Positions 1 through 64,000 of a DNA stretch of 64,000 nucleotides are shown here, in pieces; the first letter of the stretch is position 1; each line of letters opens with the position of its first letter. This DNA is from a virus. The translations under genes and the position numbers were made by a program. The notes beneath the pieces were generated by a model, which had not been told where the DNA came from, ran no database searches, and saw only the letters and a list, made by a program, of their open reading frames with translations. The DNA lies in UHGV virus genome UHGV-0076293; one strand, written 5' to 3'.

Positions 1-13
1 CCTTGATAAAGAA

Positions 14-478
14 GTGTTGAAAGTCGGTCGTCGTGAATTTGTGTATAAAGCAGAAATCCAGAACCGTTTACCACAGACCTTTTTAAGCAGCTTGCTTAAA
101 GATGTCAACACCCCAGTTGTCAGCCGAACATTTGACGGGGTGAAATATTACTCTTTTGAAGATTCGCACGTTGCTATCTGTGAAGGCGAGAATAAGTTTT
201 TTACGACCGTTATCTACTTTCGTATTGTTGAACCTACGAAAGAAGAACTGGTTTGCAACACTGCGAACGATGTGGCCGGGATGCGTATGGACGATATCAC
301 CGGTTCACTATCTGGATTAAATGACATACCGCGTATTGTGGAGCGAGTCTTGGAAGGAGACGATTACTTTAAGCTGCTTCCGCTGGTAGCAAGCGAAGAA
401 ACAGAACAGGAAAGCGCTTTCATTCAGGTTAACCTTACCGCTGCGCAGGCGGTAGATCGTTTCTTCGAAGCTTTATAA
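14..478 (+). CDS. hypothetical protein (possibly 5'-truncated at window edge)
   Basis: 154-aa ORF with GTG start; frame stays open to the window edge; intrinsic terminator directly downstream. Confidence 0.55.
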   Translation: MLKVGRREFVYKAEIQNRLPQTFLSSLLKDVNTPVVSRTFDGVKYYSFEDSHVAICEGENKFFTTVIYFRIVEPTKEELVCNTANDVAGMRMDDITGSLSGLNDIPRIVERVLEGDDYFKLLPLVASEETEQESAFIQVNLTAAQAVDRFFEAL

Positions 479-530
479 TCAGAAAGCCCTCTACGGAGGG
501 CTTTATTTTTTCGACCTTTAGGAGATAGAA

Positions 531-1082
531 ATGAACAAATTTAATATCTTAGACGCTAAAGTCGTATCCGAGTCTTCTATTCAGCAAGAAATCTTTCGTG
601 TTCAGTTCGGTGAGAAAGTTCTGAATATTCCGCGCCCAGTTATGATTGGCTTAGCGATATTCGTTAACAACAGCCATTGCAATGGTTCGGCGTTGTCAGT
701 TCTTGAGTACGGTGGCTACCAGTTCTATATTCCAGAGCATCTCGAGTATAACCGTTTTATTGAACTTAAACCGTTCTATAAATTCATGCTTGATGCAGGG
801 TATTCGATTCTAACCAAAACGTATATTCGTGACTACTCGAAGTTAGAATCTTTCTATCGTGCCCGTGGTCTTCGTGTCCCGCAACCGTTTGACGGATACC
901 AGACCCGCGTTGTGTTAACTGCGCCGTTAACGAAAGAACTGGCTTCCTATAAACTGGATATCGAGCAGAAACTACTGCGTGACGACTTACTGAAAATCTA
1001 TAACCAGTTGTCCGTGGTACCTTCTTCAACTGTCTCGAACATTGAACCAGAGTACGGAATAAGACAATACAAGGAAGGTTAA
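531..1082 (+). CDS. hypothetical protein
   Basis: 183-aa ORF, AGGAG RBS 7 nt upstream of ATG. Confidence 0.7.
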   Translation: MNKFNILDAKVVSESSIQQEIFRVQFGEKVLNIPRPVMIGLAIFVNNSHCNGSALSVLEYGGYQFYIPEHLEYNRFIELKPFYKFMLDAGYSILTKTYIRDYSKLESFYRARGLRVPQPFDGYQTRVVLTAPLTKELASYKLDIEQKLLRDDLLKIYNQLSVVPSSTVSNIEPEYGIRQYKEG

Positions 1083-1083
1083 G

Positions 1084-1389
1084 ATGAAACCGAGAGCCGA
1101 CCGAGTAGACGTAATACATTTTGAAGAGTGTGAAACCGAGTATCAGGTTAAACGCACTGATTTACGTTTAGTTATTCCTAAGCTAAACGAACCTGAGTGG
1201 AACGGCGAGCTGATGGTACCGCTTGCCGAACCAATTAAAACGGGGACAGGCGAGATTAATTATCTCCATTTAGAAGCCGCCGGACGCAAAGTAACCGTTT
1301 GGCATCTTGCTGACGGTTACAAAACCAGTCAGCTTACACGTAAAGCATTTATTCGGAAATTAAGAAAGTCGATGGGAGTTGTGAAATGA
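1084..1389 (+). CDS. hypothetical protein
   Basis: 101-aa ORF, tightly coupled to flanking genes (stop/start overlap with DHFR). Confidence 0.65.
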   Translation: MKPRADRVDVIHFEECETEYQVKRTDLRLVIPKLNEPEWNGELMVPLAEPIKTGTGEINYLHLEAAGRKVTVWHLADGYKTSQLTRKAFIRKLRKSMGVVK

Positions 1390-1922
1390 CAGTTACTGTA
1401 TCTTTGATTGCAGCAGCGGGACTTAATAATGAAATAGGGAAAGACAATAAACTCCCTTGGCATATTCCCGATGACTTGAAGAACTTCAAAGCACTTACGT
1501 CAGGTAAGGTTATCGTGATGGGACGTAAGACGTGGGAGTCGTTGGGATATAAACCCTTACCGAACCGTCACCATGTTATCTTAACACGAAAACAAGGCGG
1601 TGTTCCTGACATCGACGGTGTGTTGAACCTTAAAGGTGGCATGGGGTCGGTTATCGAGTTTCTCAAGAAAGAAGTCGTGGAGAAAGATTACCCGAAAGAA
1701 ATCTTTATTATTGGCGGCGCAGAGATTTACCACCAAGCGATGCCTTATGCAGATAAGATTTACTTGTCTCGTGTTGAGGTTAAGGTAGAGGGCGCGGATG
1801 CGTTCTTCCCTGAAATCGATCGCGATGTCTTCAGACTGAATTACAACCTGACACACTATTCGAAACCAGAAAGTGGTATTCCGCGTTGGCATTATCAGAT
1901 TTGGAAAAGAGATGGGCGCTGA
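1386..1922 (+). CDS. frd: dihydrofolate reductase
   Basis: 178 aa; motifs IGKDNKLPW, VIMGRKTWESLG and IIGGAEIY align with the E. coli FolA / T4 Frd family signature (IGMENAMPW, VIMGRHTWESIG, VIGGGRVY). Confidence 0.9.
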   Translation: MTVTVSLIAAAGLNNEIGKDNKLPWHIPDDLKNFKALTSGKVIVMGRKTWESLGYKPLPNRHHVILTRKQGGVPDIDGVLNLKGGMGSVIEFLKKEVVEKDYPKEIFIIGGAEIYHQAMPYADKIYLSRVEVKVEGADAFFPEIDRDVFRLNYNLTHYSKPESGIPRWHYQIWKRDGR

Positions 1923-2208
1923 GTTTGTAACCTTAGAAAAACTCTTTTTAGGCAGCGTCGCTAAAGGGAAGATAGCCCGTTTCACCTGGAACCGTACTCC
2001 CGTAAAATACGCGTTTCTACGTCGTTTACACTACGAGAAAAGCATCAAGCTGGTCTTGGTCGTGTTGTTCGAAAACAAACGCGGATTGTTGATTAATAAT
2101 CGTCGTTTTGCGGCGGAGATCTGGGCGACCACATCTGGCGGCGAGGAAGCATCTGTTGGCTTTGCTAACGATGAGGTTATCTTTGAGGGTATACCTTATC
2201 TGTTATAG
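1912..2208 (+). CDS. hypothetical protein overlapping DHFR 3' end
   Basis: ORF in alternate frame; first ATG at 1912 overlaps DHFR stop; intrinsic terminator follows at ~2222. Confidence 0.45.
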   Translation: MGAEFVTLEKLFLGSVAKGKIARFTWNRTPVKYAFLRRLHYEKSIKLVLVVLFENKRGLLINNRRFAAEIWATTSGGEEASVGFANDEVIFEGIPYLL

Positions 2209-2297
2209 CACAGATAAACATAAAAGGGGACTTCGGTTCCCTTTTATTTTTTTTTCATTTCGCGCCTGTGATATGACTATAACGAAGGAACAAGCCA

Positions 2298-3806
2298 ATG
2301 CAACAGTATTTTGAAATTCCGTCGTTAGACGCGACCATTCGCAAACCGATAATCGATGGCGTTATACAACGTGTACTTAATGAATCAGGTATTGATAAAG
2401 CAGCGGTTGTTTTCCTTGATGAATTCAATAGCGCACATCAACCCGATTCCACGTTAGGCGACGGTACAGAAGTTGAGTACAGCTCGCCTGAAAAGGTGTA
2501 TGTTGAAGTAGAAGAAGAACGTGATGAGTGGGCCAGAATCAATCGTCAGGTTGGTCAGCAAGCCGAACCGTACTTCTTTGAAAACTCCGTCGATCAGGTA
2601 CGCGCCTGGCCCGTTAGAACGATGTATAACGTAACGGTGACGTTACGACGTACCAGTGCTTCTCGCGATGAGTTATTGCGCTGGACAAACCGTTTAGACT
2701 CGTTAGTGGACATGGGTCGGTATTCGACAATGACCGAGTCAGAAGCGTTTTATTATATTCCGAAACCGGCACTGAAGTTGCTGAATGCCTGTTATGTCGC
2801 CGCAGGGACTCGTGTACCGACGTTTGATGATTTTAAAGCCTATCTCAAAGCGTACTTTACACCCGACGTGTTTCGCGCTGCTAACGTTGCCGGTGGACAG
2901 GAATCTATTGCGGTTCGCTATGCACCTACTCGCTTAGAGACTGTATACGACGTTCAGACACCTGCCTGGGATAAAGACGAGAACCACTGGGAAGCTACAT
3001 TCGTCGTGCGTTTCTCTTATCAACGTCCTGAAGAGATTGTGGTTTCGTATCCGTATATCATCAACCAGACACCGCTTCCTGATGAATATTGGCCAGAGAT
3101 AGATCCACCGTGGGTGTCTAACGAAGAACTGGTGTATCGTCATCCGCAACAAAAGAATCTCGATTCAACGTGGTGGATTAACGAAACCCGTCAGTATATT
3201 CGTTTACCGTATCTACTGTCACCGACAGAACAGTTCCACCGTACACATTCCCCGTTAAAAGATAAACTCTTACACGTTTTCGGAACAGACGTTGTATTTG
3301 ATGAAGACAATATGAGCTCACCGAAAGTGTTATCTGTGGAGGATTTACCGTACGAGTGGAATCCAGATTTGTTGCCGTATATCGAACACTGTCGTGCAAT
3401 AGACCCTACCGGACAGACAGGTGTCTTCCGTGTGGAGCTGTTCGAAGAAGGACAAATCATCGAACCGCGTTTCTATCATTGGGAAGACAATACCTTCTTT
3501 TTGAAAGGACGTGATTTAAAAGTTAACAAGAGTTACTACCTAACCGAATCGGTGATGTTCGACTGGCGAGGGATGAACCTGTGGCCACTCCAGCTCTATC
3601 CTAAAGCTGCGAAAGTGTTGATAGAATGGTTATTTCCGAAATGGGATGTACCGGACTGGTGGTGGGATAAACCCGTATTACCGCCTAGTGTTGTCGACGA
3701 CATTAATAAACTGATTCCTAACGTAGAAGCCCGCGTCTTGCTGACGGTGCTGAACTCGACTGTGATTACCATGCGAGGGACAGAGAATGCTCAAAGCGAA
3801 GCGTGA
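2298..3806 (+). CDS. hypothetical protein (502 aa), possible virion component
   Basis: long ORF, AAGGA RBS, first gene of a five-gene translationally coupled block. Confidence 0.75.
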   Translation: MQQYFEIPSLDATIRKPIIDGVIQRVLNESGIDKAAVVFLDEFNSAHQPDSTLGDGTEVEYSSPEKVYVEVEEERDEWARINRQVGQQAEPYFFENSVDQVRAWPVRTMYNVTVTLRRTSASRDELLRWTNRLDSLVDMGRYSTMTESEAFYYIPKPALKLLNACYVAAGTRVPTFDDFKAYLKAYFTPDVFRAANVAGGQESIAVRYAPTRLETVYDVQTPAWDKDENHWEATFVVRFSYQRPEEIVVSYPYIINQTPLPDEYWPEIDPPWVSNEELVYRHPQQKNLDSTWWINETRQYIRLPYLLSPTEQFHRTHSPLKDKLLHVFGTDVVFDEDNMSSPKVLSVEDLPYEWNPDLLPYIEHCRAIDPTGQTGVFRVELFEEGQIIEPRFYHWEDNTFFLKGRDLKVNKSYYLTESVMFDWRGMNLWPLQLYPKAAKVLIEWLFPKWDVPDWWWDKPVLPPSVVDDINKLIPNVEARVLLTVLNSTVITMRGTENAQSEA

Positions 3807-5157
3807 TAAGCCGTCAACATTTGAACCCGTAGACCGGCCTATCCCCGAATTAAATAAACCACAGGACGGTGTAAAAGAAACCACCAATATCGTTACGCAA
3901 CCCACACGTACAACTGTTACTGATTTAGACCGTATTCCAAAGCAATACCTAATGAAGTATCTGGAAGGGTCAGCGTGGACGGTGGACTTCTTTAACTTCC
4001 TGAAAGGAAGAAACGACGCCAAGAAGTTTTTCGATTCGAAAGTGCTTACACCTGACCAACAGGTGGAGAAAATCATCGGGTTGGAGCTGCGTGTAACGAC
4101 ACCGCTCGACCGTAGCCAAGACACCACGAACAAAACGTTCAGCATGTCAGGCGCTGCAACAATTGCAAACTCGATTATCCCTAACGAGGGTTGCTTTTTC
4201 ATCGCCCCTATCGGTGACGGTCGTTTCGCGTTGTTTAACGTTACCAACGTTGTGCGTATGTCGAATAACAAAGTCGCGACGTACAACATTGAATACACGT
4301 TACTTTTCGAAGTTGACCCAGAAACCGCAGAAACGATTCGTCGTTGTACCGTACGTGAATACTACTACGTTGCAGAGCGTGCCTGGACAGGTGGTGATAC
4401 ACTTCTCACACCGAAAGAGTACCGTGCGTTCCTGGAAGTCGTTGACGCGATTGAAGACATTGAACAGACGTATGTAAAACGTTTCTACGACGGTGAAACG
4501 GCCACGTTGTTGTTCCCACACGATCGTCACAGCGACGGTTTGCGTAGCCGTGCTTACTACGACGTGTTCTTAGCGCTGTTTGTGCGCGCGGTGGGGTTAC
4601 GTACCGTAGGTAAGGATATTCAGATTTATCCGCACCCACCGATGAACGTGGAAGACATTGAAACGGTGTGGACAGCGCTGCTGCAACAGTCGCCAACGTT
4701 CTTAGCAGATTACAAACGTGACAGCACGGTGTGGCAAACGAAAACTTTCCGTACGATGCAACATCGTAACTCGGTAACGTGGTCGTTGATCTCTGATACC
4801 CGGTTCTTTACGGAAGAGTTAAAGCCAGGTTACGGGATGGCGCAACGTTTCCCCGGTCAGTGGCCAGAATGGAAACCGTTTGAGCCGGTTGAAGTTGAAA
4901 ACTATCGTGGGAACGAAGGGGAGTCTATTCCGGCCTTCCTACCGCTGTCCTTTAAACCGTATTTGCTGAGCGAGACGTTCTACGACGGTTCTTACAGTTC
5001 GTTGTTGGAATACGGCTTGTACTTGTACCTGCATAAACGTTCGCTACCGTCGGTAATTGCGTTAAAACTGTTTGAGGAAGTTTATAAGCTCCCGAAAGAC
5101 GCACAGTTCTATTACATTCCGATGGTGTATCTGCTTTTAAGATATTCGAGGGATTAA
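3787..5157 (+). CDS. hypothetical protein (456 aa)
   Basis: GAGGGA RBS; start overlaps upstream gene by 20 nt. Confidence 0.75.
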   Translation: MLKAKRDKPSTFEPVDRPIPELNKPQDGVKETTNIVTQPTRTTVTDLDRIPKQYLMKYLEGSAWTVDFFNFLKGRNDAKKFFDSKVLTPDQQVEKIIGLELRVTTPLDRSQDTTNKTFSMSGAATIANSIIPNEGCFFIAPIGDGRFALFNVTNVVRMSNNKVATYNIEYTLLFEVDPETAETIRRCTVREYYYVAERAWTGGDTLLTPKEYRAFLEVVDAIEDIEQTYVKRFYDGETATLLFPHDRHSDGLRSRAYYDVFLALFVRAVGLRTVGKDIQIYPHPPMNVEDIETVWTALLQQSPTFLADYKRDSTVWQTKTFRTMQHRNSVTWSLISDTRFFTEELKPGYGMAQRFPGQWPEWKPFEPVEVENYRGNEGESIPAFLPLSFKPYLLSETFYDGSYSSLLEYGLYLYLHKRSLPSVIALKLFEEVYKLPKDAQFYYIPMVYLLLRYSRD

Positions 5158-5158
5158 T

Positions 5159-5698
5159 GTGTCAGTGAAACGTAGTGCAGCATTTATGCTGTTCCATAAG
5201 TGGGTAGCATGGCGGGTTCCTGAATGGACAACCATCACCCAGTATATGTCGCAAGAACACGGATTGTTCTTGCCGGATGACGAAAAGAAAGCACGAGCGA
5301 TTTTGTTGAATAAGAAAACGGTCTATATGCGGCCATTTGAAGTGGCGGTGTATGCAGAGACCGGTGCTGCGTTAGATGTTCACGATCCGAATGACGGTAT
5401 TATCGTTTACGGATATATCATGGAACACCTAGCAGATTGGTTACATTACATGCAAGAGCCTCATCTGACGACGCGTAAAGTGCCGATAGAAGGACTCCGT
5501 CAGTTCAACGCCTTAGCATGTAAACTCTTTCCCGTTGCTAACCGATACGGTTATTTTAAGAAACCGGAAGTGACGATGGCGACGTCGGTACAAGCGTTAT
5601 TTGGAGAGGTGCGTTTAGAAACGCAGCAACACCGTTTTAACGATACGATAATGCGACGTATAGAAGCGATTTATCGTAAAAGGGGAGGTATACTGTAA
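5159..5698 (+). CDS. hypothetical protein (179 aa)
   Basis: GTG start 2 nt after upstream stop, GAGGG RBS. Confidence 0.7.
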   Translation: MSVKRSAAFMLFHKWVAWRVPEWTTITQYMSQEHGLFLPDDEKKARAILLNKKTVYMRPFEVAVYAETGAALDVHDPNDGIIVYGYIMEHLADWLHYMQEPHLTTRKVPIEGLRQFNALACKLFPVANRYGYFKKPEVTMATSVQALFGEVRLETQQHRFNDTIMRRIEAIYRKRGGIL

Positions 5699-7017
5699 TG
5701 TCGTTTGGTCGGTTACAGAACATAGCAAACGTGCACATTGCACAAGCGGCGGGATTACCGGCCATCGAATACGTACCTATCATTACGGTACGTGGCACAG
5801 TTATCAGCGTATTTAAAACGTTGTCGATAATCCATGCCAGTAACTTCGCACAGGACTTAACGACTATCACCCATCTTACCGTGATGATACCGTTAAGCCA
5901 ACAGCGTGTGTTAACGTCTTCCGCAGACGGGGATTTGTCCGTGAAAATTCTAATGCGGACAATGAACAAGAAAACCGTTGCGAAACTCGACTATCGGGGT
6001 ATCGTCGTGAACAACCACGATCCCGATATGGAATCGCCCACGATGTTCTTAGGTGAGTCTGACCAGAAAGCGTTAGCGGTCGTCACCCTGGAGTTGATGG
6101 ACGAGTCGATGTGGTTCTTACGTTGCCGTCAAGTCGGTGGGATTTATCACGAGACAGATGGTCTTAGTGTTGTTCGTGCACTGCTGGCAGATACGTTACC
6201 TACTGGTGATGCGCCAGAAGGCCAGTTGGTGGGTGTGGAGTACGAGGAAGAGGAGCAACAGCCCTATCGGGATATTTTGATTCCTGACTCGGAAAGTTTC
6301 CTGTCCGTGTTCGATTACCTTCAGAATCGTTACGGGGTTTATAGTCAAGGTCTGGGGGTGTTCCTCTACAAACACCGTTGGTATATTTTCCAACCTTGGG
6401 ATTCTAAGAAGTTTTCATCAGCGAAGAATAAGCTGGTGATTATAAACCTGCCGAAAGAGAAAGCAGCGTATCTGAATAAGACCTGCCACATTGACGGTGA
6501 CGTGATTTACCTGATATGTGGTGGCGATGTCCACACCTTCGAAGATAAAGACTCCTTAGCACTAAACCAAGGTACCGGTTATCGTGTGGGGTCTATCCGT
6601 GCGTTGGATGGCCGTGCGTCTTCTTTCTCGTCAGGCGATGTTTCTGCTACAACGTCAGATTCGTTCGTGTCAGCGGCTGATCCGACGCAATATCCAGGTG
6701 GGGTGGTTAACGCACCAATAGACCCGAACCAACACTTCTCGGACACAGATAAACCGCAACGGTCTAAGTTGGCGGCGGCGAAAGGGACGCTAACAGCAAC
6801 AACCTGGAACGCATCAACGTACGGCTTACTCCGTCCGGGGATGGCAGTAAAATATATTTATGCGAATAACTATGGTGTATACACGCGTTACGGAACATTA
6901 GTTGCAGAAGTTTTCCAAGGTGCAATTGATGGTGGTTCAGCGGCTTCACCACGGTTTAATACCATTAGCCAGTTGACGTTGTGGCTGACTAATGAAAATT
7001 TTACATCCACAACGTAA
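5698..7017 (+). CDS. hypothetical protein (439 aa)
   Basis: TAATG stop/start overlap, AGGGGAGG RBS. Confidence 0.75.
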   Translation: MSFGRLQNIANVHIAQAAGLPAIEYVPIITVRGTVISVFKTLSIIHASNFAQDLTTITHLTVMIPLSQQRVLTSSADGDLSVKILMRTMNKKTVAKLDYRGIVVNNHDPDMESPTMFLGESDQKALAVVTLELMDESMWFLRCRQVGGIYHETDGLSVVRALLADTLPTGDAPEGQLVGVEYEEEEQQPYRDILIPDSESFLSVFDYLQNRYGVYSQGLGVFLYKHRWYIFQPWDSKKFSSAKNKLVIINLPKEKAAYLNKTCHIDGDVIYLICGGDVHTFEDKDSLALNQGTGYRVGSIRALDGRASSFSSGDVSATTSDSFVSAADPTQYPGGVVNAPIDPNQHFSDTDKPQRSKLAAAKGTLTATTWNASTYGLLRPGMAVKYIYANNYGVYTRYGTLVAEVFQGAIDGGSAASPRFNTISQLTLWLTNENFTSTT

Positions 7018-7043
7018 GTTATGTCGACAGCAACCTAAAGGAT

Positions 7044-7850
7044 TTGTTAATGAGCAATTTACTTACTTTCCGCATGTCTGGTCAAACGTTAATGCAGATT
7101 GACGAGTACGAAAAAGAACATTTCGCTAAACCGTCTAAACTGTTAGAACGTTGCTTAAAGGTTATTCCAGGCGGCGAGCATTGTCAGCTAGATTTCGTCA
7201 TGGCGTCTTCTGCTGACAAAACGGTCTCTGTTATCTACACGGTTGACGGAGTACAGGGCCATCGCTTATTACCGATTGAAGAAAAAGGTTCTTTGGGTAA
7301 TTTGTTGTTCTTGCACGCAATCACGACTGCGGTAGTGACGGGAGCACTGGAAGCGCAGTACGGTTTCGCGTATTGTTATTTCTACGCACAGAAGTTGGCG
7401 AATGCGGTAGTTCCAGGAGAACCAGAAACGTATCCGAAGTATATCGAACGTTTGCTTCCGACGCATTTTGCTGAGTCTGACGACTATGAGTTCAATGCTT
7501 TCCGTTTCACGATGGTTGGCGAAGCACGCGATCCTGAAAACACCATTGCGTTACGTGCTGTTGTTCGTTACGCAGTAATTTCGTCTGACAGCGGAATGGC
7601 AAGCAACTTCAACGAAGTGTTCCCGGTTATGCAACTAGGTCCGTATATCACGTTTAATGCGTACGTACCGTTTACTTGTCAGTTAATCGGCCCGCAGGAT
7701 AACGATTCTATCCTCCCGATTACTGAAGAGAAAGGTCTGCATATTCGTGACGCTGTAGAAGTCATCAATGATAAACGTTTTACGATCTCATCAAAAAGCG
7801 GTATTGCTGATGAAGAACTTGCGGTCGTGAACAAAATGCAAGTGATGTAA
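7044..7850 (+). CDS. hypothetical protein (268 aa)
   Basis: ORF followed by a strong intrinsic terminator. Confidence 0.75.
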   Translation: MLMSNLLTFRMSGQTLMQIDEYEKEHFAKPSKLLERCLKVIPGGEHCQLDFVMASSADKTVSVIYTVDGVQGHRLLPIEEKGSLGNLLFLHAITTAVVTGALEAQYGFAYCYFYAQKLANAVVPGEPETYPKYIERLLPTHFAESDDYEFNAFRFTMVGEARDPENTIALRAVVRYAVISSDSGMASNFNEVFPVMQLGPYITFNAYVPFTCQLIGPQDNDSILPITEEKGLHIRDAVEVINDKRFTISSKSGIADEELAVVNKMQVM

Positions 7851-7856
7851 AATTAT

Positions 7857-7896
7857 CCCGTTACCTTTGTGGGTAACGGGATGTCCTTTTATTTAC
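7857..7896 (+). terminator. intrinsic terminator
   Basis: hairpin CCCGTTACC-TTTGT-GGGTAACGGG followed by a T-rich stretch. Confidence 0.7.
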
Positions 7897-8010
7897 TCGT
7901 AAATGCGTCTTAGACGCTGTTTTACACCTTAAGACGATTAATGGTGTTTAAAAAATAAAAGGTCGTCAGAATGCGATACAGCGCGTTTTAGAGGGTGTTT
8001 TAATTAAAAA

Positions 8011-8065
8011 TATTTTCAGATATATATTACTTAGGTGAGAGAATTACGTAATACTCATTTATCGA
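8011..8065 (+). promoter_or_regulatory. phage promoter-like element with downstream 5'-UTR hairpin (copy 1)
   Basis: TTTTCAGATATATATTACTTAGGTGAGAG followed by an imperfect palindrome; about 25 nt upstream of an AGGAG RBS; one of five near-identical copies. Confidence 0.6.
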
Positions 8066-8087
8066 ATACCTAATTAGGAGCTATATC

Positions 8088-8231
8088 ATGATTTCTGTAA
8101 AACACAAAAAAGCTATCTTCGCTGTTGTTATCGCTGTTGTTCTGGGTTGCCTGTACCTGGATATCGATAAAGGCTACGACACTTGCATCGACAACGGTAA
8201 TTCCGTTGCGCAGTGCACTGGTCGTGGTTAA
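8088..8231 (+). CDS. small lipoprotein (47 aa)
   Basis: not in the ORF track; N-terminal K-rich plus hydrophobic signal ending in lipobox VLGC; AGGAG RBS; optimal codons; own promoter motif and terminator. Confidence 0.6.
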   Translation: MISVKHKKAIFAVVIAVVLGCLYLDIDKGYDTCIDNGNSVAQCTGRG

Positions 8232-8236
8232 TGTAT

Positions 8237-8268
8237 AAGGCACCTTCGGGTGCCCTTAATTTTTTTAT
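8237..8268 (+). terminator. intrinsic terminator
   Basis: AAGGCACC-TTCG-GGTGCCCTT hairpin followed by a T-run. Confidence 0.75.
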
Positions 8269-8285
8269 TAATTGGAGCATAAACG

Positions 8286-9101
8286 ATGATTACTATTAAA
8301 GATTATTTTCCGCGTGGGTTGAGCAATGAAAACTTCGTTCCAACTGAAGACATTGCCATCGTTGCAGAGTCCAGCGATAAGTCTTTTAAACTCTACTTGA
8401 GTACGGCAGCAGGAAAATCCACTCTTATCCTTCGTGAACCTGAAGTGATAAGCATCTGCTCGTTTGGGGGTGGTGTAGAAGGAACGATTAACTGGTTGAA
8501 ATCCAGAATGCATCGTTTGCTTATCGTGAATACCGATCCTGTGATTCGTTTACAGCAATTGAAATCGTTGAATGAAATTATCGTCGGATTATTGGAACAT
8601 GAAACGTTTGGTAATGCTGAGATTGCGGAAGCGATTAAATCTGTAGAACTAATCGAGTGGAGCGATATCGAATACGAACGTGCTGGGTTATTCGCAATGT
8701 ACGGTGATGATAATCCCGTTGCGTTTGCACAAACGTTGGATAATGTTACCGTAACAGCGCGCGTATTGTTTGGTTTACAACGTGTTGAGTTTGAACTGAA
8801 ACACGTCTACGTGAGCAATAAACCGGAGATGGTGGAGACATTGATTCGTGCTTTCGCATACCCGTTAGACGGTGAATGGGAACAGCAGATTAATGAAGCG
8901 TTAGAAGCCATGCATTTCCTGGCTGAAACGTTAAGGAAGGATGAGAAATTGAAAGGTCGTGTTTATCCAGAACACGATTTTGTTTGTGAAGAATGTGGAG
9001 CACAGTATCAAATCCGTGTTCCTTTAACCGGCCTAACATTCCCGCAAGCCAACGTGCAATGTAAGGAATGTGGTCATGTTCAATACGTAGCGATTAAATA
9101 A
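8286..9101 (+). CDS. hypothetical protein with C-terminal zinc ribbon
   Basis: 271 aa; C-terminal CEECG...CKECG (CxxC-x-CxxC) motif. Confidence 0.75.
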   Translation: MITIKDYFPRGLSNENFVPTEDIAIVAESSDKSFKLYLSTAAGKSTLILREPEVISICSFGGGVEGTINWLKSRMHRLLIVNTDPVIRLQQLKSLNEIIVGLLEHETFGNAEIAEAIKSVELIEWSDIEYERAGLFAMYGDDNPVAFAQTLDNVTVTARVLFGLQRVEFELKHVYVSNKPEMVETLIRAFAYPLDGEWEQQINEALEAMHFLAETLRKDEKLKGRVYPEHDFVCEECGAQYQIRVPLTGLTFPQANVQCKECGHVQYVAIK

Positions 9102-9107
9102 AAGCAA

Positions 9108-9150
9108 CCCCTAATCCCGAAAAGGATTAGGGGTACACTTTATTTATTTT
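9108..9150 (+). terminator. intrinsic terminator
   Basis: CCCCTAATCC-CGAAAA-GGATTAGGGG hairpin followed by a T-rich stretch. Confidence 0.7.
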
Positions 9151-9173
9151 CGCTCTTAAAAGGAAATTGTGTC

Positions 9174-9329
9174 ATGAGAAATGTTAATGCAATGCTTAAC
9201 CAGGCATTTGTTAACCAACAGCGTTTTCAGGAACGCTTAGCACAACTTAAAACACAACACAGACCACCACAACAAAGAGTGGTTAAGAGCAAGTTCGGCG
9301 AAATGGTTTTCGAAAGAAAATCTTTCTAA
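9174..9329 (+). CDS. small basic protein (51 aa), member a of a tandem trio
   Basis: not in the ORF track; AAGGA RBS; followed by a terminator hairpin; shares FxERL and FERKS-type motifs with the next two small ORFs. Confidence 0.45.
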   Translation: MRNVNAMLNQAFVNQQRFQERLAQLKTQHRPPQQRVVKSKFGEMVFERKSF

Positions 9330-9337
9330 TAACCGTT

Positions 9338-9361
9338 AGGGGTGTGACAGCACCCCTTTTT
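9338..9361 (+). terminator. intrinsic terminator
   Basis: AGGGGTG-TGACAG-CACCCCT hairpin followed by TTTT. Confidence 0.65.
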
Positions 9362-9479
9362 ACGCTTTAACTTTTCCAAAGAGAAGTTAAAGCAGTAAGG
9401 ACTGTTGGCGCAGTCCTTACTTGTCATCGCTATTACAGAAACGTGATAGCACAATTCTAATTTTTAGAGGCGATCAGAA

Positions 9480-9647
9480 ATGTTCGACAGTATTACACAA
9501 ATTTTTAACACTACCGTAAACAATCACGCTCAGCAAGCGAAGTTTAATGAACGATTAAGGGAAGTTCAACAATTAGGATTAAATAAAAGATTAAAATCTT
9601 CCAATAATCCTCGAGTACAGATCTTCACCGAAAGGAGAAGTAACTGA
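9480..9647 (+). CDS. small basic protein (55 aa), member b of a tandem trio
   Basis: not in the ORF track; AGAGG RBS; C-terminal QLGLNKRLKSSNN...QIFTERRS closely matches member c. Confidence 0.5.
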   Translation: MFDSITQIFNTTVNNHAQQAKFNERLREVQQLGLNKRLKSSNNPRVQIFTERRSN

Positions 9648-9656
9648 TAAAAACAA

Positions 9657-9684
9657 GGTGAGCTGTTGGAGCAGCTCACCTTTT
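9657..9684 (+). terminator. intrinsic terminator
   Basis: GGTGAGCTG-TTGGAG-CAGCTCACC hairpin followed by TTTT. Confidence 0.7.
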
Positions 9685-9743
9685 ACAACGCCATTACGTT
9701 TCCGTAATGGATTTCTTTAATCACCCTACAAAGAGGGCTTACC

Positions 9744-9917
9744 ATGAACAATGGTTACTACTTTACTGACAAAATGCTTGCAGAACAATATGCAGCAAAA
9801 ACCAATTTACAGCAACGTATCTACGAGTATAGTCAACTCGGTGCGAATAAACGATTAAAACCATCAACCAACCGTTTCACACAGATAATCACTGAAAAAA
9901 GGAGTGAACGCTACTAA
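9744..9917 (+). CDS. small basic protein (57 aa), member c of a tandem trio
   Basis: not in the ORF track; AGAGGG RBS; QLGANKRLKPSTN...QIITEKRS matches member b. Confidence 0.5.
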   Translation: MNNGYYFTDKMLAEQYAAKTNLQQRIYEYSQLGANKRLKPSTNRFTQIITEKRSERY

Positions 9918-10052
9918 CTAATAAAAGGGGGTGTGCTACCACCCCCTACTTAGTTCAGCAGTTGTCTTTCGTTCATAAATATTAGATGTCTTGTTTTTTT
10001 TTGCTTTTCGGGACGCATAAGGGGTCGTAGGGGGAGCCGAAGCTCCCCAGAC

Positions 10053-11615
10053 TCAAAAGAGTTCGTCACCCATACCGCCTGTAAAGACGTTAATCGACGA
10101 TGCAGTCACTGTTTCTTCTTTATCGCAATCCCAAGGCAGAATGCCAACTTCACGGAAAGGTATTACTGTATAATGGTAAGCTTCTTTAGTATCGATAATT
10201 GTACGGTGTTTACCACGTTGTACTTCTAAGTAACTATGCCCATTGACAACACGTTTGTTAAAATACATCTCACCGTCAGCTTCGTTATCCAAGCTGGAGC
10301 AGTTATCGTAAAGACCGCGACCTGGTAAGTTCTTACAGAAACTTGCTGGGTCTAACGCTTTTAATTTTTTGCCTTCCGGTGAGATTTGGTGTGGCGCTAA
10401 CAAGAAACCACGGTTACGTACTACCTGGATGTTTCGAGCGATACGATAAATTTCTTTAATGTCGCTACCGGCAATCCCGTTACCGTGACCTGCTTTACTG
10501 ATAGTCCCGAAATAGTCTCCGCGAATCCCAGCTACATGATAACCTCGACGCTTTAAGTCCAGTATTAAGTCGTTTAAGTAATGTATTTTAAAATCTGAGT
10601 TTGTGTGTTTCTGAAAGATGTACTCCCAACCGTTAGCCCGCATTTTACTACAGAGGTAGTCCGACATTTTTGTGTTGTGTAAAGCTTTCTCTTCGTCGGT
10701 AGCGTTTTCAGAAGCAACCATAACCGGTGCTTCACCTTCAAAATGACCGTAGAGCGCTTGGTACGCATACGCCAAGTTAACGTCCAGTTCGTTCTCTAAA
10801 CTTAAATCGAGAATAACCGGCTGCAAATCACCTTTAACGTTTTCCATTACTTTTTCAGGCGTATTGAATACCGGAATACTGATAGACAACAACAGACTAA
10901 AAAGCGATTTACAGTTAAAGGGCAATGCAGGCATTAGCCAAAGTTCTTCGGTAATCCCTTTGTTACAACCCAGCATCTGGTTAATGGCTTTCCATCCGGT
11001 ACGTAAACCATTACCCGCTGCTTTCTTACTGATTGAGTCGAACACATGTACGAACGGTGCACGGTTATCCGTAATAAGCTCACCAACTAGTGAGGGAATC
11101 TTATTATGAGAGCGTTCACTGAACGTAGAGAGACTATCTCTGAGGTCGTTGAGCGCCGTTTGTAAATCAACGCGCGTTTCGGTTCCGTTCAGTGCGCCTA
11201 ACGTACGACCTAATTTTTGTTTCAGTTGTACGCCTTGAATAGCTTGACGTAATTGGAAGTAGTATTGTGCTACTTGACGGTTAAGATGCTCGATGCGTGC
11301 TTCTGGTTCTTCTGGAATATCATCTTCCAGGAATTTGGTAATCGTATCGTATAGAGGACGTATTTGCGTAGTGGCCAGTTTCAAACGTTTCATGACGTTT
11401 GTGTGGTCGTAAGGCATACCGCCGTCTATGATGGATGTGATGATATCCTTGATTTCGACGAGGGCGGCACGTTCGTCACCTTCCTCTACGTAATCAGGAA
11501 GCTTAGCCTCTAACAGCACTTTTCTTATGACCTCGTGATCCTTCTCAGGGTCGGTCAGCAGACTTTCAGTGTATAGTGTGGCTAATGCGGTTATCAACAT
11601 CATTTTGTTATTCAT
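10053..11615 (-). CDS. hypothetical protein (520 aa)
   Basis: long minus-strand ORF; AAGGA RBS on the minus strand; start codon lies 13 nt from a divergent + strand gene. Confidence 0.75.
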   Translation of the reverse strand: MNNKMMLITALATLYTESLLTDPEKDHEVIRKVLLEAKLPDYVEEGDERAALVEIKDIITSIIDGGMPYDHTNVMKRLKLATTQIRPLYDTITKFLEDDIPEEPEARIEHLNRQVAQYYFQLRQAIQGVQLKQKLGRTLGALNGTETRVDLQTALNDLRDSLSTFSERSHNKIPSLVGELITDNRAPFVHVFDSISKKAAGNGLRTGWKAINQMLGCNKGITEELWLMPALPFNCKSLFSLLLSISIPVFNTPEKVMENVKGDLQPVILDLSLENELDVNLAYAYQALYGHFEGEAPVMVASENATDEEKALHNTKMSDYLCSKMRANGWEYIFQKHTNSDFKIHYLNDLILDLKRRGYHVAGIRGDYFGTISKAGHGNGIAGSDIKEIYRIARNIQVVRNRGFLLAPHQISPEGKKLKALDPASFCKNLPGRGLYDNCSSLDNEADGEMYFNKRVVNGHSYLEVQRGKHRTIIDTKEAYHYTVIPFREVGILPWDCDKEETVTASSINVFTGGMGDELF

Positions 11616-11628
11616 GGAGCATCCTTAA

Positions 11629-12153
11629 ATGCAAATTCGTTTTAGTCCACCGTGGGAAGTTCAGCCTAACATAGATAAAGGCGCTGCCGTTAAAAGTGTA
11701 GAATTGCTCCAGGCAGGGTTCTTTAACTGGTTATATGACTGTCCGAATGGTTTCAGTTCTATCATCTTACCTGAAGTAAGTCGTTCTGCTATTTATAAAG
11801 CGTTAATGGCTCCGCCTGTACTTCCAGGTAAATATTATGATCAGGTGTTACGTCTGGTCGAATCAGGCGAAAAGGTTTCCCTTGACGATTTATATGGGGA
11901 AACAATTCCTTGTCGCTTACGCTGGGTCTTTACCCAACGTGGTGATACGATTGTGGCGTCATTTGCAGAAGCGAAGTCCGGTTCGGGTTTTTCTTCGGGT
12001 GAAGACCACGCTGCGAAAAAGATGTTCTGCGCAGAACTTTTTAAATATATGCGTACCAAGACTCGCGTCGTGGATGACTGCTTCAGTACCTCAACGCAGT
12101 TTGCCGCTAACGAAGTGCTGACGCAATTATACGCATGTCATTTATCTCATTAA
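11629..12153 (+). CDS. hypothetical protein (174 aa)
   Basis: GGAG RBS; immediately upstream of the highly expressed 761-aa gene. Confidence 0.7.
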   Translation: MQIRFSPPWEVQPNIDKGAAVKSVELLQAGFFNWLYDCPNGFSSIILPEVSRSAIYKALMAPPVLPGKYYDQVLRLVESGEKVSLDDLYGETIPCRLRWVFTQRGDTIVASFAEAKSGSGFSSGEDHAAKKMFCAELFKYMRTKTRVVDDCFSTSTQFAANEVLTQLYACHLSH

Positions 12154-12165
12154 GGTATTAAACAA

Positions 12166-14451
12166 ATGAAAGATACCCGAATCTCTAATTTAGAGAAACT
12201 CGTAGAAGCCGGTACTAGTCTGGCCCAAAACGTCATCGGCAACAACACCGCCAGCGAAATGTGGAAGACGATTGTTGCAGGCGAGTCCGTACGTAGCAAC
12301 GCAAAAGTATTTGGCGCTCTGCGTGACGAAGCATCACAGCACTATGCCAACGCTTTTGGCGGCAAGAAAATGTCTCATGCTGCGACCGTCGCTTCCGCAA
12401 TGATTCTGGGCGTAGCTAACCACGGTAAAGACCTGCAAGAACGTGTTGCCCAGGAATACGCTAAGCCGGAATTCCACACCAAGTATAACCTGGATATTGG
12501 TATCCCTGGTGCGCAAGGTGGTGATTGGGGTCGTGAGCGTATGGTTGTTGCTCAGGAATACTACAGCAACAAAGACTACGACAAAAACCTGGGCCTGACC
12601 TGGACCCTGAACGTACGTGCTCTGGAAACTCAGTCCAAGTTTGCTGAAACACTGTTCCCGACCATTACCGTTGACACCAACGATGTTGGTATTACCGTAC
12701 GTACTAAAGTGACTACCGTTTCTCGCGGTATCATGAACGCGCTGCTGAGCAAAGACGTCGTTGAAGATCATCGTCGTCCGCTGCACAACGCTCTGACTGA
12801 CCACACCGTTCTCCAGGACGAAGCGATCAACATCGTTCCTTACGTAATGGAAACCGGTGAAAACCAGGAATACTTCGTAAGCGAAGATCTGGTTCCGAAC
12901 GAAACCGTTCGCCTGGGCCGTGTACCTCCGTATCCGACTAACTACCTGAGCTTTGCAAACGACACACTGAACCTGTTCCAGCTGTCTGCGCATCCGGGTA
13001 TTGTTCAGGAAGGTTACGATGAAACTGATGAAATCGCACCGGGTTGTGCTCTGGGCAGCCTGCTGATTTCTGTACGTAAACCGGCCGAAGAAGCGAAAGC
13101 GGGTAAATTCATCAAACTGCACGTTCGTGACATGCAGTTCGCAACCTTCCAGCGTCCTGCTGAAGGTGACGGCCGTGAACTGGTTCTGCAATTCCGTCGT
13201 ACCGCGTTCTCTCTGAATGCGAAAACCACTGACTGGAAAGGCGACGCTATTCCGGCACTGCAAGCACTGGGCCAGAACTCCTACACCCTGCGCTACGTTA
13301 TCACCATCACCATGTCCCTGTTCACCAGCGGCCAGTTCGGTGGTAAAGTAGACATTTCCGGCCACAAACTGGAAATCGAAGGTCTGTACGATGCAACTGG
13401 TAACAAAGTTGATACCAAGTCTGGTACCGGTAAAGTTATCCTGGACGGCCTGAAACTCGAGCTGATGGGCTGGCGCTTCGATGGTACTCGTACCAACGAA
13501 AACCGTCGTACCCAGGGTCTGCTGCTTGACCCAATTTGGGAACAGGAAAACTACAAACTGCAATACGGTTCTCCGATTCTGACCAAGTCTCCGGTTGGTG
13601 TTGAATACGACGACACTGAACGTCTGGATGACCTGATCTCTGCGGTGAACATCCGTAACGAACAGCTGGCTATTACTCAGACGCTGTCTTACACTGAAGC
13701 AGTACGTAACGCAGCCGCTGCGATGATCACTCCGTGGGACAAACCGGCTATCCGTGGTCTGGGCCGTCACTGGGTTGCTCCGTGGTTCAAAGAGTCTGAC
13801 TACAAAGTCGATGAAGTTGTTCAGTCTCTGGATACCAAAGAAGCGCTGATCAACGCTCGTCAGGGTCTGTTGCAGCGTATCGGTAGCCAGGTAACTCAGG
13901 CTATCCAGGATTCTCGTTTCATTCCTGCACTGCGCCTGCTGACTGCTGATCCGGACATTCTGCCGAAAGTTATCATCGCAACTGACGAACCGACTGCATC
14001 CATGCTGCTGCTGGTTCAGGGCGACCAACGTCTGCTGGGCGACCGTTATGAATACGAAGTCGTTACCACCAACGATGACCGCTGGCGTATCTACAACGCA
14101 GCTGACGATTCCTGGACTCGTCGTCTGCAATGGTTCCTGAAAGTTCCGACTGCGGACGATGGTTCCTACTGCGTACTGAACTGGGGTAACCACTTCTGGT
14201 CTCCGATCATGGTTACCAACATCAACATCCAGCGTAACGGTTCTACTTCTAAAGAACTGGCTGTACAGCCGCGTAACGCGCATATCTGCCACTGCCCGAT
14301 CACTGGTCTGATTTGGGTTAAAGGCATCACCAAACTGGTTGAAGAAAAACTGGCTTACAACGTTTCTGTAGAACAGAACGGCCAGAAACAAACCGAAGGT
14401 GGTGTAGCAGGTAATGTTGCTGGCGACGGTAAAGACAAAGCTGGTAAATAA
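12166..14451 (+). CDS. abundant virion protein, probable major capsid protein (761 aa)
   Basis: extreme bias to enterobacterial optimal codons (CTG, CGT, GGT, ACC, AAA, GAA); the bias leaves a 685-aa stop-free antisense frame; size fits the ~750-aa major capsid proteins of phiKZ-like phages; no motif-level confirmation possible here. Confidence 0.5.
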   Translation: MKDTRISNLEKLVEAGTSLAQNVIGNNTASEMWKTIVAGESVRSNAKVFGALRDEASQHYANAFGGKKMSHAATVASAMILGVANHGKDLQERVAQEYAKPEFHTKYNLDIGIPGAQGGDWGRERMVVAQEYYSNKDYDKNLGLTWTLNVRALETQSKFAETLFPTITVDTNDVGITVRTKVTTVSRGIMNALLSKDVVEDHRRPLHNALTDHTVLQDEAINIVPYVMETGENQEYFVSEDLVPNETVRLGRVPPYPTNYLSFANDTLNLFQLSAHPGIVQEGYDETDEIAPGCALGSLLISVRKPAEEAKAGKFIKLHVRDMQFATFQRPAEGDGRELVLQFRRTAFSLNAKTTDWKGDAIPALQALGQNSYTLRYVITITMSLFTSGQFGGKVDISGHKLEIEGLYDATGNKVDTKSGTGKVILDGLKLELMGWRFDGTRTNENRRTQGLLLDPIWEQENYKLQYGSPILTKSPVGVEYDDTERLDDLISAVNIRNEQLAITQTLSYTEAVRNAAAAMITPWDKPAIRGLGRHWVAPWFKESDYKVDEVVQSLDTKEALINARQGLLQRIGSQVTQAIQDSRFIPALRLLTADPDILPKVIIATDEPTASMLLLVQGDQRLLGDRYEYEVVTTNDDRWRIYNAADDSWTRRLQWFLKVPTADDGSYCVLNWGNHFWSPIMVTNINIQRNGSTSKELAVQPRNAHICHCPITGLIWVKGITKLVEEKLAYNVSVEQNGQKQTEGGVAGNVAGDGKDKAGK

Positions 14452-14466
14452 TAACGAATAAAAAGT

Positions 14467-14504
14467 GTCTAAGCCCTTCGGGGCTTAGACCTTTTATTTT
14501 TTTC
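14467..14504 (+). terminator. intrinsic terminator
   Basis: GTCTAAGCCC-TTCG-GGGCTTAGAC followed by a T-run. Confidence 0.8.
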
Positions 14505-14568
14505 TTTCTATTATTTTTTGGATAGATATTATCAAAGGGAGACTGTCAGTTGGTTTAAAGGAGACTTT

Positions 14569-14619
14569 ATGGAAAAAATACAGTTAAGACTAAAGATATG
14601 TACCATTATTAAAACTTAA
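14569..14619 (+). CDS. possible 16-codon upstream ORF / leader peptide
   Basis: ATG with AGGAG RBS 7 nt upstream; encodes MEKIQLRLKICTIIKT; stop lies 12 nt before the SD-less start of the next gene, in the same frame. Confidence 0.3.
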   Translation: MEKIQLRLKICTIIKT

Positions 14620-14631
14620 TCTGGCCCTTAC

Positions 14632-15642
14632 ATGAACCGTCTTGATATTGATGTGGTACCCAGTATTACTGACCGCTCGTTGTATCAAAAGTCAGGACTA
14701 CAAAAACTCATCACTTTTGAGAATAATACTGGTGTGCCAATTTACGTCACTGAAACCAGTGGCGGTAGCTTTATTTTAACTCCGTCCAAAAGCCCGGCTG
14801 ATGAGCATGGGGTTGTTGTTTATGTAACGTATCAATCATTCGGAAATCTGGCTAACCTGAACGGGTTTGCAGAAGTCTTACCAGAAAAACAATTCACTAA
14901 ATTTTGTGCAGATTTAAAGGAGAAAGGAGAGGTCACACTCCGATACGTGGTTGACGATATCGGTGCTTTATTACGTGGGGACTTGGTTGTATTGAAGCAG
15001 CTAGGATTCGCATTTTCAATTACACCAGTTCGATTAGAAAGTACGCCACCGAGCGTAAGACCAGGAGGTGAGAGAACTGAATTTACATTAGGTGTTATTG
15101 TTGTGCAGCGTTACGACGATCCCGAACTATATCGTTGGATTAGATTCTACGGAACGCGCATGGAAGTACAACCGGTACTATCACGGTATTACGAACCGGG
15201 TGTGTACATGGTAATAGGAGGAGGAGACAAAGTAGAAGGGAGCAGGATGATTCACTTTGAGTTCGATGACTTATTGTCACCGTTCCGTGTTTTTAAAGAT
15301 AAAGAAACAGCCACTGCGTTTCGATGGCAAGAAACGTTACCGGATATTCACGAGATAAAGGAAAAGCTGGAAAGTCAATACAGAGAAAAATTAGAAAGTT
15401 TGGATTCGGCAAAAGACAAACTGGAATTAGAACACAAAAAACAACTACAGAATTTGGCTTTAGAAAAGGAGCGTTTGACTCTAGCGTATAAACAACAAGA
15501 ACTAGAAGCAAAGTCTCGGGCAGAGGCACGAAAAGAATTCTACGAGACTCGTTCTTACATTCGTAAAGATGGGTCAGACCTATTTAAATCAGTCCCTGCG
15601 TATCTGGCGGCGGGTGTCGCATTTATAGGGATGCTAAAGTAA
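14632..15642 (+). CDS. hypothetical protein with coiled-coil region and C-terminal hydrophobic segment
   Basis: 336 aa; heptad-like charged region EKLESQYREKLESLDSAKDKLELEHKKQLQNLALEKERL; C-terminal AYLAAGVAFIGML. Confidence 0.7.
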   Translation: MNRLDIDVVPSITDRSLYQKSGLQKLITFENNTGVPIYVTETSGGSFILTPSKSPADEHGVVVYVTYQSFGNLANLNGFAEVLPEKQFTKFCADLKEKGEVTLRYVVDDIGALLRGDLVVLKQLGFAFSITPVRLESTPPSVRPGGERTEFTLGVIVVQRYDDPELYRWIRFYGTRMEVQPVLSRYYEPGVYMVIGGGDKVEGSRMIHFEFDDLLSPFRVFKDKETATAFRWQETLPDIHEIKEKLESQYREKLESLDSAKDKLELEHKKQLQNLALEKERLTLAYKQQELEAKSRAEARKEFYETRSYIRKDGSDLFKSVPAYLAAGVAFIGMLK

Positions 15643-15652
15643 GGAGCGTGGC

Positions 15653-17428
15653 GTGTTTAAAGATGCAATCAGAAAGCTTAAAGAGGATGGCAAAATAGTA
15701 CCCTTTAACCGAGCGATTGCGGAAGGTGTCGGTTATACCCAGGCCAAAGATGGTATACACGAACGTGTTCAGATTATCTTGAAACGTGAGCTGGATTATC
15801 ATCCTGTTGATAATCCGCGTGTTCCTGAAGGGCTGGCTGTATTAGGTGTACGGTTAATGTCGCCGTTTGAAACGTTCATCTATAAGCTGTCTCGTTCTGA
15901 GAGCAGCAGAATGGATAGACGCCGTGGTGTGATGTCCATTGCGAACACCGATGCGTATATGGTCATGTCAACATTCCGTATTCCAGGAGATTCTCGACCG
16001 ATCTCAAGACCGATTAACTTACCCTTTATCCGTCGTGGTGGTTTAATGAACTATTACGGTACGACGTATCACGTTGCGCCGGTTATTCACCAGCCAGGTA
16101 TCTGTCGCGAACACGGTGGGGTATTTGTTAACTTTGACTTTAAACGTAAAGCCTCGTTGAAATTCTGTAAGCAACCTGTCCGTGTGTTAGTCAACGGTAA
16201 AAAAGAGGAGCTATTCTTACCAGGAACCAAAAACCTGTTCAAAGCGAAGAACGCAACACATCCCGATACTGACGAGAAACCGTTAATGTATTGGTTGTTC
16301 GGACGTTACGGATTTAAAGAAGCGATTAAACGCTATACTGGTGTTGACGTAGAAATTTATCCATCGTTTAAGATCCCAGAACTCGATCTCAACGAGAAAG
16401 TTGTAATCAGTTCCGGTGAATCGAAATATAACCGTTCGATAATGTACGCGGTTGTCGTACCCGCAGAAGCATTGCCGAACGTGGATAAAGTCGGTTGGGA
16501 TCAAAACGAGCATTTATTGCTGGCTGCAATTGCTGCGTTCTTCAAAGCTGCTCACTACTATTGCAGTAAACAATCTATTAAGAACGGTAACGTCACACCG
16601 CTGCCGCCGCTGTTTACCGCAATTAACGAGTTAGCGATGGAAGACGATATTGCTAATCTGAACTCTGCTCCGATTTGGCGTGAGATTCTGGGAAGAAGTA
16701 TCGTAGGACTGAAACCTTCCGATATTGAGTTAGCGCACAGTATGGCGAAACACTATACTGAATGTGATCGCTATGTTAACTCAACGTTCCGTGCAGAACT
16801 GAAGATGACCGATCCCGACATTCCAGACGATATGGATATGTTTGATTTCTTCTGGTATGCAACGAAACTGATGGTACGTACCCGTTTGACCAAACAGGGC
16901 GACATTCCGTCGATGTACGGAAAACGTTTAACCGTAACTGACTACTTACTGTTAGGTGACCGTGGGTTTACACCAACGGTAGCGGCTATTCGTTTCCAGC
17001 TGGGACAAACGGAGAACCGTTCGCCGGAATCCTGCGCGAATATGATTCGTAGCGCACTCAATAAAGAAATTGTCACGAGTCTGGTACTGCGTAATATCAC
17101 CGGTAATGGCGGTGTAAGTTATTTTAACGCATCAACAGAATCCATGGTGTTAGGAGTATCCACACACGCGATCAGTCAAACTGAAACGGAATCTAAACGC
17201 AACAGCAAGGGCGGTAAAACGGTTAACCTTAACGACCGTACGAAACACGCTTCTGCATCGCATCTGGAGTGCGGTAACGTTTATTATATTCCGAAATCGT
17301 CCCCGTTCAAATGGGGTGTCCTTAACCCGTATATGAAAACTAACCGTCAGTTAGTGATGGTTCGTAATCCAAAACTTGACGAGTTAATCCAAGCAACTGA
17401 AGAAGACATTGCGAAGATTGGCCGTTAA
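15653..17428 (+). CDS. hypothetical protein (591 aa)
   Basis: GTG start 6 nt after AAGGAG. Confidence 0.75.
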   Translation: MFKDAIRKLKEDGKIVPFNRAIAEGVGYTQAKDGIHERVQIILKRELDYHPVDNPRVPEGLAVLGVRLMSPFETFIYKLSRSESSRMDRRRGVMSIANTDAYMVMSTFRIPGDSRPISRPINLPFIRRGGLMNYYGTTYHVAPVIHQPGICREHGGVFVNFDFKRKASLKFCKQPVRVLVNGKKEELFLPGTKNLFKAKNATHPDTDEKPLMYWLFGRYGFKEAIKRYTGVDVEIYPSFKIPELDLNEKVVISSGESKYNRSIMYAVVVPAEALPNVDKVGWDQNEHLLLAAIAAFFKAAHYYCSKQSIKNGNVTPLPPLFTAINELAMEDDIANLNSAPIWREILGRSIVGLKPSDIELAHSMAKHYTECDRYVNSTFRAELKMTDPDIPDDMDMFDFFWYATKLMVRTRLTKQGDIPSMYGKRLTVTDYLLLGDRGFTPTVAAIRFQLGQTENRSPESCANMIRSALNKEIVTSLVLRNITGNGGVSYFNASTESMVLGVSTHAISQTETESKRNSKGGKTVNLNDRTKHASASHLECGNVYYIPKSSPFKWGVLNPYMKTNRQLVMVRNPKLDELIQATEEDIAKIGR

Positions 17429-17467
17429 CCACGAAAGACGTATTAAGACCTATTAGGAGAATTAAGA

Positions 17468-19078
17468 ATGGCAAGCTACAGCGAAACTCGTGAATTTATC
17501 TTGAAAGTTGTAATGGCTAAACAGGATCAGCTGTTGAACTATCTCGTCGATGCGATGAATGCGAAAGGGATAAAAGAAGATCCGTTTGTTAATGCAGCGT
17601 GCATTGTAGGTAACTGGTATCTGCAAAACCGTCGTCCTAACGACCAGACTAACGTTGCGGTTATCGAAACCTTTAAGGCAACGCTGTATAGCCGTCTGTT
17701 AGGTTTAGGCCTGACGCCGTTGCAGCCGGACATTCATAGCGCGTTAGAGAAAGCGTTTGTGCTGGCGAATCAACTTGCAGAAGAAGCTCGTCGTGCCGGG
17801 CAGGGTGGATTCGGTGTACGTACTGAACCAGTTAACTTCGGTATTCAGAATTCACAGAATGCGCAACCAACCGCACCGATTCAGGGTTCTTCTGTACCAA
17901 TGGCCAGCTATACTCCGGCAGGTGTAACAGTGCAACCTGTACAACCCGCTCCGGTATTCGGCGGTACTCCGCAACCTCAACCTCAGCCGCAATCGCAGCC
18001 TGCTATTATTCAGCCGGCTGTTCCGCAGGAAGTGATGAACAAAAGCAAGCCTGTGGATATGAATAAGGAAACGATGGATGATATCATTCAACGTGCTAAC
18101 CGTCCTCACCATGACATTTTGCGGGTAGAAATTGTGGAAGACTATTTAGATCACGAGCTGAAAGAAAAGATTCAGCAAAACGTTGTTTCGCCGAAAGAAG
18201 CTAACACACGCGTCAAGAATTCTGTGTATGCAGAACATCGTGACTGGGGTGATAAGGTTAGTGAACTGGTTGAAGATAACGACAAACAATATTGCTCGTA
18301 TGACGATGCGGGTATCATGGTGAAAGTCGAAAGCGAATATCGTCTGTATCCGATGGCACAGACTGAAACTTCTGCGGTGTATCTCCAGGAGTTTTATAGT
18401 TCGGTTCGCCAGATTATCGACGATCTCGATACCGTACGTGATATTGACGATATTGAAAAGCTGATGGAGCGTGTTTCTAATGACGTCTTCAGACTGCGTG
18501 ACCTTGCACAACGTTTGTTAATGTACTTCCTCACCAAATCTGATGAGAATGAAACGTATCGTAGCGAATGTTCAATGTTTACTCGTCGTTTCATTGCAAC
18601 ATTAACTGTGCTGGTTCACAACGCCATCTCCGTGGCATCTGCTTACGGTAAAGACGTTCCGGGTACGAAATTCGTACAGTTGGAATGCTGCCTGGATGAC
18701 ATGACCTACTTTAAAGAGACAGTGTATGGTCGTACCATCGGTGAAAATGGTGTGAGCAAGTCTGCGGATTATTTCCGTGAAATGTTCCTGCTGATCGCGC
18801 GTTCTCTGCGTAAGCTGCACATTCGTCTGACCTGCGATAATAAAGCCATTGAACTGTCTCAGGTAACGTACACGATTTCTCTGCAAGCAGATTATCAATC
18901 CGCTAACGATCGACATATCGTGGAAATCTCTTCGTTCGGTAACAGCTTCGAACCGATTGTTTCAATCTACGAAGTCATTAACCAGAAAGCACCAGAAGCG
19001 TTCATTAAACTTAAGACTCCGTCTCATGTTTACTCGCTGCTGAGCACAGGTGACGTTACTGCACCAGTTCGTTATTAA
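17468..19078 (+). CDS. hypothetical protein with Pro/Gln-rich linker
   Basis: 536 aa; low-complexity PQPQPQPQSQP segment between two domains. Confidence 0.75.
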   Translation: MASYSETREFILKVVMAKQDQLLNYLVDAMNAKGIKEDPFVNAACIVGNWYLQNRRPNDQTNVAVIETFKATLYSRLLGLGLTPLQPDIHSALEKAFVLANQLAEEARRAGQGGFGVRTEPVNFGIQNSQNAQPTAPIQGSSVPMASYTPAGVTVQPVQPAPVFGGTPQPQPQPQSQPAIIQPAVPQEVMNKSKPVDMNKETMDDIIQRANRPHHDILRVEIVEDYLDHELKEKIQQNVVSPKEANTRVKNSVYAEHRDWGDKVSELVEDNDKQYCSYDDAGIMVKVESEYRLYPMAQTETSAVYLQEFYSSVRQIIDDLDTVRDIDDIEKLMERVSNDVFRLRDLAQRLLMYFLTKSDENETYRSECSMFTRRFIATLTVLVHNAISVASAYGKDVPGTKFVQLECCLDDMTYFKETVYGRTIGENGVSKSADYFREMFLLIARSLRKLHIRLTCDNKAIELSQVTYTISLQADYQSANDRHIVEISSFGNSFEPIVSIYEVINQKAPEAFIKLKTPSHVYSLLSTGDVTAPVRY

Positions 19079-19115
19079 GTTTGGATTGGGGGTGGAAACA
19101 TCCCCATTTTAAGGA

Positions 19116-19370
19116 GTGCGTATGGCCGCTTATGTTGATTACAGTAAAGCCAAGATAGAGCTAAACGTAATTGATACCGTAGAGCGTTTAAAGCAACAAC
19201 TTTCTTTGGAGTTATATCAACTTCGCGTCCGTATTCACGAGCGTGAACAACTTATTGAGAAACATCCATTATTTATCGACGAGAAGCAGGTAAAACTTAT
19301 CACTGCGGAGTTAGAAGTTATGGCCGCAGAGAAACTGTTACTCGAAGAACGTATCGCTGCTATTGGTTAA
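19116..19370 (+). CDS. hypothetical small coiled-coil protein
   Basis: 84 aa, AAGGAG RBS, terminator follows. Confidence 0.65.
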   Translation: MRMAAYVDYSKAKIELNVIDTVERLKQQLSLELYQLRVRIHEREQLIEKHPLFIDEKQVKLITAELEVMAAEKLLLEERIAAIG

Positions 19371-19378
19371 TCACCACG

Positions 19379-19412
19379 CAAGGAGAGCTTCGGCTCTCCT
19401 CCTTTATTTTTA
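19379..19412 (+). terminator. intrinsic terminator
   Basis: AGGAGAGC-TTCG-GCTCTCCT followed by a T-rich stretch. Confidence 0.75.
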
Positions 19413-19458
19413 TTCCCCAATTTATTATAGCTGCCCACTATAGTGAGGGAATGAGGAA

Positions 19459-19764
19459 ATGATTAAATATGTTGTTATTAATGTAAACTACGAACGTAGT
19501 CCACGTTTTCGCTTCGAATTACCTGAAACCGAAGCAACCATGGAGTTTAATCGCTACTTTTTACAGCATTCAAACACCAAAGTCAATCGCGGTAGATACT
19601 GGCTTATCTACTATAATGCACGTAATGAGTTATTGGAAGCCGTTAAGAAATCAGGTCAGTCAGAACTGTTAGCGAAACTGATGGCGTTTGATAACGATCC
19701 TTTAGCGATAGGAATTATGTTAGACCTTGTTATTAATAAAGACCATATAGCATGGTCCGATTAA
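19459..19764 (+). CDS. hypothetical protein (101 aa)
   Basis: GAGGGAATGAGG RBS region; preceded by a degenerate copy of the promoter motif. Confidence 0.65.
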   Translation: MIKYVVINVNYERSPRFRFELPETEATMEFNRYFLQHSNTKVNRGRYWLIYYNARNELLEAVKKSGQSELLAKLMAFDNDPLAIGIMLDLVINKDHIAWSD

Positions 19765-19783
19765 AGAAAAGCTACTCCGACCC

Positions 19784-19822
19784 CAGAAGGGTCGGAGTAA
19801 GCTCGAATTAATTTTTTTTTTG
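19784..19822. terminator. bidirectional intrinsic terminator between convergent genes
   Basis: CTCCGACC-CCAGAAGG-GTCGGAG hairpin flanked by an A-rich stretch on the left and T10 on the right. Confidence 0.65.
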
Positions 19823-19826
19823 CTAT

Positions 19827-22544
19827 TTAGAGAGTTTCATCGGTGTTGTCATCTGCACCGGTATCCGTCTCGTCTGTGCCTTCAGTTGAAACGTCTTCTT
19901 CCGTTGTCGTATCGGTTTCCGTCGTTTCGTCATCAGTCATGTCCAAGTCTTCATCACCGCCCAGATCGTCACCACCTAAGTCCTCATCGCCTCCTAAGCC
20001 GCCGTCGTCTTCAGAGCCGCCACCGAAGTCGCTACCCCCGCCGAAGTTATTGGCGTCCTCAGGATTCAGATCAGCTGCTTTTGCCAATGTTTCGACTTTC
20101 CCTGTTACACGTTTTGCTAACTGAATCAATGTCTTAGACGCAGAAGCAATTTCGTCAGAGATCATCTTCACATTTTCACCGCGTTTCTCTTCATCGTAAA
20201 TCAGGTCGAACATATCGTTCTCAATGCCCTGATTACGTAGCCAGTGGCGCGCGTAGAAGGTCTTAACCATCGTCTTGAGGTCATCAGGCGACATTTCAAT
20301 ACCTTCGTTCTGAAGCATATTAGCAATGTCATCCGTGACCACCAGATCTGCAAGTTTCTCGATAAATTCATAGCGTTTATCGAAGAGATCAGCTTGAGAT
20401 GCTGTTGCAGAAGTATCAGGCGGTGGCAAGGTGACCTTCATACCGTTGATAAACTTCGCCATATACTCTGACGTTTGTTTTGTCATCTCTTCGCTAGATA
20501 CATTCGGATTCTGCTCACGGATATACTCAACGATAATACGGATGAGTTCTGCTTGCAGTTTCGGTGAAGCTTGCAGACTGTTTGTAACGTAGCGCGTAAG
20601 CGGGGTTGAGAGGATTTCCTGTTTCTTCACAATCTGTTGAGTAACCAACAGCGATTTAGAATAAATCTGAGAAGCAAACTCCAGGTTCTCCGGGGTAAGT
20701 ACAAGGTCAGGATCAACACACGCGATGTGACACGTACGGCGTAACAGGTTCTCGTCAATTTGTTGATCAGGAACTTTATACTCCGGCGTGGTATCAGACA
20801 CAGACACTTTGTGGCTGGCGTAGTAATCGTTACCCGTTACGTTAAAGGCAATCCCCGCGTTAGCTCCCATTGCCCAAGCATCGTTAATATCCCCCCACAT
20901 CGGTAAACGACGGTTGTAGGAGTTAAGGATATCCGATTTGGTTTGGTCGACAGTTTTTTGACCGTTTGCATCATCTGGTGATAGCTCAATGTCGTACTGC
21001 ATGTGACGTGCCGAGTTCAGTACAGATGAGTTCATTGTCGCAAACAACAGCGCCATCCTGACGGTGGAGATGATAAAGGAGCGTTCAGTGATAGAAACCC
21101 CGATACCGTCTTCGTTAAAATCCGTTGCAAAATAGCATAGGTTATTAACCGGAATGTAAACCACCTGAGTATGACGTTTTGCGAGATGACGCGCTAACAG
21201 AATACGACCGAATGTTTCGGTAATATTCATGCTGATTTCTGCGCCACCTAGTGCCTGACTTAATGCGCGGGCAAATTCGTTTTCAGCGATTTCACCGCAA
21301 CGTGTACTTAAACGGTTGGCGATTTCCGGGGTAATGCGAGAAGTGTTCCCTAGGCCCAGATTAGAACGGTTAATGATGCTGTCCGTCATCCCGTCGTTAT
21401 TCAGGTAGTTCATAAAGTTCGCATCGCCGTACAGCGAGGAGCGAGCATTGATGAAGTTACCCATGTCATCTACGATGGTCAGATAACCGATAGGGTTACG
21501 AACGTCATCGCCAATTACCAGTGGCAGCGTTGACTCTGCGGGCAGTAAACGTTCGATGTATTCGATTTTGTTATTCTCATCCATTGAGATAATAGGAATA
21601 TCACCGTACGTTTGTGTTTTCGGTGTTGACTTATACGCCTCGTTTAAATCACCCAAGTTAATGAACCCTTTTTCAGCGGCGTCACGCTGACGGTCATCGA
21701 AAGATTGGTTAGGGTCGAACGGACTGCCACCGTTTGGTGTAGACGGCTTTTCATATGCGGCTTGCTCTAATTGCCCGTACAATCCCGTACGTGCGTTCTC
21801 ATGCGCAATACGACGATACAAATCTGGCAGCATGGTAATGCGCGGGTTATCGGTAATCGTGATTTCCATCTGGAATTTATCCGAGAACATCGAATCGTGC
21901 TTACCGAAATCGATTTTCAACGTCTGAGGACCAGTAACGGCTCCGTGTAAACGGTTGAGAATTGATTCCACACCAACTCGCTGCCCTTCTTTCGGCGCAT
22001 TAATAGGCCCGAGAATACCAAGCTGTTGTTCGAAGAACGCCGTTTGGGAACGACGAACAGATTCAGTAGCGACCTTTGTATTCAGACCGAATAATTGGTC
22101 GAAGCCGGTATCCGAGATTATCATCACTGGACTTGCGCCTTTGGTTTTTAACGCATCGTAAATCCACTGATATAATTTCTTAGGTAGCTGACGAATGTTA
22201 TCGTGATAATCACGGGTCGGTGTCAGTAGTGCGTTACGCAGATCGATGGGGATGTCCGCGATGTTGTCGTAAATCAACGTCGTGTTGATTAAGTCTTTTG
22301 TTGATAGCAGGCTCGAAGTTGCAATAGTAACGATTGTTTCGAGTTCAGGTAACGCATCAAAGATACGTTCCGCATTTTTGATAGTACGAATACGTGAACT
22401 CGCAATTGCCGTGAGTTCTTGACGTGTTGGCGTAGAACCACCCTCGCTACGCGTACCGCGTTGTTGCTGAGGTGCTGGGCCCGTAGTTTTACGAAGAATT
22501 GCAGCTACGGCGGGGTCGCCCGTTAATTTACTAATATCGTCCAT
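19827..22544 (-). CDS. large protein (905 aa) with acidic Gly-rich C-terminal tail; possible head/portal-class protein
   Basis: long minus-strand ORF; C-terminal ~80 aa are FGGGSD/DLGGDED repeats plus a D/E/T-rich tail; functional class not verifiable from sequence. Confidence 0.7.
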   Translation of the reverse strand: MDDISKLTGDPAVAAILRKTTGPAPQQQRGTRSEGGSTPTRQELTAIASSRIRTIKNAERIFDALPELETIVTIATSSLLSTKDLINTTLIYDNIADIPIDLRNALLTPTRDYHDNIRQLPKKLYQWIYDALKTKGASPVMIISDTGFDQLFGLNTKVATESVRRSQTAFFEQQLGILGPINAPKEGQRVGVESILNRLHGAVTGPQTLKIDFGKHDSMFSDKFQMEITITDNPRITMLPDLYRRIAHENARTGLYGQLEQAAYEKPSTPNGGSPFDPNQSFDDRQRDAAEKGFINLGDLNEAYKSTPKTQTYGDIPIISMDENNKIEYIERLLPAESTLPLVIGDDVRNPIGYLTIVDDMGNFINARSSLYGDANFMNYLNNDGMTDSIINRSNLGLGNTSRITPEIANRLSTRCGEIAENEFARALSQALGGAEISMNITETFGRILLARHLAKRHTQVVYIPVNNLCYFATDFNEDGIGVSITERSFIISTVRMALLFATMNSSVLNSARHMQYDIELSPDDANGQKTVDQTKSDILNSYNRRLPMWGDINDAWAMGANAGIAFNVTGNDYYASHKVSVSDTTPEYKVPDQQIDENLLRRTCHIACVDPDLVLTPENLEFASQIYSKSLLVTQQIVKKQEILSTPLTRYVTNSLQASPKLQAELIRIIVEYIREQNPNVSSEEMTKQTSEYMAKFINGMKVTLPPPDTSATASQADLFDKRYEFIEKLADLVVTDDIANMLQNEGIEMSPDDLKTMVKTFYARHWLRNQGIENDMFDLIYDEEKRGENVKMISDEIASASKTLIQLAKRVTGKVETLAKAADLNPEDANNFGGGSDFGGGSEDDGGLGGDEDLGGDDLGGDEDLDMTDDETTETDTTTEEDVSTEGTDETDTGADDNTDETL

Positions 22545-22555
22545 TGGGGTCTCCG

Positions 22556-24739
22556 ATGCAGAGATTTAACATATTTCGTGAACAGAACATCGCGTTGGCG
22601 AAATCACTGATTATTAAATCAGAATCAATCGCACAACAGATGAATCTGGCAATAACCGAGAACGGCGGTTTCGTTTCCGATAACCGAAGTACGTGGCGAT
22701 ACTACCTGCATTTAGCAGGACAACGTCACGAATGGGATAAGCCCATTTACATAACGTCGCTCGACACGCAAGAGCAGATAGAATTAACGACAGCCAACCT
22801 GTCCCGTCATAAAAAGACCTCAAACGTATTTCGTTCGAACGGCGAGTACATTGAGGAGCTGATCAGAACGTATCCTGACTACGCGATTTATATCCGAGGT
22901 GTGTTTAATCCGGTGGATATAAACTACGCCATCCGTGTGGCTGATTGTTCTATTCTCTATTACGACAGTTCATTAGTGGAGTCGCAAGAGACGTCACTGA
23001 TGTCGAGATTGGAAGACAGAATAAGGGCAGCTCACGTTCGCTATATGTCAGAAGGGTGGAAAGTTCACAACGATGCGTTCGTGTTAGCATTCTACTGTAT
23101 TCTGTATCCGCAGCTACCCGGCATTATCGGCTATATCCGTTCTTCTTTACAGCATACCACGGAAACACACTCGTTTTACGTGACAGAGTTCTTAGCATCG
23201 CACCAAGAACTTCACGAGTTTATGCCGTATCTGACCCAGAAACAGAAATTCATTCTTTATCGGAACATTCGTTACTGGGAACGTAACTCAGGGAAAGAGG
23301 AGATTTTCGACTGGCAGATTGATGCTTTGCTGACAGGTTGGGGGATGCCTGCGGTTGGGTATAATGTTGCACAACAGATACACGAACCGAAGGATGATGA
23401 CGACTCCACGTTAACACCGTTACCGATTGGTTATCAGCAATCGCTTAACTATACGGAAAAGGATTCTGGTCGAGACCTTGACATTGTAACGACGACGGAC
23501 ATTATCCAGAAGGAAGTCGCGTTAGCGTACAATAACCCGGCGTACGAACCGGAGTATCAGGAAGACTTAGATACCCGTTTAAGTTTAACGCAATACCCTA
23601 ACCTGAAAACCAAACTCATTGAAGTTACAGCAGTCGACCCAGAAGCGATTGAGCGCTTCGAGTATCTGCATAACCTCTTTAACGAATGGGTACATCTCGT
23701 CGCGAAAGGGAAATACAACATTTACCACGAGATTCTTAACCCAACAAACGGGGATACCCTAAAGCTTAGCTCAAAAGAGTTACTGGCGCTGTTCTTGTAC
23801 GCGGCGTATAAAGGGTATTCTGACGTTGCGTTAGAAGAGATTCCTGTGTTCAACGTGTTCGGGGTGTTAATCAAACGCTGGGTTTCGTTCGATGAAATGG
23901 AACAACATTTAATTCCGAGTTGGGAAAACCGTTTCGATGCGTTGATTAACTATTATACCGATACACACACAGAAGTCGTCGGAACGATTCTTAGTGCTGA
24001 TGAACTTTACGACACGGTTAATGAAATCATTACCCAGAAACGTCGTCGTTGGCGTTATAGTCAAAACCGACGTAAGATTCCTGACCGTGCAGCGGGCTTG
24101 ATGCTGTTTAACTACCATTACCGTGATTATCGTTGCGATTTAAAACTGAACTATCGTAATTACGATGAGTTCTTTAAAACGTTTGGGTTAGATTATACGT
24201 TGGTTTCGGCGGAGACGTGGCAAGATATTGCTATTGACGCATTTAACACCGCAACTAACCTGGAAACCCGCGCAACGATTTCACAGTCTGAGATTCAGCG
24301 TGCGATGGTACGTCTGATGACGAAGTTGTCATCCTACACCGTACATTTTGCTGCACGAATGGGGTCAGATTCTTACGACGTTATGGACCCGCTCTGTCCT
24401 ATCTTAGGGGATATCCCTATGAGTGGGGAGGGGTCGGTTACCATTATTGAACCCCTCTTAGGCGTACAGCAAGTTACGCGTCACCAGTATATATCCACCG
24501 ACACTGTGTTACCGGCAGCGCCTGTTATTAAAGAACTGTCGATGCCGCAGCACATCAAACTCAGGATGAACATTTACATGGGCATCCGAGTGAAAGTAAC
24601 ACAGCAGGTTGTGGTGGATATTAACGAGCCGACTACCGGGGTTGTTAAAGTGAAATCTTCGCTTGACGATTGGACGTTAAACGAACAGGTGAAAATTAAC
24701 GATCTTGACGGCTTCACGCTTGACCAGCTACCTAAGTGA
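22556..24739 (+). CDS. hypothetical protein (about 727 aa)
   Basis: ORF track starts at a TTG at 22544; the first ATG is at 22556; start lies 12 nt from the divergent minus-strand gene start. Confidence 0.7.
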   Translation: MQRFNIFREQNIALAKSLIIKSESIAQQMNLAITENGGFVSDNRSTWRYYLHLAGQRHEWDKPIYITSLDTQEQIELTTANLSRHKKTSNVFRSNGEYIEELIRTYPDYAIYIRGVFNPVDINYAIRVADCSILYYDSSLVESQETSLMSRLEDRIRAAHVRYMSEGWKVHNDAFVLAFYCILYPQLPGIIGYIRSSLQHTTETHSFYVTEFLASHQELHEFMPYLTQKQKFILYRNIRYWERNSGKEEIFDWQIDALLTGWGMPAVGYNVAQQIHEPKDDDDSTLTPLPIGYQQSLNYTEKDSGRDLDIVTTTDIIQKEVALAYNNPAYEPEYQEDLDTRLSLTQYPNLKTKLIEVTAVDPEAIERFEYLHNLFNEWVHLVAKGKYNIYHEILNPTNGDTLKLSSKELLALFLYAAYKGYSDVALEEIPVFNVFGVLIKRWVSFDEMEQHLIPSWENRFDALINYYTDTHTEVVGTILSADELYDTVNEIITQKRRRWRYSQNRRKIPDRAAGLMLFNYHYRDYRCDLKLNYRNYDEFFKTFGLDYTLVSAETWQDIAIDAFNTATNLETRATISQSEIQRAMVRLMTKLSSYTVHFAARMGSDSYDVMDPLCPILGDIPMSGEGSVTIIEPLLGVQQVTRHQYISTDTVLPAAPVIKELSMPQHIKLRMNIYMGIRVKVTQQVVVDINEPTTGVVKVKSSLDDWTLNEQVKINDLDGFTLDQLPK

Positions 24740-24746
24740 GAAAACC

Positions 24747-25274
24747 ATGGCATATCGCGTCGACTTAACGAAAACTCCGAAACAAATTCTGGTAGATCGT
24801 ATTAACTACGTTTTCGGGGTATCCTATACCACTGACAACATCGATTTTAACGATAAAGGTGTGCAACCACTGACAAAAGATGAAGCCCGTCGTTACGGAC
24901 TGGAATCGAAAGTGGCTGCTGACTTTAAAAACGGTGTTGCAGGGAACCAGGAATTTATCTTAACCCGTGTTGACCTGGCAACGTTCTTAGCTGACGAACC
25001 GGTTACGGTACCGAAAGGCGAAGTAACCAGCAGCCAAGAACTGGCAGACTATATCGTTGCTCAGACCGGTATTGATTTGACTGAAGACGACATTATGATC
25101 GAGCCTATCAGTGAGGAACTCGATTCTTATGATGTTCGCTTAGTCCCGAATCACTTATCTTTTAAAGGAACGATTCCGGTCGTATTTACTGACCCCACAC
25201 CACGTACGTTGGCGTCTCTCGTGACGAAACTTGCGCTGGACGGGTTCCGCCCTGGAGAATTAATCAATGTCTAA
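24747..25274 (+). CDS. hypothetical protein (175 aa)
   Basis: first ATG of the ORF, 8 nt after the upstream stop. Confidence 0.65.
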   Translation: MAYRVDLTKTPKQILVDRINYVFGVSYTTDNIDFNDKGVQPLTKDEARRYGLESKVAADFKNGVAGNQEFILTRVDLATFLADEPVTVPKGEVTSSQELADYIVAQTGIDLTEDDIMIEPISEELDSYDVRLVPNHLSFKGTIPVVFTDPTPRTLASLVTKLALDGFRPGELINV

Positions 25275-26154
25275 TGTCAAAGTTTACGACGGTAAACTCT
25301 CGACGGTAACACTTAATGCGATGCGTCTGGCTACCGCATTAATTACCGGTGCCGATGTGCAATACCCACAGAAGTCCACACTGAATGAGTTTTATAAGCT
25401 CATGCAAACTCCAGTGCCGGACGGTAAAGCACGTCCCCATTTGCAGTACATGGCGATTGGTAACCGTGGCCACATGGTCGACACATCAGATGTTGTTGCT
25501 GATGTTGTTCCTGTAGCTAAAGAACCTATCGCGTCCGGGATGTTTTCACGCGTTCCGTTTGTCCTGCGTACTAAAGACAACGATTTGTCTGATGAACAGC
25601 GTAAGAACTACGCTTTCCGTACTCTGGAAACCATCAACAAACGTGAGTATTGGGCGTACTATTTAAAACGCATTGACATGCGTGCAGTAAAAACTACCGA
25701 CTACGACATTAAGCGTGAGAACGGTGTTGAAACTGTAGAAGACTTTGTTTATACGGATACTGAACTGAACCCGGTACCGAAAGTGTTGCCGGACTACGAT
25801 TACGACGATGACGGTACCGTTGCAATTCCTGATGGCCGTTATGTGGAATCAGGCGCAGACCTGGTTATTCCGTGGACGGACTTTGACGTTCAGGAGTACA
25901 TGAACGTGACCAGCATTATGCGCGGTAGCCCTCGTAGTTCGATTATCTCTGAACTGGCACTGTGCTCTGGTTTAGACCAGGTAACGTCCGGTGACTCTGC
26001 CACAGGTTCGAAGTTCAGCTACACTGAAGCTATCGGTGTACAAGCCCTGTATTACATTTCGATGTTTACTAACCTGGCGCAGACGAACGATAAGCTGTCA
26101 CTGACAATCCGTATCGGTCAACCTGCACCGTTCTTCTTAGGGACAGCGAATTAA
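25267..26154 (+). CDS. hypothetical protein (295 aa)
   Basis: overlaps upstream stop; TAATG overlap with the downstream gene. Confidence 0.7.
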   Translation: MSNVKVYDGKLSTVTLNAMRLATALITGADVQYPQKSTLNEFYKLMQTPVPDGKARPHLQYMAIGNRGHMVDTSDVVADVVPVAKEPIASGMFSRVPFVLRTKDNDLSDEQRKNYAFRTLETINKREYWAYYLKRIDMRAVKTTDYDIKRENGVETVEDFVYTDTELNPVPKVLPDYDYDDDGTVAIPDGRYVESGADLVIPWTDFDVQEYMNVTSIMRGSPRSSIISELALCSGLDQVTSGDSATGSKFSYTEAIGVQALYYISMFTNLAQTNDKLSLTIRIGQPAPFFLGTAN

Positions 26155-26798
26155 TGTTGATTCCTGAGCCGAGACTTCCCGATAAGATGGTCAGGATCGC
26201 GGCGATAGACCCCGGTACGAGCCATCTCGGGATGGCGGTGCTGGATTGGGAATATGGCAGCGACCAAGCCGAAGTGGTGTGGGCTGATACCATGCACGTA
26301 TTAGACCCAACACATCCAAGTGCGTTTGCAGAGTGTGTCGGTAAACGCGACGATCGCTTAGTAAAACTCGAAGCGTGCTACCGTGAGTTTCTTCGGATTG
26401 CGCGTCCGACGTTTGTTGCAACAGAAACGCCGTTTATGCGGCGGGCAAAACTCTCCGCGTACGAATCTGGCGTAGAGTTACAGCTGATGTTAAGACGAGC
26501 GTTATGGGACGTGTTTCCAGAGAAGGTGCTACACGGGTTCAATCCGATTATTGTAAAATCATTCGTTGGTGTGGAAGCGAAAGGAACGGACAAAACAGAT
26601 ATGTTTCGTGCCGTAACGAAGTTGTATCGCGACCACGCGTTGTTTGACATTACAACGTTGGATGAGCACAGTATCGATGCCGTGGCGGTGGGGAATATCT
26701 TTGTCAGGGTAAACCTGTTAAACTTGAATAGTCTCCTACCGCCAAAACAAAAGTCTGCTAAGACAGCAAAACGGCGGAGAAGACGTCGGAGGAAATAG
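26154..26798 (+). CDS. RuvC-like Holliday junction resolvase with poly-Arg tail
   Basis: motifs IAAIDPGTSHLG, ATETPFM and DEHSIDAVAVG align with the RuvC catalytic motifs (GIDPG, AIEQVFM, DAADALAIA); C-terminal KRRRRRRRK. Confidence 0.7.
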   Translation: MLIPEPRLPDKMVRIAAIDPGTSHLGMAVLDWEYGSDQAEVVWADTMHVLDPTHPSAFAECVGKRDDRLVKLEACYREFLRIARPTFVATETPFMRRAKLSAYESGVELQLMLRRALWDVFPEKVLHGFNPIIVKSFVGVEAKGTDKTDMFRAVTKLYRDHALFDITTLDEHSIDAVAVGNIFVRVNLLNLNSLLPPKQKSAKTAKRRRRRRRK

Positions 26799-26800
26799 CG

Positions 26801-27379
26801 ATGTCGCAACCAACACAAGACGTGTCAGCAGCAATTCTTGACATTCTTATCCAAGCAGGGAACAGAAAGTTAAGTAAAGAGCAGTCCGAAGAACTGTCTA
26901 AGATTCTCAAAGACAACTTCGGTGACGAAGTCTCTGTAGACGTAACACGGTCGGGTACAAAGATTCTGTCGGAGTTACGTCCAACGCTTCTTGAGAACCT
27001 TGGAAAGATGGCGGAAAACTTTCAGCAGCAAGCCACAAATGCTGTAGAGAGTTTAGGTGACGAAGTAAGCAAAGAAACGATGTTGACACTGTGGCCGAAA
27101 CTTGCTGGCGCACAGAAGTTCATTATTGTTCTGCTTGCATTCGCCACTGTTGTCGTGACAGGCTTCTTAGCGTACGACACTCATCAGAACTTTCCAAAAG
27201 ACAGCATGGAAGTGTTGTTTGTATCCTTACTTCCGCTGTTCGGATTGGTAGTGTTCGCAACGTGGCCAATTAAAACATTGGCTTACAAGTCGTTGGAGAT
27301 TGCTACCAAAGTTGTCGAGAAGAAACTTGAGAAATCAGGTCAGGTCATCGCGAAGACAGAAACAAAGACAACGAAATAA
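26801..27379 (+). CDS. membrane protein, two predicted TM helices
   Basis: hydrophobic segments FIIVLLAFATVVVTGFLAY and VLFVSLLPLFGLVVFATWPI. Confidence 0.7.
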   Translation: MSQPTQDVSAAILDILIQAGNRKLSKEQSEELSKILKDNFGDEVSVDVTRSGTKILSELRPTLLENLGKMAENFQQQATNAVESLGDEVSKETMLTLWPKLAGAQKFIIVLLAFATVVVTGFLAYDTHQNFPKDSMEVLFVSLLPLFGLVVFATWPIKTLAYKSLEIATKVVEKKLEKSGQVIAKTETKTTK

Positions 27380-27383
27380 AACC

Positions 27384-27420
27384 AACCTCTACCTTCGGGT
27401 AGAGGTTTTCTTCTTTTTAT
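27384..27420 (+). terminator. intrinsic terminator
   Basis: ACCTCTACC-TTCG-GGTAGAGGT followed by a T-rich stretch. Confidence 0.75.
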
Positions 27421-27467
27421 TTTACAATTTTTGATCATACTGTGAGACTTCTAGCGAGGAGATTTAG

Positions 27468-28154
27468 ATGAAGGAATTGCAATTAAGAAAGCGTACTACT
27501 CTTATCCCCCTTAAGGAACTAAAACAGTGTCCCGTTTTCTACTCACCGAAAGATCACCTAGATTTATCTAAAGAGAAAAAGATTATTATTTCTGCCTTCC
27601 GAGAAGTAATCAATCTTCGTTATTTCGCGGCACCAATGGATTGTGCTATCGAACATGCTATGTTGGATGGAAGAACGTCGCTTACAGTTTACGATTTGTT
27701 AGAAGAAAAGAATATCGGTATTGAAACTGGTATACTGAGAGTAAACAAAAATGAGTTATTAGAAAGTCAAAAACAACTAATGACAGGTGTTCAATTACTC
27801 TTAGAGCAATATGGCTTCTATTCGGAAAAACCAACTTCTGCGGTATCTACGCAACCCATCATCTGTGACCATGGGTTTGAGGTAGAATGGAAAACAATTC
27901 GAGGGCAAGATTTTATTTTAATACATTGGTTCGTTCCCTATCTTTGGAAAGAGCGTACCACAGTTTATGCTTTACTTGAATTCGCTGTCTACTGGAGCAT
28001 TTATAAAAAAGAACGTGCTACTGCAATGAAAACGGTAATGACCACGCCGTTAAATCAACTTTTTACCTCTGGGTTAGAAACAGATTTTAACGAACTATGT
28101 ACAACTATTTTCAAGATGGAGTATGGCTATGCACCAGTTGGATATAACCGCTGA
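27468..28154 (+). CDS. hypothetical protein (228 aa)
   Basis: GAGGAG RBS. Confidence 0.7.
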   Translation: MKELQLRKRTTLIPLKELKQCPVFYSPKDHLDLSKEKKIIISAFREVINLRYFAAPMDCAIEHAMLDGRTSLTVYDLLEEKNIGIETGILRVNKNELLESQKQLMTGVQLLLEQYGFYSEKPTSAVSTQPIICDHGFEVEWKTIRGQDFILIHWFVPYLWKERTTVYALLEFAVYWSIYKKERATAMKTVMTTPLNQLFTSGLETDFNELCTTIFKMEYGYAPVGYNR

Positions 28155-28605
28155 TAAAATCTCCGCTAAATTTCCACAATTACGTGAATACATCAACGAC
28201 TTAAATTCAATTCGGGAAACACCGGTTAGAATTACGTTAGCAGTTGAAGATGATATTACTCACGGTATTGCGATCTGGGAGCCGGGTAATCTTATTTATC
28301 TGGTGGTGGCGGAAGGTTCTCGACGTTTCGGTGTTGGTTCGTTTTTATTGCAATACGTTCAATTGAATTCCGATCGTCAAATGGTGACGTGCCGTGTCCA
28401 CCCTTCGAACATTGACGGCCTGTGTTTCTTTTCGAAAAAGGGCTACCAGATTGACCGTTGGTATATCGCCAGCGACTCTCGTCGGTATTTTCGTATGACG
28501 AACGGTAACGTTGTTTCGTCATACGCCCCGCCGGAAGAAGGATATTTGGTGGATTTTATCGAAAACACGCCCATCTTTCTCTCTGTTGCGGATAAAATTT
28601 ATTAA
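28123..28605 (+). CDS. GNAT-fold acetyltransferase-like protein
   Basis: acetyl-CoA binding motif-like RRFGVGSFLL; start may be the in-frame ATG at 28129. Confidence 0.5.
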   Translation: MAMHQLDITADKISAKFPQLREYINDLNSIRETPVRITLAVEDDITHGIAIWEPGNLIYLVVAEGSRRFGVGSFLLQYVQLNSDRQMVTCRVHPSNIDGLCFFSKKGYQIDRWYIASDSRRYFRMTNGNVVSSYAPPEEGYLVDFIENTPIFLSVADKIY

Positions 28606-28621
28606 CCGTTGAGAGTCTAAA

Positions 28622-29098
28622 ATGATACGTGTCGAATATGAGACGCGGTGCTTAGAAGACAATCGAGCAAAAGCATTACGTTGTGTTGAAATCGTCCCCG
28701 CACACGAACTGGATATTCAAGCTGGTAAGGTTCGGGGCGTTCCGGTTAAGATCGTACAACACAGCCATTGTTCGCAATATAAAGAGAAAGCTGTCCCAGT
28801 AGTACGTTCCAGTAAACGAGAAGACTTTTCAGAACTCCGTAAGTGTTTTCAACGACACTACCGCCGGAGTAAATGGAAGGTGTTGGTATTAATGTTAGTC
28901 GACGATTTCATTAAAGACCTGGTTTGGGAAGAAGTGCTTAAAGAGCGTGGTTTTCAACCCAAACCGTTCTCGTATCACTGGGAACGTTTCAAAAAGAAAT
29001 ACCACGAGTCATTGCGTTGGTCTCCGAACACACGGAATATGATGCCACGTTTGGAATCAATGCCTTGGCTTCGTGTTTATCTCGATGAGGTAAACTGA
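28622..29098 (+). CDS. hypothetical protein (158 aa)
   Basis: ORF with ATGA-type coupling to the downstream gene. Confidence 0.65.
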   Translation: MIRVEYETRCLEDNRAKALRCVEIVPAHELDIQAGKVRGVPVKIVQHSHCSQYKEKAVPVVRSSKREDFSELRKCFQRHYRRSKWKVLVLMLVDDFIKDLVWEEVLKERGFQPKPFSYHWERFKKKYHESLRWSPNTRNMMPRLESMPWLRVYLDEVN

Positions 29099-29487
29099 TG
29101 AAACGTTTTATTACTCCCTTTCTAATGTTACTTTCGTTTTCCGTATTAGCGGATTTTAAACCTTACGATATCAGTCGTTACGAACCCGCTGTTCCTGGCG
29201 ATAAACCGGTTGTGTTTAAAGCAGGTGACCAACCCGTCACTGTGGTTCAAAACGATGAGTTTGCAGTGGTGAACTACGGCAAAACGGAGTTATGCCCTGC
29301 GGGTGGATTTTATCTGGTGAACATCAAACGTCGGACTTACCAGTTTGTTGATCCGGGTAGCTGCTCTGCAACGGTTAAGGTAACGTTAGAAACCGTACCT
29401 TACACGAATAAAAACATTAATATACAACGTTTAACCTTTTATGCGGGTGATGAAATCACAGCACGTTATCCGTTATACGGGTATTAG
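29098..29487 (+). CDS. secreted/periplasmic protein with signal peptide
   Basis: N-terminal MKRFITPFLMLLSFSVLA signal-peptide-like segment. Confidence 0.65.
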   Translation: MKRFITPFLMLLSFSVLADFKPYDISRYEPAVPGDKPVVFKAGDQPVTVVQNDEFAVVNYGKTELCPAGGFYLVNIKRRTYQFVDPGSCSATVKVTLETVPYTNKNINIQRLTFYAGDEITARYPLYGY

Positions 29488-29510
29488 TGATTAGCCCCCA
29501 CGGAGTTCGT

Positions 29511-30149
29511 ATGTCTTTTGTAATTGATTTCGACGTTGGCCACAGACAGAACTTACTTAATCTCGTTAGTTATTGTAACAGCGACAGTGTACGGAAAAAG
29601 CTTTCGGCTGAAAAGGTAGACGTTACGCTCGTCGGTGCCCCAACACCTGAAGGGCGCTATAAGGTAAAGTTAACGAACCGTAACGACATAAACGATGCGG
29701 TACTGATTACCTACACAAAGCTTCAACTGAACGACTTCCTTGAGATTCCCGCCAAGTATCTGGATTGGTTTGATTTCGAAAACGGTCAACCTAAGAACTA
29801 CGATACGTGGGCAGCTTCCGCTAAAGTCGCTGTAGAGAAAATGTGCCAAGACCGAGGTATGGTGTTATCGCGCGCTTGGGACACCGGTTCACAGTGTCAT
29901 GTTGAGTTTGACGAGTCTATCGAACGGTATGTGGTTGTTTACGAGTGCGACTCTTTTATTTATAGTGCGAGAAACCGATTCATCTTACCTCTACACTTAG
30001 GGCAGGTGATTAACGACACGACATTAGACGGTCTTAATTACAATAACGAACTGAACAAGAAACCATTGGCGGATTTGGACGGTGAGTTAGAAGTGTGGAT
30101 GGGTCAGGCGTTGGCTGAGACAGTAGTCTTAAGCGGCCTGGAAGTGTAA
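29511..30149 (+). CDS. hypothetical protein
   Basis: ATG with GGAG RBS; ORF track extends to a GTG at 29487. Confidence 0.65.
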   Translation: MSFVIDFDVGHRQNLLNLVSYCNSDSVRKKLSAEKVDVTLVGAPTPEGRYKVKLTNRNDINDAVLITYTKLQLNDFLEIPAKYLDWFDFENGQPKNYDTWAASAKVAVEKMCQDRGMVLSRAWDTGSQCHVEFDESIERYVVVYECDSFIYSARNRFILPLHLGQVINDTTLDGLNYNNELNKKPLADLDGELEVWMGQALAETVVLSGLEV

Positions 30150-30161
30150 TAGTAACGGTGT

Positions 30162-30205
30162 GTAGAGAGAGCTTTCGGGCTCTCTCTACTTTTCTTTTTT
30201 TTTTC
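30162..30205 (+). terminator. intrinsic terminator
   Basis: GTAGAGAGAGC-TTTCG-GGCTCTCTCTAC followed by T10. Confidence 0.85.
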
Positions 30206-30233
30206 ATTATCGACGGTCTTTATGGAGGTGACT

Positions 30234-30788
30234 ATGAAAGAATATAGAATTGCGATCATCGGGTCTCGAGAAACACCGGAAGACGTTATGCAGGAAATGT
30301 TAGAAACGTTACGGGAAGGGTTTCGAATCTTACGAAAGAAAGGCTACACGATTACCACCCGTTCTGGAGGGTGTTATAAAGGCCCAGACCAACTTCAGTT
30401 TATGATAGCACGTACCGAGGACGTTAAGAGCGTTTGTTATCTGCCGGATGAAAAGAAAATGTGGTTAGGGAAAATACACCCTAAGGTAGAGTTTCGTTAT
30501 ATCCCACAAGACGTTCAGTATCGTGCAGTTGTTGCTTCACTCCACCCAAACCCAGATAAGCTCTCACCGATTGCCTGGGCGTTACACGGTCGTAATCTGA
30601 ACATCATCGCAGGTGACCGCTTAGACGAACCGGTAGACGCAGTATATTACTTTAGCGACCACGACAAACACGGAAACGCAAAGGGTGGTACTGCGATGGG
30701 TGTAAAATACGCGAAGTCAATCGACGTTCCTTGTTACTATCATACCGCCGATCGAGATAAGTGGTTGGAAAGTCTTCGTTTATTATGA
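30234..30788 (+). CDS. Rossmann-fold SLOG-like (DprA/LOG-like) protein
   Basis: N-terminal YRIAIIGSRE followed by a Gly-rich segment resembles DprA/Smf and LOG-family nucleotide-binding folds; GGAGGT RBS. Confidence 0.4.
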   Translation: MKEYRIAIIGSRETPEDVMQEMLETLREGFRILRKKGYTITTRSGGCYKGPDQLQFMIARTEDVKSVCYLPDEKKMWLGKIHPKVEFRYIPQDVQYRAVVASLHPNPDKLSPIAWALHGRNLNIIAGDRLDEPVDAVYYFSDHDKHGNAKGGTAMGVKYAKSIDVPCYYHTADRDKWLESLRLL

Positions 30789-30911
30789 ACTTGACTTTAA
30801 CCGCGTAGTTGAGTTCAGCGATTCACCGTGTGATGGGAACAGAAGTTACTGCGTATCCGTTAGCAGGGTGAACTGGGTAAAAGTAAGATCAAAGCAAACG
30901 AGTAAATTATC

Positions 30912-32045
30912 ATGTCAACGTTAGATAGCGACTTAGAAGTGCTTTGTGACGATTACGACCGACTCGTAGCGTTAGAATCCATTGGAGTAAAAGACAATTA
31001 TCCGGCTATCGTTGCTATCCGTAAACGTTGGCTTTTGGATGATGTGGTTGTTGCGTCAGAGTCTGCGGCCATGATGCATCGTGCGCAGTTTTTGTCAGAC
31101 ACGGAACCTGATAAAGGGATTGGCAAAGCGGCGGCGCGACTCACCGGTCGTGCGGTTCGTGGCGTAAGTCGGGTAGCAGGACGTGCTGCCAGTGCAGGTG
31201 CAAAAGCATCAGCGAACTTTGCAGGTAAACATTCCAAACAACTTGCTTTACGTTTTGTGGATTTTGCTGAGGCTGCCGGTAAAGAAGTCATTAAGGAATT
31301 AAAAGAAGCGACGTCTAAAACGACGACCTTAGAACGCAAACTGCAAAAGTTAACCGCACGTCTAAGTTTAATCGGTGACAAAGACACTTTAAAACCGGTT
31401 GACTGCGACACGGGAAGTTGGACGACCAAAGTCTGTTTAGAAGACAAACCTAACGTAAAAGCATGTATTGAGTTCAGTAAGAACCTGAACGCAATGGATG
31501 CGATGGTCAACGAGTATACCGTTAAAACACGCACCATTATCGGTAAGAGCAAGAAAGTTACCGAGAGTGGTTTGGAGAAAGTAGGCCGGTCAACGAACTG
31601 GGCGATTAAACGTAGCGCAGGATTGTTCGGTATTATTGATCCGTTTAAAACGGTGAAAGCATATCCGTGGCCAGGTAACGTGGTGGTCGTTGAACACGAC
31701 AGCGGTAAGATTGAGTGGGCGATTGCCCGTGATGGTGATTTTGGCCACACAATCAAATCGCTGAACTTACACGAAATCGGTTCAGCACTCGATGCCGTTA
31801 GAAACATTATCCGTGCTTTACGTCAGCGTGGTACGAAACGACGTAGCGTTGGTTATACCGGTATTTACGATGAAATTCAGCGAATGAAAAAAGAACTGAA
31901 ATCGTTAGACGGTCGTGAGTTACGTGACGCTACCGTTCGGTATAAGAACGCACTGCGTTTAGAAGATGCGTTTACTACCTCGTTAGTGCGTGTTGCGGAA
32001 GGCTTACTGGAATGGTGCAGGTTGTCGCTGATTGAGGTTAAATAA
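30912..32045 (+). CDS. hypothetical protein (377 aa)
   Basis: long ORF with Ala/Arg-rich N-terminal region; the antisense 269-aa ORF inside it is rejected. Confidence 0.7.
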   Translation: MSTLDSDLEVLCDDYDRLVALESIGVKDNYPAIVAIRKRWLLDDVVVASESAAMMHRAQFLSDTEPDKGIGKAAARLTGRAVRGVSRVAGRAASAGAKASANFAGKHSKQLALRFVDFAEAAGKEVIKELKEATSKTTTLERKLQKLTARLSLIGDKDTLKPVDCDTGSWTTKVCLEDKPNVKACIEFSKNLNAMDAMVNEYTVKTRTIIGKSKKVTESGLEKVGRSTNWAIKRSAGLFGIIDPFKTVKAYPWPGNVVVVEHDSGKIEWAIARDGDFGHTIKSLNLHEIGSALDAVRNIIRALRQRGTKRRSVGYTGIYDEIQRMKKELKSLDGRELRDATVRYKNALRLEDAFTTSLVRVAEGLLEWCRLSLIEVK

Positions 32046-32512
32046 TGCGTATCACTATTATTCTCAAACCCGACAGTAAATACGGAAAGTTATACGGCGA
32101 CCAGGTACTCAAACTGCACAACATGCTGTTCGCAGAAGAGAAAGTGCGTATTAGTCAGTTAACCGGCCGTGACACGTTCAACCCCATCGAACGTTTAGAA
32201 GAGATTTGGCCTCAAGATTATCTCTGTGCGTGTGCGGTAGGTGACAACGAACAGCTTCTGGGATTTATGACGTTCTCATTGGGTTCTTGCTCAAAAGACA
32301 CGTTTGTTTACATCGGGAATTACTATGTGATTCCTGAAGCACGTTCTCAAGGGGTAGGGCGTGCGCTTATGGACAAAGTCCGTGAATACGGAAAGTCCAA
32401 AGGTTGTGGTTGGATGAGTCTGGATGTGTTAGACAACAACGTTAAAGCTATCTCCTTGTATGAGAAAATGGGATTCCGTACCGAATGCAGGGAAATGATA
32501 AAGGAAATCTAA
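32045..32512 (+). CDS. GNAT family N-acetyltransferase
   Basis: motif A-like RSQGVGRALMDKV and C-terminal LYEKMGF. Confidence 0.7.
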   Translation: MRITIILKPDSKYGKLYGDQVLKLHNMLFAEEKVRISQLTGRDTFNPIERLEEIWPQDYLCACAVGDNEQLLGFMTFSLGSCSKDTFVYIGNYYVIPEARSQGVGRALMDKVREYGKSKGCGWMSLDVLDNNVKAISLYEKMGFRTECREMIKEI

Positions 32513-32513
32513 A

Positions 32514-33146
32514 ATGGCTGCAAGATTCGTACCGTTTCACGACGGGTCTAGATATACTTTTGGTGTAGAGCGTTACGCTGTGGGTTTTCGTCCTGGTTGG
32601 AGAGTGGTACGAATCGATAAAACGTGTTGGTGTTTACCGACCAGCATTTTTGATTACTTTACACCTGAAGCTTTAACGCGGTTTGTTTCTCTGGGTTCAC
32701 CCACGCAACGTGCTGCGTGGGAAAAGAATATTCGTTGCCGTTATTTGGGTAAAACACGAAACGCGACGGTACGTGGTGTTTATCATGTAGGGAGTCGTTG
32801 GTTACACGTTGAGCCAACACATCCCCGTTGTGCCGTCACGCCCTTTAACGGTGAATATCATGGTCAGGTGTATACGGGGTTACATTTTGCGTTCCCGGAT
32901 AACCCTGACCTTAATTATTTTCTGGCTACCCCGAAAGACGTTACATTAGCCACGTTCTATAAATACCTTTTGTTCTATCCTGCCTACGTCGTTGCAGAAT
33001 ACGAACACAAAGCATTTCCTCTGCCTTACGGTAGAGACAGGAGATTAGCAGGATGTTCTATCGAGAACTTCAGCAATACACCGACGCTCTCCGAAAAGCG
33101 ACCATTGATGCTCACAACAACCTCAGAGATGTCGTTAGCGTTATAG
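32514..33146 (+). CDS. hypothetical protein (210 aa)
   Basis: ORF directly after the GNAT gene. Confidence 0.65.
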   Translation: MAARFVPFHDGSRYTFGVERYAVGFRPGWRVVRIDKTCWCLPTSIFDYFTPEALTRFVSLGSPTQRAAWEKNIRCRYLGKTRNATVRGVYHVGSRWLHVEPTHPRCAVTPFNGEYHGQVYTGLHFAFPDNPDLNYFLATPKDVTLATFYKYLLFYPAYVVAEYEHKAFPLPYGRDRRLAGCSIENFSNTPTLSEKRPLMLTTTSEMSLAL

Positions 33147-33424
33147 AACAGTGTTCGGATGTATTGTATGCGGAAACGATTGAAACGCCAACCCACGACG
33201 GTGTGAAATCGCTCCAGCTACACGTTTGTAGTAAACACGGCAGTCTGTCGTTAAACTTCCGTGTAGGTTTAGATTATTACATGGTTCGTAAGAGCTATTT
33301 AAGTTGTGACGGTGACCTCTATCCGGTTGTCTGGAACAACGATTATTCTAAGTTTGTTTATCCACTTGAAGAACACCGACGCACGGTTTATGAATTTGTG
33401 AAAGCTGTTCTCGAGGGGTTCTAA
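33053..33424 (+). CDS. hypothetical protein (123 aa), overlaps upstream gene by 94 nt
   Basis: alternate-frame ORF; unusually long overlap, so one of the two boundaries may be wrong. Confidence 0.4.
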   Translation: MFYRELQQYTDALRKATIDAHNNLRDVVSVIEQCSDVLYAETIETPTHDGVKSLQLHVCSKHGSLSLNFRVGLDYYMVRKSYLSCDGDLYPVVWNNDYSKFVYPLEEHRRTVYEFVKAVLEGF

Positions 33425-33434
33425 AGAGGGTATT

Positions 33435-34043
33435 GTGATGTCAGAGATGATTCTCGACTCATTACTGCTGATTACGGTGGCGTATATCAACAAAACCGGT
33501 AAGCTACCAAAGCGTGGGGTGACGATTGAACGGGAGGGGTTTAAGCACCGCTACCCGTTAACGAAAGTTCTCGATTTGGCAGCGCGGTTAGCGAAGATGC
33601 GTAGACCGACGTCAGACGCAGCACCGAAGTACGTATTAGTGGTACTTCAACGTGCGATTTCTGAAGTTCGTCGTGCGCGTCGTCGTGCCTCGTTTCGCTT
33701 TTATCCAAACTCTACGCAACAGGTTGTGGGGGTCTATAACGAAATGGTTGTTGATTTACGTACCGAACACTGTAACGTTACGGGACTTGCGTATAACCGC
33801 CTCAAACGCATTCTGGACAACTCAGACGCGTTTACCACACCGCAAGAAGGCCAAGCGGCTTTAGCGCTTCTACGTGGCGCTGAGCTCGTTATTGTGGACA
33901 CCGCAGTACAGGCCGCAAGAATGCAGCACTATCTTGCTAAGCAAGGGTTAGTTATACTGTGTGTACCGTCTGCACAGGCTGCTAATCTTACCGCACCGGA
34001 AACGTCAGAAGTGTGGAGTGGTCCGATTGTTGACCATCAATAA
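33435..34043 (+). CDS. hypothetical protein (202 aa)
   Basis: ORF followed by a terminator. Confidence 0.65.
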   Translation: MMSEMILDSLLLITVAYINKTGKLPKRGVTIEREGFKHRYPLTKVLDLAARLAKMRRPTSDAAPKYVLVVLQRAISEVRRARRRASFRFYPNSTQQVVGVYNEMVVDLRTEHCNVTGLAYNRLKRILDNSDAFTTPQEGQAALALLRGAELVIVDTAVQAARMQHYLAKQGLVILCVPSAQAANLTAPETSEVWSGPIVDHQ

Positions 34044-34050
34044 AACCTTA

Positions 34051-34088
34051 CCCCTACCGTTAGGTAGGGGCGGGTTTCTTTTTTATCC
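34051..34088 (+). terminator. intrinsic terminator (repeat-family hairpin)
   Basis: CCTTACCCCTACC-GTTA-GGTAGGGG followed by a T-rich stretch; near-identical hairpin recurs at 34813. Confidence 0.75.
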
Positions 34089-34181
34089 TAAAATTTATTA
34101 CAACCAATAGCTATTATGTGAACGCCGGTATGGAATAAAGAAGTATCGGTTTAAATTTTTGTGCGTAAAGGTAAAACAATA

Positions 34182-34805
34182 ATGCTTAAGACAGTGTCTA
34201 TTGATGGCCCTGACTTTTCTGGGAAATCGACGTTGTGCAAAATAGTAAAAGGTATGCTGGAATCTGCGGGGTTAAAGGTCTGCATCCGTAATCACCCTAC
34301 GACGGAGACCGAAGCGGGTATCCGCGCACGCAGTTTAGTCGTTCAGTCCGCAGCAAAAGCAAAAATTGCTGAAGCGATGTGCGACGATTTCCTCCACACG
34401 CTAGACCATGTTGTTGACGATTACGATGTTGTTATTTTCGACAGGTTCTGTCCCTCTACAATCGTTTACCAGGGCGTCGACGGTAAAGACGAAGTTTTCC
34501 GACGCAAGCTAACGCGTCATTTCCACGCGCCAGATTTATACGTTTGGACAGATGTGGATTACGACGGCGCAGTAGCACGCTTTAAGAAACGAGTAGAAGA
34601 ACAAGGTAAGAATTGGGACGATGAAGTTCTTACCGTTAAGTATTTAAAAGACAACCAAAGCTGGGAAGCGTTACGTGACCACTACCGTTTCGCCCACCAC
34701 ATTCTCACTGAAGGCGGTTGTCTACATCGTTTATTGCCTGTGAAACAAGACGACGACTACCGTTTAAAAGCGGCGGAAATCGTTGCTTGTATTTTAGAGA
34801 ATTAA
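34182..34805 (+). CDS. tmk: thymidylate kinase-like nucleoside monophosphate kinase
   Basis: P-loop IDGPDFSGKST and DRF...STIVYQG align with the E. coli Tmk motifs (IEGLEGAGKTT, DRH...STQAYQG); ATG at 34182 with AAAGG RBS (track starts at a GTG at 34161). Confidence 0.65.
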   Translation: MLKTVSIDGPDFSGKSTLCKIVKGMLESAGLKVCIRNHPTTETEAGIRARSLVVQSAAKAKIAEAMCDDFLHTLDHVVDDYDVVIFDRFCPSTIVYQGVDGKDEVFRRKLTRHFHAPDLYVWTDVDYDGAVARFKKRVEEQGKNWDDEVLTVKYLKDNQSWEALRDHYRFAHHILTEGGCLHRLLPVKQDDDYRLKAAEIVACILEN

Positions 34806-34812
34806 TCCCTTA

Positions 34813-34848
34813 CCCCCTACCTTCGGGTAGGGGTTATTTAATTTTTTC
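34813..34848 (+). terminator. intrinsic terminator (repeat-family hairpin)
   Basis: CCCTTACCCCCTACC-TTCG-GGTAGGGG followed by a T-rich stretch. Confidence 0.75.
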
Positions 34849-34890
34849 TCAGATATATATTACCTTAGTGAGATTACACAGTAATCACTT
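34843..34890 (+). promoter_or_regulatory. phage promoter-like element with downstream 5'-UTR hairpin (copy 2)
   Basis: TTTTTTCTCAGATATATATTACCTTAGTGAGA followed by an inverted repeat (TTAC...GTAATCAC). Confidence 0.6.
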
Positions 34891-34923
34891 TACGACTTGT
34901 TCTACAGATTAGGATTAATTATC

Positions 34924-35283
34924 ATGGCTTACAATCACAACTCTATTGTTTTAGCAAAACGTAAATTCGGTCTTCATCTTTCTTACGTGATTCGTCATTT
35001 GACAGCGAAAGACATTACGCAGCGTGAACTTGCCCAGCTTGCGAAAGTTTCACAACCGGTTATCTCATCTATTAAGAACGATCGCAGCGAACGCCTGAGT
35101 CTCCCAATAATGATGAAGGTTGCTGATGCGATTCGTCTGAAATATCAGATTACGTTTAATTCTGTTAAAGGGCGTTGCTCAGTAACGGTTCACGTAGAGT
35201 CTGCGTTGGACTACGTTGCAAATACGTCCCTTAAACGTACAGCGAAGAATATTCGTTTTGTTACTAACAGCGCAACACACTAA
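34924..35283 (+). CDS. XRE-family helix-turn-helix DNA-binding protein
   Basis: ITQRELAQLAKVSQPVISSIKN is a canonical HTH; first ATG (track starts at a TTG at 34897); directly downstream of promoter motif copy 2. Confidence 0.65.
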   Translation: MAYNHNSIVLAKRKFGLHLSYVIRHLTAKDITQRELAQLAKVSQPVISSIKNDRSERLSLPIMMKVADAIRLKYQITFNSVKGRCSVTVHVESALDYVANTSLKRTAKNIRFVTNSATH

Positions 35284-35304
35284 TCAACCTAAAGGAGTAT
35301 TATC

Positions 35305-35988
35305 ATGGCACCGAAAACTAAGAAAACTGAAGTTAAAGAAACTGTAGAAAAACCGGTTGATGCTAAGGAAGCAGAAGTTAAGCAGACTGAGCCTAGCAAG
35401 AAGCTTGCGCTTATGCCGCCTGCCACAGAAATACACGGGGATAAAATCTTAAGTTACACTCCGCGTGCGAGTTTAACGATCGATATTTACCATTACCCGG
35501 TATTCGACTTGTACACGCTTGTCTGTCGACTCGACGATGAGGTACTGGCAGTCGTTCCTGGTATCCACAAAGAAAAACTGCTTACGGGTTCAGTCATTAG
35601 CGAGATTTTCCTGCGCTTGATGTTTAAATCAGACGATAAGAGGATCAGCCAGATTGCTAGTAAATTGGCTGACTTCTTTGTTGAGGCTTCAACGTGGTTA
35701 GGCTTTCACCCAACGGCTTATTTCATTTTCGACACCAAAATGTTGTATGCTGAAATGGGCGATAGTGTTAAGTATCCTATCTTACTTAATGAAGAAGTCG
35801 TTCCGTTTTCCCTTTCCAGTCCTAACAAACATCTTCGCTTTCATCCGGCGTTAGAAAGCCTGATCGAATACCAACGGTTGGAAAAATATTACGCTTATCA
35901 TCGCATGTTCTTTGAGCTTCTGCGTGATAAATTAAGAGGCAAAGTTCCAGATTCTAGTGTATCGTTCACTAGTTCTAAGCTTTGGTAG
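35305..35988 (+). CDS. hypothetical protein (227 aa)
   Basis: AAGGAG RBS; Lys/Glu-rich N-terminus. Confidence 0.7.
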   Translation: MAPKTKKTEVKETVEKPVDAKEAEVKQTEPSKKLALMPPATEIHGDKILSYTPRASLTIDIYHYPVFDLYTLVCRLDDEVLAVVPGIHKEKLLTGSVISEIFLRLMFKSDDKRISQIASKLADFFVEASTWLGFHPTAYFIFDTKMLYAEMGDSVKYPILLNEEVVPFSLSSPNKHLRFHPALESLIEYQRLEKYYAYHRMFFELLRDKLRGKVPDSSVSFTSSKLW

Positions 35989-35997
35989 TTTGTAACA

Positions 35998-36028
35998 AAC
36001 AGGGAGCTTCGGCTCCCTTTTTCTTTTT
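35998..36028 (+). terminator. intrinsic terminator
   Basis: AGGGAGC-TTCG-GCTCCCT followed by a T-rich stretch. Confidence 0.8.
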
Positions 36029-36074
36029 ACAACTTTTTCTTTTGTTGTGAGGAAAGCCGATAAGGAGTATTAAA

Positions 36075-37061
36075 ATGGTATATCGTAAAACGATAGAAAG
36101 AACCTCTTCTGATTTAACAGTAGGACGCTTAGCCCGTAGAGATATTCGCAATCCTCAACTTCAGGCATGTTTAATGGGTCCTAACGGTGCGGTGATTCGT
36201 GAAGCACTGTGTAATACCGAGCTGAATACGTTCTCTTTACAAAAAGGAAAAACAATCCAAGGGTTTATCATCACAAAACACATTTACGGTGATCCAACGT
36301 TACACTGCTTGTATATGCACGAAATTGTACCAGGCTGTTTGAACAAACTGAGTCTTCTATTGGTACTTGACTATACGGGTTTTACGTACCTTAACCGAAT
36401 TGCCAGAGGCGTGGAAGAAATTGCTGAGCTTAACGATTTAGGGTTTAGACATACCCACACAGCATATCGTTTAGGTACACGTACGCTATCGGATGTCACT
36501 TTACCGACGAACGTGAAGAACGTCTCCGGCGACTTCTATAAAGACTTAACCGGAGCACAACGTGAGCAGCTCATGACATTGTTTGGCACTAGTGTCGTTG
36601 AAAATATCAATGCTGACCCTGTAACGCGTTCTCGACAAATAATGCCGCAAGTTGAAACATTGGTGGAGTTAGTGCGGCACGTCAATCACTACACTTACGT
36701 TTGGATGGGCGGTAATGACGTTGTGGGTGTGGTGCAAGTTAAATCACGTAATCTTAGTGAGTGCGAACTAAAAGCCATTGCGGTAAGTGAATCACACCGG
36801 GGCCGTGGGATTGGGCGTGCGTTGCTGTATCGTGCTTTACAGATTGCATCGACAACAGCGGCACCATTAGAAATAGGGTGTTACAATAACAATTCAGCAT
36901 TTAGACACCTGGCTGTAGATTTGTTTAAATTCCGTCCCTACGAGTACGAATTTGTTTTAGTGCGCGACGACGATGTCGTCAGTTGGGAGCGTCGGAAAAA
37001 CCGCGTCGCGTTAGTGTTAGGCGACGAAATGTCAACGTTACAAGGCGGAATTAATGCATAA
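36075..37061 (+). CDS. two-domain protein with C-terminal GNAT acetyltransferase fold
   Basis: C-terminal AVSESHRGRGIGRALLYRAL (GNAT motif A); about 200-aa N-terminal domain of unknown function; overlaps the Dam start. Confidence 0.6.
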   Translation: MVYRKTIERTSSDLTVGRLARRDIRNPQLQACLMGPNGAVIREALCNTELNTFSLQKGKTIQGFIITKHIYGDPTLHCLYMHEIVPGCLNKLSLLLVLDYTGFTYLNRIARGVEEIAELNDLGFRHTHTAYRLGTRTLSDVTLPTNVKNVSGDFYKDLTGAQREQLMTLFGTSVVENINADPVTRSRQIMPQVETLVELVRHVNHYTYVWMGGNDVVGVVQVKSRNLSECELKAIAVSESHRGRGIGRALLYRALQIASTTAAPLEIGCYNNNSAFRHLAVDLFKFRPYEYEFVLVRDDDVVSWERRKNRVALVLGDEMSTLQGGINA

Positions 37062-37869
37062 ACCAATTATAAAGTGGATGGGTGGCAAATCGCGGATCAT
37101 CGACACCTTACTACAAGTCTTACCTGAACGTACAACATTCGTTGAACCGTTTGTTGGTGCAGGGTCGGTGTTTTTGAACACACGTTATAAACGTTACATT
37201 CTTGCTGACTCTAACCCTGACTTAATACAGTTGCTGAACGTGGCGAAAGACCAACCTGAAGAACTTATCTTAAAGTCGAAACCGCTATTCGAAGACGGTA
37301 ACGATTGTATTAAGTATATGGAGAGACGAGAACTGTTTAATCGCGAAACGGATATGGCTCCGTTAGACCGTGCTGCAATGTTTCTGTACTTAATGCGTCA
37401 CGGTTTTAACGGGATGTGTCGTTACAACGGCAGCGGGGGGTTTAACGTTCCGTTTGGTCGCTATCCTAACGGTGTGTATTACCCGTTAGAAGAGATTCGT
37501 GGTTGGGCTAAACGTTGTCAAGAACCGGAATACTTAGAAATTGTTTGTGAAGATTTCCGAACAGTTTTAGAGCGTACACCGGAAGACAGCGTGATTTACG
37601 CAGACCCACCTTATATACCGCTCTCAGAGACCGCTAAACACGCCCAATACCATCGGAAGGAGTTTTCCCAGGCTGACCATCGGGAACTCGCCAGAGCGCT
37701 GTTTAAGCAGGTTGAGAAGGGGAATAGCGTTGTGTTGTCCAATGCAGATACGTTACTAACGCGTGAGATTTATTACGGGTTCGAATGGCGTTCTGTGGAA
37801 GTAGGGCGGTATATGGGTGCATCGGGCGCTGCTCGTAAAACGGTAACGGAATTGTTAGGAGTGCTCTAA
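37054..37869 (+). CDS. dam: Dam-type DNA N6-adenine methyltransferase
   Basis: KWMGGK, VEPFVGAGSVFLNT, YILADSN and catalytic DPPY motifs match E. coli/T4 Dam almost residue for residue. Confidence 0.9.
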   Translation: MHKPIIKWMGGKSRIIDTLLQVLPERTTFVEPFVGAGSVFLNTRYKRYILADSNPDLIQLLNVAKDQPEELILKSKPLFEDGNDCIKYMERRELFNRETDMAPLDRAAMFLYLMRHGFNGMCRYNGSGGFNVPFGRYPNGVYYPLEEIRGWAKRCQEPEYLEIVCEDFRTVLERTPEDSVIYADPPYIPLSETAKHAQYHRKEFSQADHRELARALFKQVEKGNSVVLSNADTLLTREIYYGFEWRSVEVGRYMGASGAARKTVTELLGVL

Positions 37870-38642
37870 TGCGTATAGTGGATATCCACGATTATCGTAA
37901 TGACCATTTAGCGATTGGTGTAGAAGGTAAAATGGTTTCGTTAACCCGTGTACGTAAAGGGTTAATGGAAAAGGAAATCATTCGGGAATCTGAAGACCCT
38001 ACCTTTATCATCCTTTCGAATACTAACCAGTTACAGGGCATCTTTTCAGGGCGTGCAGACGGTAAGATTTTCTATATGTCCGCGATCGTTGTGTTTGCGA
38101 AGAAGAACATCAACTTCGCCCAACTCAAACGTTTGTTAAACGTGAAGATGTTCGATGTCACGTACCCTGCTAACGACCTAAAACGTCGTAATCAATTAAT
38201 GACGTTTTTAGGTATGCAACCAACGTCTATCGATTATGACCTTACGATTACTGAAAAGCCGGAAGTGCGCACTGACTTACCTGACGTAGACGATGTTGAA
38301 TCCTTAACGTTAGAAGAGACGTTTACGATTCCTAAGGTTGTTAATGTCAACCTGGACACGCACTGTTTAGGGTTGTTAGCCGTAGGTGCAGCAGAAGGGT
38401 TGTGTTGTCGTAAAGACGGTAAGGTTGAAGGTATCTTAGTCTATTCGAAAATCAACGAAAAGACATTTGCCACCGAAGGCTTTTTCTATAACGATTGCAC
38501 TTACGGAAACGCTCTACTAACCACGTATTTCCGTATTGCTTATCTGAAAGGCGCAACTGTACGCCTCACGTTTCCATACACAGCTCCACCGTCTATGGGT
38601 GGAGTTGAGGTAGAAGCATTAACCGGTCACTTTATCTTTTAA
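37869..38642 (+). CDS. hypothetical protein (257 aa), third gene of the GNAT-Dam operon
   Basis: TAATG overlap with dam. Confidence 0.65.
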   Translation: MRIVDIHDYRNDHLAIGVEGKMVSLTRVRKGLMEKEIIRESEDPTFIILSNTNQLQGIFSGRADGKIFYMSAIVVFAKKNINFAQLKRLLNVKMFDVTYPANDLKRRNQLMTFLGMQPTSIDYDLTITEKPEVRTDLPDVDDVESLTLEETFTIPKVVNVNLDTHCLGLLAVGAAEGLCCRKDGKVEGILVYSKINEKTFATEGFFYNDCTYGNALLTTYFRIAYLKGATVRLTFPYTAPPSMGGVEVEALTGHFIF

Positions 38643-38651
38643 GGATGATGA

Positions 38652-38879
38652 ATGGAAATCAAACGTATTGTAACCAAAAACAAACAGATTGTTTACGTCG
38701 CAGGTGATAACGAATTCTCGGCGGTAATTAACAGCGAAAATGCGCTCATTATCGGTTATCCGGGTAAAGTTATTACGCGCAGTCACCAACGTGCGATTGA
38801 CAAACTTATCGCGAAAGCGAAAGCGCGCGACGGTGTTGGTTCAGTACAAACCCACACAGGGTTAACGCTGACCCTCTAG
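38652..38879 (+). CDS. hypothetical small protein (75 aa)
   Basis: AGGATGATGAATGG RBS region. Confidence 0.6.
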   Translation: MEIKRIVTKNKQIVYVAGDNEFSAVINSENALIIGYPGKVITRSHQRAIDKLIAKAKARDGVGSVQTHTGLTLTL

Positions 38880-38918
38880 TCAGCAGGTAATATGACCTCT
38901 TAACTGGAGACTTTAATA

Positions 38919-39425
38919 ATGAGTGAGACTCTGGATTTTAATCAGCTCGAACAACACGATTTCGATCTCGGTGTTCGTGATATCGATGCTGATCATGAAA
39001 CACGTTGTAAAGAGCTGTTTAACCGTTACGGTCAGCTCATCACCGGTGCCTCTGATGACACCGAATTCAGTTTAGATGAGTTTGAAAAAGTTTTGTCGTG
39101 TTTTATCACCGATTGCCTGGCGAAGAAAGCGTTACTGGTAGAACTGAACTTAGACTCCGTCGAACCTACCGATGCCCACGCGGTGTTGAAAGAATCCATT
39201 ATCCCAACTGATGAGATTATGGACACGGTAGCAGGTATTCGTGGTACGTTTGAAACCGCTGTAGATGAATACACGGAACAGCTTCGTGAGTCAGGACTGA
39301 CGTTGTGTGCGCCAGCAGGCGAGCAATTACCGTCCGACGCAGAAACTGAAGAAGCGCGTAGCCGCTTAGCACGTTATGTTATCACGTCTATCTTGGTAGA
39401 TGATCGCGAAGAGAATCTGCTGTAA
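38919..39425 (+). CDS. strongly acidic small protein
   Basis: 168 aa with very high Asp/Glu content and few basic residues. Confidence 0.65.
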   Translation: MSETLDFNQLEQHDFDLGVRDIDADHETRCKELFNRYGQLITGASDDTEFSLDEFEKVLSCFITDCLAKKALLVELNLDSVEPTDAHAVLKESIIPTDEIMDTVAGIRGTFETAVDEYTEQLRESGLTLCAPAGEQLPSDAETEEARSRLARYVITSILVDDREENLL

Positions 39426-39428
39426 GCT

Positions 39429-39466
39429 GCCCCCTCTCTCCAGACGGAGAGAGGGTGTATTTTTTA
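39429..39466 (+). terminator. intrinsic terminator (repeat-family hairpin)
   Basis: CCCCCTCTCTCC-AGAC-GGAGAGAGGG followed by a T-rich stretch; near-identical hairpin at 40214. Confidence 0.8.
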
Positions 39467-39520
39467 CGCGTATAGCCGTAGTTATGCACAAGTAAACAAA
39501 ATTAATTGAGGAACAATCTG

Positions 39521-39838
39521 ATGTGGTTAAGTGCTATTCATCGCGATTTACCGAAAACGGCAGTGAGTTTTGCTAAGAAAACTCCTGTTCCTAACGTTGG
39601 TGTTGCTAAATTTGAACGAGTGGAAGAGGGGCAATTCGTTGTAACGGATCATAAAGAAAACGAATTTATGTTGTATCATCCAGAAGTGGATACCTCTGAA
39701 ATTTGTGAGGGTGTTTTTTTATTGTCCTGGCAAGACCCTGAAACTAAAGAGTGGAAGTGGTGCACCGCTAAACCATTAAAAGAAATCGAAAACGGTTATG
39801 GGATTGGAGAGATTTATGTCGAACCAGAACCACACTAA
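39521..39838 (+). CDS. hypothetical protein (105 aa)
   Basis: first ATG with GAGGA RBS (track starts at a TTG at 39506). Confidence 0.6.
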   Translation: MWLSAIHRDLPKTAVSFAKKTPVPNVGVAKFERVEEGQFVVTDHKENEFMLYHPEVDTSEICEGVFLLSWQDPETKEWKWCTAKPLKEIENGYGIGEIYVEPEPH

Positions 39839-39879
39839 TTTCGATATAACTTCAGCATTGTGTTGTTAACGGTCTAAAA

Positions 39880-39920
39880 AATTTAAGATATATTTCATCT
39901 ATGTGAGAATTCTCACTTAA
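39880..39920 (+). promoter_or_regulatory. phage promoter-like element with downstream 5'-UTR hairpin (copy 3, variant)
   Basis: AAGATATATTTCATCTATGTGAGAATTCTCAC; perfect GTGAGAA/TTCTCAC palindrome. Confidence 0.5.
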
Positions 39921-39939
39921 CTAAATGGAGTAATCTAAA

Positions 39940-40209
39940 ATGGCTAAGATTTACATTGTTGAAAAACGTTCAGGTAATGTTCTTTCTTATCACGAAGAAG
40001 GCAAACCCGAAAGAGTTAAAACGCTCAAGCTTGAAGGTTTTGATGTGAAAAGCCTGCGTAAAGGCGTGAAGATTACTTTCAAAGGTTTGATTCGTGCAAG
40101 TAACTTACACATCATTAAAACGGACGGAACGATGGTTGCATTAGCACCGGCTACCGCTGCGAAAACGACAGCCGGTCGGGGTTGCTACGGCAGCAGTCGT
40201 AAGATTTAA
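39940..40209 (+). CDS. hypothetical small protein (89 aa)
   Basis: GGAG RBS, downstream of promoter motif copy 3. Confidence 0.6.
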   Translation: MAKIYIVEKRSGNVLSYHEEGKPERVKTLKLEGFDVKSLRKGVKITFKGLIRASNLHIIKTDGTMVALAPATAAKTTAGRGCYGSSRKI

Positions 40210-40213
40210 GCAG

Positions 40214-40254
40214 TGCCCCTCTCTCCTAGCGGAGAGAGGGTACTTTTATTTTTC
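40214..40254 (+). terminator. intrinsic terminator (repeat-family hairpin)
   Basis: CCCCTCTCTCC-TAGC-GGAGAGAGGG followed by a T-rich stretch. Confidence 0.8.
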
Positions 40255-40264
40255 TTCGAGGTGT

Positions 40265-40756
40265 GTGATGACAACGGTATTAGTAACAAAGGATTACATT
40301 TTAGCTGATCGTTTAGTGGAATATAGTGGAACAGTTAAAGAATTGCCCAAACTACACAAACACAAAAACAAGTTTGTTTTCTACACGGGGGAACGTGTAC
40401 TGGACACCGAGTTTTGGAAAATGTCGATGACCGTTACTATAGAAAAATATTTAGACGAGGATAAACGCAAGAAAGTTGAGCCGTTGCTTGTGGAACTTTT
40501 CGAAAAAGAGCAATTGTTTGATCAAATCGTCATTTTTACGGTCAGAGAAACCTATTGGCTAGGATTAGTATCAGATAAGTTTAAAACGTTTGTAATAAAT
40601 AAAAATGCGGTCTGGACGACGGGATCTGGTGGCGGCTTTGCGCGGGCAGCTTGGGCAACAGGAATATCAGAAAAGAAAATTATGCCATTGGTAGGATCAA
40701 TTGATACAGCATCATCACAAACGTACGACTTGTTTTACAGGAAGCATTTACGATGA
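40265..40756 (+). CDS. hypothetical protein (163 aa)
   Basis: GAGGTG RBS. Confidence 0.65.
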   Translation: MMTTVLVTKDYILADRLVEYSGTVKELPKLHKHKNKFVFYTGERVLDTEFWKMSMTVTIEKYLDEDKRKKVEPLLVELFEKEQLFDQIVIFTVRETYWLGLVSDKFKTFVINKNAVWTTGSGGGFARAAWATGISEKKIMPLVGSIDTASSQTYDLFYRKHLR

Positions 40757-41274
40757 AAATAAATGCGGTTTTAATTGGCGATGAAATATTCGTTAATACA
40801 AAAACACAATATATGTGTTACGAAGGTATTACTGTAATAGACGATTATTACGGTAAATACGGTTGGTGGGTTCCGTCTCCTAATTCTTTACGATTAGAAG
40901 AGGCATTAACTGCCGAAGAGAACAAACTGGATGACGAATGGACTTATATCAGCTCCGTAATTGACGTCAGTGGACGAATTAAAGACGTCTTCTGGGCTAA
41001 AGATATAGGGTGGCGTGTTACACTACACCAACCAACCCCGGTAAGATTGCTCTACGACCACGCCGATACTTCAGAGTTAGCGTTTACCATTGAGACGCTC
41101 TCGGTACGTAAAGATTTAGATAACGTAGGTAAAGGGAAGTGGTCTATTGAACGCGTAGAGGAAATTCTTAGTCACTTTAAAGCCAACAACAAATTTAAAC
41201 GTTGGTGCACGTTACCTGAATTAGTAGAGGAGTTGAAAAAGCGGGATTGCAAGCCGCTACCTTTTAATCCGTAA
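40753..41274 (+). CDS. hypothetical protein (173 aa)
   Basis: ATGA overlap with upstream gene. Confidence 0.65.
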   Translation: MKINAVLIGDEIFVNTKTQYMCYEGITVIDDYYGKYGWWVPSPNSLRLEEALTAEENKLDDEWTYISSVIDVSGRIKDVFWAKDIGWRVTLHQPTPVRLLYDHADTSELAFTIETLSVRKDLDNVGKGKWSIERVEEILSHFKANNKFKRWCTLPELVEELKKRDCKPLPFNP

Positions 41275-41318
41275 CTTTTTACGAATGTAGCTATTTTAAT
41301 GATTAGGAGAATATAGAG

Positions 41319-41714
41319 ATGACAGCAATACTAGGTGTAATGACAAGAAAAGCCGATGCCATTGAAACGTTTATTGAACAATACAACAACTCACCGTATA
41401 CGCGTTTTAGATTGCATAAACCGAAGAATAGTACAGAATGGGTTCGTTGGTTTAGGATTTGGGATAAAACAATAAGTAAAATTGATCCGTTATTTAGAAT
41501 AACGGTTGAACCTGCTTATTGGATAGTAATGGAAATTTCGCTATTGCGTATTATCGAAAAACGTCCTATTGACACAAAGACGATGTTTGGGAATGATACG
41601 TATAAAATGTTGACTAACGGTTTTGTAGGTAATGGAGAACACACTTTGTATCAGGCGATGCTGGAAATGTGTTTGTTCGATTTAGTTACATACGAATTGG
41701 AGATTTCAAAATGA
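41319..41714 (+). CDS. hypothetical protein (131 aa)
   Basis: AGGAGA RBS. Confidence 0.65.
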   Translation: MTAILGVMTRKADAIETFIEQYNNSPYTRFRLHKPKNSTEWVRWFRIWDKTISKIDPLFRITVEPAYWIVMEISLLRIIEKRPIDTKTMFGNDTYKMLTNGFVGNGEHTLYQAMLEMCLFDLVTYELEISK

Positions 41715-42175
41715 ATTGCTTCGAATCTAAAGAAATTGTTGAGTTGTTTAAACAGCGTGAGAAAACCTCTTTCCGTGACTTGTACGATTCTGATTATCGT
41801 CCACTATTTGCGGTATTGTTGAAACTGGATAAAGAACCCGAAATCGCGTTAGCAGAAGTCCAGCATCATCACGTGAGTTTCGTGTTAACTGAAAACAAGG
41901 AACGTTGGGTAGATGACATACTGAACCGTATCGCGCTTTTGGAAACGCCGCATCGCTGGGAAGTGGTTATTCAGAAATCGTTGTTCCCGCGTGAAGACAT
42001 TTTCAACAACTATCGTCCGAAACAGTATTACAACCACGACGGGTCGCCAAAACGTGCTTTCCTGGCACCCCAGCATTTCGTAACCTACGTAACGTTGCGT
42101 TACAAAGACACCGTGGTGCCGTTTGACACCTACCTGGAAATGCGCGAGATAATTTTAGGGAAGAATCCGTCATGA
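41711..42175 (+). CDS. hypothetical protein (154 aa)
   Basis: ATGA overlap with upstream stop; track lists a longer ORF from 41669. Confidence 0.6.
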   Translation: MNCFESKEIVELFKQREKTSFRDLYDSDYRPLFAVLLKLDKEPEIALAEVQHHHVSFVLTENKERWVDDILNRIALLETPHRWEVVIQKSLFPREDIFNNYRPKQYYNHDGSPKRAFLAPQHFVTYVTLRYKDTVVPFDTYLEMREIILGKNPS

Positions 42176-42654
42176 TTCAATTTTCTGTTGACGCAGAAAG
42201 ACTGGCGTCATTTAAAGAGCGTGCTCAGTCTGCAATCAAAAACGGTTACATTGAGAAAGGTGTTCGTGATACTTGTAAACTAATCAACGACCATCCGCAT
42301 GTTGTTTCGATCTGGTCTTGTGAAGGACATGGTACTTATTCAAAGTCTCCAGGGCATCTCCGTATTATCTTTGCAACGCACGCTGTTGGAAACCAGATAC
42401 CGATGCGGCTAATGAACGAACTTGCAAAAAGCGACTTAGCCAACTTTTGGAATCTTAGTTTGTGTCGTCTTCATTTACCAGAAGTGGATTCAGAATTATT
42501 ATATCCTGAACCTGACTACGGGTTGAACACAGACGACACGTCTTACTGGGCATGGCAAATCGGGTACATGTGCTTGATTAATCGCCCTGCGTTAATTGAG
42601 ACACGTCAAGCTCTTTATAAAGCATTTCACACAGTATTAGTTGAGAATAAATAA
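42172..42654 (+). CDS. hypothetical protein (160 aa)
   Basis: ATGA overlap. Confidence 0.65.
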   Translation: MIQFSVDAERLASFKERAQSAIKNGYIEKGVRDTCKLINDHPHVVSIWSCEGHGTYSKSPGHLRIIFATHAVGNQIPMRLMNELAKSDLANFWNLSLCRLHLPEVDSELLYPEPDYGLNTDDTSYWAWQIGYMCLINRPALIETRQALYKAFHTVLVENK

Positions 42655-43346
42655 TGGCTACCAAACAAAAGAAACCTCGTAACAAAAAGTATAACCCGAA
42701 AGCGGCTGCTAACCGTACTGCACACACCATTGCTGAAAATGCGCTAAACCGCATTACTTTCGTCGGTAGCTCTATTCGTCCCATCGGTCCGTACGCGGGC
42801 CGTGGTTTCCAGTTTACAACGTCGCCGCGTATGCGCATGGCAGCCACCGACATGTTAATCGGTGGTTTGTTTGACGAACCGCGTAACTGGAAACTTTGGG
42901 TTGCGCATCTGTACGAAACAGATGACGGTGTACAAGCAGAAACCATCGTTGCAACGCTTGACGACTACACGTTAAGTGACTTCTGTCAGCATGGTGATAA
43001 AATCATCAAGTCGCTACGTGAGACGGAAGAAAACTATTTCGGTTACGCTTTCGTTGCTGCACCTAACGAACGTTATGATTTCGACCAGGGAGAAGAACGC
43101 TTACTGGAAAACTTCATGCATTCGGGTCTGTTAGACAAATCCTTACACTTACCTGAAGAAGAACTGATGGTTACGCGTAAGGATATGGTAACGTTGCTAC
43201 TAGCCGATCGTGGTCGTTTTGATATTACTGAACCCCATGTACGTAAAGTACAGAAACTCGTGGATAAAGTAGACGAAACTGACCTGGACACTAACGAAGT
43301 CGCAACACGACTTCAGTCTGTGGTAAACCAGATTGAGGATTACTAA
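42654..43346 (+). CDS. hypothetical protein (230 aa)
   Basis: TAATG overlap; basic N-terminus. Confidence 0.65.
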   Translation: MATKQKKPRNKKYNPKAAANRTAHTIAENALNRITFVGSSIRPIGPYAGRGFQFTTSPRMRMAATDMLIGGLFDEPRNWKLWVAHLYETDDGVQAETIVATLDDYTLSDFCQHGDKIIKSLRETEENYFGYAFVAAPNERYDFDQGEERLLENFMHSGLLDKSLHLPEEELMVTRKDMVTLLLADRGRFDITEPHVRKVQKLVDKVDETDLDTNEVATRLQSVVNQIEDY

Positions 43347-43348
43347 AC

Positions 43349-43879
43349 GTGATAGCGAGACTTATGAGTTGGTTTAAGCAATGTCGGGCAAAGGCGGTCG
43401 AATGGCCGCCTATTACGCACGATGAAAAGGTGGTTGCTTTTCTGAATTATAACAAAGACTTGAAGAGATTAGGCGAGTTAATGCGCTTAACGGAATGTCA
43501 GGTTTTTGCTAAGATTTCAAGTAGTGCTTTACGTAAACAGGTAATTCCCTACCTATCCTTTTCAGGGCAGGTTTATGCAATAACAGCAGAAGAATTTTTA
43601 TCGATGGTGGGCAATGAAACCCCACGTATACGGTACTCGGTTGCGGGTTCATCTGATGCGGTCGGTACAGTTGATTTCGGACGGTTGTATCAGAGCATTA
43701 AAAGTGTGGGGCATATACATGTTAAGCGATTATCAGAAACTTCTGTAGTGATTTATCATCGCACTGAGCACGATTTGTTAGGGTGTGTTATAAGGCTAAC
43801 AAATTTACATAGTTTTTACGTTGATTTACTTACAGAGTTTTATCCAGAATCATGGTGCTATATAGATGAAAATAAATGA
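43349..43879 (+). CDS. hypothetical protein (176 aa)
   Basis: GTG start after GAGGA. Confidence 0.6.
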   Translation: MIARLMSWFKQCRAKAVEWPPITHDEKVVAFLNYNKDLKRLGELMRLTECQVFAKISSSALRKQVIPYLSFSGQVYAITAEEFLSMVGNETPRIRYSVAGSSDAVGTVDFGRLYQSIKSVGHIHVKRLSETSVVIYHRTEHDLLGCVIRLTNLHSFYVDLLTEFYPESWCYIDENK

Positions 43880-44078
43880 CGGATATATCATCTCAGCAAT
43901 TGTTTCAACTGCGTTGATTGTAGCGATGTTGATGTTCTACGTTAAGACGTCCGACGAATCACGTAGAGAGTCCCTTTATCGTGAATGTATGTCAGGTACT
44001 ACTGTAGATAACCCACGTTACGCTGAATTAGTAATGGCGTGTACGGAATACGCTAAACGAATGGGAGGCGGACGATGA
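43866..44078 (+). CDS. small single-pass membrane protein (70 aa)
   Basis: N-terminal TM helix YIISAIVSTALIVAMLMFYV, two Cys in the soluble part; architecture matches the next gene. Confidence 0.55.
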   Translation: MKINDGYIISAIVSTALIVAMLMFYVKTSDESRRESLYRECMSGTTVDNPRYAELVMACTEYAKRMGGGR

Positions 44079-44272
44079 AAATTTGGTTGCCGATTGTAGT
44101 TTTTATCCTTATCGCAGGGGCACTAGCGAACGCCGAGTACGAGAGTCGTGTTTTAGAAACGAAACGCATGTTGTATCTGAATTGTATAAAGGATTATACA
44201 CCAGGCACAGAGCTTCATGCACAGGCTGTAAAAAGCTGTGCATTGATGGCTGAATCACAGACTCGCTCCTAA
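44075..44272 (+). CDS. small single-pass membrane protein (65 aa)
   Basis: N-terminal TM helix IWLPIVVFILIAGALA, ESR motif and two Cys; ATGA overlap. Confidence 0.55.
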   Translation: MKIWLPIVVFILIAGALANAEYESRVLETKRMLYLNCIKDYTPGTELHAQAVKSCALMAESQTRS

Positions 44273-44646
44273 TGCGTATCTGGACGCTACAACTTGCTAA
44301 GTGGCGGTTAGCTAAGCAGAAAGGATTTCACGCAGTGGATATTACTGTGAAGTCAGGGCGAAAGGAACTCGCCCCCGACTGGGATTTCCTAATGGCGTAT
44401 AAAGTTTCTGCCCAGGACGCTACCGCTGAACGTGAGTACACGATAAAGTATTTGTACAAACTCGAACAACTGTTAGATACTGATGCCGAAGTTTTAGTGT
44501 CGTTACTCAGGCACGATGACTTGGTTTTGATGTGTTATTGTCCCGCAGGTAAGTTTTGTCATCGTTACTTACTGGCGAACAAACTTCAAGAAGTAGGAAT
44601 GATATTCGGTATCGACGTTGAGTTATGTGGAGAATTAACCGAATGA
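44272..44646 (+). CDS. hypothetical protein with Cys-x-Cys...CHR motif (DUF488-like)
   Basis: C-terminal LMCYCPAGKFCHRYLLA resembles the conserved CHR signature of the DUF488 family; assignment from memory of the family signature. Confidence 0.35.
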   Translation: MRIWTLQLAKWRLAKQKGFHAVDITVKSGRKELAPDWDFLMAYKVSAQDATAEREYTIKYLYKLEQLLDTDAEVLVSLLRHDDLVLMCYCPAGKFCHRYLLANKLQEVGMIFGIDVELCGELTE

Positions 44647-45080
44647 AAGTAAAAGCAGCAGTAGAAGTTATTCCCAAAAAAGAAATCGTAGTGTGTTCCG
44701 GTTTAGTATTCGAGCTGCCGCGCACTGAATGTTATAATAGCACCAATCCTGAAACGATAATTAGACGCCTTTCAAGACATTGCCTAAACTACTGTCAAGT
44801 TGTTACACCGACAAAGGATGGCGATATAGTCCAAGAACATTTGATTATTAATGAACTCGTGGGCGGTGTCCTTAACGGAATGGAGCTTGAAGAAGTGAAT
44901 GGTTCGTTAAAGCTTTATGCCAACTTTCGTCCATGTGGACCACTGGGCAATAAAGTAAATGAATTTATTCAGTCACACGGGTATGTAAAGCTTAAACCAC
45001 GTTTACACTATATCGATTCTAAAGTAGCTATGATTTCAGCTATCGATATTGACCTATCAAAACCTTCTGAAAATCACTAA
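44643..45080 (+). CDS. hypothetical protein (145 aa)
   Basis: ATGA overlap with upstream stop. Confidence 0.6.
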   Translation: MKVKAAVEVIPKKEIVVCSGLVFELPRTECYNSTNPETIIRRLSRHCLNYCQVVTPTKDGDIVQEHLIINELVGGVLNGMELEEVNGSLKLYANFRPCGPLGNKVNEFIQSHGYVKLKPRLHYIDSKVAMISAIDIDLSKPSENH

Positions 45081-45111
45081 CCGTCCTTGATTTTCAGCTA
45101 CAGATTAGTTT

Positions 45112-45156
45112 CCTACCGCCCGATTCTATGGGCGGTAGGTGTTTTATTTTTTTTTG
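45112..45156 (+). terminator. intrinsic terminator
   Basis: CCTACCGCCC-GATTCTAT-GGGCGGTAGG followed by T9. Confidence 0.8.
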
Positions 45157-45171
45157 ATCTTGGAGGGTTAA

Positions 45172-45735
45172 GTGGCCACATCTTACGTACCTGATTTGAG
45201 TCTGACCTCAGCAGAGCTAGTGGTCGCTTTAATCAATCATGATAACGGGTTACAGCTTACGCTAAACGAAATCCGTATTAGCGGAACCGTAACAAACCCA
45301 TCACCAACAACTTCGCGTCGTAACACCATCACCGAAATCAGTAAAATCAGAAAACCGGATGGTGCGTCTGTTGTGGTCTACTACGACAGACTTGACGCCG
45401 ATGAGGTATTAACGTCTGAACCTATTTTGATTTCGTTAGACGGTACCGAAGCGATTATCCGTGACGTTCTGAGTGTTGTAAATGAACACTGCGGTACGAA
45501 CTTACAGCCTGAAGACTTACGCGTTTCTGATATTACTTCAGGTAACGATCCTATTGCCGTTAACGTTGCCGACGATTCACCTGCGTGGATGAATGCGTTT
45601 ATGGTGACGTTATTTGATAAAACTGAGCGTGCGTTAGCGAACGAAGAAGATGAAATCTTCTGCATCGGTGACGATAGCGTTCTTACCTTTGAGGTTCCAG
45701 ATGACGACTCAGCTGAAGAAAACCCGACTACATGA
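45172..45735 (+). CDS. fibre-associated protein, paralog A1 of a four-member family
   Basis: GTG start after GGAGGG; shares PDLSLTS...NHD...YYDRLDA...CGTNLQ...CIGDDSVLTF with the gene at 51471; sits directly upstream of a tail fibre gene. Confidence 0.6.
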   Translation: MATSYVPDLSLTSAELVVALINHDNGLQLTLNEIRISGTVTNPSPTTSRRNTITEISKIRKPDGASVVVYYDRLDADEVLTSEPILISLDGTEAIIRDVLSVVNEHCGTNLQPEDLRVSDITSGNDPIAVNVADDSPAWMNAFMVTLFDKTERALANEEDEIFCIGDDSVLTFEVPDDDSAEENPTT

Positions 45736-45940
45736 ACTTGATGATTTTTACCGGTAATGGAGGACAAAGCAAACTTTTATCAAGACTTAGCAAACCAAAA
45801 TCATGAAAACGCGAAATTGAACATCGCTTTCACGTTAGAAGATGATGTATTAAAACCAGGGCAATAGTAACCCGCTTATAAAAAATTGGGGGGTAAACTA
45901 CTCTCCTGATCTTTTAGCTCCCGATAGAGAATTAAATATC

Positions 45941-48900
45941 ATGGCTAAAGCGGTAAAGAAAATTCGTTTACACGATTTACGTCCATACACCGGTGATATC
46001 GGTGAAGGCGTTTTACTTTTCTCCAAGGATGAGAAAGATTATAAGTTACCAGTCCGTGAGGTTATTGCAGATATTGACACCGTACGTAATGCGGTGGCTG
46101 ATGCACAAACAGCAGCAGCACAATCACAAGAAGCTGCAACTCAGGCTACGCAAGCAAAAGTTTTAGCAGAAGCAGCAAAACAACAAACTGACACAGTTGC
46201 GGCAACGGTTGCACAACAAGCGCAAACCGTAACCGAAAAAGCAACAGAAGTCAGTACAAAACACACCGAAGTGTTAGCCGCGAAAACGGCGGTAGACGCT
46301 CAGGCTGTGTCCATTAATGAGAAAGCACAAGCGGTAGCGACAAGTGAGGCAAACGTCACACAAGCAGAAACTACCGTTACGAAGAAAGCAGAAACTGTTG
46401 CCACACAAGCCGGGCGGGTCGAACAGTCACTTACGGCAGTTAACGAAGCTGTTGCGTCGGTAGAGTCGTCGAAAGCTGCCGTAGAAGCTAAAGCAACACA
46501 AGTTACTTCAGACAAAGAAACCGCAGAGAATGCGGCAACTCGTTCTGAGGCAGCCGCTAAGCGTGCGGAAGAAATCGTTGCTCAAGGTACTGTTGATGCA
46601 ACAACGACCAGTAAAGGTGTCGTTAAACTTAATAATACCTTAACCAGTGACTCTGTTACTGAAGCGGCTACACCGTCAACGGTTAAGCAGTTAAATGATG
46701 AATTGCAGTTAAAAGCAAACCGTCACAACCCAACTTTTACCGGTGTGGTAAAAGCACCGACTCCTGCTTCGGATTCTAACGACACGAGCGTCTCAACGAC
46801 TGCATGGGTACGGCAAGCGATTGCTGAATTAGTGGACTCTTCACCCGAGACGTTAGATACGTTATCAGAAATTGCAGCCGCGTTAGGAAACGATCCTAAC
46901 TTTGCGACAACGATAACGAACCAACTAGCGGGTAAACAGCCGTTAAGTCCGTTACTGACAGCGATTGCCGCAGTCACCACCGCTGCAAACAAACTCCCTT
47001 ACTTTACCGGTAGTAATCAGGTAGGGTTAGCGGATTTCACCTCGACTGCTCGCGAATTATTAGCGAAAGGGTCGACGGCCGATATCATCAGCTTCCTGGG
47101 GTTGAAAACCACCGTTGATAAAGCTGCGGGCGCTATGCAACGTAGTTCTAACGGTGCCGATATTCCCGATAAAGCCACCTTCGCGAAGAACATCGGGTTG
47201 TCAGCAGAGACGTACCTGAAGTTTAATGGGGAGATGCCAGTAGATGCAGACATCAACACCTTCGGCCCGGTTGAAGCGTTTATGGGCGTTTGGTCTAAAG
47301 CCACGTCTACGAACGCAACAGTTGCAAAGAATTTTCCAGAAGAAAACGCAGTTGGTTGTTTAGAAGTTTTCAAAGCGGGTAACTACAGCGGAAGTCAACG
47401 TTTTACTGTACGTAACGGTAACATCTATACACGTCATCTTACTGCTGCATGGAATGGGACAAACGGTCCTTGGTCAGAATGGCGTAATGTTGCTGGTTCC
47501 GCCAGAACGTTGAACGAACAAAATAATCTGAATGACTTGGGTGGTGAGGCCGCACTAGGTGTTTGGAGAAACAGTTCGAGTACATTAGCAACAACCGCGC
47601 TGAATTATCCTGAAGAAGGCTCTTTTGCCCAGGGCGTATTAGAAGTTCTCAAAGGTGGCAACTATAGTTACACACAACGCTACACTACCCGCAGAGGCAA
47701 TGTATACGTTCGTTGTCTACAAGCCACGTGGGACGCTTCAAACCCGCAATGGGAAGAATGGCGCTGTGTTGGTCATCAATCTGTCAGCACATATTTCGAA
47801 GGCGATCTCGACACGTTAACTTCGCCTAACCGTTATAGCATTACTGATAAAGCGACAAACGTTCCTTTAATCGACGGTACTAAAATTATCGGTATCTTGG
47901 ACGTCAGTCGTCGTTTTGATAACATTAGTGTCGAACAAAAATTCACCTCGTTTGGTTCTGGGAGCAAAACTACAGGGCGTATTTTCACACGTGTATTCTC
48001 CGGTCAATCAAACGGTAAATGGAGTGAGTGGCGAGAGGTTTTCACCTCGTATTCACTTCCGTTAGTTTTAGGTATCGGTGGGGTTGCAGCTAAGGTTGAC
48101 CCGTTAGACTGGCAAACCTACGACTTCGTTCCTGGACAGATGTTAACGACGCCGTTGAACACCATGAAAAACATTCCTGCAGGAATGGATTGGGGTACTA
48201 TTGACGGTAACTTAGTTAACATCCTTGTAGGGCCGTCTGACGACACCGGTACTGGTCGGAGTATGCTGGTTTGGCGTAGCACAGTGTCTGTTGCTAACTA
48301 TCGCTTCTTTGCGGTACGTATCGCTGGTGAGAAGGGTAGTCGTACGATTACGCCGCGTCAGATGCCTGTGTTGAACGCAGCGCACACCTGGGCAGAGAAA
48401 CAAACGTTCTCTAAAGGTTTAGCGGGTGAATTAACCGGTAATGCTTCTTCAGCAACGAAACTTCAAACAGCCCGTTTAATCGGCGGCGTAAGTTTCGACG
48501 GCACCAAGGACATTGCACTCCCTGGCGTTAACGCACAAGGTACGCAGAACACCACTGGGAATGCGGCTACCGCAACCAAATTACAAACGGCTAGAAATAT
48601 CAACGGTGTGAAATTCGATGGCTCTGGAGACATCAATATCAACACCTTAGTAGGTCGTGGACGTGTCACTGCTCTGGCTGGATCAAACAAAGGTACACCT
48701 GGTATCCAGATGTACGAGGTTTACAATAACGGTTATCCGACCGCGTATGGTAATTTACTGCATTTAGGTGGTGCTACTGCCGTAGGTGAAGGTGAACTAC
48801 TGATCGGTTGGTCTGGTACCAGTGGCGCACACGCACCTGTTTATATCCGTAGTCGTCGAGACACTACAGATGCGCCGTGGTCAGAATGGGCGCAAGTTTA

Positions 48901-50257
48901 TACTGCACGAGACAGCATTCCGGGTGTCAACACCACAGGTAATCAGGATACGACCGGAAACGCAGCTACCGCTACAAAACTTAAAACCACACGTAAAATA
49001 GGCGGGGTTAATTTTGACGGAACGGGTGATATTAACCTACCAGGTGTAAACCAGCAGGGCAACCAGAACACAACAGGTAACGCTGCGACAGCGACTAAAC
49101 TCCAGACTGCCCGAAATATTGGTGGTGTGGCTTTCGATGGTACTAAAGACATCAGTTTACCTGGGGTAAACCAAACAGGGAATCAGTCAACTACGGGGAA
49201 CGCTGCTACTGCAACGAAGTTGCAGACAGCAAGAAGTATCAACAACGTACCATTCGATGGTTCGAAAGATATTACTCTAACGCCAAGTAATATCGGTGCG
49301 GCTGCCTCCTCAATGACTTGGTTAAATACCGGGGATAATGGTGCAGCGCTTAGTACAGATTCTTTTATTACTTTGTTGCAAAATAACGGGGCTTTTAATT
49401 CCAGAACTTGGATAGCCCGATGCTCTTGGGCGTATGCTCAAAATGGCGTGATTCCAGATAGTGAAACAAAGTGCGGTACTATTCCACTTGCAGGCTCAGT
49501 TATTGAAGTTGTAAGTTTTGGGATGACCAACTACACCATTCGTATCACAACCCCTACGACGACATCGGTTAGCGGAGCAAAAACCAACTCTGAGTTTATT
49601 TATTGCTATAATGGTAAAGATTATTCTCCAGGTTGGCGACGGCAGTATAACACTGTTAATAAACCGTCTGCTAGTGACGTTGGCGCTCTACCAACTGGTG
49701 GCGGTACTGTCAGTGGCGATTTGACGGTTAATGGTAAACTGGTTACGAAAAATGCCGATTTTCGAATTGCTTACGGTAGTTACGGTTTCATTTTACGTAA
49801 CGATGGCAATAGCACCTATTTCTTAGTAACAGCATCTGGTCAAGCTGCAACGGGTTCCTGGAACAACTTACGACCGATGTACTTTAGCAATTCTACCGGT
49901 CAAGTAACCTTCGGACACAACATTACCGGTAACGGCAACGGTTCGTTTAACGACGTACAGATTCGTTCTGACCGTCGTAACAAACGTAATCTGGTGAAAC
50001 TGGATAATGCATTAGACCGTTTAGAACTCCTTACCGGGTATCTGTACGAAGTTCAACATCCTGACGATGGATGGAATACTTCGGTAGGCTTAATTGCCCA
50101 GGATGCATTAGTTGCGTTACCTGAATTGGTTACTGAAGACGATGACGCTATTTCTGGTGAAAAACGTTTACGTTTGAACTATAATGGTGTTATTGCGTTG
50201 TTGGTAGAGGGTATTAAAGACCTTCGTCGTGAGCTTAAGGAACTCAAGGGGAAATAA
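45941..50257 (+). CDS. long tail fibre, T5 pb1-like (1438 aa)
   Basis: Ala/Gln/Thr-rich coiled-coil N-terminal region; five tandem GNAATATKLQTARNIGGVxFDGTKDI repeats (phage tail-fibre repeat class); C-terminal peptidase S74-type intramolecular chaperone with SDRRNK Ser-Lys motif. Confidence 0.85.
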   Translation: MAKAVKKIRLHDLRPYTGDIGEGVLLFSKDEKDYKLPVREVIADIDTVRNAVADAQTAAAQSQEAATQATQAKVLAEAAKQQTDTVAATVAQQAQTVTEKATEVSTKHTEVLAAKTAVDAQAVSINEKAQAVATSEANVTQAETTVTKKAETVATQAGRVEQSLTAVNEAVASVESSKAAVEAKATQVTSDKETAENAATRSEAAAKRAEEIVAQGTVDATTTSKGVVKLNNTLTSDSVTEAATPSTVKQLNDELQLKANRHNPTFTGVVKAPTPASDSNDTSVSTTAWVRQAIAELVDSSPETLDTLSEIAAALGNDPNFATTITNQLAGKQPLSPLLTAIAAVTTAANKLPYFTGSNQVGLADFTSTARELLAKGSTADIISFLGLKTTVDKAAGAMQRSSNGADIPDKATFAKNIGLSAETYLKFNGEMPVDADINTFGPVEAFMGVWSKATSTNATVAKNFPEENAVGCLEVFKAGNYSGSQRFTVRNGNIYTRHLTAAWNGTNGPWSEWRNVAGSARTLNEQNNLNDLGGEAALGVWRNSSSTLATTALNYPEEGSFAQGVLEVLKGGNYSYTQRYTTRRGNVYVRCLQATWDASNPQWEEWRCVGHQSVSTYFEGDLDTLTSPNRYSITDKATNVPLIDGTKIIGILDVSRRFDNISVEQKFTSFGSGSKTTGRIFTRVFSGQSNGKWSEWREVFTSYSLPLVLGIGGVAAKVDPLDWQTYDFVPGQMLTTPLNTMKNIPAGMDWGTIDGNLVNILVGPSDDTGTGRSMLVWRSTVSVANYRFFAVRIAGEKGSRTITPRQMPVLNAAHTWAEKQTFSKGLAGELTGNASSATKLQTARLIGGVSFDGTKDIALPGVNAQGTQNTTGNAATATKLQTARNINGVKFDGSGDININTLVGRGRVTALAGSNKGTPGIQMYEVYNNGYPTAYGNLLHLGGATAVGEGELLIGWSGTSGAHAPVYIRSRRDTTDAPWSEWAQVYTARDSIPGVNTTGNQDTTGNAATATKLKTTRKIGGVNFDGTGDINLPGVNQQGNQNTTGNAATATKLQTARNIGGVAFDGTKDISLPGVNQTGNQSTTGNAATATKLQTARSINNVPFDGSKDITLTPSNIGAAASSMTWLNTGDNGAALSTDSFITLLQNNGAFNSRTWIARCSWAYAQNGVIPDSETKCGTIPLAGSVIEVVSFGMTNYTIRITTPTTTSVSGAKTNSEFIYCYNGKDYSPGWRRQYNTVNKPSASDVGALPTGGGTVSGDLTVNGKLVTKNADFRIAYGSYGFILRNDGNSTYFLVTASGQAATGSWNNLRPMYFSNSTGQVTFGHNITGNGNGSFNDVQIRSDRRNKRNLVKLDNALDRLELLTGYLYEVQHPDDGWNTSVGLIAQDALVALPELVTEDDDAISGEKRLRLNYNGVIALLVEGIKDLRRELKELKGK
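48425..49295 (+). repeat. five tandem ~37-aa tail-fibre repeats inside the fibre gene
   Basis: repeated TGNAATATKLQTAR-x-IGGV-x-FDG-x-DI-x-LPGVNQ-x-GNQ units, recoded with synonymous codons between copies. Confidence 0.8.
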
Positions 50258-50260
50258 AGG

Positions 50261-50803
50261 ATGGCAGTTGTTGAAGTTCCAGGTTATATCGGTTCTTCTG
50301 CAAAGGAAGTTACTGGCGAAGAGATGATGTCTGAAGCGATGACCGAACTCGGCGTTGTCGTACCAGGGATGATGTCTGAAATGGCAGGTCTGTCAATGGG
50401 TTGCTATGTAACGTTTGAGGAGTGGACTACCGTTGAAGATGGCCTTGATGTTCGATGGATCGGTGCGTCTACTTCCGAGTGGACAGACGGCTACGGCAAA
50501 CCGGTCGTTAAAGGAAAAATATCCGGGGCGAAGATGTTTGGTTTGAATGTCGAAGCGGAGCTGATCGGAATGCACTATAAAAAGCATCCGCGATTCCCTT
50601 GGTCAGTCGAACTAAAATGTCGCTGCGAAAAAGGTAGCAATTTCAGTTATACGTTAGACGGTGTAAGCGGTTCTGTATCGAGTGATGGTACCGGTACAAC
50701 CGGAATGCAAATTCGTACATTCAAATTTAACAATTTCAGTGCAGCATTTAAGGAAAAGATAGAGCAAGTTGGTGTCAAGATGCCAACATCACGTAAATAT
50801 TAA
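50261..50803 (+). CDS. hypothetical protein, paralog X1
   Basis: N-terminal GSSAKEVTGEEMMSEA...MMSEMAGLSMGC motif shared with the gene at 50865. Confidence 0.65.
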   Translation: MAVVEVPGYIGSSAKEVTGEEMMSEAMTELGVVVPGMMSEMAGLSMGCYVTFEEWTTVEDGLDVRWIGASTSEWTDGYGKPVVKGKISGAKMFGLNVEAELIGMHYKKHPRFPWSVELKCRCEKGSNFSYTLDGVSGSVSSDGTGTTGMQIRTFKFNNFSAAFKEKIEQVGVKMPTSRKY

Positions 50804-50815
50804 AAGAGTAGCGTA

Positions 50816-50825
50816 GGGGGGGGGG
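50816..50825. repeat. poly-G tract (G10) inside a GC hairpin
   Basis: homopolymer GGGGGGGGGG pairing with a downstream C6 run. Confidence 0.9.
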
Positions 50826-50853
50826 AGGTCACCCCCCTACGCGAATCTTAACA

Positions 50854-50862
50854 GGGGGGGGG
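50854..50862. repeat. poly-G tract (G9) forming the ribosome-binding region of the gene at 50865
   Basis: GGGGGGGGG ends 2 nt before the ATG. Confidence 0.9.
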
Positions 50863-50864
50863 TA

Positions 50865-51368
50865 ATGGCGGTTAACTCGGGTTGGGTCGGTTCTTCGGCT
50901 AAGAGCGAAACGGGCGAACAGTGGATGAGCGCTGCGGGTGCCAAATTGGGATTGGGTAAACCTTTTATGATGAGTCAAATGGTGGGACGATCTATGGGCT
51001 GTAAAATTTCAACTGCTGCATATAGTGATTCTTTAGGTAAGAAATGGGGTGCTGTGGGATCAAGTTGGCCATTAACTCAGAAAAATCAGGGAACCATTCA
51101 AAACGCGGGTAACTGCGGGGTGGGAACTTTAGTAGGTATAGAGTTACAATTAACGACGGTAGTTGCCAACGCAACGCCTACTCTAGCGGTCTATTTACAA
51201 GGCGGCAGGGCCTCTAACATCACTGCAAATCTAGGCGGTAACACTTGTGCGCTGACCTATCAGCAGGTTATTAATGGCCAACATTATTACTGGACCAATA
51301 ACATTAGTGCCGCGTTCCAAAACGTGATGAAATCGACCGGTACACTAAGAGATTTCAAAATTAGTTAA
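50865..51368 (+). CDS. hypothetical protein, paralog X2
   Basis: GSSAKSETGEQWMSAA...MMSQMVGRSMGC; flanked by poly-G tracts. Confidence 0.65.
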   Translation: MAVNSGWVGSSAKSETGEQWMSAAGAKLGLGKPFMMSQMVGRSMGCKISTAAYSDSLGKKWGAVGSSWPLTQKNQGTIQNAGNCGVGTLVGIELQLTTVVANATPTLAVYLQGGRASNITANLGGNTCALTYQQVINGQHYYWTNNISAAFQNVMKSTGTLRDFKIS

Positions 51369-51405
51369 TTATTTTTCAAACGAATGTGTTTGAAAACGTA
51401 ATCGA

Positions 51406-51415
51406 GGGGGGGGGG
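51406..51415. repeat. poly-G tract (G10)
   Basis: homopolymer about 55 nt upstream of the gene at 51471. Confidence 0.9.
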
Positions 51416-51470
51416 TGAAGTGTTTTTAGCCAACATTTTATGTCTCCCCAACCGTAGGAGGTAAATATAC

Positions 51471-51983
51471 GTGGAACAATTCACGCCAGATTTGTCGTTA
51501 ACTTCACTTAACATGGTTATTTCACTGGTTAACCATGACCTCCAACTTGACTTGCAAGAGAATGAGGTCGAAGTCAGTGACGTAAAGACCAGTGACGAAA
51601 TGGAACGTGACACCACTGCTGTTGTAAAGATAAAACGTTCTGGTAACAGAACGTTACAAATCTACTACAACCGTTTAACTGCAGAGCGGTGGTTAAACCG
51701 ACAACCTGTACTTGTAAAAGTAACAGGCGAAGGGTTTAATGCGCACGATCTAATCGAATCCATCAACACCGTTTGTGGTGCTAACTTACAAACCGACGAT
51801 TTAACCGACCAGTCGTTCACGGTGGGTAAAGACGCGGTAATATTTAGCATCGCTCCGAGTTCCCTCGGCTACAAAGGTCAGTTCTCCGTGGTGGTTTTCG
51901 GTCCAGATGAAACACCGTGTGGTATCGGTGACGATTCTGTCGTGCTAACGTTTGACAATAAAATCTTAACCTTTGGAGAGTAA
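51471..51983 (+). CDS. fibre-associated protein, paralog A2
   Basis: GTG start after AGGAGG; paralog of the gene at 45172; directly upstream of the second fibre gene. Confidence 0.6.
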   Translation: MEQFTPDLSLTSLNMVISLVNHDLQLDLQENEVEVSDVKTSDEMERDTTAVVKIKRSGNRTLQIYYNRLTAERWLNRQPVLVKVTGEGFNAHDLIESINTVCGANLQTDDLTDQSFTVGKDAVIFSIAPSSLGYKGQFSVVVFGPDETPCGIGDDSVVLTFDNKILTFGE

Positions 51984-51986
51984 TAG

Positions 51987-54119
51987 ATGAGTCAGCCAAT
52001 TGGAAAGAAGCGTATTCATGAGCTGGAAACATTTGAAGGTGAATTAGCAGGAGTCGTTCTGCTGATGTCCAAAGACGACAAAGAATATAAACTTGACGCA
52101 TCTCGTTTACAAAACGATAAGCTGTATCTAGCTTGCGGTACACCTTTTCCTAAACTAGTATTCCAAAACGATAAAACACATTACAATATTAATCCGTACA
52201 GTGACTACGACACTTATGAAGTTTCTGCAAATAAAGGTCGGGTATCTAAAGTTACTCGTGCCACATTTAGCGTGATGGCTGGGTCTTTATCGGTTGGCGA
52301 GAAAATACAACTTACAGTTACGCGCAATGGCGTACCATTTCAATTTGAAGTTACCGTATCGGGACCGCGTATCACTACTCCCACTTGGACACTTCCAGTT
52401 AATGGCGGTAAATTGAGCGTAACGCCAACCTTTGAAGTAACTGACTATCAAGCCTATCCATATACCAACACCGGTAATCAACAGACCGCTGCCAGTTGGG
52501 AAATTTCCACTAGTGAAGATTTCTCAACTACAGTTTTCCAATCACTGAACGACACCGTCAACAAAACAACCATCAGTATCCCAGAAGGTAAGTTAGAACC
52601 AGGTCAAACTTACTACGCACGTGTTCGCTTCCATAACGCAGTAACCGAAAGTGATTGGTCCGTTGTTCAATTCTCAGTCGGCGAAGCATTTATTCAGCGT
52701 CCTGCACTGATCGAACCCACCGTAGACATGGTGTTAAGCGCATCGAATATTACACTTAAAACTGATGTTTTTAAATGGGTCGGTGACGAACCTGCGGAGA
52801 CCCACGTATCGACTGACTGGCAGGTTACTTACGGTAGCAACGATTTTGACGAAATGAATAATCTCGTTAACCAATTAGAAGATGCGATTAACCTGACGTC
52901 GCTTAAATTACCGTCTGATCGGGTTTACGTTAATAACAGTTATCGTGCACGCGTGCGTTTTCGTGGTGAGAGAAGCGTCAGTGATTGGTCTGAACCTTTA
53001 ACGTTCCGTGTAAGTCGCGGGAACGTACCAACAAGTGAATTCCAGTCAATTTCTGCTTCTGGATTTACAGGTAATTCAATCGGTGCTGAGTTGGCATGTA
53101 CTGACGACGGTTTGCTGTTTGCTGCTACTGGCGTTGCACAGAAAGCGAAATTCTTACATATCTTTAAGAAAGACTTCCCGTCTTACAACAAAGTTGCCTC
53201 TTTAACAGCTGCTACTGAGGTTGACGCAGACAGAGATGGTCGCTGTCCGGTCAGTATGTCAGCCGACGGTAAGATTATTGTTGTCGGTGTTAGCGCATCT
53301 AAAGCTAACGAAGACCACGGCGAAGTTATCGTTTACCGTAACCCAGATAACGCTGAGTGGAGTACAATCAACGGAATAACTTTAGCGGGATTACCCACAG
53401 AAGGGTTCCATGGCCTTGCAGTAAAACTGTCAAAAGACGGCAATCGTTTGATTGTGGGTAACGGTACGAAAGTGCTGTCTATGTATTCCAATACCGATCA
53501 ATTTGCTACACGTACGGCTGTGTCGCCGACACTAAGTGCCGAAGACGCCACTTGTGGTGGTATTGGTAGCATTGCAATGTCTGAAGACGGTAACGGTTTA
53601 GTGCTTGGCGAAACTAACGGAACGAAATTCCACGTACTGGCTTGGGAATCGGATAGTTGGGTGTCTAAGGCATCTATTACACCAAAAGACTTGACTGAGA
53701 AAGCAACGATTAAAGTCGCTGCTTCTTCTGACTTGTCTACGATTCTTGTTTCTGTAGTTGAGACACACAAATACTACGTTTACAAGAAAACCGGTGATAG
53801 TTGGTCTCTGTTCCAAACCTTGGATTATACCGAACTGGATTACTCCATTACTTCTACCCGTTACCCGACGGGAGACATTAATGTTGCGCCTTCCGGAAGC
53901 TGGTTAATTTTCGGTATGGTGGGTTCGTTGGGTTCTATTTTCGAATTTCGTAATAGTACCTACCAACGACAAAATAGCATTTACGGCAGTAGTCTTAGCG
54001 ATCCTGAGAATTACCACTTCTATACGTCACAAGCCATCAGTGCACAAAACGATTTGTTCGTCGGTGCTGATGTTAAAGAAAGTGCTTCGTACTTCCCACA
54101 AATCAAAGTTTACATGTAA
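51987..54119 (+). CDS. second tail fibre / receptor-binding protein (710 aa)
   Basis: N-terminus KKRIHELETFEGELAGVVLLMSKDDKEYKL is homologous to the N-terminus of the 1438-aa fibre; two FN3-like units (YYARVRF...SDWS, YRARVRF...SDWS); C-terminal repeated S-x-DG-x-x-(I/L)-(V/I)-x-G beta-propeller-like blades. Confidence 0.7.
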   Translation: MSQPIGKKRIHELETFEGELAGVVLLMSKDDKEYKLDASRLQNDKLYLACGTPFPKLVFQNDKTHYNINPYSDYDTYEVSANKGRVSKVTRATFSVMAGSLSVGEKIQLTVTRNGVPFQFEVTVSGPRITTPTWTLPVNGGKLSVTPTFEVTDYQAYPYTNTGNQQTAASWEISTSEDFSTTVFQSLNDTVNKTTISIPEGKLEPGQTYYARVRFHNAVTESDWSVVQFSVGEAFIQRPALIEPTVDMVLSASNITLKTDVFKWVGDEPAETHVSTDWQVTYGSNDFDEMNNLVNQLEDAINLTSLKLPSDRVYVNNSYRARVRFRGERSVSDWSEPLTFRVSRGNVPTSEFQSISASGFTGNSIGAELACTDDGLLFAATGVAQKAKFLHIFKKDFPSYNKVASLTAATEVDADRDGRCPVSMSADGKIIVVGVSASKANEDHGEVIVYRNPDNAEWSTINGITLAGLPTEGFHGLAVKLSKDGNRLIVGNGTKVLSMYSNTDQFATRTAVSPTLSAEDATCGGIGSIAMSEDGNGLVLGETNGTKFHVLAWESDSWVSKASITPKDLTEKATIKVAASSDLSTILVSVVETHKYYVYKKTGDSWSLFQTLDYTELDYSITSTRYPTGDINVAPSGSWLIFGMVGSLGSIFEFRNSTYQRQNSIYGSSLSDPENYHFYTSQAISAQNDLFVGADVKESASYFPQIKVYM

Positions 54120-54128
54120 GGAAACGCG

Positions 54129-54689
54129 ATGAAATATGCTTATTTAAAAGACGGTAATGTGATCGACTGGAATGTTACCGAAGACATGATTGCTTTGCGT
54201 GGCCACACTGTAGATATTTATACGCCTGTAGTAGAATCTGCTAAACCGGTTGTTAACCCTGATTGTTATATCGTGTTCGAAACAACACCAAAACTGGTAA
54301 AAGGCAAGCTGGTTCAACAGTGGGTGACTGAAGCGCTGCCTAAAGAAACGGTAGTACGTAACCAGAAGGCACGTTTAGCGGAAATTCGTTATGCGAAAGA
54401 AACTGCCGGGATTACGTTTAAAGACCAAACTATTCCTACGACACGTGATGTACGTTATCAGTTAATTCAGTCTAAACACGTTGATTCTACGCAACCTATT
54501 AACTGGAAGCTAGGCGATACGTGGCTAAGTCTTACTCAGGAAGACATTGATGCGCTGCTGGTTGCAATCGCAACTTATGTTGAGAAATGCTACGCGGCAG
54601 AACGCACAGTCTCCGAGAAAATCACTAAGGTGAAAGCACCTGAAAAACTGGATGTAGAAACCTTATTTAACGACGCTTTCGCAGCGTAA
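54129..54689 (+). CDS. possible tail-fibre assembly/chaperone-like protein
   Basis: position immediately after a fibre gene; ARLAEIRYAKETAGITFKD...WKLGDTWLSLTQEDIDALL resembles tail-fibre assembly proteins; weak. Confidence 0.4.
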   Translation: MKYAYLKDGNVIDWNVTEDMIALRGHTVDIYTPVVESAKPVVNPDCYIVFETTPKLVKGKLVQQWVTEALPKETVVRNQKARLAEIRYAKETAGITFKDQTIPTTRDVRYQLIQSKHVDSTQPINWKLGDTWLSLTQEDIDALLVAIATYVEKCYAAERTVSEKITKVKAPEKLDVETLFNDAFAA

Positions 54690-54692
54690 CAC

Positions 54693-54736
54693 GGTAGCAG
54701 GGGCTTAGCCCCTGCTACCTTTTTCTTTATTTTTTC
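54693..54736 (+). terminator. intrinsic terminator
   Basis: GGTAGCAGGGGC-TTA-GCCCCTGCTACC followed by a T-rich stretch. Confidence 0.85.
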
Positions 54737-54782
54737 TCAGATATATATTACCTAGAGGAGAGTGAAATTTACATTCACTCCA
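54731..54782 (+). promoter_or_regulatory. phage promoter-like element with downstream 5'-UTR hairpin (copy 4)
   Basis: TTTTTTCTCAGATATATATTACCTAGAGGAGAGTGAA followed by an inverted repeat ending TTCACTCC. Confidence 0.6.
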
Positions 54783-54809
54783 TTAGTTATAGCCGAAAAG
54801 GAGGATTAG

Positions 54810-55661
54810 ATGTATCACCCGTATTATCTCCCGCACATTCTAGCAAATAGAGACCCTGGTTATTACTACGAACAAACAAAAGGATCTTTTAATCGGCTCT
54901 ACATTCGCGAATTTAATACTGATGAAATGACCGATGACCAGTATCTGGAGTATCTAAAAGACCTCTACGGTTTTTCAAAATCGAATAAAGGTGGCTTTGG
55001 ACGTTCCGCAGTTATTAGAGTTGGTGAATATCGTCATTTGGCTAAGCCCGTTACGTATCCTATTGTTACACGCGCTTATACATCGGATAGGCAATATATT
55101 GCTGAACTAAAATTTCCTTTACGGATAGACGGGCCACAAATTAGCGCTATAGAAGTAGAAATTCAACCAATTGCTGAAGACTATATTGAAGTCTACTTCA
55201 AGAAAGCTAAAGAGGTACTCGAGGAGGGTTTAAGCTACTATGAAGAAGGAACGATTTGTCTTCTTTCGTTACTCACGAAGGCTTATGTCACAGCAAATTT
55301 CCGTATCTCCGACTCCAGTGACTATAACACATTTACCCCCTCTAAGGCAAAACCTGTTTATTGGGACGATCAGTTAGTCGACAGACAACGCTGGCTTACT
55401 ATCTTAGATAAAGTAAAATTCGAACCCCCTAAACACACTGAAGACAACTTTATTCTATTCCACAACTTCGAACCGATCTATATTCCGACGCATTTTGAGC
55501 AAGCCTTACGTCATCGATTGAAGTATGTGTTGGAATTACGGTACGGGAAGATAAATGGGCTAACTTGTTCTGGTGAATTGAGTGAAGAAGAACGCGAGAA
55601 GATAAAAATCGTGTTTGATAAGTTGGTTGAAGATTACATTAAGAAGGAAGGACAGTTATGA
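54810..55661 (+). CDS. hypothetical protein (283 aa)
   Basis: AAGGAGGA RBS; first gene after the promoter motif. Confidence 0.7.
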   Translation: MYHPYYLPHILANRDPGYYYEQTKGSFNRLYIREFNTDEMTDDQYLEYLKDLYGFSKSNKGGFGRSAVIRVGEYRHLAKPVTYPIVTRAYTSDRQYIAELKFPLRIDGPQISAIEVEIQPIAEDYIEVYFKKAKEVLEEGLSYYEEGTICLLSLLTKAYVTANFRISDSSDYNTFTPSKAKPVYWDDQLVDRQRWLTILDKVKFEPPKHTEDNFILFHNFEPIYIPTHFEQALRHRLKYVLELRYGKINGLTCSGELSEEEREKIKIVFDKLVEDYIKKEGQL

Positions 55662-56101
55662 AACCAAATACTACTAACGGCATTATGTTACTTTGTGATT
55701 CTGAAACGTTAGCAAACCGTATTCGTGGTTTGATGCAAGTACGTTGGCAGCAAAAGGTTCGCGTGGATTATGCTGCTCCGTTTGTTCACGTTAGTTGGTT
55801 GCCAGAAGCTAACGATTTCAAAGAAAATATCACCACGAAAAGAATTAAAAATTGGTTAATGGCAATCATTAACAAACAGATTACCGTTATCAATTTCCAG
55901 TTGTTCGGTAGTAAAGAGGAACATGATACCTTAAAACGCTGTTTAAGGGGATTGGATCTTGCCTTTTCTGTTCGTGGAAATTGTTACACAGCGTTCTTCA
56001 TCGGTTCTCTCGAGTTATTTCAGGGAACATTAAACATTCAACTAAAAGAAGATTACGGGATTGTAAATAAGATTGATTTCGAATTCCCAGCAATGATTTA
56101 A
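55658..56101 (+). CDS. hypothetical protein (147 aa)
   Basis: ATGA overlap. Confidence 0.65.
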   Translation: MKPNTTNGIMLLCDSETLANRIRGLMQVRWQQKVRVDYAAPFVHVSWLPEANDFKENITTKRIKNWLMAIINKQITVINFQLFGSKEEHDTLKRCLRGLDLAFSVRGNCYTAFFIGSLELFQGTLNIQLKEDYGIVNKIDFEFPAMI

Positions 56102-56112
56102 GGAGTAGTAGC

Positions 56113-56940
56113 ATGTTACAGTTCGAACTCACCGAAGAAAGAAAAGTCGTTAACGAGTTTAAAATTTCCCCTATCCCTACCGAAAAACAAATTAAAGAAA
56201 TCGCTGAGTTACAAAATAAGTACAGCTTTTACTATAAAGTTAAATCGGAAACATTTAATATTTTCTGGACCGAAGACGAGGTCAATTTCCCTAACAAACT
56301 CATTAATGCGGCTCTAGATATTTTAGTACGGCCTGTTGAGACGTCTAAAGATCCAGAACAAACCACTTGTAGGTTGAAAGTCGAGCGCCCAGCGAAGGAT
56401 GTTGCTTACTTCACAGACGAGATTCTACTTACCTCCAAACAGGCAGGTAAAATTGGATCAATATTATACCTTTTTTACAGCGACAAATTCACTTATCTGG
56501 TTGAAAACAGCGTACTTAAAGTGAACTATGAATATGCTAGTTATCGTGTTCTTTTAAATCAACTATTGGAAGACATAGAGGGAGAAAATGTTCTGGTATT
56601 TACAGTTGAATATATTAGCAAAGCCGATGCTGTCGAGTTTATCCGCCGCGTGAAAGATGAACTCGAAGACCGTGAATTTATGATTTATCAAAGCAAATAT
56701 CTTGAAGGTAACTTGAATCTCTTGATCAGAAACGAATCATGGATTCTTAAAGTTTTGGAATCCCATGCGCAGAAAATTAAGAGAGGCAGTGATTGTTTTA
56801 AACAAATTTTCGAGAAATACGAAACGGAAATTAGACAACGGCTTGCATCCCACTGGGCCGTAGATCAGGATGTGGAATACGCCCAGCTATTTGATAAGTT
56901 TTATAACGAGATGAGGAGGGTTTGGGATCTTAAACAATAG
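56113..56940 (+). CDS. hypothetical protein (275 aa)
   Basis: AGGAG RBS. Confidence 0.7.
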   Translation: MLQFELTEERKVVNEFKISPIPTEKQIKEIAELQNKYSFYYKVKSETFNIFWTEDEVNFPNKLINAALDILVRPVETSKDPEQTTCRLKVERPAKDVAYFTDEILLTSKQAGKIGSILYLFYSDKFTYLVENSVLKVNYEYASYRVLLNQLLEDIEGENVLVFTVEYISKADAVEFIRRVKDELEDREFMIYQSKYLEGNLNLLIRNESWILKVLESHAQKIKRGSDCFKQIFEKYETEIRQRLASHWAVDQDVEYAQLFDKFYNEMRRVWDLKQ

Positions 56941-57020
56941 GCCGAAGATCATTTCCGTAAGTATTAAACAGGGGGATTTACGTCCCCTCAACACAGAGCA
57001 AACCCCTAAAGGAGCATTAA

Positions 57021-57536
57021 ATGTCAGTAAATATTAACATGAATCTTTATACTAAACGTGAACGTCAGATTCTGGCGAATCAACCCGGTGTTACGACTAT
57101 TGACGGTAAACCCATTGACCGTTTAAAAGTTATCGTTGCGCGAAATTGCCATGAACGCGATTGGGACATTACCTACTTCCGTTGTTGTTCGGTCGCAAAC
57201 GCGCTTACCCAACTCTCCAACTACCACCCAGGGCCGTTATTAAAAGACTGGGTTTGGTTAGTACCCAAAACACCTTCGGCGATTGAATACCCCTCAGGGT
57301 TAGTCTATATTCGCCCTGTTGCTTATCCAGAGCGTCTGAAAGAGTATCTTGAAGTTATCTGGAACCGTCCTCGTAAAGAGCTGCTGACGATTATTAATTT
57401 ACTGCAACAGATCGATATCCCCGGTGTTTCGAATTTGAAACTCACGTCTCGCGATATTAACCAGGCTTACTGGGAACTAGAGTGGACAGAACCGAAATTC
57501 GAAAACACTAACCGTATTTTCTTGCACCGGGGGTAA
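57021..57536 (+). CDS. hypothetical protein (171 aa)
   Basis: AAGGAG RBS. Confidence 0.65.
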   Translation: MSVNINMNLYTKRERQILANQPGVTTIDGKPIDRLKVIVARNCHERDWDITYFRCCSVANALTQLSNYHPGPLLKDWVWLVPKTPSAIEYPSGLVYIRPVAYPERLKEYLEVIWNRPRKELLTIINLLQQIDIPGVSNLKLTSRDINQAYWELEWTEPKFENTNRIFLHRG

Positions 57537-57538
57537 AA

Positions 57539-57820
57539 ATGTTAAATTGGTTGTTGGGTTTAATTAACTCACGTCAACAGGAGCTTTATAAAGAAAACAC
57601 ACGATTACGGCAGGAACTTAATAACAATCGTCAGACCAAACGACAATTAATTCGGATGGTAAAACAACAGGCGCGTTGTATACGGGATATCGATTATCAG
57701 TATCACCGTCTGAATACCTTAGACCCAACAACAAAAGCTTTAGGTAGTACGATTGGACACGCACGTAAAGTCAGTCACGATGCGTTAGTTCGAATCGATA
57801 CAATAGAAGAGAAACTGTGA
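57539..57820 (+). CDS. hypothetical coiled-coil protein (93 aa)
   Basis: start 2 nt after upstream stop. Confidence 0.6.
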   Translation: MLNWLLGLINSRQQELYKENTRLRQELNNNRQTKRQLIRMVKQQARCIRDIDYQYHRLNTLDPTTKALGSTIGHARKVSHDALVRIDTIEEKL

Positions 57821-57863
57821 TTAGCACTCCCTCGGTTTTCCCGAGGGAGATAAGGTGTTTTGC

Positions 57864-58253
57864 ATGAAGCGTTTATCTTACTTAAAAAGACGTTTGTTAC
57901 TAAAGGTCCAATTATTCATCAATGGGAAAGTTAAAAACTGGCTATGTGGTGAAAGGGTACAACGTATCGTCAGTGAGGGCGACTGGTATACGGAAATCGT
58001 GGTTTCCCCAAATGGCGAGCTTATAAACGTTACCATTCGTGACGTTTTGGTTAAGATTGGCAGGGAAGGTGGTTTGCTGTTTGAATCGGAAACTACAAAA
58101 GTCGTTGCTAAACAATTGAAAGAAGGTCGGATTATATTCAACGTTGCTGCCCAAAAATACTACGACAATTTATTCGAATGTCAACGAGCAATAGGCAGAA
58201 TGACTCGTGAGATGCGAAGAATGCACATCACGGAGATCACTATAGGAGTTTAA
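57864..58253 (+). CDS. hypothetical protein
   Basis: first ATG (track begins at a GTG at 57855); preceded by a GAGGGAG-containing hairpin. Confidence 0.6.
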   Translation: MKRLSYLKRRLLLKVQLFINGKVKNWLCGERVQRIVSEGDWYTEIVVSPNGELINVTIRDVLVKIGREGGLLFESETTKVVAKQLKEGRIIFNVAAQKYYDNLFECQRAIGRMTREMRRMHITEITIGV

Positions 58254-58255
58254 CG

Positions 58256-58564
58256 ATGGAAAATAAAATCGCAAACACAACGGCACCTGAGAACATCGTC
58301 AACTATATTCTCAGTGGCGGGTTATTAGAAGACAACAAAGAAACGTGCGATAAACTCGTTTCACAACTACTGCCTATTCGTTCAGAATACTGCGAAATCG
58401 TTATCTTAGGTTCTGAGTATTGCGTACGTTCTTACTGTCGTCGTTTCGAAGCCTTACGCGTTCCACGTACGTTAGGTGGCGTGATACTCTTAGTCTCTAA
58501 CTTTCACAGTGCACACGTTCGTGTTGCAACCTGGATTGCAAACGGTGGCGATAATGGTTTTTAA
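58256..58564 (+). CDS. hypothetical protein (102 aa)
   Basis: tight coupling to neighbours. Confidence 0.6.
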   Translation: MENKIANTTAPENIVNYILSGGLLEDNKETCDKLVSQLLPIRSEYCEIVILGSEYCVRSYCRRFEALRVPRTLGGVILLVSNFHSAHVRVATWIANGGDNGF

Positions 58565-58841
58565 TTTATTTAAACGTAAGGAATGTCTTGTCTGCGAAAC
58601 CTGCGAAAAAATTATCTCTACGCAAGATGAGCTAATCAAACAGCAAGATAAGTTGCTCACTGAAATGGGCGAACTCTATTTTAAACTTTGTGCTATTACC
58701 GAACTGGTTAGTGAAGGTGTGTTAACGAAAGACGGTGGATTAGAGTTGGTCAAGAAGGCAACGATTCACTGTCGTCCTGAAGTAGAAAAATATAAACTTG
58801 AAGTGAAACGTGAAATGTGGGAGATTATTAATGAAGCGTGA
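58554..58841 (+). CDS. hypothetical protein (about 95 aa) with CxxC motif
   Basis: internal ATG of the track ORF 58509-58841; 11-nt overlap with upstream gene; CLVCETC motif. Confidence 0.5.
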   Translation: MVFNLFKRKECLVCETCEKIISTQDELIKQQDKLLTEMGELYFKLCAITELVSEGVLTKDGGLELVKKATIHCRPEVEKYKLEVKREMWEIINEA

Positions 58842-59112
58842 AACAGTTGTATTTCGTAGTAATGGTGATGTGGTTTTGTATCGTGGTAAGAAACGTATTC
58901 GTACGTTAGAATACCGTGAAGCAAAACGTTTTGTTGAAGAGTGTGCATGGTTAATGCATTACGAAGGGAACTATCGTGCTATCTTAGAAGCTCCGCGTTT
59001 AGAACGTGCGGTTGCACAGATGGCAATAGGTAATCCTAAGAACTGTTACCTGGCCCGTAAGCCAAAATACTTACAGCGTCTTTCGTTAGGCAGCTTTATT
59101 GCTGGATTTTAA
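58831..59112 (+). CDS. hypothetical protein (about 93 aa)
   Basis: internal ATG of the track ORF 58810-59112 with GGAG RBS. Confidence 0.5.
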   Translation: MKRETVVFRSNGDVVLYRGKKRIRTLEYREAKRFVEECAWLMHYEGNYRAILEAPRLERAVAQMAIGNPKNCYLARKPKYLQRLSLGSFIAGF

Positions 59113-59118
59113 TAAAAA

Positions 59119-59170
59119 TAATTTCAGATATATATTACCTAGGTGAGAGTTCAGTTACTCTCACTTAACC
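59119..59170 (+). promoter_or_regulatory. phage promoter-like element with downstream 5'-UTR hairpin (copy 5)
   Basis: ATTTCAGATATATATTACCTAGGTGAGAGT-TCAGT-TACTCTCAC; clean 8-bp stem. Confidence 0.65.
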
Positions 59171-59194
59171 AAAACCATTTTAGGAGCATATACC

Positions 59195-59689
59195 ATGAAC
59201 TTCACTAGACTTGACTACACTAACGAATTAGTCGACAAAGAAAAATACAAATTCACCGTTGACTTGGGTTACGGATTACTGGACGTAGAAAAAGACGTCC
59301 TGCACAAAGAATTCCGTGAACAGTTCGGTGCTCTGTTCTGCGCAGGTTTCCGCAGAAACACTATCGATATCGGTTATAGCGCAACAGCGTATACCGACGA
59401 AGAAATGTTTAAGCTGGTAACACAGATTATCGGTACGCGTGGAGCCAAACGACTCAACTATTCCAACGAACTTGTTTCGAAAGAACATTACAAGTTCACC
59501 GTTAGACTACCTGTTCCCCTCACAGAAGAGGATAAGAACATCCTCTATAAAGCCCTTCAAACCGAATTCGGTAAAACGCTCAAAGTAGGGTTCCGTAATC
59601 GTAGTATCGATATCGGAATTAGTGTGGACGTGTGTAGTGACGACGACCTTTACGAATTAGTTTCGGAAGTTATCGAAAAACATCTCTAA
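59195..59689 (+). CDS. hypothetical protein with internal tandem duplication
   Basis: two ~80-aa halves: RLDYTNELVDKEKYKFTVDL...GFRRNTIDIGYS versus RLNYSNELVSKEHYKFTVRL...GFRNRSIDIGIS. Confidence 0.7.
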   Translation: MNFTRLDYTNELVDKEKYKFTVDLGYGLLDVEKDVLHKEFREQFGALFCAGFRRNTIDIGYSATAYTDEEMFKLVTQIIGTRGAKRLNYSNELVSKEHYKFTVRLPVPLTEEDKNILYKALQTEFGKTLKVGFRNRSIDIGISVDVCSDDDLYELVSEVIEKHL

Positions 59690-59735
59690 ACCTAAATTAA
59701 CACTTCGACTTGTAAATCTAAAAGGAAAAATAAAA

Positions 59736-60500
59736 ATGAAAACTATCGAATTCAAAAACAGCAACGTACGCGAGCAAGGACACATTATCACGAGCTTCCT
59801 GAAAAATTCTACACCGCATTTAGCTTATCAATTCTACGGGAACGAACTTAAGATTGCCGGTTTTGATGAAGTTGAATTAAATAAGGCAAACGAATTCATT
59901 ACCGACGTTATTGCCGACGAAGCTACCTGTTTAGTTCTGAACTTCGTTAAACCTGGAGAAGACATAAAGTCTGCCGAGAAGTTATTTATGGCAGTTTCTG
60001 AGAAACTATACGGTATCGTTGAGGTTGATAGCAATAACTATATTGTTTATTTTAAGCATTCTCCAAAGAAAAACCTCGCTAAAATCAGAGAGTTTTTTGA
60101 ACACAACCCTTCATACTGCGTAGATCTTTACACCCTCGCCTACGACGGAAAAGCACATCCTAACAACCTTATTCGTTATGACCATATTCCGCATGTACCG
60201 GGAAGATTCGAGGCTACGGAATGGTTCTTATTACACAAAGATCGGATTGCTTATTACAATTACGAAGAGATCAAAGGGATTGTAGACAAAATCAATGATG
60301 ACTACTTACAAACTCGTGAAATGTTTTGCGTGACTGTAAGAGCTAATGGTTTAACTTCATTCACTTGTGACAACCGCGTCGGTCGTCGGGTCTACGATCT
60401 GTTAATAAAGGAACTTGACAAACTTACTCCGGTAAAAGTTGGTGTTAACTATTTAAATTGGATAAAGGCGGGTTTAATTGATGAAAACTCTAAATTCTGA
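59736..60500 (+). CDS. hypothetical protein (254 aa)
   Basis: AAGGAAAA RBS. Confidence 0.7.
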   Translation: MKTIEFKNSNVREQGHIITSFLKNSTPHLAYQFYGNELKIAGFDEVELNKANEFITDVIADEATCLVLNFVKPGEDIKSAEKLFMAVSEKLYGIVEVDSNNYIVYFKHSPKKNLAKIREFFEHNPSYCVDLYTLAYDGKAHPNNLIRYDHIPHVPGRFEATEWFLLHKDRIAYYNYEEIKGIVDKINDDYLQTREMFCVTVRANGLTSFTCDNRVGRRVYDLLIKELDKLTPVKVGVNYLNWIKAGLIDENSKF

Positions 60501-60909
60501 TTTGCGTGATTACATTCGTAAATACCCAGCCAGTATTCCGGTACTGGCTTCACTCTCTTTATCGGGTATGGACCTTAATACCTTAACGGTAGAAAAATTC
60601 CACGAAGTAGTAAAATCGTCGTATCAAATTGTTACCGATATGTCAGTGCGGAAACGTGCTGACTACCCAGACGGTGATTTCGGTACAGAGATGTTCACAG
60701 ACTACGCAGTTGCGTATCTGATGGGACGTCACTTTATCGATAAACTCAATACGGCTGTAGAAGGAGAAACAGTCACGGAAATTGTCAATGCTTGGCAGCA
60801 ACGTATTGTGAGTGACGCTTACTGTCGTCAAGCCTTAAAGAAAATGTCGGCGGTAGCATTAACCAATGACCAACGTGCTTTAGAGTTCCTTAAGCACAAT
60901 TACGAATAA
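60481..60909 (+). CDS. hypothetical protein, paralog of the gene at 62097
   Basis: ATG 3 nt after a TTG used by the track; shares DLRDYIRKYP...EYPxGDFG...VxEWxxRIxSD with the gene at 62097. Confidence 0.65.
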   Translation: MKTLNSDLRDYIRKYPASIPVLASLSLSGMDLNTLTVEKFHEVVKSSYQIVTDMSVRKRADYPDGDFGTEMFTDYAVAYLMGRHFIDKLNTAVEGETVTEIVNAWQQRIVSDAYCRQALKKMSAVALTNDQRALEFLKHNYE

Positions 60910-60930
60910 TTTACCAAAAGGAAAAGTACC

Positions 60931-62034
60931 ATGTTTAATATCGAGATTACACCGCTCGTTAAAACTGAAATCCGTCCGGTTCCTGAAGCACAGTTACTCG
61001 ATCAACTTTATCGTATATTCCTGGATAAAGGTGTACATTTCCGTGCAGAACAGGTCAACGATGAAAGCATCGTGTTCTACTGGACTCACTGCAACGATTA
61101 TCTTTGCGACACTATTGCGGTGGAAATCGGTGAGTTACTCAACCCGGTAGAAACGGCCGAGACTGAACAACCGAAAGTCGATGAACAGCAGAAAGACGAA
61201 CCGCTCGTCCTCTGGTACGAAGGCGAAAAGATTAAGGATATTAAAGAGGCGTTAGAGACCTTCTATCCCGGTGATTTAGGCATTTACTGGGATAACAGCA
61301 AGCTCGTCGTTCGATTGAAGAAAGACGATCGTAACCTCATGGAAGAAGTACGTTCTATCGCCGAACTGTTCGATAACGACGCAGTTCGTCTTATTTCGTT
61401 TCATGATATCGGAAAAGAAGACGCAGATGATATCATGCGTGGTGCTGTACACGAACACAAGGGGAAAATTCGCCAGTCTAATTATGTTGACAGCACTCTA
61501 ACTGTGCTTGTTGATAATGATCCTGACGTTATTAAATGGTTCGAAGAACCGTATTCCTTTACTTACACTGGCCCAGAGGCCGAAGCGATTAATGATACCT
61601 TGACAGCTTTCTATCCTACCAAAGTAGAGACTAAACTCGAAGGTGAAAAACTCACCATTAAATGGAAATGGTGGGACGCTGCTCTCGACGAAGAAATTCA
61701 TAGTCTCATTAAAGAGATTGTTGGCAATCGTCTACGTCTTCTAACAATCACTACTATTGGGAAAGAAGATGCCGACACGCTTATGCGTGGTATCACTCGT
61801 TGGTTTCCTGAGAAAGTCCGTCAGTGGACTTACACAAACGATACACTTACCATTCTACTCAACTATGAACCCGGTATTATTGGAAAGTTAAAAACTCATC
61901 TGCGTGACTTGTGGTCAGTTCGTTTTCTTAATAATAACGAGCACTTACTCGACACGTACTTTAGAGAAATATCTTCTGGCGTAGGTTGCAACTGCCCTAA
62001 CTGTCAAAAACGTCGTCAATTAACGACTTTCTAA
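60931..62034 (+). CDS. hypothetical protein with internal tandem duplication (367 aa)
   Basis: two ~115-aa repeats, each containing IGKEDAD(D/T)(I/L)MRG. Confidence 0.7.
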   Translation: MFNIEITPLVKTEIRPVPEAQLLDQLYRIFLDKGVHFRAEQVNDESIVFYWTHCNDYLCDTIAVEIGELLNPVETAETEQPKVDEQQKDEPLVLWYEGEKIKDIKEALETFYPGDLGIYWDNSKLVVRLKKDDRNLMEEVRSIAELFDNDAVRLISFHDIGKEDADDIMRGAVHEHKGKIRQSNYVDSTLTVLVDNDPDVIKWFEEPYSFTYTGPEAEAINDTLTAFYPTKVETKLEGEKLTIKWKWWDAALDEEIHSLIKEIVGNRLRLLTITTIGKEDADTLMRGITRWFPEKVRQWTYTNDTLTILLNYEPGIIGKLKTHLRDLWSVRFLNNNEHLLDTYFREISSGVGCNCPNCQKRRQLTTF

Positions 62035-62042
62035 ATTCATCT

Positions 62043-62078
62043 AGAGGGGTGGTAAACCACCCCTCTATTATTGTATTT
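62043..62078 (+). terminator. intrinsic terminator
   Basis: AGAGGGGTGG-TAAA-CCACCCCTCT followed by a T-rich stretch. Confidence 0.75.
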
Positions 62079-62096
62079 ACCTAAAGGAGTATTAAA

Positions 62097-62528
62097 ATGT
62101 TTTTCGTATTAAAAGATGATATCCGTAACTACATTCGTAACAACCCGATTGCTCTGACTGTTTTAATAGGTTTCTGCCGCCCGAATACTGGCTTCGATTT
62201 ACTTAAGTTAGAGGAATACCAAGAGATTGTAAACACTGCCTATATGGAGATTTGCAGCTGCGGTAAACGTCCTCGTGAAGAGTATCCCGCAGGTGAATTA
62301 GGCGACTCTATGCATCGTGACCAGAATCTGATGCAGGAATTCGTTGAATACACACTGGAAAATCTTAACTATCCACTCCTGGTCGACACTGTACCAGAAA
62401 TGGTTGACGAATGGTTAAAACGTATTTATAGCGATCCTACTGCCAACAAGTTACTGAGCCAGATGTCGCAAACTTCTCGTGACATCGACACTCGTAGCCT
62501 GATGTACTTAGCACACAACGTTCGCTAA
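62097..62528 (+). CDS. hypothetical protein, paralog of the gene at 60481
   Basis: AAGGAG RBS; DIRNYIRNNP...EYPAGELG...VDEWLKRIYSD. Confidence 0.65.
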   Translation: MFFVLKDDIRNYIRNNPIALTVLIGFCRPNTGFDLLKLEEYQEIVNTAYMEICSCGKRPREEYPAGELGDSMHRDQNLMQEFVEYTLENLNYPLLVDTVPEMVDEWLKRIYSDPTANKLLSQMSQTSRDIDTRSLMYLAHNVR

Positions 62529-62535
62529 CCACTCT

Positions 62536-62580
62536 CCGCTATAGGCTTCGGTCTATAGCGGAATTAATTTTCTTTCCCTT
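62536..62580 (+). terminator. intrinsic terminator
   Basis: CCGCTATAGGC-TTCG-GTCTATAGCGG followed by a long T-rich stretch. Confidence 0.8.
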
Positions 62581-62694
62581 TTCTTTTTTGTTATTTTGAC
62601 ACCACCTTACTTACACCCTACCCGACTATTCCTATGCTGGCTGAGGGATGTAAAACGACCTCTTAAACCTTTTTACTTACTGTGAGTTAACGCG

Positions 62695-63543
62695 ATGTCT
62701 CTTACGTCAAAACAGAAACTGCTAAAACTCATCAACACTGAAAACAATATTAGTCCGCCGTTGACCTTCAGTGATGTTGATATCGGAGAGCCTACTGGTA
62801 CTGGGGTTGATACCCAGGTGGTTCTGACCTCTAAACTCAAAGGCGATGAGTCTACTACTTTAACAGTGACTTACCACCGTCGTAACTTACCTGACTACCT
62901 AACCGGTGAGTTGGTATTCGGTAACGACAGTGTGGTAACCGCATCAGATTTGCTTAATGCGATTAACGCAAAATACAACCTAAATATTTTACCCTCGGAT
63001 ATCGTTGACGCAAAAGTTGAAGGCGAAACCCATCAGCTTACCGCTAACGAGAAATCTTACGAGTGGTGCGGTGTAGTAACACTTACGCTGCGTGATCCTA
63101 TTGACCTGACTGAACTGTTACCAGTTACTCAATTAGAGAATCTGGTAGAGTATCCGTCCACTAAGAAAGGTAACGCTGCGGTTTATTCTCACCCGATCGA
63201 TTTCACCGCAGAAAAAGATTACCTTGACCCGATTACTATCAACGACACCGTAGACTTGGTCGAGTTAGCCGCTAAACTGGATGGCGTCGTTGACGAGAAA
63301 TGGGTAAGTGTGCCTAAGAACGCGACTAACAACCTGTACGGTGCGAAGGTTATTTACGATGGCCCAACCGCAGGTTACGAAGGCGCAAATACGAAGTTCA
63401 CTCGTGTGTTGGTGCTGACGCTCAGCCCGCTGTGTTCTAACCTGACAGGTAATCTGTTAATCCACTTTAACGGTACCGATCGTCCGAAGTCGAAGATTGA
63501 ATTAGCACAGACTAATCCGGTCTTACCGGGATTCTTAGATTAA
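62695..63543 (+). CDS. hypothetical protein, paralog B1 of the fibre-associated family
   Basis: N-terminal MSLTSKQKLLKLIN...TVTYHRRNL...SDLLNAINAKYNLNI aligns with the genes at 45172 and 51471. Confidence 0.65.
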   Translation: MSLTSKQKLLKLINTENNISPPLTFSDVDIGEPTGTGVDTQVVLTSKLKGDESTTLTVTYHRRNLPDYLTGELVFGNDSVVTASDLLNAINAKYNLNILPSDIVDAKVEGETHQLTANEKSYEWCGVVTLTLRDPIDLTELLPVTQLENLVEYPSTKKGNAAVYSHPIDFTAEKDYLDPITINDTVDLVELAAKLDGVVDEKWVSVPKNATNNLYGAKVIYDGPTAGYEGANTKFTRVLVLTLSPLCSNLTGNLLIHFNGTDRPKSKIELAQTNPVLPGFLD

Positions 63544-63556
63544 GAGGATTACAGTA

Positions 63557-63997
63557 ATGACCAATCAAGAAACTATCTTCGACCTTATTAAAAAGGCTAA
63601 CCCAGACGCTGAGTTCGACACCACCAAAGTCACACTGGGTGACCCGGTCGTAACCACCGGTACGTACAATACCGAAATCACAGTTGCGTCAATTAAGAAT
63701 CTCGGTTATACTAACGAACAAACGTTCCAGTATAACCGGATCGACGCAGGTTTGTATTTCCTGAACGTATTACCGAAACTGTTGGTGGAATCGGCAACAA
63801 CGACCGCTGACTTACTGCCTGTCATTAACGAGCAGTACAGCCTAACCCTTACAGAAGACGATGTATGGGTAGAGCAGGTTGGTGAGTTACCGTTAGACGG
63901 AAGCGCAATCGAACACGGTATTTTCTTCCGTCCTGAGTGTCTGACCTGGGTTGGCGGTTTTACAGTGCGAGTTGCGCGTAAACCGGCTGGGCAGTAG
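63557..63997 (+). CDS. hypothetical protein, paralog B2 of the fibre-associated family
   Basis: TFQYNRIDA...ADLLPVINEQYSLTL matches the same conserved core. Confidence 0.65.
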   Translation: MTNQETIFDLIKKANPDAEFDTTKVTLGDPVVTTGTYNTEITVASIKNLGYTNEQTFQYNRIDAGLYFLNVLPKLLVESATTTADLLPVINEQYSLTLTEDDVWVEQVGELPLDGSAIEHGIFFRPECLTWVGGFTVRVARKPAGQ

Positions 63998-64000
63998 CTA

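Follow-up and report, generated by a model that had tools for sequence, protein, structure and literature searches.

Several small proteins that act at the bacterial envelope offer the closest described parallels to the gene considered here. T5 Llp and the Cor proteins of phi80 and N15 are early phage lipoproteins that block FhuA; their mature parts comprise about 60 residues, and the lipid anchor is strictly needed. T4 Imm, P22 SieA and HK97 gp15 are small phage membrane proteins that are made early or constitutively, sit at the interface of inner membrane and periplasm, and stop DNA entry. Rz1-type o-spanins are likewise small and carry a cysteine after an apolar N-terminus. On the bacterial side, the entericidins EcnA and EcnB and similar lipoproteins of 40-50 residues demonstrate that mature lipopeptides as short as about 20-27 residues can exist.

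The peptide analyzed here is encoded in a 64,000-nt stretch of the virus genome UHGV-0076293 (hereafter the window). Like Llp and Cor it would be a small, envelope-targeted protein with cysteines that is expressed before lysis, and a role in superinfection exclusion is plausible for both kinds. In contrast to Llp and Cor, the exposed part in the window family spans only about 22-26 residues, and the lipobox cysteine is absent in 24 of 43 homologues. The entericidins are comparable in overall size, but they show no sequence similarity to the window peptide and the canonical lipobox is conserved in their family. Imm, SieA and gp15 may provide the closest analogy for a possible working mode, although they lack homology to the peptide, possess at least two membrane helices and have no cystine-stapled tail.

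The transcription of jumbo phages forms the second part of the background. Jumbo phages of the SPN3US kind encode both virion and non-virion multisubunit RNA polymerases, and in RNA polymerase-encoding jumbo phages the early operons are preceded, near -10, by a conserved AT-rich motif some 10 nt long. Wherever transcripts have been mapped, this motif is the early promoter consensus and is ascribed to the virion RNA polymerase (PMC7598289). SPN3US and Asesino have also been reported to form a phage nucleus (PMC13282480). Within the window, the locus contains the following features:

7854..7883, + strand: terminator-like hairpin of 13 pairs with a T-run, closing the upstream 268-aa gene (phrog_8163)
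8015..8041, + strand: probable early (virion RNA polymerase) promoter motif TTCAGATATATATTACTTAGGTGAGAG, called by reference to PMC7598289
8076..8080, + strand: Shine-Dalgarno sequence AGGAG, 7 nt before the ATG
8088..8231, + strand: coding sequence of the phrog_8574 / SPN3US gp66 family, 47 codons, coordinates including the stop
8112..8159, + strand: apolar segment A9-L24 (AIFAVVIAVVLGCLYL), predicted membrane helix or signal-peptide h-region
8139..8150, + strand: candidate lipobox V18-L19-G20-C21, a match to the relaxed PROSITE pattern only
8175..8228, + strand: conserved C-terminal module Y30-DT-C33-IDNGNSVAQ-C43-TGRG (CX9C), from alignments, pN/pS and AF2
8239..8269, + strand: terminator-like hairpin GGCACC-UUCG-GGUGCC (8239-8254), then CTTAATTTTTTTATT

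The ORF begins with ATG at 8088, ends with TAA at 8229-8231 and encodes a protein of 47 amino acids, MISVKHKKAIFAVVIAVVLGCLYLDIDKGYDTCIDNGNSVAQCTGRG. An earlier sequence-only reading had proposed this ORF together with its AGGAG, a signal-like N-terminus, a promoter motif and a terminator, and all of these elements were found in place. The ORF is a real gene under selection. Its codon adaptation index (CAI), self-referenced to the window phage's own genes, is 0.869 vs 0.742 +/- 0.042 for 26 long ORFs of the window, so the optimal codons that had been claimed are borne out relative to those genes. This value lies in the top 3% among in-frame 47-codon pieces, while the overlapping alternative and antisense ORFs reach 0.61-0.74. 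A Shine-Dalgarno-like sequence precedes every homologue copy, at the same distance in 16 homologues. When the window gene and 14 homologues were compared, only the frame of this ORF was open in 15/15 genes, and the other frames were interrupted in the relatives. Synonymous sites are saturated across these 15 genes (mean pS 0.62). Conservation is concentrated in the tail: pN is 0.41 in the membrane part vs 0.14 in the last 18 codons, where it contrasts with a saturated pS of 0.61 and indicates strong purifying selection. An untranslated chance ORF would fit the short length and the antisense ORFs of 50 and 57 codons that overlap it. However, the 43 homologues, the tail with its saturated synonymous and few nonsynonymous changes, the disruption of all other frames in relatives, the conserved Shine-Dalgarno sequence and the top-3% CAI make such an explanation vanishingly improbable.

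The protein matches phrog_8574, a family of unknown function, with E=3.4e-23, residues 1-47 aligning with profile positions 1-47 of 47. The ORF is the orthologue of SPN3US gp66 in this phage and falls in an already catalogued family. By tblastn, the C-terminal half was found in 61 phage records, and in the records inspected the match corresponded to an annotated "hypothetical protein" of 45-47 codons in the same genomic place. Annotated homologues include SPN3US gp66 (SPN3US_0066), SEGD1 gp067, ChrisDB gp82, Machina gp80, Asesino gp84, gp81 in Wellington/Kwan and a copy in phiEaH2. Divergent Derbicusvirus copies occur in the syntenic region, namely Phobos gp69, which lies outside the PHROG-model scoring, and an unannotated ORF in CR5. 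The gene had been described as unannotated, which holds for the ORF track available to that reading but not for the family, whose members are annotated in most of the related GenBank records inspected. Metagenomic members were added by an exhaustive HMMER search and an alignment-seeded search; a single-protein, word-indexed search found only a 98% identical copy, and recovery of the family required an alignment as the query. The resulting set holds 43 distinct sequences, with hydropathy and pattern scoring based on 41 and the invariant positions and AF2 model on 33.

Relatives in Seoulvirus, Machinavirus, Erskinevirus and Wellingtonvirus share 43-60% identity with the window protein. Members of phrog_8574, that of the window included, have 45-51 amino acids, a basic N-terminus, an apolar helix and a CX9C tail, and they occupy the same early-operon place between virion genes and a DnaB-like helicase. 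More precisely, homologues lie between the phrog_8163 gene and the DnaB-like helicase in every locus inspected. Every inspected locus of the SPN3US, Machina, Erskine, Wellington or Derbicus type retains the gene, amid an otherwise variable early region. The window allele differs by acidic residues straight after the helix (LDID) and by a Gly at position 29, which is Asp in most members. In addition, the window gene is monocistronic, whereas its relatives usually have one to three more small genes immediately behind them.

Outside the family, searches of Pfam, NCBIfam, PADLOC and PDB sequences gave nothing above noise, and a Foldseek comparison of the AF2 model with the PDB yielded no match below E=4; rows for thionins and helical-hairpin toxins were not significant. 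A search of the accessible literature found no paper on SPN3US gp66. Kinship with T5 Llp or phi80 Cor, proteins that the sequence-only reading had named, found no support. The PHROG search (E<=1) matched the window protein only to phrog_8574 and, weakly, to phrog_4297, with no Llp/Cor family, and the Pfam search gave nothing above noise. Thus, there is no detectable sequence relationship in PHROG or Pfam, and a loose functional analogy is what is left. A separate observation concerns P0007 (E=9e-4), a protein of 381 residues in which the repeat AYxxCIGNGxSxxQC occurs four times and whose gene lies on a 1.9-kb contig without informative context.

A 439-aa virion protein near the ORF is 66-69% identical to its counterparts in phiEaH2/Asesino and SPN3US. 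Four IMG/VR contigs of 150-225 kb represent the same phage and encode a 100% identical protein; the IMG/VR scan otherwise gave only ChrisDB and SPN3US. In a megablast of 7000-9200, the block at ~8000-8041 alone matched GenBank phages, with 93-95% identity to 30 jumbo phages. SPN3US, phiEaH2 and Asesino are among these 30. Based on this block, the identity of the virion protein and the IMG/VR contigs, the window phage is placed by sequence as an uncultivated relative of the SPN3US group.

This block contains the motif for which promoter function had been claimed. An A/T-rich stretch from ~8000 precedes the motif, whose core, TTCAGATATATATTAC, occupies 8015-8030, downstream of the terminator of the 268-aa gene. 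In a pattern search of the window, the core gave five matches vs 0.65 expected, a number reached by 0/100 shuffles; four are + strand copies with 0-1 mismatch and one is a - strand match with 3 mismatches. The extended 27-nt motif YTCAGATATATATTACCTAGGTGAGAG is invariant among the four window copies, SEGD1, ChrisDB and phiEaH2. One exact copy of the 14-mer CAGATATATATTAC lies upstream of the homologue in 23/27 loci examined, and the 14-mer also precedes the homologue in CR5 and Phobos. The motif itself, as described, recurs in the window and is invariant in relatives. No sigma-70 promoter was detected in 7500-8700 (0 sites vs 3.1 expected), which fits transcription by a phage polymerase, and a literature search on the promoter octamer found no relevant paper. 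Because the AT-rich motifs of the jumbo phages tested proved to be early promoters of the virion RNA polymerase (PMC7598289), 8015-8041 is by analogy a probable early promoter read by that enzyme. The gene is the first behind the motif in both the window and SPN3US, at a distance of ~57-60 nt, while in other relatives one to three small genes lie between the motif and the gene.

On the upstream side, the hairpin at 7854-7883 insulates the transcription unit of the ORF. The terminator that had been placed 3' of the gene is represented by the hairpin at 8239-8254, which begins 8 nt after the stop and has a dG of -11.6 kcal/mol (z = -2.7). A hairpin right behind the gene was seen only in the window phage. 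The next gene, 8286-9101 (phrog_10180), is without a promoter motif of its own, so this hairpin may attenuate transcription instead of stopping it fully. Both flanking genes, phrog_8163 and phrog_10180, belong to PHROGs of unknown function.

The most conserved part of the protein is its C-terminal module, which has the general form Y-x-x-C-x2-N-G-x-S-x3-C. Among 33 aligned sequences, C33, G37, S39, C43, T44, G45 and R46 are invariant, and Y30, N36 and G47 are nearly so. The CX9C tail of phrog_8574, with C33, G37, S39 and C43, is present in the window protein, as the 43-sequence alignment also shows. The Derbicusvirus copies retain both the CX9C pair and the NG-x-S turn, but their last residues are CNR. 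In the AF2 model (33-sequence alignment, mean pLDDT 86), a helix at 4-35 runs through C21 and is followed by a turn at 36-39 (NGNS) and a second helix at 40-44. AF2 also models cleavable signal peptides as helices. The predicted arrangement places C33 and C43 on two facing arms of a small helix-turn-helix, and a C33-C43 disulfide probably staples this element in the periplasm. The positive-inside rule predicts an N-in/C-out orientation for a basic N-terminus such as that of the window protein (K5, H6, K7, K8). The C-terminal tail of the peptide does not change between phages that infect Salmonella, Erwinia, Escherichia and Proteus, and a divergent form occurs in phages of Cronobacter. Such constancy across hosts points to a conserved binding partner, which could be a component of the Enterobacterales envelope or of the phages' own entry machinery.

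In contrast to the tail, the N-terminal half raises the question of how the peptide is anchored. It consists of an n-region, MISVKHKK, and the apolar run A9-L24, with Cys21 following V-V-L-G. The sequence-only reading took this arrangement for a signal peptide ending in the lipobox VLGC and named the product a lipoprotein. One part of that view stands: the N-terminus is signal-like, and the window protein passes PROSITE PS51257, both the pattern and the positional rules (Cys at 15-35, here at 21; K/R in the first 7; no charge from -10 to -5), as do 17/41 members scored. The stricter consensus lipobox [LVI][ASTVI][GAS]C, however, is not matched, since VLGC has Leu at -2. None of the 19 Cys-bearing members fits this consensus; the -3 position is A, V or T in 18/19 and Leu in 1/19, with Leu at -2. 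In addition, the cysteine is present in only 19/43 homologues, the other 24/43 being Cys-less. In the first 41 sequences, column 21 holds, besides Cys, V (10), S (5), A (2), T (2), I, W and L; the residue is A in Phobos and T in CR5. The Cys-less members include SPN3US and phiEaH2/Asesino (Val), Machina (Ser), Phobos/CR5 (Ala/Thr), SPAsTU and pSal-SNUABM-04. In NJ and UPGMA trees with the lipobox columns masked, the Cys state switches at least about 6-7 times, in trees that are weakly resolved because the sequences are so short.

The apolar helix is kept with or without the cysteine. The five residues after column 21 have a mean Kyte-Doolittle value of 1.68 in Cys-bearing vs 1.71 in Cys-less members, and the apolar run measures 13-22 residues in 41/41 members, only the most divergent one falling below 15. 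The run of the window protein, 16 residues, is among the shortest of the family; LYL follows its Cys and then DIDK, whereas other Cys-bearing members have 5-6 apolar residues after the Cys. Since the Cys occurs in only 19/43 members and the helix is kept regardless, the function of the family cannot depend on lipidation. Lipidation of the window allele itself is possible, and the column-21 Cys is best described as a lineage-variable feature of the anchor.

A true lipoprotein nevertheless deserves serious consideration, although we rate it below the membrane-anchored form. Lgt would diacylglycerylate Cys21 and LspA would cut after Gly20, leaving a 27-residue lipopeptide in the inner leaflet of the outer membrane, where it would mask a receptor or block entry in the manner of Llp and Cor. 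Outer-membrane sorting would be expected from the Leu at +2 and the lack of a Lol-avoidance signal, and the Cys-less relatives would achieve the same effect through a transmembrane anchor. Passage of PS51257 by the window protein and 17/41 members speaks for this possibility. Furthermore, the Cys occurs in one membrane column only (19 times) and in no other, and Ala/Gly occupies -1 in 18/19 Cys-bearing vs 11/22 Cys-less members (Fisher p=0.002, not phylogeny-corrected). In one clade "LAC" is invariant while other membrane positions vary. Together, the single column, the Ala/Gly bias and the invariant "LAC" look like selection for a lipobox, and the Cys has arisen or been kept in several lineages. 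The 12-residue h-region and the n-region with three Lys are typical of lipoprotein signal peptides, and in the window allele no more than three apolar residues come after the Cys. The Kwan homologue (gp81) is named "Lipoprotein" in UniRef, a further point in favor; this name presumably comes from the same automatic lipobox rule and is probably over-called.

Against lipidation stand the failure of the consensus lipobox in all 19 Cys-bearing members, with Leu at -3 in one of them, and the 24/43 members without Cys. One member (P0006) has its Cys with Val at -1, and another with the same tail motif (P0032) has Trp at column 21. The hydrophobic residues at +2 to +6, equal in the two groups, would be unexpected if the helix were cut away, and a split between outer and inner membrane is hard to square with an invariant tail. 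Nor is there sequence kinship with exclusion-lipoprotein families in PHROG or Pfam. On balance, an uncleaved signal anchor seems slightly likelier than lipidation for the window allele, a preference that we hold with middling confidence. Comparison with its relatives has in this way weakened the claim of a new early lipoprotein.

Cleavage by other means would yield a soluble periplasmic peptide of ~27 residues, the first 20 residues being an ordinary signal peptide. Signal peptidase I would cut the Cys-less members (for example after A-F-A or A-F-G) and LspA the Cys-bearing ones, and the released peptide would act freely in the periplasm or beyond. The -1 position is A, G or S in 31/41 members and -3 is often A or V, small residues that are compatible with the -3/-1 rule of signal peptidase. 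A sub-threshold resemblance to the arbitrium peptide AimP (E=0.11) shows only that the N-terminus is signal-peptide-like, and at 12.7 bits vs a 35-bit cut-off it carries little further. However, the apolar run continues 3-6 residues past the putative site in all members, as is typical of uncleaved signal anchors, and neither a polar c-region nor a helix breaker precedes the site. A 3-kDa disulfide-stapled peptide is also unable to exit through porins. Release of this kind is accordingly improbable. As a candidate family in its own right, AimP (NF033802) was rejected: the match (12.7 bits vs cut-off 35, E=0.11) involves the N-terminus of the ChrisDB homologue only.

The sequence-only reading had also considered an o-spanin of the lysis system. 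The small size, the lipobox-like Cys and a weak match to phrog_4297, "Rz-like spanin" (E=0.042, 14.9 bits), are in keeping with that idea, but the match falls mainly on the membrane helix (residues 4-37). No i-spanin gene is adjacent, overlapping or embedded, the neighbors being phrog_8163 and phrog_10180. The tail is without proline, the mature part would be just 26 residues after the Cys, and the Cys is missing in 24/43 homologues. Moreover, the gene lies behind an early-type promoter motif and probably not in a late lysis context. Of four Rz1 features, a conserved lipobox Cys, a partner gene, a proline-rich tail and a lysis-cassette context, the window gene has 0/4. The o-spanin assignment is rejected on these grounds as having almost no likelihood.

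Based on the current evidence, the best reading of the gene product is a membrane-tethered, N-in/C-out periplasmic mini-peptide that is made early and acts on the envelope, a reading to which we give about an even chance. The injected virion RNA polymerase would probably read the early promoter, behind which the gene comes first. Because of this position and the hairpin after the gene, infection probably leads to abundant synthesis of the product within minutes. Its basic N-terminus would stay cytoplasmic, the apolar helix A9-L24 would be inserted in the inner membrane, and the last ~22 residues would face the periplasm. In this compartment, C33-C43 would probably staple the end of the helix, the NGNS turn and the short second helix into a small rigid hairpin. 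That this tethered hairpin is the functional part is the weakest step of the proposal; most likely, it would bind an envelope component that is conserved, whether that of the host or that of an incoming phage. The early change in the envelope would then most likely result in superinfection exclusion or in protection of the envelope of the infected cell. Superinfection exclusion or an early modification of the envelope appears to be the most plausible role, by analogy with T4 Imm, P22 SieA, HK97 gp15, T5 Llp and phi80 Cor.

A bolder extension of this mini-peptide proposal, which we consider rather unlikely, would make phrog_8574 a dedicated envelope effector with which SPN3US-like nucleus-forming jumbo phages, in the first minutes of infection, block further injections or stabilize the membrane that gives rise to the early infection vesicle, and whose tether switches back and forth between helix and lipid in evolution. 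On the periplasmic face, the invariant cystine-stapled helical mini-hairpin would attach to some conserved component of the envelope or of phage entry, and exchange of the helix and lipid anchors would put one and the same ligand on either the inner or the outer membrane. If true, the family would offer a natural experiment on how anchors are exchanged, and it would count as a new exclusion module of very small size.

In phages, small membrane proteins often escape notice, and what they do is mostly obscure. In the present case, the homologues show that the Cys is optional, and a lipobox pattern in a 47-residue protein is insufficient for calling a lipoprotein. Because the gene is kept in all inspected loci and is the first after the promoter in SPN3US and the window phage, it can reasonably be considered a candidate for an envelope function early in infection by jumbo phages that form a nucleus. 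The genetic tractability of SPN3US makes a direct test possible. Overall, the family would constitute a tiny early envelope peptide that is present clade-wide and whose anchor may switch between helix and lipid.

The early-promoter-like motif YTCAGATATATATTACCTAGGTGAGAG, one copy of which lies upstream of the 47-codon open reading frame ORF47, occurs three more times in the window, each time on the plus strand and with a ribosome-binding site (RBS) and ATG approximately 50-60 nt downstream:

34848-34863, plus strand, motif copy preceded by a hairpin and T-run
54736-54751, plus strand, motif copy preceded by a hairpin and T-run
59123-59138, plus strand, motif copy

Between the terminator upstream of ORF47 and its putative promoter, the region 7900-7999 contains the short repeats GCGTCTTAGACGC and CTTAAGACG. 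It also includes the block GCGTTTTAGAGGGTGT (7984-7999), which is found again, as GCGTTATAGAGGGT, at the equivalent position in SEGD1 and ChrisDB, whereas the window's other promoter copies are not preceded by it.

Downstream, three consecutive ORFs of 51-57 codons, each with its own RBS and hairpin terminator, are weakly related to one another:

9174-9329, plus strand, small ORF with a hairpin terminator at about 9334-9360
9480-9647, plus strand, small ORF with a hairpin terminator at about 9656-9682
9744-9917, plus strand, small ORF with a hairpin terminator at about 9925-9948

No PHROG match was found for these ORFs, and SPN3US gp71 and gp72 and Machina gp83 show weak similarity to them. 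The trio looks like a small family of paralogues, each a monocistronic unit of its own, in the stretch that separates the ORF47 unit from the helicase gene. Elsewhere in the window, a 685-codon antisense ORF (12334-14391, minus strand) lies wholly inside a 761-codon ORF (12166-14451, plus strand) and is probably a compositional artefact.

Among related phages, the Salmonella phage SPFM7 (LR535904.1; approximately 1380-1620 of locus L023) carries an unannotated gene of the ORF47 family that seems to be circularly permuted: its tail ...CTGRG runs directly into the membrane part (CAIFAIVAVV...). In several further SPFM records, too, no annotated feature underlies the partial match. The permutation probably reflects misassembly. 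More divergent homologues of the Derbicusvirus type are found in two phages:

Cronobacter phage CR5 (JX094500.1, locus L028), approximately 5350-5487, unannotated 45-codon homologue flanked by CR5_066 and CR5_067, sequence MKAYFNTRVLAVFIIATLLGTLGASVVKGYEQCRANGHSSMTCNR
Phobos (locus L029), 5017-5154, gp69, the annotated equivalent of the CR5 homologue

Sequence comparison shows that both keep the CX9C cysteine pair and that their C-terminus is CNR, not CTGRG.

The homologue searches also returned P0007, a 381-residue protein encoded on a 1.9-kb Logan contig (SRR21621036; L030, 448-1593). Its N-terminal ~110 residues include several hydrophobic stretches and are followed by four tandem AYxxCIGNGxSxxQC modules. 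These modules resemble the ORF47 tail (E=9e-4). The only Pfam match of the protein, to 'Thionin', was sub-threshold. A module like the putatively cystine-stapled tail of ORF47 may occur outside phages.

Follow-up and report, generated by a model that had tools for sequence, protein, structure and literature searches.

Probable tandem array of paralogous mini-genes of the SPN3US gp71/gp72 family, in hairpin-bounded cassettes of a jumbo phage

The analysed window is a stretch of 64,000 nucleotides from the viral genome UHGV-0076293. Profile hits within it include PhiKZ_MCP and divDnaB, and its DnaB-like helicase is 84% identical to the helicase of SPN3US and phiEaH2. These similarities identify the window as part of an uncultured SPN3US/phiEaH2-like jumbo phage. 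A near-identity DNA search matched no GenBank phage to the region, and no tRNAs were found within the window. Three short open reading frames (a, b and c) lie where a gp70-like gene and the DnaB-like helicase gene converge. In SPN3US the same slot holds gp71 and gp72, both annotated as 'hypothetical' genes of 48 aa. Genes of the gp71/gp72 family are found between a gp70 homolog and a DnaB-like helicase, on the strand opposite the helicase, and the window has this same gene order.

The three ORFs are exactly as first described, each with an SD-like motif, and all are on the plus strand. Cassette a (9160–9329) consists of the SD AAGGA at 9160–9164 and an ORF of 51 aa at 9174–9329. Cassette b (9467–9647) has the SD GAGG at 9467–9470 and an ORF of 55 aa at 9480–9647, and cassette c (9733–9917) has GAGGG at 9733–9737 and an ORF of 57 aa at 9744–9917. 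The similarity between b and c is real (QLG[LA]NKRLK.S.N...QI[FI]TE[RK]RS), with a more diverged; identity between paralogs is 13–40%. The C-termini read KFGEMVFERKSF in a, RVQIFTERRSN in b and FTQIITEKRSERY in c, and that of a (KFGEMVFERK) is the nearest of the trio to the ancestral KGLGGEIIFNKK type. No further copies of the family were found in the window beyond the trio.

The array is bordered and subdivided by hairpins. At its 5' border lies H0 (9107–9134; ACCCCTAATCC-CGAAAA-GGATTAGGGGT with a TTTATTTATTTT tail), the terminator hairpin of the upstream gp70-like gene. All four hairpins noted at the outset in 9335–9450, between a and b, are real and are placed on the plus strand. T1 (9338–9361, with the hairpin itself at 9338–9357) is a GC-rich terminator hairpin, AGGGGTG-TGACAG-CACCCCT, followed by a T run. 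It is succeeded by H2 (9364–9393), which is considered separately below, and by H3 (9394–9421; AGTAAGGACTG-TTGGCG-CAGTCCTTACT), whose 11-bp stem abuts H2 without a linker. The last of the four, H4 (9429–9450; GCTATTAC-AGAAAC-GTGATAGC), is the 5' leader hairpin of cassette b and has one U·G wobble on the plus strand. The three downstream hairpins are equally real. H5 (9655–9682; AAGGTGAGCTG-TTGGAG-CAGCTCACCTT) is of the H3' class, a paralogous copy of the H3-type hairpin; its position is preceded in other strains by T1 and H2, which are deleted in the window. H6 (9691–9710, plus strand; CCATTACG-TTTC-CGTAATGG) is the 5' leader hairpin of cassette c, and H7 (9926–9947; AGGGGGTG-TGCTAC-CACCCCCT) forms the 3' border of the array. 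Because its T-rich tail is on the minus strand, H7 looks more like a back-stop terminator for transcription of the helicase strand. Downstream of the helicase stop, a conserved block on the minus strand (9990–10050) contains a T9 run, GGACGCATAA and the hairpin GGGGAGC-CGAA-GCTCCCC (10031–10048). This hairpin has a UUCG loop on the helicase strand and is inverted in 0 of 30 arrays (same orientation in 30/30). The block is the outer anchor of the locus.

The window contains 39 perfect hairpins with a stem of at least 8 bp, six of them within 840 nt, and a terminator scan over 3 kb counted 11 terminator-like sites where 2.9 would be expected. Compared with shuffled controls, the two spacers have fold z-scores of −8.15 and −6.23 (−2.4 for ORF a), so that they are indeed unusually structured. 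The stem GGGGTG/CACCCC of T1 is common to all cassettes and to SPN3US, and the hairpins between the mini-genes are terminator-type spacers. A promoter scan found no promoter-like site in the spacers, its sole plus-strand match lying inside ORF c, and an early-promoter-like motif of the TATATTAC type that is present elsewhere in the window is absent from the array. PhiKZ-type phages transcribe with their own RNA polymerases. Searches against Rfam gave chance-level matches only (E ≥ 0.16, with scores well short of the gathering thresholds), none of them on the spacer hairpins.

Thirty distinct arrays, natural variants from the window's clade, share the fixed order a/a2-b-x-c-c2. Each holds between one and four intact genes, together with truncated remnants and chimeric forms, and the cassettes are separated by a repeated hairpin module in which T1, H2 and H3 recur. 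The flanks of the array are near-identical between strains and the interior is mosaic. In the alignment of the window with L005–L007, homology resumes at T1, H2, H6 and H7. H2 is chimeric, with an A/A mismatch, in 12 cases. The copy number of the family is two in Seoulvirus and one in the genomes L011, L012 and L014, and Erskinevirus phages are entirely without the family. Since some copies are truncated or chimeric, individual genes appear clearly dispensable.

Variation among these arrays bears on whether the ORFs are translated. Variable sites at codon positions 1, 2 and 3 number 7/6/22 in b, 9/5/20 in c, 5/6/14 in x and 0/0/3 in a. The ratio pN/pS is 0.17 for cassette b and 0.15 for cassette c, within an overall cassette range of 0.15–0.30; the gp70-like gene has 0.14 and the helicase 0.02. 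SD motifs are kept at −11 to −14 in every cassette type. Because of the third-position variation, the low pN/pS and the conserved SD motifs, the trio can be assigned, from comparative sequence data, as protein-coding paralogs under purifying selection. The cassettes are no more divergent than their flanks, their divergence being that of the genome background. Both gp71 and gp72 are intact in 15/15 Seoulvirus loci, and homologous ORFs are annotated as genes in public assemblies as well as in SPN3US. Stops or frameshifts beside retained hairpins, the pattern proposed for an RNA element, are not seen in most copies, though some truncated copies exist.

A family HMM was built from five sequences, namely a, b and c of the window with gp71 and gp72. 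It scores the window proteins at E = 5e-25 to 4e-29 and gp71 and gp72 at ~1e-21, all five being model-building sequences; copies outside the model (L012, L014 and L011) score E = 4e-9 to 4e-7. The HMM thus recovers gp71/gp72 plus copies in other genera, and a profile search returned the gp71/gp72 clusters at E ~1e-13 to 1e-14. By these scores a, b and c are assigned to the SPN3US gp71/gp72 family. A wide search extended the family to 69 members, all without names and all on phage contigs of ~220–250 kb, and an exhaustive scan of 1.84 billion representatives recovered only the window's clade. Family proteins are 47–61 aa long with a pI of 9.8–11.7 and a net charge of +4 to +7. Their predicted N-terminal helix carries the motif F-[NQ]-[QE]-R-[LVIM]-x-[EQ], with a near-invariant Arg. 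The AF2 model is essentially a single helix over residues 2–34 with a modest pLDDT of 72, followed by a low-confidence tail that ends in a hydrophobic-basic motif. No relative of the family was found in Pfam, PHROGs, NCBIfam, PADLOC or PDB. The family is nonetheless already in the databases, as gp71, gp72 and many other 'hypothetical proteins'. Neither gp71 nor gp72 is mentioned in the SPN3US literature searched.

Several candidate relationships of these proteins were rejected. A bL34 lead from the PDB profile search (E = 0.54, end-to-end alignment) had an hhalign probability of 0.3% over 6 aligned columns, and the Pfam Ribosomal_L34 model was matched by 0/30 family members. A 287-aa secreted repeat protein (P0070) from the exhaustive search matched through five weak helical stretches, had generic Pfam hits and was treated as spurious. 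A loose SHOCT-like resemblance of an 'E[VY]xxLGL' segment lacked Pfam support, and the segment is absent from SPN3US-type members. Translated searching of DNA with ORF c (tblastn) gave chance-level matches only.

The initial annotation drew attention to a shared loop in two of the hairpins, and CTGTTGGNGCAG is present in both: the apices of H3 (9394–9421) and H5 (9655–9682) read CTG-TTGG[C/A]G-CAG. As a motif, however, it does not hold up across strains, where the loops of the H3 class are highly variable and often inverted and only the CTG/CAG closing pairs are constant. Loops are often exact reverse complements between strains, and stems covary. The loop of H0 is CGAAAA in 10 arrays and TTTTCG in 13, and that of H6 is TTTC in six and GAAA in eight. 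Loop inversion affects five hairpin classes in the window's clade and three in Seoulvirus, and none of the control hairpins. Because these loops are free and often inverted, the resemblance of H3 and H5 is attributed to shared ancestry, the two being copies from a single hairpin class, rather than to a functional motif. The covariation analysis shows that the hairpins are real and maintained, with double-sided changes at 7/11 pairs of H3 and 99% of cells paired. Template switching alone could produce such perfect stems and 'compensatory' changes without selection on RNA structure. Template-switch mutations are known to invert hairpin loops and to create compensatory changes in one step (PMC8794818). 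That system and the present locus have in common exact reverse-complement loops in unchanged stems, and stems that are perfectly complementary. It was described for rRNA hairpins over deep phylogenies, whereas the inversions considered here, for which we infer the mechanism, are frequent polymorphisms of a single locus in closely related phage genomes.

Based on these observations, the locus is very probably a tandem array of paralogous coding mini-genes of the gp71/gp72 family in hairpin-bounded cassettes, with fixed order, variable content and a loop shared by descent. This agrees with the earlier suggestion of an 'amplified small-gene cassette', given paralogs under purifying selection in an array of variable copy number. 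The array lies where an essential-type gp70-like gene meets the replicative DnaB-like helicase gene of a PhiKZ-type jumbo phage, and each gene forms a self-contained cassette of leader hairpin(s), SD, ORF and GC-rich terminator hairpin. Strains differ through cassette loss, truncation and allele replacement. Since homology resumes at the repeated hairpins, these may serve as recombination anchors, as do PeSL motifs in T4-like phages. Stems are kept paired and loops drift and flip, most likely by replication template switching. The hairpins presumably act on the plus-strand mRNA as terminators or stabilisers, and the proteins would be individually dispensable accessory factors. Their charge, near-invariant Arg and position beside replication genes hint, tentatively, that their binding target in the infected cell might be nucleic acid or else a partner protein.

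A different role, doubtful on balance, is that of anti-defence or host-takeover effectors that would diversify under an arms race with their E. coli and Salmonella hosts and act on host proteins, not on nucleic acid. Accessory status, copy-number variation, divergent paralogs, allele replacement and a hot-spot location are typical of phage counter-defence genes, and this accessory family has all of them, including the low identity between paralogs and the replacement of alleles (a/a2, c/c2). However, each type has a pN/pS well below 1 and a divergence at the level of the genome background, so that no ongoing positive selection is apparent. In addition, synteny is stable over several genera and known families are unmatched.

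As plus-strand RNA, H2 (9364–9393, plus strand; GCTTTAACTT-TTCCAAAGAG-AAGTTAAAGC) folds into a stem of 13 bp that includes a conserved U·G wobble and is capped by a tetraloop, and it stacks with H3 into a helix of ~24 bp without a linker. H2 is nearly invariant between cassettes and never inverted. It is specific to this locus and clade, with a single occurrence in the window and occurrences in IMG/VR only at this locus. This near-invariance is beyond what a plain terminator or spacer role explains. H2 stacked on H3 might conceivably be a sequence-specific plus-strand RNA element, at which the transcript is processed or to which a factor of phage or host binds, perhaps the basic peptides themselves, and which controls a variable arsenal of small effectors in a nucleus-forming jumbo phage; the odds are rather long. 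If true, it would be a new module of cis-regulatory RNA and small protein in phages with their own RNA polymerases.

That the hairpins themselves are the product (as sRNAs or processed RNA) and the ORFs incidental, as in the structured RNA array offered in the initial annotation, is very improbable. The exceptional stability of the spacers and the covariation of H3 are consistent with it, as is H2, which is far more conserved than the ORFs, keeps its U·G wobble on the plus strand and is never inverted; one-sided transitions, too, lead to G·U on the plus strand in six cases and to A·C in one. Against it, the ORFs are intact, with third-position variation, clear coding constraint and conserved SD sites, and the protein family persists across genera whose spacers lack H2. 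Moreover, there is no Rfam match, the loops are unconstrained, and the hairpins lie between ORFs, as expected of mRNA leaders and terminators. It is just as hard to credit that the peptides are RNA-binding regulators which recognise H2, in antitermination like that of lambda N/boxB or in translational autoregulation, for the phage's own RNA polymerase. In its favour, the peptides are helical and basic and carry a near-invariant Arg, and H2 lies among terminators, is constrained in orientation and has a GNRA tetraloop (GAAA) in 22/43 copies. However, the H2 loop of the window is CAAA, which is not GNRA, and the N-terminal helix has no arginine-rich cluster. Peptide and hairpin also do not co-occur as this would require, since SPN3US and the single-copy genera carry the proteins without H2; Seoulvirus loci likewise keep the proteins and have no H2.

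An integron-like system of site-specific cassettes can be set aside on sequence grounds: small, apparently promoter-less ORFs do lie between imperfect-palindrome elements, and the H2 arms CTTTAAC/GTTAAAG loosely resemble attC core sites (RYYYAAC/GTTRRRY, in sites of 57–141 nt with extrahelical bases), but the arms do not fit at R and Y, the stems are short, perfectly paired and free of extrahelical bases (H2 being a 30-nt hairpin with no bulges), cassette order is fixed rather than shuffled, none of the neighbouring ORFs scanned is a recombinase, and the element is confined to this locus.

The preferred reading of paralogous coding cassettes defines a previously unnamed family of small proteins, restricted to SPN3US-like jumbo phages. 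As the genes are coding, annotation pipelines that skip ORFs of fewer than 60 codons will miss the family. It marks a plastic locus beside core replication genes in a phage group that is studied for nucleus formation and therapy. The locus also provides a clean natural case of hairpin-loop inversion polymorphism, and it exemplifies cassette loss and replacement at repeated stem-loops outside T4-like phages. A more general lesson is that hairpin loops common to tandem units can be plain paralogy.

The nearest known genes are gp71 and gp72 of SPN3US (SPN3US_0071 and _0072; YP_009153365 and YP_009153366), which have the same slot, size and charge as the trio. Homologs of 47–49 aa occur in Erwinia phages Machina, Parshik, pEa_SNUABM_6 and pEa_SNUABM_11, and in Salmonella phage pSal-SNUABM-04. 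All of these have in common with the window the helix motif F-[NQ]-Q-R-[LV]-x-[EQ] and a hydrophobic-basic C-terminus, and in both groups a GGGGTG...CACCCC terminator lies 3' of the gene. However, phages of the gp71/gp72 type stably maintain a single copy or a pair, whose KGLGG[DE]I[ILV]F[NT]K[KR] end is strongly conserved; the window copies lack this end. In the window's clade, the five slots supply at most four intact copies, whose C-termini have diverged (QI[FI]TE[RK]RS and others); the extra hairpins H2 and H3 are present, and loss or truncation is frequent. The window copies form a divergent subfamily.

Among more distant systems, phage T7 has RNase III processing hairpins with characteristic internal loops between its early genes. 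Stable intergenic hairpins between small genes are common to both, by analogy only, and the internal loops are absent from the hairpins of the window. The closest analogue of the locus is the cassette turnover of T4-like phages, where PeSL (promoter-early stem-loop) motifs flank small ORFs in hyperplastic regions (PMC2839356, PMC4122927) and PeSL-mediated shuffling has been described (PMC4122927). A PeSL combines a terminator with a sigma-70 early promoter, whereas no promoter was recognised in the spacers of the window; the module here has three to four hairpins at a single locus, and the intervening ORFs are paralogs in a fixed order. In both systems, small variable ORFs alternate with recurring stem-loop modules that are short and conserved; in T4-like phages, insertions, deletions and replacements that distinguish close relatives start and stop at the modules, and those of the array may do so as well.

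The window comes from a PhiKZ-type jumbo phage. Its major capsid gene (PhiKZ_MCP) lies at 12166-14451, and a divergent DnaB-like helicase is encoded on the minus strand at 10053-11615. A 685-aa ORF antisense to the capsid gene (12334-14391, minus strand) is a shadow ORF and almost certainly spurious. Salmonella phage SPN3US and Erwinia phage phiEaH2 have helicases 84% identical to the window's; no GenBank phage is nearer to the window than these two, and none in the GenBank phage collection matches the window's clade at 85% identity or more. The same or a near-identical phage is found in IMG/VR and, as contigs of 222-226 kb, in both metagenomes and E. coli genome assemblies. Besides metagenomes, many NCBI assemblies of E. 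coli isolates contain phages of the clade (loci L025-L050) as single contigs of this size, which suggests that an uncultured SPN3US-like jumbo phage infects E. coli persistently or in a carrier state.

The small-gene trio lies at a convergent junction, with a homolog of SPN3US gp70 (8286-9101, 271 aa, C-terminal zinc ribbon) upstream and the helicase downstream on the opposite strand. SPN3US gp70 is essential and non-virion (PMC5105663). Just 5' of the gp70-like gene is a 47-aa ORF (8088-8231, plus strand) whose product has four cysteines and a hydrophobic segment at its N-terminus; every related contig has it annotated as a gene, and a Pfam search gave no match. In more distant relatives the slot next to the helicase is occupied by unrelated ORFs, 130 and 154 aa long (L011, 5960-6352, and L012, 4027-4419, minus strand; L015, 5627-6091), also without Pfam match; the gp70-helicase junction is thus a general insertion hot spot.

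ORFs a (9174-9329, 51 aa), b (9480-9647, 55 aa) and c (9744-9917, 57 aa), all on the plus strand, lie exactly where the initial annotation placed them, each with the ribosome-binding site it described, an SD-like motif 9-14 nt 5' of the ATG. The four hairpins it reported within 9335-9450, between a and b, are real: a GC-rich hairpin followed by T5 at 9338-9357 (T1), and others at 9364-9393 (H2), 9394-9421 (H3) and 9429-9450 (H4). The b-c spacer has hairpins at 9655-9682 and 9691-9710, and another follows c at 9926-9947. T1 and H2 are absent after b, so that the H3-class hairpin at 9655 directly follows the stop codon. This hairpin and H3 both have 11-bp stems, CTG/CAG closing and a TTGG[C/A]G loop. 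The hairpin density is not due to chance. Of the 39 perfect hairpins in the 64-kb window whose stem has 8 bp or more, 6 fall within 840 nt, and a terminator scan gives 11 sites in 3 kb against 2.9 expected. The spacers are, as claimed, unusually structured, with folding z-scores of -8.15 and -6.23 relative to dinucleotide shuffles (ORF a, -2.4).

In SPN3US exactly this slot is occupied by SPN3US_0071 and SPN3US_0072 (gp71 and gp72), two annotated hypothetical genes of 48 aa. Two features align them with a, b and c: an F-[NQ]-[QE]-R-[LVIM]-x-[EQ] motif and a C-terminus of hydrophobic-basic character. The trio belongs to the already annotated, uncharacterised gp71/gp72 family. A family HMM finds copies in the same slot of other genera, with none in Erskinevirus (phiEaH2 and Asesino, where the gap is only ~115 nt), one in L011, L012 and L014, two in Seoulvirus and up to four in the window's clade; the 64-kb window has no copies beyond a, b and c. 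Among 5.8 billion clusters a profile search yields 69 members, all unnamed and none with a Pfam domain, and the long contigs recorded for them are all ~220-250 kb. None outside the SPN3US-like clade was added when 1.84 billion representatives were scanned exhaustively with HMMER, and Pfam, PHROGs, NCBIfam, PADLOC and PDB hold no relative. An end-to-end likeness to ribosomal protein bL34 (E = 0.54) failed both the profile-profile and the Pfam test.

The proteins of the family are all basic, with pI 9.8-11.7 and a net charge of +4 to +7; they are rich in Q/N and contain no cysteine. The start methionine and the arginine of the F-x-x-R motif are the only near-invariant residues; in single-copy genera a C-terminal KGLGG[DE]I[ILV]F[NT]K[KR] is highly conserved. 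AF2 with the family alignment predicts a single helix over residues 2-34 (pLDDT ~80-89) and then a low-confidence tail. We tentatively propose that the proteins are dispensable accessory factors whose helix and C-terminal motif bind nucleic acid or a partner. The main alternative, a role in anti-defence or host takeover, seems only slightly less likely. Within cassette types, pN/pS shows no sign of ongoing positive selection.

The comparison covered 30 distinct natural variants of the locus, all from the window's clade. Within cassette types the variable sites are mostly third codon positions (positions 1/2/3: b, 7/6/22; c, 9/5/20; a further type, x, 5/6/14; a, 0/0/3) and pooled pN/pS is 0.15-0.30. 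For the flanking genes, whose synonymous divergence is the same (pS 0.28-0.32), the values are 0.14 (gp70-like) and 0.02 (helicase). All six cassette types keep the SD at -11 to -14 despite differing leaders around it, and both genes are intact at each of the 15 Seoulvirus loci. Because of these features the ORFs are best read as translated genes under purifying selection. The initial annotation had offered an amplified small-gene cassette or a structured RNA array, to be separated by dN/dS; the former is supported, as coding paralogs in an ordered, copy-variable array, and the latter is not, given the third-position variation, low pN/pS and kept SD. Disrupted ORFs, which it had linked to an RNA element, do occur in relatives as truncated or chimeric copies (a 40-aa a2, an alternative first cassette, in L025-L030; 20-aa remnants of c2, an alternative last one; P0005, P0055 and P0067), but every array of the clade retains at least one intact gene. 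Individual copies are therefore dispensable.

Cassette order is fixed: a or a2, then b, x, c and c2. Arrays include a-b-x-c (L045), a-b-c (the window), a2-b-c2 (L005), a2-x-c, a2-c, b-x-c, x-c, x-c2 and x alone. L005 and the window have 100% identical helicases and near-identical flanks and b cassettes; L005 carries the other allele in the first slot and c2, not c, as last gene. The inter-cassette module is stereotyped, consisting of T1, (A)nGGGGTG-N6-CACCCC(T)n; H2, GCTTTA[AT]CTT-TTC[CG]AAAGAG-AAG[AT]TAAAGC; H3, AGTAGGGACTG-N6-CAGTCCCTACT or AAGGTACGCTG-N6-CAGCGTACCTT; a leader hairpin beginning GGCTAAC, GCTATTAC or CCATTACG; the SD; and the ORF. Inter-strain homology restarts at the module hairpins, and a chimeric H2 with arms from different variants occurs 12 times.

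The covariation analysis suggested earlier took in 21 distinct H2-H3 modules. Pairing holds in 98.6% of cells, H3 shows double-sided changes in 7 of 11 pairs, and the signal is lost when partners are slid one to three columns. The H3-class loops are TTGGCG, CGCCAA, TATAGG, CCTATA, CGGTAA, TTACCG, TTGGTG, CACCAA, TTGTAG, CTACAA, GTGCTA, TAGCAC, TTGGAG and AAGCCG, and CTG/CAG alone is constant at the apex. Many loop pairs are exact reverse complements on an identical stem. Both H3 classes have three such inverted pairs each, and the loops of H0 (9107-9134; CGAAAA 10, TTTTCG 13), T1 (CTGTCA 8, TGACAG 5) and H6 (9691-9710; GAAA 8, TTTC 6) are likewise inverted; in Seoulvirus inversion affects three hairpins of the same locus. 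Control hairpins show no flip (hairpin at 8239, TTCG in 22/22; helicase terminator, CGAA in 30/30, UUCG on its own transcribed strand). Replication template switching is a known cause of loop inversion with one-step compensatory change (PMC8794818), so perfect stems at the array are weaker-than-usual evidence for RNA-level selection. The loop shared by two hairpins in the initial annotation is present (TTGG[C/A]G) but is not a functional motif; since loops vary and invert across strains, the CTGTTGGNGCAG likeness is paralogy of two copies of one hairpin class.

Apex inversion was seen in 0 of 43 copies of H2, which is at least 90% identical across cassettes whose proteins are 13-40% identical. 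As plus-strand RNA, H2 folds into a stem of 13 bp that includes an invariant U.G wobble and is capped by a tetraloop, which reads GAAA in 22 copies and CAAA in the window's own. It stacks directly on H3. One-sided transitions in the H2-H3 module give, on the plus strand, G.U six times and A.C once. H2 is restricted to the array locus and the window's clade, and is absent from SPN3US. Its conservation reflects either recombinational homogenisation or a sequence-specific plus-strand RNA role, for example as a processing or binding site.

The recurrent intergenic motif [CT]TCAGATATATATTACCT[AT]G.GAGA lies 3' of terminator hairpins (~34848-34875, ~54738-54765, ~59122-59150; weaker at ~39885), is not in the small-gene array, and resembles the phiKZ early (virion RNA polymerase) promoter consensus, TATATTAC. 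A block 3' of the helicase stop (window ~9990-10050; L001 ~5590-5650; L002 ~5570-5640) consists of a T9 run, GGACGCATAA and then GGGGAGCC[GT]AAGCTCCCC; it is kept in the window phage, SPN3US and phiEaH2, where adjoining intergenic DNA is not, and its hairpin has no T tail on the helicase strand. The genome's terminators are GC-rich hairpins, often with a TTCG loop, and a stereotyped TTTTATTTTTT(C) tail (e.g. 14467-14510, 27384-27430, 30162-30210). GTGAG[AG] recurs 20-40 nt 5' of many start codons and may be part of a middle/late promoter or transcription start region. Long poly-G tracts (G10-G11) in two successive intergenic regions (50811-50864 and ~51415-51425), one within a hairpin with an 11-bp stem, could be slippage-prone or G-quadruplex-forming sites.

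New here are the definition of the family, an array in which ordered cassettes are present or absent, polymorphic loop inversion on a wide scale, and the puzzle posed by H2. In its behaviour the locus resembles known phage hyperplastic regions. In T4-like phages, PeSL promoter-terminator motifs mediate indels and swaps of small ORFs (PMC2839356, PMC4122927). The array module resembles these motifs. However, a promoter scan of the module found none, and the ORFs of the array are paralogs in a fixed order.

Follow-up and report, generated by a model that had tools for sequence, protein, structure and literature searches.

Compacted head-to-head gene pairs in an SPN3US-like jumbo phage, with candidate promoters inside the partner genes

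Phage phiKZ carries two divergent gene pairs, gp118/gp119-gp120 and gp128/gp129, which are orthologous to the two pairs described here and have the same orientation. The spacer of the first phiKZ pair (139-211 nt) has a promoter inside it, the late promoter P119L, which was mapped in the gp118/gp119 spacer with its transcription start site (TSS) 47 nt upstream of gp119 (PMC4666361, PMC7618050). Late promoters of the phiKZ non-virion RNA polymerase are defined by the start-site motif TATG, in which G is +1 (PMC4666361, PMC7618050), and a middle-promoter element, AAanTTACc, has also been described (PMC4666361). The reported TATG-contact residues of phiKZ GP123 are Ser144, Asn186, Ser330, Ser334, Asn398, Ser402, and Gln466. 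In the second pair the spacer is 35 nt long, each Shine-Dalgarno (SD) motif lies beside its own gene, and gp128 itself holds TTTTATGAC 107 nt upstream of the portal gene.

Face-to-face promoters are known from pR/pL of coliphage 186 and Pe/Pc of P2, where the transcripts overlap at their 5' ends and the polymerases can interfere with each other, and in the excludon loci of Listeria long 5' leaders run antisense to the divergent neighbour. The candidate promoters reported here would likewise fire toward each other, but those of 186 and P2 lie in an intergenic switch region under repressor control and are used by the host sigma-70 RNA polymerase, whereas ours lie in coding sequence and would be read by a phage multisubunit polymerase. 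As in the excludons, antisense overlap of the divergent transcripts would extend over hundreds of nucleotides, and a single transcript could act as mRNA for one unit while being antisense to the other; unlike the Listeria loci, this is a phage and not a bacterial chromosome, and the overlap would stem from genome compaction.

The window, which is the whole 64,000 nt stretch analyzed from virus genome UHGV-0076293, comes from an SPN3US-like, phiKZ-related jumbo phage (Chimalliviridae) of the nucleus-forming group; according to a review, SPN3US forms a nucleus (PMC13282480). Its closest isolates are SPN3US, Stratton, Caitlin, and CR5, with which it shares gene order, and nucleotide identity to SPN3US-group genomes is 75-81% over the aligned part (26-55% of the query). 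It encodes a phiKZ-type major capsid protein (Table 1) and a gp123-like beta subunit of the split multisubunit non-virion RNA polymerase (phrog_2943 "polymerase", E = 1e-170; BLASTP against phiKZ gp123, E = 5e-15). Among the GP123 contacts only Gln466 is identical in the homologue of the window, with Ser402 to Thr and Ser144 to Cys being conservative changes, in a BLASTP alignment of 20-25% identity which is unreliable for single residues. No Rfam family was found anywhere in the window.

Ancestry of the two gene pairs

An earlier note on this DNA had remarked that only two genes of the 64 kb lie on the minus strand, and this holds: the other minus-strand ORFs that remain after tiling are 41-64 aa long and overlap or lie between plus-strand genes, and annotated relatives have the same two minus-strand genes over 50 kb. 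The first of them is an orthologue of phiKZ gp118 (27% identity, E = 1e-47) and its SPN3US counterpart carries the annotation "DnaB-like replicative helicase". At junction 1 it stands back-to-back with a 174-aa gene, the first of a rightward unit running on into the major capsid protein gene. BLASTP found no similarity between the 174-aa protein and phiKZ gp119, although the gene occupies the gp119 position, which in all distant loci holds a small ORF of 166-222 aa. At junction 2 the second minus-strand gene, orthologous to phiKZ gp129 (E = 4e-34) and to SPN3US gp81, which is named portal and was found in virions by mass spectrometry (PMC5105663), is paired with a gene for a 727-aa virion protein orthologous to phiKZ gp128 (29% identity, E = 9e-85).

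Table 1. Positions in the window of the junction genes, their spacers and candidate signals.
Feature	Position	Strand	Remarks
DnaB-like replicative helicase gene, 520 aa	10053..11615	-	phrog_3213, E = 7.5e-199; PF20307, E = 4.9e-126
174-aa gene	11629..12153	+	phrog_8266, E = 3.6e-96; phiKZ gp119 position
Major capsid protein gene, 761 aa	12166..14451	+	PF25620 PhiKZ_MCP, E = 2.5e-207
Portal protein gene, 905 aa	19827..22544	-	phrog_3004
727-aa virion protein gene	22556..24739	+	phrog_3222
Junction 1 spacer GGAGCATCCTTAA, 13 nt	11616..11628		holds SDs of both strands
Junction 1 SD GGAG	11616-11619	+	9 nt before 174-aa ATG
Junction 1 SD AAGGA	complement of 11622-11626	-	6 nt before helicase ATG
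Junction 2 spacer TGGGGTCTCCG, 11 nt	22545..22555		holds SDs of both strands
Junction 2 SD GGGG	22546-22549	+	6 nt before 727-aa ATG
Junction 2 SD GGAGA	complement of 22550-22554	-	5 nt before portal ATG
Candidate TATG for 174-aa gene	11526..11529, +1 G 11529	+	100 nt upstream of its ATG
Second TATG in helicase gene	11105..11108	+	521 nt upstream of 174-aa ATG
Candidate TATG for helicase gene	11670..11673, +1 G 11670	-	55 nt upstream of helicase ATG
Candidate TATG for portal gene	22808..22811, +1 G 22808	-	264 nt upstream of portal ATG
TATG antisense in portal gene	21754..21757	+	799 nt upstream of 727-aa ATG
TAATTTACT, antisense in portal codons 5-7	22524..22532	+	resembles phiKZ middle-promoter element AAanTTACc
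Terminator-like hairpin then TTTATTAG	9926..9947	-	downstream of helicase gene
Terminator-like 13-bp hairpin then CTTTTCTTTA	19772..19800	-	downstream of portal gene

Both pairs were inherited from the common ancestor of the phiKZ-like phages, and their spacers were compacted to 11-15 nt in the SPN3US-like clade only. All distant loci have the helicase/capsid pair in divergent orientation, about 118-150 nt apart, and the portal pair is divergent in 80/80 IMG/VR loci, with spacers mostly of 21-55 nt outside the 16 SPN3US-like loci. Within the clade the spacer of junction 1 is nearly invariant at 11-14 nt in 12 relatives and that of junction 2 measures 11-15 nt in the 16 loci; as the relatives compared span 51-100% protein identity, the tight spacing at both junctions is not due to chance. 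Junction 1 matches phiKZ gp118/gp119-gp120 in its orthologous helicase and capsid genes, its small gene at the gp119 position and its divergence, but has only 13 nt in place of the promoter-bearing spacer. Junction 2 matches gp128/gp129 in being head-to-head with a short spacer devoid of TATG, but is shorter (11 nt) and has its SDs crossed. Relatives do carry both genes in the minus-strand orientation that the earlier note proposed to look for, but "inversions", the word it used, is misleading for an orientation ancestral to the whole phiKZ-like family; no convincing inverted repeats, as a trace of recent inversion, flank the minus-strand genes. In other respects the arrangement is what compaction of phage genomes ordinarily produces, and published annotations already show it.

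Start codons and Shine-Dalgarno motifs in the spacers

At junction 1 the ATG of the helicase gene (CAT at 11613-11615, minus strand) and that of the 174-aa gene at 11629 are 13 nt apart, as had been claimed, and at junction 2 the gap between the portal ATG (CAT at 22542-22544, minus strand) and the 727-aa ATG at 22556 is 11 nt, the claim having been about 12. It had further been proposed that each ribosome-binding site lies inside the coding sequence of the partner. This is refuted: both SDs fit within each spacer, one on each strand and with their order crossed, each adjoining the start codon of the other gene, and it is only by the wider footprint of the ribosome that the first codons of the partner are reached. 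All four start codons have their SD 5-9 nt upstream. Folding of the junction RNAs gave six structures with z of -0.5 to +1.5, no more stable than shuffles.

The accompanying claim that the promoters also lie inside the partner coding sequence is plausible but unproven. It is a logical consequence if every gene is served by a nearby promoter of its own, since with a TSS at or beyond a gene's own SD all of the sequence upstream of that TSS is coding sequence of the partner, and it gains indirect support from the conserved antisense TATG motifs and local synonymous constraint described below. As the spacers leave room for two SD motifs only, the start signals probably lie inside the neighbouring genes. 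The crossed SD order means that, if each SD is transcribed, the two transcripts overlap in antisense by at least about 9 nt, and the positions of the TATG motifs would predict longer overlaps.

Conserved TATG motifs inside the junction genes

Only one tetranucleotide is rarer than TATG on the non-coding strand of the window, and in four relatives TATG has rank 1-4 in rarity. Compared with synonymous-codon shuffles it is depleted both in antisense (33 observed, 79 expected; z = -6.1) and in sense (117 observed, 184 expected; z = -8.5). One copy, 23-29 nt upstream of gene 2298 and just past a terminator, is conserved in 5/5 genomes. Against this avoidance, each of the four junction genes has a conserved antisense TATG pointing at its partner. 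Of the 12 antisense TATG motifs in these genes, five are conserved in every aligned sequence (13 for junction 1, 8 for junction 2), against a background rate of 4.8% among all 4-mers (Fisher 1.6e-4) and 6.1% among permutations of the same composition (8e-4); in 19 co-directional control genes conserved TATG was found at 0/9 antisense and 0/48 sense sites. The distance from the embedded TATG to the partner start is fixed in every relative, and the sites coincide with sharp peaks of synonymous constraint and with invariant rare codons.

At junction 1 the candidate TATG for the 174-aa gene is antisense within helicase codons 29-31 (GTC ATA AGA) and is found in 13/13 relatives at 98-101 nt; the usage of these codons is 14%, 11%, and 10%, yet all three are invariant. 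It lies in the helicase coding sequence and farther upstream than the phiKZ gp119 start, which is at 47 nt and in the spacer. The second plus-strand TATG in the helicase gene, also conserved, sits in an invariant stretch of 15 nt, GGAATCTTATTATGA, at the strongest synonymous-constraint peak of that gene (0.88 vs 0.52 overall). In the opposite direction, the candidate for the helicase gene lies within codons 14-15 (AAC ATA) of the 174-aa gene in 13/13 relatives at 53-56 nt, being the sole minus-strand TATG within 1 kb in 8/13 of them, and four of six distinct distant phages (L133, L134, L136, L137) have a helicase-sense TATG 35-92 nt upstream, within their longer spacer. The helicase would be expected to be early or middle rather than late, which argues against a late TATG start.

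At junction 2 the portal candidate falls in codons 85-86 (CAT AAA) of the 727-aa gene and is present at 264-270 nt in 12/12 sequences (11 relatives plus the window); a further TATG of the window, 26 nt upstream of the portal ATG, lacks conservation and was dropped. The antisense TATG in the portal gene is likewise present in 12/12 (the window and 11 relatives), at 794-847 nt, and coincides with a peak of synonymous constraint. It should be noted that this conserved motif, the nearest to the 727-aa gene, is at about 800 nt no closer than random expectation.

The conserved antisense TATG motifs suggest face-to-face promoters in coding sequence with overlapping antisense leaders. The explanation we prefer, that ancestral pairs had their spacers compacted and their start sites moved into partner codons, has as a whole about an even chance of being correct. 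In this explanation the helicase and portal genes are each an isolated one-gene leftward unit ending at its terminator-like hairpin, and the portal hairpin, because of the A10/T10 run on its other side, may act in both directions. These units stand back-to-back with rightward late operons, the small gene and major capsid protein gene in one case and the gp128-like head protein gene and those following it in the other. The spacers would be too short for promoters, and phages of this kind transcribe their middle and late genes with the phage non-virion RNA polymerase. The helicase transcript would start in codons 14-15 of the small gene, at a distance of about 55 nt, and that of the small gene and capsid operon within the helicase gene, at about 100 nt (and about 521 nt); the portal transcript would start about 264 nt upstream, inside the 727-aa gene, and the 727-aa operon either at the middle-type element in portal codons 5-7 or at the TATG about 800 nt upstream. 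With start sites inside partner codons the promoters would face each other, and the divergent mRNAs would begin with mutually complementary leaders, at least about 170 nt long at junction 1 and 290 nt at junction 2. The helicase and capsid units, and likewise portal and neighbour, could then interfere with each other's transcription or form antisense pairs.

If the embedded TATG motifs are real starts, they would be natural, evolutionarily validated promoters of a phage polymerase lying wholly inside codons. TATG alone is not sufficient for promoter activity of phiKZ-type non-virion RNA polymerases, and the genome-wide avoidance with its few conserved exceptions provides testable positives and negatives. 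Such starts would show how a jumbo phage can delete a divergent control region of 100-200 nt with both genes still expressed, and they predict that transcripts of a replication gene and of the capsid operon overlap in antisense.

Other accounts of transcription at the junctions

A possible alternative, though one we hold to be on the unlikely side, is that no dedicated promoters lie near the junctions: the rightward operons would be served by read-through or distant promoters, with antisense transcription over the full length of the helicase and portal genes, the leftward genes by promoters far inside the rightward genes, and the conserved TATG and synonymous constraint would reflect protein or codon constraint or another function at the nucleotide level. 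Neither the early-promoter motif TCAGATATATATTAC (four plus-strand copies in the window, none on the minus strand) nor the TTACAA-N13-TGTGAG class (three intergenic sites in the window) occurs near either junction, and a sigma-70 promoter scan was uninformative (20 sites vs 23 expected); phages of this kind are thought not to use the host RNA polymerase. Also in keeping with read-through are the hairpins at the 3' ends of the minus-strand genes, which when read on the plus strand have no immediately adjacent T-run, and the 47 distant chimallivirus loci, in which TATG is not enriched near the portal junction. Constraint on the first codons is seen in co-directional genes too, the difference being positive in 9/14 controls and in one reaching +0.33, as much as in the junction genes, and since only two of the four junction genes exceed the controls we discarded such constraint in general as proof of embedded signals. 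What read-through does not account for is the specificity of antisense TATG conservation to the junction genes, the invariance of three rare codons exactly at the 11526 site, the A10/T10 runs flanking the portal hairpin as in bidirectional terminators, and the mapped promoter in the orthologous phiKZ spacer. A literature search found no TSS map or RNA-seq for any SPN3US-like phage.

It is unlikely, in our estimate, that transcription instead starts in or at the edge of the spacers, with very short leaders and compact elements in the first ten or so codons of the partner, for example the phiKZ middle type AAanTTACc about 20 nt upstream; such promoters would overlap back-to-back instead of facing each other from a distance. 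This account draws on junction 2, where TAATTTACT in the first portal codons matches the phiKZ middle motif and would put the TSS in or beside the spacer, the TTAC-to-start spacing shared by the three intergenic TTACAA-N13-TGTGAG sites predicting +1 at about 22548. Portal codons 2-11 have a synonymous identity of 0.90 vs 0.48 in the rest of the gene, the highest 5' constraint of 18 genes tested, and codons 3-17 of the 174-aa gene are nearly invariant. Excess constraint in the first 10 codons is clear for these two genes only, however, with none in the helicase and 727-aa genes. Further against starts in the spacer, the TTAC element is absent from junction 1 of the window (TTTTGTTAT) and is not conserved at junction 2 of L044, L045, and L048, and an mRNA starting at about 22548 would carry its SD right at the 5' terminus.

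The preferred reading, with promoters inside partner codons, could be extended to a built-in temporal switch, which we regard as decidedly unlikely. Late antisense TATG promoters would then yield the capsid-operon mRNA and at the same time turn off the leftward gene, in the manner of an excludon, the helicase (and portal) being silenced by polymerase collision and by the long complementary leader. The switch would be run wholly by the phage-encoded multisubunit RNA polymerase inside the phage nucleus, and the purging of TATG from the rest of the genome would confine starts to where they are wanted.

Finally, mis-assigned start codons, which would make the true intergenic distances larger, are highly improbable: the helicase gene does have in-frame ATGs at codons 5 and 6 and the 727-aa ORF a possible longer TTG start at 22544, but only the first ATGs are preceded by SD motifs, the TTG varies among relatives, some of which have TCG, N-terminal residues are conserved, with helicase M1 and K4 invariant out to phiKZ and N2 within the SPN3US-like clade, PHROG profiles begin to align at residue 1 or 2 of the junction proteins, and the same starts, 11-15 nt apart, are annotated separately in four genomes (SPN3US, Stratton, Caitlin, and CR5).

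Divergent junctions and their start codons

The two minus-strand genes, encoding proteins of 520 and 905 aa, are the only credible ones in the window, as an earlier note had proposed: greedy ORF tiling leaves no other, the leftover minus-strand ORFs being of 41-64 aa and overlapping or lying between plus-strand genes. The junction coordinates in that note also held when checked on the sequence, with spacers of 13 nt at junction 1 and 11 nt (estimated there as about 12) at junction 2. Profile matches (phrog_3213, PF20307) identify the 520-aa protein as a divergent DnaB-like helicase, and the gene downstream of the 174-aa ORF as that of a phiKZ-type major capsid protein (MCP; PF25620). The 905-aa protein falls in phrog_3004, a family labelled 'virion structural protein', and the 727-aa protein in phrog_3222. 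By sequence comparison the window is that of an SPN3US-like jumbo phage, phiKZ-related; megablast matched SPN3US-group phages of Erwinia and Salmonella (about 75-81% identity where the query aligned) and near-identical metagenomic viral contigs. The SPN3US orthologue of the 905-aa protein is gp81, the portal protein, which mass spectrometry detects in virions alongside gp75, the capsid protein (PMC5105663), so a close relative does translate the minus-strand ORFs.

The evidence for the four junction start codons is of several kinds. The PHROG profile alignments of the junction proteins begin at residue 1 or 2, helicase residues M1, K4 and L7 are kept out to phiKZ, the N-terminal alignment of phiKZ gp128 with the 727-aa protein begins at residue 4, and a Shine-Dalgarno (SD)-like motif lies 5-9 nt 5' of each of the four first ATGs. 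The same starts are called in four out of four independently annotated genomes, with gaps at junctions 1 and 2 of 14 and 11 nt in both SPN3US and Stratton, 13 and 15 nt in Caitlin, and 11 and 15 nt in CR5. Wrongly assigned start codons are thus a highly improbable explanation. A TTG at 22544, the alternative start in the ORF listing, was rejected as it is not conserved.

The SD pairs are "crossed", since their positions put every motif beside the opposite gene's start codon. The suggestion that each ribosome-binding site lies inside the partner's coding sequence proved wrong: both SDs sit within the spacers and only the wider ribosome footprint enters the partner. The usual ribosome-binding context of other window genes is also GGAGCAT followed by 5-8 nt and ATG. 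Folding gave no stable RNA structure at either junction, and an Rfam search found nothing.

Coordinates of junction features, TATG sites and other motifs in the window
Feature	Position	Strand	Details
520-aa ORF (helicase)	10053..11615	minus	start = CAT at 11613-11615 on plus strand
174-aa ORF	from ATG 11629	plus	
Junction 1 spacer	11616-11628		13 nt, GGAGCATCCTTAA
SD, junction 1	11616-11619	plus	GGAG, 9 nt before 174-aa ATG
SD, junction 1	complement of 11622-11626	minus	AAGGA, 6 nt before helicase ATG
905-aa ORF (portal)	19827..22544	minus	start = CAT at 22542-22544
727-aa ORF	from ATG 22556	plus	
Junction 2 spacer	22545-22555		11 nt, TGGGGTCTCCG
SD, junction 2	22546-22549	plus	GGGG, 6 nt before 727-aa ATG
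SD, junction 2	complement of 22550-22554	minus	GGAGA, 5 nt before portal ATG
TATG	11526-11529	plus	100 nt upstream of 174-aa ATG; relatives 98-101 nt
TATG	11105-11108	plus	521 nt upstream of 174-aa ATG; relatives 521-530 nt
TATG	11673..11670	minus	55 nt upstream of helicase ATG; relatives 53-56 nt
TATG	22811..22808	minus	264 nt upstream of portal ATG; relatives 264-270 nt
TATG	21754-21757	plus	799 nt upstream of 727-aa ATG; relatives 794-847 nt
TCAGATATATATTAC	8016-8030, 34849-34863, 54737-54751, 59124-59138	plus	
TTACAA-N13-TGTGA(G/A)	27422-27446, 36027-36051, 34098-34122	plus	
39-nt block	12016-12054	plus	inside 174-aa gene, 112-150 nt upstream of MCP ATG
TATGCGTACCAAG	10757-10769	minus	
TATGCGTACCAAG	12048-12060	plus	
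GGATAGATATTATC	14515-14535	plus	upstream of gene 14632, downstream of MCP terminator
TTATTATAG...CTATAGTGAGG	19415-19447	plus	upstream of gene 19459
T9-T10 run then GC	9990-10005, 19806-19818	plus	minus sense GCAAAAAAAAA

Evolutionary history of the pairs

The earlier note had raised inversions in relatives, but there is no local inversion: phiKZ shares both divergent pairs, with gp118 (helicase, E=1e-47) opposite gp119-gp120 (MCP) and gp128 (E=9e-85) opposite gp129 (portal, E=4e-34). No convincing inverted repeats flank the minus-strand genes as a trace of recent inversion. The portal gene is divergent from a gp128-family gene in 80/80 IMG/VR loci recovered using the gp128-family alignment; the order helicase, small ORF (166-222 aa), MCP, with the helicase gene divergent from both others, is kept in all distant loci recovered using the helicase alignment. 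The junction 1 spacer is about 118-150 nt in these distant loci versus 11-14 nt in the SPN3US-like clade, and that of junction 2 is 11-15 nt in 16 SPN3US-like loci, mostly 21-55 nt in the remaining loci and 35 nt in phiKZ. The best-studied of the late promoters served by the phage non-virion RNA polymerase, P119L, lies in the phiKZ gp118-gp119 spacer, and its transcription start site (TSS) is 47 nt 5' of gp119 (PMC7618050). The long family spacers and P119L in phiKZ imply that the SPN3US-like lineage has lost over 100 nt of a control region at junction 1 and, by the same spacer comparison, about 20-40 nt at junction 2. The tight head-to-head spacing is real and conserved; divergent junctions of this pair occur family-wide, and those of the SPN3US-like clade are the extreme case. 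The arrangement, already visible in published annotations, would belong to a known kind, that of overlapping divergent units and face-to-face promoters.

It should be noted that the annotated GTG start of phiKZ gp118 is probably 24 codons too short (L032, the phiKZ locus, 5871-5943; AF399011 117450-117522). An in-frame upstream ATG gives the N-terminus MSSPKQLLVSCITLL..., which aligns with SPN3US-like helicases from residue 1, and would leave a gp118-gp119 spacer of 139 rather than 211 nt.

Conserved TATG sites and the likely starts of transcription

The phiKZ late promoter consists only of T(-3)ATG(+1), bound by a gp123-like subunit (PMC7598289, PMC4666361, PMC12809450), and the motif is necessary, not sufficient (PMC4666361). 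On the non-coding strand of the window TATG is the second-rarest of the 256 tetranucleotides (49 in 59.7 kb, Markov-2 observed/expected ratio (O/E) 0.44), and it ranks 1-4 on that strand in SPN3US, Stratton, Caitlin and CR5 (O/E 0.27-0.39); its under-representation, most marked on the non-coding strand, is comparable with that of the palindromes GATC and CTAG in the window and in the relatives' loci L141-L144. When 55 co-directional genes were shuffled synonymously with protein sequence and codon usage fixed, antisense TATG was observed 33 times versus 79 expected (z=-6.1) and sense TATG 117 times versus 184 (z=-8.5), with control 4-mers of the same composition at O/E 0.78-1.01. TATG is kept in 5/5 genomes 23-29 nt upstream of gene 2298, directly behind a terminator. 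The pattern suggests that TATG is also a signal in the SPN3US-like clade. GATC and CTAG are likewise strongly avoided, perhaps under pressure from restriction or methylation.

When the four junction genes were aligned by codon (13 sequences at junction 1, 8 at junction 2), five of the 12 antisense TATG sites of the window copy were conserved in every aligned sequence; the background rate was 4.8% over all 4-mers (Fisher 1.6e-4) and 6.1% over permutations of the same composition (Fisher 8e-4). Conserved TATGs number 0/9 antisense and 0/48 sense in 19 co-directional control genes aligned over five genomes. All five face the partner gene at distances fixed in every relative, and in 8/13 sequences the site at 11670 is the sole minus-strand TATG within 1 kb. 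The sites coincide with sharply bounded synonymous constraint. Helicase codons GTC-ATA-AGA at 11526 (usage 14%, 11% and 10%) are invariant in 13/13 sequences. Codons CAT AAT AAG ATT at 11105, the helicase gene's top synonymous-identity peak (0.88 vs 0.52 overall), are also invariant; codons CCT AAC ATA GAT AAA at 11670 are almost invariant, and the site within the portal gene falls in a constraint peak that is among the highest of that gene. Four of six distinct distant phages (L133, L134, L136, L137), which retain a long junction 1 spacer, carry a helicase-sense TATG within it, 35-92 nt upstream of the helicase ATG and so at a distance similar to that in the window. This fits a promoter that would have stayed put while the adjacent coding sequence grew over its position.

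The most likely working model, to which we give an even chance, is that both SD motifs share each spacer, that transcription would start within codons of the partner genes (feasible for a phage polymerase that requires no more than a minimal start-site motif), and that the divergent transcripts would overlap in antisense at their 5' ends. A possible consequence is that capsid-operon transcription might silence the helicase. Several points weaken this model. The TATG-contact residues of phiKZ gp123 are mostly non-identical in the window homologue, in a weak pairwise alignment; TATG alone is insufficient in phiKZ; and the helicase would be expected among the middle genes. Clear excess synonymous constraint over codons 2-11 is found in the portal gene (0.90 vs 0.48, ranking first among 18 genes) and the 174-aa gene (0.87 vs 0.64) and is absent in the helicase and 727-aa genes, while one control gene reaches +0.33. 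The nearest conserved TATG for the 727-aa gene is about 800 nt off, no nearer than chance (null median 812 nt in distant loci), and 47 distant loci showed no enrichment of TATG around the portal junction. For SPN3US-like phages, our literature search turned up neither TSS nor RNA-seq studies.

That read-through or distant promoters serve the junction genes instead is possible, if doubtful. Starts in or at the spacer, driven by compact upstream elements, are rather unlikely: the portal gene's constrained codons contain TAATTTACT (22524-22532), which matches the phiKZ middle element and would place a start in the junction 2 spacer itself, but this element is absent from some relatives.

Other promoter classes and elements

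Two further motif classes occur in the window, neither of them at either junction. The early-type motif TCAGATATATATTAC has four exact copies, on the plus strand only, every one preceded by a terminator hairpin and a T-tract; it probably serves as the phage's early promoter, for the virion RNA polymerase. Downstream of each copy lie (C)TA/TTAGGTGAGAG and then a small leader hairpin; near-identical copies precede the gene 34897 orthologue in SPN3US and Stratton. TTACAA-N13-TGTGA(G/A), at three intergenic sites after terminators, matches the middle-promoter element of phiKZ (AAanTTACc, centred on no more than about -24; PMC4666361) in both sequence and position. Its copy at 34098-34122 has TATG at the predicted start.

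The near-palindromic GGATAGATATTATC has counterparts in SPN3US and Stratton (GAGATAGATATTATCTACGTGAA) and Caitlin (GGGATAGATATTATCTCTGTGAA) and may be another promoter class or operator. TTATTATAG...CTATAGTGAGG, conserved in SPN3US and Stratton, sits between a terminator and a 101-aa gene, whose end comes shortly before the terminator of the portal gene; Caitlin retains TTATTATAG, with GTAATGAGG replacing the second half.

Inside the 174-aa gene, the 39-nt block AAAAAGATGTTCTGCGCAGAACTTTTTAAATAT(A/G)TGCGT has a core, AAGnnGTTCTGCGCAGAACTTTTTAAAT, whose synonymous sites are invariant in all 13 relatives, and includes GTTCTGCGCAGAAC (12024-12037), a perfect palindrome of 14 bp with A5/T5 on its flanks. 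TATG is present in the block in 10/13 sequences, at the aligned position in seven. As RNA it has no significant structure (z=-0.5). The block may act as a promoter or operator for MCP, or else as a weak attenuator working in both directions. The 13-nt exact inverted repeat TATGCGTACCAAG has one copy in this invariant block and one on the sense strand within the helicase gene; chance alone would give about 0.1 such matches in 3.6 kb.

The T9-T10 runs followed by GC lie in the 3' UTRs of both minus-strand genes, near terminator hairpins, and perhaps form the plus-strand half of terminators that work in both directions. Runs of 9-10 G occur in the intergenic regions 50804-50864 and 51369-51470 and nowhere else in the window; one makes a G/C hairpin, GTAGGGGGGGGGG...CCCCCCTAC, and two occupy the SD position upstream of start codons.
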